From contig CP070655.1 of the NCBI GenBank assembly GCA_020354945.1, forward strand, positions 292,767 to 303,464: a DNA stretch of 10,698 nt, written 5' to 3'. Both the position numbers and the translations under genes were made by a program. Source of the stretch: Candidatus Omnitrophota bacterium (GTDB lineage: Bacteria > Omnitrophota > Gorgyraeia > JABMRG01 > JAFGKX01). The notes beneath the pieces are model-generated. The model saw only the letters and a list, made by a program, of their open reading frames with translations. It was not told where the DNA came from and did not search any database. Every line of letters starts with the position of its first letter. Positions within the stretch are counted from its first letter, which is position 1. Of the stretch, positions 1-10,698 are shown in pieces.

Positions 1-1045
1 ATTCAAACTTGTCGACAGCCTTCATCAAACCTATGTTGCCTTCCTGGATAAGGTCTAAAAAGGAAAGCCCTCTATTAGTATATTTTTTTGCGATAGATAC
101 AACCAATCTTAAATTTGCCTCGACCAGCTCCCTTTTCGTATTTCTAAATAGATTCTCTTTGCGCATAATTATATTAAGTTGATTTTTTATCCCCTTATGG
201 TCTCCCCCGAATTCTGACTTAATCTTATTTGCTTGAGAGCGCAAGGTTCTTATTTTTGTTTTCTGCCTGCGTCTCCGGTATAATTCTATTTCTCTGTTTA
301 TCCTGGCTATCTGTTCTGAATGCATCCTCAGCCTTGCAGAAATCTCTTCAATAAAGCCGGTGGTAAGATTAAGCTTAAACAAAATAACTTCTATAGTAGG
401 AATCTTTTTGGACCTCTTTAATCTCGTAACCAGCTGCTTAATTTTATTCTTCACCCGGGCTGGAGAAACTCCGTTAGTTATGTATTCTTCGTAATTAATG
501 TCTCCGCGCAAAATTTTATCCATCATATCTAAAACACATGTTTTGGTTGCCGGGCATTTAAAAATACTCTCTCTAAAATCTGTCTCTGCTGATTCAATTC
601 TTTTGGCCAGAGCTATTTCATCTTCTCTGCTTAGTAAAGATATCTGGCCCATTTGCCTGAGGTACATTCTAACCGGATCATCGACTTTGGCAGGGAGGGC
701 GGGTTTTCCAGCAACTTCAACAATCTTAGCCTGTTTCAGCTGTATCTCTTTAGCAGCCTCTTCAGTATCTACTAATTCTATCTGCTCTTCAGCTAAGATA
801 TTGAGGATCTGTTCTATCTCCTCAGAAGAGGTTATATCTTCGGGAAGAGCCTTATTTACCTGCTCATAAGTAAGGGCGCCTTTTTCTTTCCCGAGTGATA
901 ATAGCCCATCTATCTGCGCTGATACTTTGGTGGTTTTCTTCTTTCTTGTTTTCTTCTTTCTTGTTTCCTTCTTTCTTGTTTTCTTCTTTCTTGTTTCCTT
1001 CTTTCTTGTTTCCTTCTTTCTTGTTTTCTTCTTTCTCTTTACCAT
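1..1045 (-). CDS. rpoD: RNA polymerase primary sigma factor RpoD/SigA (3' end runs off the window)
   Basis: Translated by hand from ATG 1045-1043, which overlaps the dnaG stop (TAATG). It has region 1.1 ([37 protein letters not shown]), region 1.2 ([30 protein letters not shown]) and region 2 ([43 protein letters not shown]) in the same frame at the window edge. Classic dnaG-rpoD order. Confidence 0.97.
932..1036 (-). repeat. 15-bp tandem repeat x7 encoding (RKK[K/E]T)7 at the RpoD N-terminus
   Basis: Plus-strand units gttt(t/c)cttctttctt start at 933, 948, 963, 978, 993, 1008 and 1023. Only one position varies among them (K or E codon). Confidence 0.95.
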
Positions 1046-2796
1046 TAAATCTTCACGCTCCTTAAATCATTAAATTCTTTAATAAGAGTCATGACCTCTT
1101 TATCGTCTCCTGATTTCTCAGCCTTTCTAATCTGTGATGCGAGTTCTTCTTTCTTAAGCCTGAGATTATCAATTTTTAACCATCTAATGCAATCCTCTAT
1201 AGTCTTTTCTCTATCAATTATATTTTCTACTTCTGCCAGTAAGTGGCAGATAAATTGACTCATATCTTCATTTCCAATATAATGTATGAGTCTGGCAGCG
1301 GTAGGTTGTTTATTATCATCTAAAAGGGCGAAAGAATGTTCGATTATTTTTCTGATACGCTGGTCATTAAAGGCTTCAATGTCAAATTCGTCTTTTATCC
1401 TTCTGGCAATCTCCGCATCTTCCAGCACAAGAGCAGCTATAACGCTTTCTGCGGCCCTGGCTTCTTGCGGCACTTTAAAGGTAGTAGTAACCGGCGTTTT
1501 TATATAATCTAATCTTACTTTCTTAAGTTCTATTAATATGGCCTTCTCATCCACAGAGAGACTTTGCGATAACCTTTTTATATAATCAGACTTTAACACT
1601 GCGTTATCCATCCTTTTTATGGTAGGCAGCATCTCTGATATAATTTCTGCCTTTGCTTCTGCGGTATCTTTACCATACCTTGACAAGGAAATATCCATTT
1701 TATAATCGAATAACCCTCTGGCGGAGGCGACAATAGAGCTAAATTCATCTGCTGATTTCTCTCTGACATACTTGTCCGGGTCAAAGTCTTTTGGCAGGGT
1801 TGCAACTTTAACATTAAGCCCTTCCCCTATTAAAATATCCAGGCTCCTGAGTGATGCAGCCTCCCCTGCCTCATCGGCATCAAAAATTATTACTGTGTTG
1901 GTGGTATATCTTTTAATTAGATTTATCTGGCCTACAGTCAACGCTGTCCCTAAGGTAGCAACGATGTTGGTTATTCCCGCCTGAAAAGGAATAATTAAAT
2001 CAAGGTATCCTTCCACTATAATAACTTCATTCTTTTGACGTATTTCATTGGCAGAGATGCTTAAACCGTAAAGGTGTCTGCCTTTTATATAAATATCTGT
2101 CTCCGGCGAGTTAATATATTTAGGCAGCGTTTCATCAAGCACCCGTGCGCCAAAACCGACTGCTTTTGAATTTATATTGAATATCGGAAATATTATTCTA
2201 TTTCTAAACCTATCATAAAATGAATCTTCTTTACCGGGTATAGCCAGCCCGGCCTTTGAAACAGCATCCTGGCTTATTCCTCTTTTCTGGGCGTACTTCA
2301 AAAAGCCATCCCATAAATCAGGGGCAAAGCCCAGTTTAAACTTAGCTGCAGTTTGAGCGTTTATGCCACGCCGGCGTAAATATTCTCTGGCCCTGGCGGC
2401 CTTATTAGAACCTATCAAAATAGCGTTATAGTAGGAAGCAGCCATTTCATTTATGCGATAAATAAAATTTGCCGCTGCAGTGCGCCTTATGTAATCTCCC
2501 CTTTTAAAGGCAGGCAGCTTTATCCCTGCTTTGTGAGCTAATATGCTGAGGGCCTCCATGAATTCTACCTTTTCATATTCCATTACAAAACTTATTACAT
2601 CGCCTCCTGCGCCGCAGCCAAAACAATGATAAATCTGTTTGCTTGGGTTGACCATAAAAGAAGGCGTCTTTTCCTGATGAAACGGGCACAAAGCCCTAAA
2701 ATTTGCCCCTGCCTTTTTTAGAGGTATATAACCGGATACAACCTCGACAATGTCTATGTGAGATTGTATCTGTTCTATGGTATCCTTCAAATCCAT
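1045..2796 (-). CDS. dnaG: DNA primase
   Basis: CHC2 zinc finger ([11 protein letters not shown]...YHCFGC), catalytic core ([20 protein letters not shown]), TOPRIM motifs (VEGYLD, FDADEAG, DPD) and a helical C-terminal domain. 583 aa. Confidence 0.98.
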
Positions 2797-2820
2797 TTGT
2801 TTTCAGAAACGGTGCATTCT

Positions 2821-3774
2821 TTACCTTCGGATGCGAGTGAAACCAGAGCAAGAAATTATATTTAACTTTTTCTGTTTTTCTATCTCGTCAAATAGTAAAT
2901 TTATGCCCAATGTATCGCTTGAGATATGGCCGGCTATTATTATATTTATTTTCTGCTTTCTGGCTTTCTTAAAATGTTCCTCGCTAATATGCATACCTAA
3001 AAGTGTTGTCACTTTCTTTTTTGCTAGCTCCTTGTAGATATCCTTCGGCCCTTCTGTGCCGCCGGTCATCTCCACTAAAATCTTACCGCATTTATTCGAA
3101 GGCTTACCCAATATAACTTTTGGGCCTTGATTGTTCCTCATAGCTATTTTATATTCAGGGAGCTGATATAACAAATCCAGAATATCCGAGACCTTAGAAG
3201 GTTTTTCCTTCTTTATTAATTGGCAGAAATACTGATAAACAAAATTGTCCGCTACTGTATGCCCGCATATAAACGGGATATTAAGCAATCGGGCTGCGTC
3301 AATGGGACGGGGACAATTCTTAGCAATAGTTTTTCTTAAAACTTCATTTATCCTTTCATCTAACATCTTCTTAATCTTCACTCCGCTAACACCAACTGTC
3401 CCCAGTATGTCATATAAAACATTCATAACCCTGTAAAACTCTGCTCTAGCATGGCCCTGGGGGTGGTGAGAAAATACAAGGTCAATTTTTTCATCCTTCC
3501 CCTTTAGCCTGTCTGCCAGCAGCAACTCCGGGGTCTCAGCATCTATACCTGCCATTATTGTCTTTATTTCTGTCTCTGGTGAACCAAACAGGATCCTTGT
3601 GTCACTGTACGGATTAGATAATTTTTCCTTGTCAAACGCTTCTTTCTCGGCAAGAGGTAGCTTCGCATATTTATCTTTAACCGATTTTAGATATTTTAAA
3701 ACTCCCTTTTTGCCACGGGGGTCTTGTTTAATGCCTTGTTCAACTATAAGCTTGTAAAATTTTCCTAAATTCAT
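2821..3774 (-). CDS. NIF3-like (NGG1p-interacting factor 3 / GTP cyclohydrolase I type 2-like) dinuclear metal protein
   Basis: Motifs DPRG, NPYSDTRIL, HHP, HTVADN, GGTEG, GMHISEEH and AGHISSDTLG. The start is placed at ATG 3774 (MNLGKFY), which has AAAGGTG upstream. The track's 3792 start lies inside a repeat element. Confidence 0.85.
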   Translation of the reverse strand: MNLGKFYKLIVEQGIKQDPRGKKGVLKYLKSVKDKYAKLPLAEKEAFDKEKLSNPYSDTRILFGSPETEIKTIMAGIDAETPELLLADRLKGKDEKIDLVFSHHPQGHARAEFYRVMNVLYDILGTVGVSGVKIKKMLDERINEVLRKTIAKNCPRPIDAARLLNIPFICGHTVADNFVYQYFCQLIKKEKPSKVSDILDLLYQLPEYKIAMRNNQGPKVILGKPSNKCGKILVEMTGGTEGPKDIYKELAKKKVTTLLGMHISEEHFKKARKQKINIIIAGHISSDTLGINLLFDEIEKQKKLNIISCSGFTRIRR

Positions 3775-3825
3775 CCCGCACCTTTCTCTCATTTATCCCG
3801 CACCTCAAAGGGGGAGCGGGATTCA
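3769..3825. repeat. Small hairpin/REP-like element with a duplicated arm over the NIF3 start
   Basis: atcccgcacct occurs at 3773-3783 and 3795-3805, the inverted arm gcgggat at 3816-3822, and flanking attca direct repeats at 3769-3773 and 3821-3825. Confidence 0.7.
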
Positions 3826-4037
3826 ATTTTTCTCCTTTAAATTAATGGAATCTTATTTTAAAAACTTATCGATTATTATCGCGAATGGGGCCTGGCTTGC
3901 TTTATTGGGGGAGATATTGTTATGTTTTTTGGTTGTTGTGATGGAATAAAGCCTATTATAGATGTATATGTTTTCTTCGTTGTCTTAATAAGATAAGGAG
4001 CCAGAAATGACTTTTCATAAATACTTGAATATAGATA

Positions 4038-4439
4038 TTAAACAGGGAAAAATAACAATGCAATTAAAAGAAGGCCCCAGATTAAAAATCCTCTACACAG
4101 GCCGATTAACGCTCCCCCTATTCTTTCAAGCTGCAAAATAAATTGGATATTAAGAACTCTTAAAAGTAAAACAACTCCGTATTTAAAAATAGCCCTGAAA
4201 GATAAAACGATAACAACCAATATAATAAATTGAGAAAGCCAAATAGGTATGTTGATATAGCTAATTAACGCACTCGCTATCTCATTATAATAATGAAATC
4301 CTAGTATAATGCTTAATATAGTGCCTATTAATTTAAATAGCTCTGCAGTAAGACCGACTCTTGCCCCTGTATAAGCTGACCTTAATAGCAACAGGATGAT
4401 TAAGACATCCACCCAGTTAAAGTTCTCTAGCGCCTGCAT
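4038..4439 (-). CDS. cvpA: CvpA (colicin V production) family membrane protein, apparently truncated by an in-frame TAA (frame continues to 3876)
   Basis: N-terminal NWVDVLIILLLLRSAYTGARVGLTAELFKLIG, four hydrophobic segments and LERIGGALIGLCRGFLI (the DR.LG..FG..RG motif). After TAA 4040-4038 the same frame stays open for 53 codons. Confidence 0.85.
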   Translation of the reverse strand: MQALENFNWVDVLIILLLLRSAYTGARVGLTAELFKLIGTILSIILGFHYYNEIASALISYINIPIWLSQFIILVVIVLSFRAIFKYGVVLLLRVLNIQFILQLERIGGALIGLCRGFLIWGLLLIALLFFPV

Positions 4440-4500
4440 ATATTTTCACGCATACAGGGCGTCCCATTCTGTGACATCCCTTATATACAAAAAGCATTAG

Positions 4501-4529
4501 TTTATACCATATAAAACGGAATTTGTCAA
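4501..4529 (-). promoter_or_regulatory. Putative sigma70 promoter for cvpA-NIF3-dnaG-rpoD
   Basis: TTGACA (4529-4524), 17 bp, TATAAA (4506-4501), with a TGn extended -10 motif. Confidence 0.7.
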
Positions 4530-4567
4530 GGTTAGCAGGCCCTTTTTTAATCCCAAAAAATATCCGC

Positions 4568-4600
4568 AAAAAATAACCCCGTCCAATAATGGGCAGGGTT
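4568..4600 (-). terminator. Intrinsic terminator forming the riboswitch expression platform
   Basis: AACCCUGCCCA-UUAU-UGGACGGGGUU stem (one mismatch, one G-U pair) followed by AUUUUUU, directly 3' of the aptamer P1. Confidence 0.8.
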
Positions 4601-4716
4601 GCATCTGCTTCGGCAGCCCTCCGCCGCCTTTACCCTTTTTGTATAAGATTAGAGCGTAGGCCGTAGGCTTTGCGCCCCATACTTTCATATGGTTTGCCTT
4701 TATCGAATACAAATGC
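4601..4716 (-). ncRNA. Cyclic di-GMP-I (GEMM-I) riboswitch aptamer
   Basis: The minus strand reads GCAUUUGUAUUCGAUAAAGGCAAACCAUAU-GAAA-GUAUGGGGCGCAAAGCCUACGGCCUAC...AAAGGCGGCGGAGGGCUGCCGAAGCAGAUGC. It has the GGCAAACC motif, P2 with a GAAA tetraloop, CGCAAAGCC, a CCUA...GG receptor in P3, a 3' UGCCG, and a long P1 (GCAUUUGU-A-UUCG / CGAA-GCAGAUGC). Confidence 0.92.
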
Positions 4717-4723
4717 CTATATT

Positions 4724-4752
4724 AATATACACTATATATAACAATAAATCAA
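4724..4752 (-). promoter_or_regulatory. Putative sigma70 promoter for the riboswitch transcript
   Basis: TTGATT (4752-4747), 17 bp, TATATT (4729-4724). The predicted +1 near 4717 coincides with the 5' end of P1. The region is AT-rich, so other alignments are possible. Confidence 0.55.
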
Positions 4753-4818
4753 TGGCAACACAGTTTTTTCACCAAGCCCTTCTTTAAATATTTAAAATTA
4801 CTTTAGGAACGGCTGGGT

Positions 4819-5424
4819 TTATTCATAGCTTATTTTTATGTTAAATGATTCGCCCTGTTTTTCTATCGTAGATGGAAACGGTGGAAATGGCGCTGCTCTT
4901 TCAACGCTATCTAATGCGATTTGCACCAACGCTGGGTCAGTGTCCGGCAAAACAGAAATTGCACGTTTTTTAGCCAATTTTCCATCTGAGGTAACCGCAA
5001 AAGAAACTAATACTTCGCCCGCTATTGGTCTTTCTGGCTTGTTAGCAATTATTCTTTCATTTATCCTCTGCCAGATTAACCTATAATAATCAGACGGCCT
5101 CATATGTTCGTTCCAGACAATAGTCTCTTTCTCTGCTTCTGATTTTTCTTTTATTTCCTTTAGCCTTTCGCTGATTAACCTTTGGGTTTGCTGTATTTGT
5201 TTTGTTTTTTCTCTTTTCCGTTTTATTTCTTTGGTAAACTTCCCATTTTCTCCGTATGCAATGCGAGGAGTCAAGAAAATATCTGCCAGAGCTGCAGCTA
5301 TCCTGGCCTGTTTAGAACACCCGACAAGCCTTGGGAGGACCATTGCAGAAAGAATGCTTATTATAATCACAACCAGCATCAGTTCTATCAAGGTAAAAGC
5401 TTTTTTATTACCTAACGATAACAT
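4819..5424 (-). CDS. Prepilin-type N-terminal cleavage/methylation (GspG-like) domain fused to a TonB/TolA C-terminal domain
   Basis: Residues 7-49 (KKAFTLIELMLVVIIISILSAMVLPRLVGCSKQARIAAALADI) form a class III signal and GspG-like helix. A charged helical linker follows, then YYRLIWQRI...GEVLVSFAVTSDGKL...ALDSVERAAPFPPFP...FNIKISYE, typical of TonB_C/TonB_2. Confidence 0.75.
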   Translation of the reverse strand: MLSLGNKKAFTLIELMLVVIIISILSAMVLPRLVGCSKQARIAAALADIFLTPRIAYGENGKFTKEIKRKREKTKQIQQTQRLISERLKEIKEKSEAEKETIVWNEHMRPSDYYRLIWQRINERIIANKPERPIAGEVLVSFAVTSDGKLAKKRAISVLPDTDPALVQIALDSVERAAPFPPFPSTIEKQGESFNIKISYE

Positions 5425-5500
5425 ATTTTACTTCCAATTTTTGCAAAGCAAAAATTTCTCCCGAACAGTATAACGAATAGGAACGCTGGAGGGGTATTTT

Positions 5501-6511
5501 TTATCGTTTCGGCGGCGCGCAGGATTTTCTCTTTATTAATTTAGTATCCAGCAAAATCTTAACAGGCTGTCGCCTTTTCCCGTCAAGCATCTGATTTAAC
5601 AACTCAACCGCTTCCCTTCCCATCTCAACTATAGGCTGCCAAACCGTGGTTAAAGGGACTTTTGCATAAGCGGCTATCGGATTATCATCAAAACCGATAA
5701 TTGATAAATCTTCAGGGATGTGCAATCCCTTTTCTTTTGCTACATTCATTGTCTCCATAGCCATAACATCGCTGGCGCAAAATATAGCTGTTGGAGGCTC
5801 AGAAAGATTAAGCAGCCTCTCCGCTTCTCTTCTGGCCGGCCCTCTTAAAAAATGGCCTACTTTAATATATTTAATCTCGCTCAATAAATTGTGCCTTTTC
5901 ATACATCTTTTAAATCCGTCCAGGCGGGCTTTGCCGGCAGCGGTGGAAAGATCACCTGCTATGGTAGCTATCTTAGTATGGCCTAATCCAATCAAATATT
6001 CAATCACATCTTCAGCTGCTTTCCGGTTGTTTACGGCAATACAATTTACTGGTTGTCTTTCAAAATAATTGTTCATAACAATATAAGGGATCTTTCTGGC
6101 AATGACTTTGTTTAGCTGCCTTATATCCCCGTTTATATCGGCAAATAATACCCCATCTATATAATCAGGAGAAAGGGTAGTGCTGGTAAGCCAGTCTTCG
6201 TGTTTTTGCCTATCGGTGATATGGAACATTATATCAAGTTTTAATCTGCTAGCAGCAATGCTAACACCTTTTATCACCTCTGTTGCATAGAATGAATGAA
6301 ATATATCTTCAAATCTGGGAACTACCAGTCCGAATATTCTTGAAATTTTCTGTCTGGTTGAAGCGACAATGGTGGCCTTTAATTTCATCTGGCCAATTGC
6401 TCTTTCTACCCTTTCCCTATCCGCTTTCTTTATGGTGGGCGAGCCCTTCATTACCCTTGAAACTACCATTGACGAAACACCTGCTTTTTTAGCAATCTGC
6501 GATATCCTCAA
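5501..6511 (-). CDS. LacI/GalR-family transcriptional regulator
   Basis: HTH (ISQIAKKAGVSSMVVSRV) and a periplasmic-binding-protein-like core (YLIGLGHTKIA, PTAIFCASDVMA, IPEDLSIIGFDD, PLTTVWQP). TTG start with GGAGGTGG at 6523-6516. Confidence 0.93.
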   Translation of the reverse strand: MRISQIAKKAGVSSMVVSRVMKGSPTIKKADRERVERAIGQMKLKATIVASTRQKISRIFGLVVPRFEDIFHSFYATEVIKGVSIAASRLKLDIMFHITDRQKHEDWLTSTTLSPDYIDGVLFADINGDIRQLNKVIARKIPYIVMNNYFERQPVNCIAVNNRKAAEDVIEYLIGLGHTKIATIAGDLSTAAGKARLDGFKRCMKRHNLLSEIKYIKVGHFLRGPARREAERLLNLSEPPTAIFCASDVMAMETMNVAKEKGLHIPEDLSIIGFDDNPIAAYAKVPLTTVWQPIVEMGREAVELLNQMLDGKRRQPVKILLDTKLIKRKSCAPPKR

Positions 6512-6531
6512 TTTACCACCTCCAAATTCTT

Positions 6532-6561
6532 ACAGACGTTTACGATTTTGTAAACGTCTGT
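6532..6561. promoter_or_regulatory. Perfect 12-bp inverted repeat, candidate autoregulatory operator of the LacI-family gene
   Basis: ACAGACGTTTAC-gatttt-GTAAACGTCTGT lies between the predicted +1 and the SD. Each arm resembles LacI-type AAAC/GTTT sites. Confidence 0.6.
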
Positions 6562-6567
6562 TATTTG

Positions 6568-6596
6568 AGTATAACATAAAGTATTTATCATTGCAA
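6568..6596 (-). promoter_or_regulatory. Putative sigma70 promoter of the LacI-family gene
   Basis: TTGCAA (6596-6591), 17 bp, TATACT (6573-6568), with an extended -10 TGn. The -35 overlaps the last codons of mtaB. Confidence 0.7.
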
Positions 6597-7853
6597 TAGG
6601 GAAAAGTTTGCATCTGTCCCAATTTTTATAAATTTGCCCATCCATTCATCTGGTCCGGGAAAAGTCAACTTTATATATGTATCAGTATAGCCGCATAATT
6701 TGCCGGTTTTTTTATCCCGGGTATTTTCAACCAAAATAGGCTGGGGTCTGCTCTTTGAACGCTCGATGTAACTCCTCGCTAAAGCATCGGTTAGCTTCTT
6801 AAGAATTGTATATCTTTGTTTTATGTTATCTTTATTTACATCCGGCCCTAAATTAAACGCATTGGTACCTTTTCTTTTGTTATATGAAAATATATGGGTT
6901 CGCATAGGTTCTATTTTCTTTATACATTTTAGAGTGTTCTTGAATGCTTCATCCGTTTCTCCTGGAAAACCAACAATAACATCTGTGCTAATGGCAATAC
7001 CTGGAATCGCTTTTTTTATTTTTTTGATCTTTTCTATAAATTCATCGGATGAATATTTGCGATTCATCTTTCTTAAAATTTCGTCATCACCGCTTTGAAG
7101 CGGTATGTGTAAATGATTACATATCTTGTTATGGTTTTTAATAACATCTATTAGGTCCTCTGTTATATCCTGCAACTGAACAGAGCTTAATCGTATTCTA
7201 AAATCACCATCAAAGGAAACTATTGCTATAAGGATATCCGCTAAAGCAATCGTTGTATCTAGGTCTTTACCATAAGCACCTAAACAAATCCCTGATAATA
7301 CCAATTCCTTATAATTATTTTTTAGCAGGCTTTTTGCCTCATGAATTATCTCTTGCTTTTCTCTGCTTTTAGGTGCACCGCGAACATAAGGAACCTTGCA
7401 ATAGGAGCAAAAGTTATCACAACCGTCCTGGATCTTTATGAAGGCTTTGGTGTGACCGTAGAAGTGGGTAATGAAAAATGGGGACTGTCCCGTTTTTGCC
7501 TTTGTAACTATGTCAGCGAAAACAGGGACTGTCCCTATTTTTCCCTTATCTTTGTTTGGCAGGATTATTATCTTATCATCTATCTCTTTAATAATATCGG
7601 CGTCTTTTTCAACATAACAGCCGGCTGCAACTATAGTGGCCTTGGGATTCTCTTTAATACTGTGGCGGATAAAACGGCGGGATTCCCTATCAGCACTGGC
7701 AGTAACAGTGCAGGTATTTACGATATATAAATCAGCCGGAGTATTGGAATTTGCTTCTTTTAGCCCGGCTCTTAACAACTCCTCCAGAATCAGTTGCGTT
7801 TCATACTGGTTTACTTTACAACCGAGTGTGTAAAATTTAAAAGTTTTCACCAC
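6588..7853 (-). CDS. mtaB: tRNA t6A37 methylthiotransferase MtaB (radical SAM)
   Basis: UPF0004 domain (TLGCKVNQYET, VNTCTVT, AGCY), radical SAM motif KIQDGCDNFCSYC, HLHIPLQSG, DVIVGFPGET and a partial TRAM domain. It follows rsmE as is usual. GTG start at 7853 or 7850. Confidence 0.93.
   Translation of the reverse strand: MVKTFKFYTLGCKVNQYETQLILEELLRAGLKEANSNTPADLYIVNTCTVTASADRESRRFIRHSIKENPKATIVAAGCYVEKDADIIKEIDDKIIILPNKDKGKIGTVPVFADIVTKAKTGQSPFFITHFYGHTKAFIKIQDGCDNFCSYCKVPYVRGAPKSREKQEIIHEAKSLLKNNYKELVLSGICLGAYGKDLDTTIALADILIAIVSFDGDFRIRLSSVQLQDITEDLIDVIKNHNKICNHLHIPLQSGDDEILRKMNRKYSSDEFIEKIKKIKKAIPGIAISTDVIVGFPGETDEAFKNTLKCIKKIEPMRTHIFSYNKRKGTNAFNLGPDVNKDNIKQRYTILKKLTDALARSYIERSKSRPQPILVENTRDKKTGKLCGYTDTYIKLTFPGPDEWMGKFIKIGTDANFSLLQ
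7474..7542. repeat. Paired GGGACTGTCCC palindromes (REP-like) in frame within mtaB
   Basis: aaaaatg-GGGACTGTCCC-gttttt (core 7481-7491) and aaaaca-GGGACTGTCCC-tattttt (core 7525-7535). The segment translates as KIGTVPVFADIVTKAKTGQSPFF. Confidence 0.8.
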
Positions 7854-7915
7854 GCACCTTTTATTTATTTACCCCGCCCATTTTTAATACCTTTGAATAT
7901 TAAAAAGGTGCGGGG
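7853..7915. repeat. Hairpin/REP-like element with a duplicated arm over the mtaB SD
   Basis: Inverted pairs ccccgc 7872-7877 / gcgggg 7910-7915 and tttttaata 7881-7889 / tattaaaaa 7898-7906. An extra arm copy cgcacctttt at 7853-7862 is perfectly complementary to 7903-7912. Confidence 0.7.
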
Positions 7916-7921
7916 CTCATT

Positions 7922-8647
7922 TTAAAAAATCTCGGACATTACCAAAGACAAGGCAAAAATAGCAGCGGTATCAACCCTTAACACCAGCGGGCCTAAAGAG
8001 ACAGGAATAAAACCAGCATTTATTGCAAGTTCAATTTCAGAAGAGGTAAAATCTCCTTCAGGGCCTATCAGTATTAAAACCGCATCTGATTGCAGCTTAG
8101 ATAAAACACCCTTTATTGGTCTGGTTTTATCAAAAATGCAGGGGATTAATTTTGTTTTATATCTGTTAGAATTTTTTATAACTTCACCAAATTTCTTAAT
8201 CTCGCTTACTTTAAGAATTTGGTCTCTTCCACACTGCTTGGATGATTCTATTGCTATCCTTTTCCAATGGCTTATCTTTGACTTTGCCCTTTGCTCGTTT
8301 AGCTTAACTTCTGTTCTGTCTGTCTGCATTGGAATTAAATTTTTCACTCCGAGCTCTGTCGCTTTCTGAACTATATAATCCATCCTGGATAGTTTCGGTA
8401 TTGCGCAGGCCAATGTAACATCCTGCATCTTAAGAGAGGATTTTTGCTTGCGTTCAATTACCGCTTTTACCTTATCCTTATTTATATTTTTAATTCTGCA
8501 GATATATTGAAATCCATCTTTATCAAATCCTATAAAACTATCATCTGGTTTTAATCTTATTACATCTCTTATATGGTGGGCTTCTTTGCCTGTTATAACT
8601 AAACCTTCCTTGGTAATATTGCTCTTGTCTATAAAAAATCTTCTCAT
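7922..8647 (-). CDS. rsmE: 16S rRNA m3U1498 methyltransferase RsmE
   Basis: MRRFF, HHIRDVIRL, QKATELGV, SSKQCGR, LIGPEGDF and SLGPLVLRVDTA (SPOUT motifs). ATGA overlap with the upstream gene. Confidence 0.96.
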   Translation of the reverse strand: MRRFFIDKSNITKEGLVITGKEAHHIRDVIRLKPDDSFIGFDKDGFQYICRIKNINKDKVKAVIERKQKSSLKMQDVTLACAIPKLSRMDYIVQKATELGVKNLIPMQTDRTEVKLNEQRAKSKISHWKRIAIESSKQCGRDQILKVSEIKKFGEVIKNSNRYKTKLIPCIFDKTRPIKGVLSKLQSDAVLILIGPEGDFTSSEIELAINAGFIPVSLGPLVLRVDTAAIFALSLVMSEIF

Positions 8648-9321
8648 GTTGTTTTAATAAATCCTAATACAGTTCTCACTAATATATGAGCACCCAATAA
8701 AAACAATATTGCTCCCGCTATTCGCTGAAACCAGGCGTATGTTCTTTCATTCTGTAATATCTTAAGTTTGGGTAGTAAACCAGTTCCTAGACCTAAAATT
8801 ATCAATGGTGAAATCACAGTTCCCAATCCGAACGAAAGAGCTAATATAATACCTTGATAGAAGCGAATGGATACCATTGAAATATAAGAAAGGATGCCAA
8901 TAAGTGGGGCGCAAGGAAATAAACCTATTATAATACCTAATCCAATGATGCTTTTAGTATCTCTTTTTATGAAAATACCCTGTAATCTATTACAAATTCT
9001 GGAGTGAATATTTTTGCCTGCCATTATTAAAATGCCAAGCAGACAAATAAAAACTCCTCCAAGAAACCATACGATAAATCCTTTAGTTTCCCAGTAATAC
9101 GACTGGTATAGACTGCTGCCTATTATGCCTGCTAATGCTCCTAAGGCAGCATATATAAGTGCCCTGCTTATAGAAAAAATAAACCAGCACTTTAAAGCGC
9201 CTACAGGGCCTTTCTTTGTCGCTGCTATATAAGATATCAATATAGGGCCACAAGTTACCAAACACGGTCCTGCTCCTAATACAACGCCGGTTGTAAAAAG
9301 GCTGAAAGCTATCCTTATCAT
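8644..9321 (-). CDS. DsbD/CcdA-like (TauE/SafE, UreH-like) six-TM membrane protein with conserved cysteines
   Basis: Six hydrophobic segments with GAGPCLVTCGP in TM1, LFPCAPL in TM4 and FGLGT in TM5. The start is placed at ATG 9321 (ATGA overlap with the upstream stop, GGAG at 9329-9326) rather than 9363. Confidence 0.75.
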   Translation of the reverse strand: MIRIAFSLFTTGVVLGAGPCLVTCGPILISYIAATKKGPVGALKCWFIFSISRALIYAALGALAGIIGSSLYQSYYWETKGFIVWFLGGVFICLLGILIMAGKNIHSRICNRLQGIFIKRDTKSIIGLGIIIGLFPCAPLIGILSYISMVSIRFYQGIILALSFGLGTVISPLIILGLGTGLLPKLKILQNERTYAWFQRIAGAILFLLGAHILVRTVLGFIKTT

Positions 9322-10698
9322 TTTTCTCCAAAAACTTCGGCTGTATAAATAAAGATTTCGCATTCGCCCTTTTTCCAGGCATCAGGGGGAAGTCCAGCCT
9401 TGTGCGCGCATAGACTATTCATAAACGTCTCTCTATCCCAGCCTGTCTCGGTAGCAACCTGAGGCAGGAATACTCCGCTTCTAAAACCACTCTGCACCAT
9501 AACGCCGTGTTTTCCCATTATTATTTTTGAGGGATCGCTTATCTTCTCCATTTGGGAAAGAACGGATATCTCAATATCTATAGTATCCAATTCATCTTTG
9601 GTAACTCCTGGAAATCGGGGATCCTGGGTAGAAGCTGCAATTGCCATATCCCTTACTGTAAGATAAAGAGGGCCTTTGCCTATCATATTGCCAATACAGC
9701 CTCTTAATTCTCCATACTTATGTAATGTAACAAATGCTCCAAGTTCTTTATTTAATACAGGGTCGCCTTCTTTAAATTCTAAGGTTTCTCCTTTTTTTAT
9801 ATAAGTCTCTAAAGTCTTCCTTGCAATCTCAAGCAACCTTTCCTTCTGTTCGTCATTAAGCAACTCTTCCATCTTCTTCTCCTTCTCTTCTTTAACTGAT
9901 AACCGATTGCTGATAACTGACGACTGATAAATCACCGCACTGCAATATCCGACCACCTGAGACTTATCAAAAGTAACATCGCCGGAAGTTGCATATTTTA
10001 ATACTTTTAATTTATCTGCGCCCAATTCCCTGGCAGCCATCATAACACCAATAAGACCTATACTATTGCAAGGCCTTTCACTATTGGACCAGGATAGGCA
10101 TTTTGCAAATAGGGTCTCCGGGTCAAATTTTTCCATCTCTTTTATGGTGCGCGCATCTATATTTCGGGCTTTTTCCTCCGGAAAAAAATGGGACATATCG
10201 GCGCTGGCGACTAAAAGTATCTTTTTGCCGCTTTTTTTAACAATGCTGCTTATGGCATCTCTTAACAAACAGCAGCTCTCATAGGAAAAATCACCGGTTA
10301 GAATTACTACAATCTTAAAATTTTTCAATGTCCTTTGTAAAAATGGTATTTCAACCTCTGCAGAATGCTCTACTCTAAAAGGCAATTCATAATATGATAT
10401 GTTCTTGTTATAAGCGACGATTTTCTTAGATATATCTTTATCAATAGCAACATTGCCAAGGGGGGTTTGATAAAAATCCTTGTCCAGCACCGATAATCCC
10501 TTAAAAGGTACCCTGTGGCTTAAGCCGACAACTACAACTGTATCAAATTTTTTATCTTTGATAATTTTTGCGCCATATCCTGCTACCCAACCAGAATACT
10601 TATAACCAGCGTGCGGTAAAATAATAGCTACAATTTCACCTTGAATCTCCTCCGGGTCTGCCCTGTCGATAAAACCATCTACTATATTTTTTAACACC
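9318..10698 (-). CDS. amrB: AmmeMemoRadiSam system protein B (MEMO1 family) fused to protein A (AMMECR1 family), 5' end outside the window
   Basis: MEMO motifs PHAGYKYSG, EHSAEVEIPFLQ, SADMSH and YATSGDV...VVGY, then AMMECR1 motifs GAFVTL...LRGCIG, DPRF, EISVLS, FLPQVA and KAGL, all in one frame open to the window edge. Confidence 0.92.
   Translation of the reverse strand, partial: VLKNIVDGFIDRADPEEIQGEIVAIILPHAGYKYSGWVAGYGAKIIKDKKFDTVVVVGLSHRVPFKGLSVLDKDFYQTPLGNVAIDKDISKKIVAYNKNISYYELPFRVEHSAEVEIPFLQRTLKNFKIVVILTGDFSYESCCLLRDAISSIVKKSGKKILLVASADMSHFFPEEKARNIDARTIKEMEKFDPETLFAKCLSWSNSERPCNSIGLIGVMMAARELGADKLKVLKYATSGDVTFDKSQVVGYCSAVIYQSSVISNRLSVKEEKEKKMEELLNDEQKERLLEIARKTLETYIKKGETLEFKEGDPVLNKELGAFVTLHKYGELRGCIGNMIGKGPLYLTVRDMAIAASTQDPRFPGVTKDELDTIDIEISVLSQMEKISDPSKIIMGKHGVMVQSGFRSGVFLPQVATETGWDRETFMNSLCAHKAGLPPDAWKKGECEIFIYTAEVFGEK
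9895..9929. repeat. Degenerate 7-bp tandem repeat x5 in the AmrB/AmrA linker
   Basis: actgata accgatt gctgata actgacg actgata, encoding YQSSVISNRLSV. Confidence 0.7.

Follow-up and report, generated by a model that had tools for sequence, protein, structure and literature searches.

Introduction

TonB and TolA proteins are normally anchored by a helix with an SxxxH motif, which is energised by ExbBD or TolQR. The major pseudopilin of the T2SS (type II secretion system), GspG, has a class III prepilin leader with F at position +1 and E at +5, a hydrophobic alpha-1 helix and a globular T2SSG domain. The modular type IV pilins of Streptococcus sanguinis, which bear an additional module at the C-terminus, retain the whole pilin module, are conserved and function as subunits of the pilus.

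We analyzed a stretch of 10,698 nucleotides from a Candidatus Omnitrophota genome (assembly GCA_020354945.1, contig CP070655.1, positions 292,767 to 303,464; the whole stretch is hereafter called the window), in which one open reading frame (ORF) joins a prepilin-type N-terminus to a TonB-like C-terminal domain. At first sight this ORF suggested a novel means of powering a TonB domain. Judged from sequence comparison, it is most probably (probability about 0.85) an in-frame deletion chimera, the relic of a type II secretion cluster that was lost during genome reduction. As a deletion-made chimeric ORF it is ordinary in kind, a scar and not a new machine.

The ORF has the leader, F+1, E+5 and alpha-1 helix of GspG, but lacks everything beyond residue 49, which is the whole globular T2SSG domain, and is changed at two otherwise invariant basic helix positions (R36C and R/K46L). 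The accompanying T2SS assembly platform is also missing, the cluster being deleted at the locus. With TonB and TolA proteins (PF03544, PF13103; C-terminal domains 6sly, 5lw8, 2m2k and 1s62) the ORF shares a TonB-fold C-terminal domain and a predicted topology of N-in membrane anchor, linker and periplasmic domain, and it is 28% identical to the TonB of its own genome over 180 columns. However, its anchor is a prepilin helix without SxxxH (the motif is present in 13 of the 13 full-length TonB-like rows of alignment A1), its linker is a charged helix instead of a Pro-rich one, and exbBD is not adjacent. As in the S. sanguinis modular pilins, a non-pilin domain comes after a class III leader, but the ORF has neither the pilin globular module nor full-length homologues in the databases searched. 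The stretch from residue 49 to 201 is the tail of a GspD secretin of the Omnitrophota type (the parent; examples are P0269, P0270, P0121 and P0122), which ends in a coiled linker plus TonB_C-like domain; its N0/STN, Secretin_N and Secretin domains are deleted here except for the last seven Secretin residues. The ORF thus fails membership of all three families: it has no globular domain for GspG, no SxxxH anchor for TonB and only seven residues left for the secretins.

Layout and predicted fold of the protein

The features at the locus are the following (window coordinates, strand in brackets). G001 is a genome of the same genus and G003 a genome of another genus in the same family.

4819..5424 (-): chimeric ORF, gspG' fused in frame to 'gspD; 201 codons and a stop, with halves that match two separate genes in G001 and G003
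5278..5424 (-): gspG-derived part, codons 1-49, from the N_methyl match, the GspG model and the G001 gspG match
5398-5424 (-): class III leader, residues 1-9; the hydrophobic alpha-1 helix also lies within codons 1-49
5278..5280 (-): junction codon Ile49, from the codon comparison with both G001 parent genes
5260..5280 (-): IFLTPRI, residues 49-55, the final seven residues of the secretin domain, equal to G001 secretin 487-493
5134..5244 (-): Lys/Glu-rich charged linker, residues 61-97, a single predicted helix
4822..5097 (-): TonB/TolA-fold C-terminal domain, residues 110-201, from PDB profile matches, Foldseek and identity to the secretin tail
5501..6511 (-): lacI-family regulator (Pfam LacI and Peripla_BP_3; 94.4% DNA identity to G001)
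6533..6587 (no strand): proposed scar of a second deletion; homology to G001 stops at 6532, the MiaB-like gene has its stop at 6588, and gspE and gspF stand here in G003

The ORF starts with ATG on the minus strand and encodes 201 aa, and the retained gspG start is preceded by a Shine-Dalgarno-like GGAAG motif. No sigma-70-like site was found by the promoter scan in the 76-bp spacer between lacI and the ORF, no terminator-like site by the terminator scan in 4400-5600, and no tRNA genes were found. In the Pfam scan, N_methyl (PF07963) matched residues 6-30 of the protein (27.8 bits, cut-off 21.2), and neither the globular T2SSG domain (PF08334) nor Secretin (PF00263) gave a match; of the latter domain only IFLTPRI remains. 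The NCBIfam GspG model TIGR01710 covered residues 9-49 only, which correspond to model positions 2-42 of 134 (31.4 bits, cut-off 88.85). The leader reads KKA followed by FTLIE, with F at +1 and E at +5, and its Ala at -1 is shared by 42 of 118 GspG relatives, 70 others having Gly. Because residues 1-49 contain no His, there is no SxxxH anchor motif.

As a single sequence, the C-terminal part stayed below the curated cut-offs of TonB_C (PF03544; 21.6 vs. 24.6), TonB_2 (17.3 vs. 22) and TIGR01352 (23.6 vs. 27.1), with matches that cover the last 70-90 residues of the ORF. A profile of 39 sequences including this part matched solved TonB C-terminal domains (5lw8_A, 5.5e-10; 6sly_A, 8.4e-10). The AlphaFold2 model of the protein (mean pLDDT 84.6) consists of helices at residues 11-33 and 38-50, a low-confidence segment at 53-58, a long charged helix at 61-97 (pLDDT 84-97 by block) and then the C-terminal domain; the ten-residue blocks from 101 to 200 had a pLDDT of 81-98, with nine of the ten at 94 or above. 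When the model was compared with the PDB by Foldseek, the best matches were C-terminal domains of TonB, HasB and TolA (6sly, E 2.5e-4, probability 1.00), and the top 18 ranks were all of the TonB/TolA type. An earlier note on this DNA had described a prepilin leader, a GspG-like helix to residue 49, a charged helix and a TonB_C-like domain, with the SxxxH helix absent; Pfam, NCBIfam, the profile and AlphaFold2/Foldseek confirmed this layout, and the missing His confirmed the absence of SxxxH.

Matches of the two parts in related genomes

Residues 1-49 aligned to residues 1-49 of the G001 GspG with 36 of 49 identical (73%, pairwise alignment), and the DNA over window 5279-5408 was 90% identical to G001 gspG. 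Residues 49-201 aligned to residues 487-661 of the G001 secretin (118 of 175 identical, with a 22-residue gap in the linker); linker length differs between secretin tails, and over residues 97-201 the identity was 79%. Since the Pfam Secretin match of this 661-aa protein spans 321-493 and so ends with residues 487-493, IFLTPRI represents the last secretin strand. The earlier note had proposed just this for IFLTPRI and had placed it from 5280, in agreement with the junction codon I49 at window 5278-5280.

The two parts belong to separate frames in both related genomes. In G001, residues 2-52 of the ORF matched within a 148-aa frame, and residues 48-201 matched the final part of an open frame of 691 aa; the two frames share a contig and stand about 8.6 kb apart. 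The same split was found in G003, with residues 7-52 in a 162-aa frame (76%) and residues 49-201 in a 639-aa frame (41%), about 8.5 kb apart. The parent GspD secretins in the two genomes have 630-661 aa, the last 150-175 or so of which correspond to ORF residues 49-201, and the identities of these residues to P0269 (67%) and to P0270, P0271 and P0272 (53-58%) mark them as an orthologous tail.

At the junction, the chimera reads GAT ATT TTC TTG, G001 gspG reads GAT ATA GAG and G001 gspD reads ATC ATC TTC TTG. Both parent genes have an Ile codon at the junction point, and any microhomology amounts to a few bases only, so there is no repeat at the breakpoints able to mislead an assembler. A deletion of about 8.6 kb would have run from gspG codon 49/50 to gspD codon 486/487 and fused the two frames at an Ile codon. 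This event was the second of two explanations in the earlier note, in which gspG was joined to the tail of a secretin-TonB_C gene when a T2SS cluster collapsed; the alignments to GspG and to the secretin and the deletion of the interval between them bear it out.

Gene order around the locus

The genes of the window are ordered dnaG, NIF3, cvpA, ORF, lacI and MiaB-like. The order in G001 is dnaG, NIF3, cvpA, secretin, GspC-like, AAA_22, PilO/GspM, PilM-PilN, GspK, pseudopilins, GspG, lacI, GspF and GspE, and G003 has the gene order of G001, with the MiaB-like gene directly before gspE. Window segments 857-5124, 5279-5408 and 5511-6532 align to positions 1-4257, 13056-13185 and 13320-14341 of the G001 locus (L024) with a DNA identity of 88-94%. 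The interval missing here, which is 8,578 bp in G001 coordinates (derived from the ORF coordinates and the codon comparison), encodes in G001 the secretin body, GspC-like, AAA_22, PilO/GspM, PilM-PilN, GspK and the pseudopilins.

In G001 and G003 lacI sits between gspF and gspG, and here it is kept between the two deletions. Because the MiaB-like gene adjoins gspE in G003, gspE and gspF have also been lost here, by a second deletion beyond lacI. The ancestral order would have been MiaB-like, gspE, gspF, lacI, gspG, minor pseudopilins, gspK, gspL/M-like, AAA_22, gspC, gspD, c-di-GMP riboswitch, cvpA, NIF3 and dnaG, with a gspD that encoded a secretin with a C-terminal TonB_C-like tail; the first deletion would have made the chimera and the second would have taken out gspE and gspF. 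The opposite polarity, with the fused gene ancestral and the cluster gained by insertion in the relatives, has no observation in its favour, was rejected on parsimony and deserves practically no credence. Such an insertion must complete both the GspG globular domain and the whole secretin body exactly in frame, the intact cluster stands between the same flanks in a genome of the same genus and in one of another genus, and at least 34 further genomes of the phylum have the tail at the end of frames of at least 595 aa.

Of the cluster genes only lacI is retained here, and no other gene of the region is as strongly conserved (94.4% DNA identity to G001), which suggests that the regulator also acts on targets outside the T2SS. 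At window 6532-6561, between the MiaB-like stop and the lacI start, a perfect inverted repeat of 12 nt (ACAGACGTTTAC / GTAAACGTCTGT, 6-nt spacer) lies exactly at the limit of homology to G001; possible roles are a terminator stem and an operator of the LacI type. The spacer between lacI and gspG in G001 (L024 about 13202-13312, minus strand) contains short tandem repeats with AAAAAGTTY and AACCTTTAG units, which are missing from the spacer between lacI and the ORF in the window; the latter spacer does not align to G001.

Contigs across the junction

Logan contigs (contigs, not raw reads) from three runs of three studies cross the junction at 5279/5280. In X8, record 28 (272 nt), which stems from another study, aligns gaplessly over 5189-5416 and differs at 12 of 228 nt, a divergence of about 5%; record 14 of X2 spans 5251-5336 and record 2 of X1 spans 5143-5309. 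The flanks on either side of the junction are 91 and 136 nt in X8, 29 and 56 nt in X2, and 137 and 30 nt in X1. The match of another X2 contig (record 15, 985 nt) ends exactly at 5279 and is followed by 118 further letters, as expected from a related strain with an intact gspG.

As the junction is bridged by a contig from another study, it is not a misassembly, a concern that the earlier note had raised and that is answered here at the level of contigs, not raw reads. An assembly artefact, by which the assembler fused gspG to gspD and omitted the cluster, might be suspected because the genome stands as one contig whose assembly method is not given, and because contigs of X1, which may be the source sample, cover the locus thinly and with breaks; the lack of X1 cover over 4756-5097 was given no weight. 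Such an artefact is nevertheless very improbable: the breakpoints share no repeat and at most a few bases, contigs of all three runs and studies (X8, X2 and X1) cross the junction, the deleted genes are missing from the whole genome, and a second, independent deletion lies next door.

Searches for homologues and remaining secretion genes

A search of 5.8 billion clusters at 90% identity found no full-length homologue of the ORF protein other than itself, and a word-indexed search with residues 50-201 in proteins of 110-352 aa returned the query only. Among the best 150 of 829 matches from 1.84 billion representatives, no protein joined a pilin N-terminus to a TonB part. Pfam analysis of 23 of these 150 listed matches (16 multi-stretch and 7 long) identified eight secretins with tail, 12 proteins with N_methyl only and three with TonB only, and N_methyl and TonB_C occurred together in none of the 23. 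Residues 49-201 were matched in 242 of 401 genomes of the phylum, and among the matches listed a frame of about 200 aa behind a prepilin leader was present only in this genome. A degenerate DNA pattern of the junction peptide had five matches in JGI metagenome contigs and 11 in GTDB representatives, a searched set from which records of this genome or its near kin may be left out; all 16 were chance frames and none was a pilin-TonB fusion.

The genome is a single contig of 1.14 Mb, compared with 1.8 Mb in G001 and 2.1 Mb in G003, figures that may have been rounded. The names given in sources to its nearest GspG relatives, and the ESM Atlas neighbours, place the organism probably in Omnitrophota. 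In this genome PF08334 has no match (two each in the relatives G001, G002 and G003), and there are two secretins, both in frames too short for the tail (five, three and four), and six matches to the T2SSE family, GspE/PilB (11, 9 and 12). By these counts, no GspG-type pseudopilus is left for the fragment to join. One prepilin peptidase (Peptidase_A24) and four other pilin-like N-termini are retained. The C-terminal part of the ORF matches in this genome only the ORF itself and one canonical TonB. The TonB paralogue (L002) has 228 aa with the SxxxH motif SIVVH and adjoins a fragment of a TonB-dependent receptor gene, and ExbD is located elsewhere, at 489 kb.

In the other explanation of the earlier note, that of a novel system, an assembly/retraction ATPase would pull a TonB domain that has been built into a (pseudo)pilus. 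In its favour, the ORF has kept the class III leader, E5 and the hydrophobic helix, and pilus ATPases and secretins exist elsewhere in the genome. However, the fusion stems from a lineage-specific deletion, the pilin globular domain is absent, the genome retains no pseudopilin of the GspG type, and the stretch from residue 49 to 201 matches the C-termini of secretins; conserved or full-length homologues were not found in the databases searched, and the nearest ESM Atlas clusters are plain TonB/TolA families (0.76, which is below the counting level and serves as a lead only). A fusion unique to this genome whose residues 49-201 match secretin C-termini was the note's own ground for refutation; by the searches and alignments above, we regard the explanation as refuted and highly improbable.

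Substitutions after the deletion

Among 118 GspG relatives, position 36 is R in 114 and K in four, and the C36 of the chimera is seen in none; the Cys that the earlier note had pointed out where Arg is expected in GspG is thus a true departure. Position 46 is K in 78, R in 22 and another residue in the rest, and the L46 of the chimera is likewise seen in none of the 118. The X8 contig that bridges the junction retains R36, R46 and V30, where this genome has C36, L46 and L30. Since X8 carries the junction together with the ancestral residues, the three substitutions of this genome arose after the deletion. In relative-rate comparisons, the N-terminal part had six changes specific to this genome and two specific to G001 (48 columns), and the flanking genes had 23 and 19 (1,368 columns). 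The helix substitutions and this excess of N-terminal changes speak for decay, so that the evidence on function is mixed.

Several observations were counted against a relic. With four outgroup secretin tails, the changes in the C-terminal part specific to this genome and to G001 were 10 and 8, 8 and 10, 8 and 8, and 5 and 7; the part is not evolving faster than the intact secretin tail of G001, which counts against decay. The eight positions that are nearly invariant in the TonB_C-like family are all retained (Y113, G136, F142, G148, L166, P179, F183 and P184), and the dN/dS of the C-terminal part against G001 is 0.17, a value that spans the time before and after the deletion alike and so does not speak for a function. 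The frame is intact, the gspG start is kept and the fusion is present in the strain diverged by about 5%. Furthermore, the prepilin peptidase, pilin-like genes, two secretins and PilB/GspE-type ATPases remain, so that processing of the product is possible. By our own rough estimate, the divergence of about 5% between junction haplotypes would be too small for the open frame to be evidence of selection. The intact frame, the kept residues, the symmetric C-terminal part and the persistence fit a young relic equally well, and they do not prove that the product is functionless.

Against G001, the secretin tail has a dS of 0.75 (window 4822-5280 vs. L024 3955-4479), which exceeds the dS of the flanking genes (0.16-0.26) by a factor of about three to four. 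Together with the symmetric amino acid changes, this points to a segment that may be fast-evolving or recombined, and not to decay specific to this genome.

In our assessment, the ORF is very likely a deletion remnant without a selected function. If made from the gspG start, the product would insert N-in/C-out in the inner membrane, and the single prepilin peptidase might cleave it after Ala9. A helix of about 37 residues would then hold the TonB-fold domain in the periplasm, copying the topology of TonB by accident; without the SxxxH helix there would be no coupling to ExbBD, and without a pilin head domain or cognate pseudopilins the product would be unlikely to polymerise. Because it has neither a pilin globular domain nor SxxxH, we take the product to be functionless or at most an incidental, undecayed remnant.

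Co-option, in which the fused protein is expressed and kept as an inner-membrane tether of a TonB_C domain without ExbBD coupling, and may be processed by the peptidase, appears unlikely. It would account for the intact ORF with its near-invariant family residues, the symmetric substitution counts of the C-terminal part and the junction in the strain diverged by about 5%; with its N-in anchor, helical linker and TonB-fold domain and its 201 aa, the protein resembles in topology and size the 228-aa TonB of this genome, and one Peptidase_A24 gene is present. Against it, the architecture has no homologues in the databases searched, radical changes have occurred at invariant helix positions since the deletion, and the divergence since then is, by the estimate above, probably too small for an intact frame to show selection. 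Slightly more doubtful still is that the deletion made in one step a TonB-like protein with a prepilin-helix anchor, which was processed by the peptidase and selected as a periplasmic tether or fed into one of the remaining type IV-pilus-like machines. If the remnant had been put to use, this would be a recorded case of two unrelated secretion-system parts giving rise to a new architecture of envelope protein.

Read as a deletion remnant, the ORF illustrates how reductive evolution may yield a plausible 'novel domain architecture' through a single deletion, and is a caution for architecture mining in small uncultured genomes. It would also be a natural experiment, with a TonB-fold domain placed on a foreign anchor and dated later substitutions.

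Tailed secretins in the phylum

The parent secretin-TonB_C architecture is more interesting than the ORF itself. The T2SS secretins at L024 3955-5937 (-) and L025 10822-12714 (+) consist of STN/N0, Secretin_N and Secretin domains and, after a charged linker, a TonB_C-like domain; the parent ends in this coiled linker and TonB_C-like domain instead of the pilotin-binding S-domain. Proteins of this architecture are P0121, P0122, P0150, P0159, P0190, P0222, P0234, P0238 and P0269-P0272, with Secretin-family Pfam domains detected on eight of the 12 by the Pfam scan and on four by the precomputed Pfam column. P0122 carries two TonB_C copies, and the PFPPFP-type domain is also present in ordinary SxxxH TonB-like proteins of the phylum. 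The tail match ends frames of at least 595 aa in at least 34 genomes (401 searched; 150 of 313 matches listed; frame length as the sole criterion), and by such sequence matches the secretin with a TonB_C-like tail is widespread in the phylum.

In the portions of the literature reached by a full-text search, no description of a secretin with a TonB_C-like tail was found; passages in one preprint (10.64898/2026.06.07.730766) deal with TonB-domain genes beside giant proteins, not with secretins. As candidate ligands of the tail, we consider peptidoglycan, a TonB-box-like strand and the STN/N0 domain of the secretin itself.

Riboswitch and flanking genes

A c-di-GMP-I (GEMM-I) riboswitch aptamer was identified at window 4609-4708 (-), between the stop of the ORF and cvpA (58.7 bits, gathering score 35). 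The aptamer is also present in G001 (L024 3683-3782, minus strand, 53 bits), and in G003 none reached the gathering score. A promoter-like TTGCCA-16-TATAGT is located at 4758-4731, just upstream of the aptamer. The ORF at 4497-4712, which overlaps the aptamer, is probably spurious, and a spike of metagenome-contig depth at 4642-4712 probably reflects the conserved aptamer.

The cvpA gene (Colicin_V) encodes 133 aa here, compared with 188 aa in G001 and 177 aa in G003. It is shortened by a change from GAA to TAA at codon 134 (window 4038-4040, minus strand), and the downstream frame is readable and nearly identical to G001, which suggests that the TAA is either a nonsense mutation of recent date or an error in one base. 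The sigma-70 RpoD gene at window 2-1045 (-) has a Lys-rich repetitive N-terminal extension (KKETRKK-type units, about 40 residues) before region 1.1. At the other side of the window, 9318-10697 (-) encodes a fusion of Memo-like and AMMECR1 proteins (459 aa), which runs past the window end.
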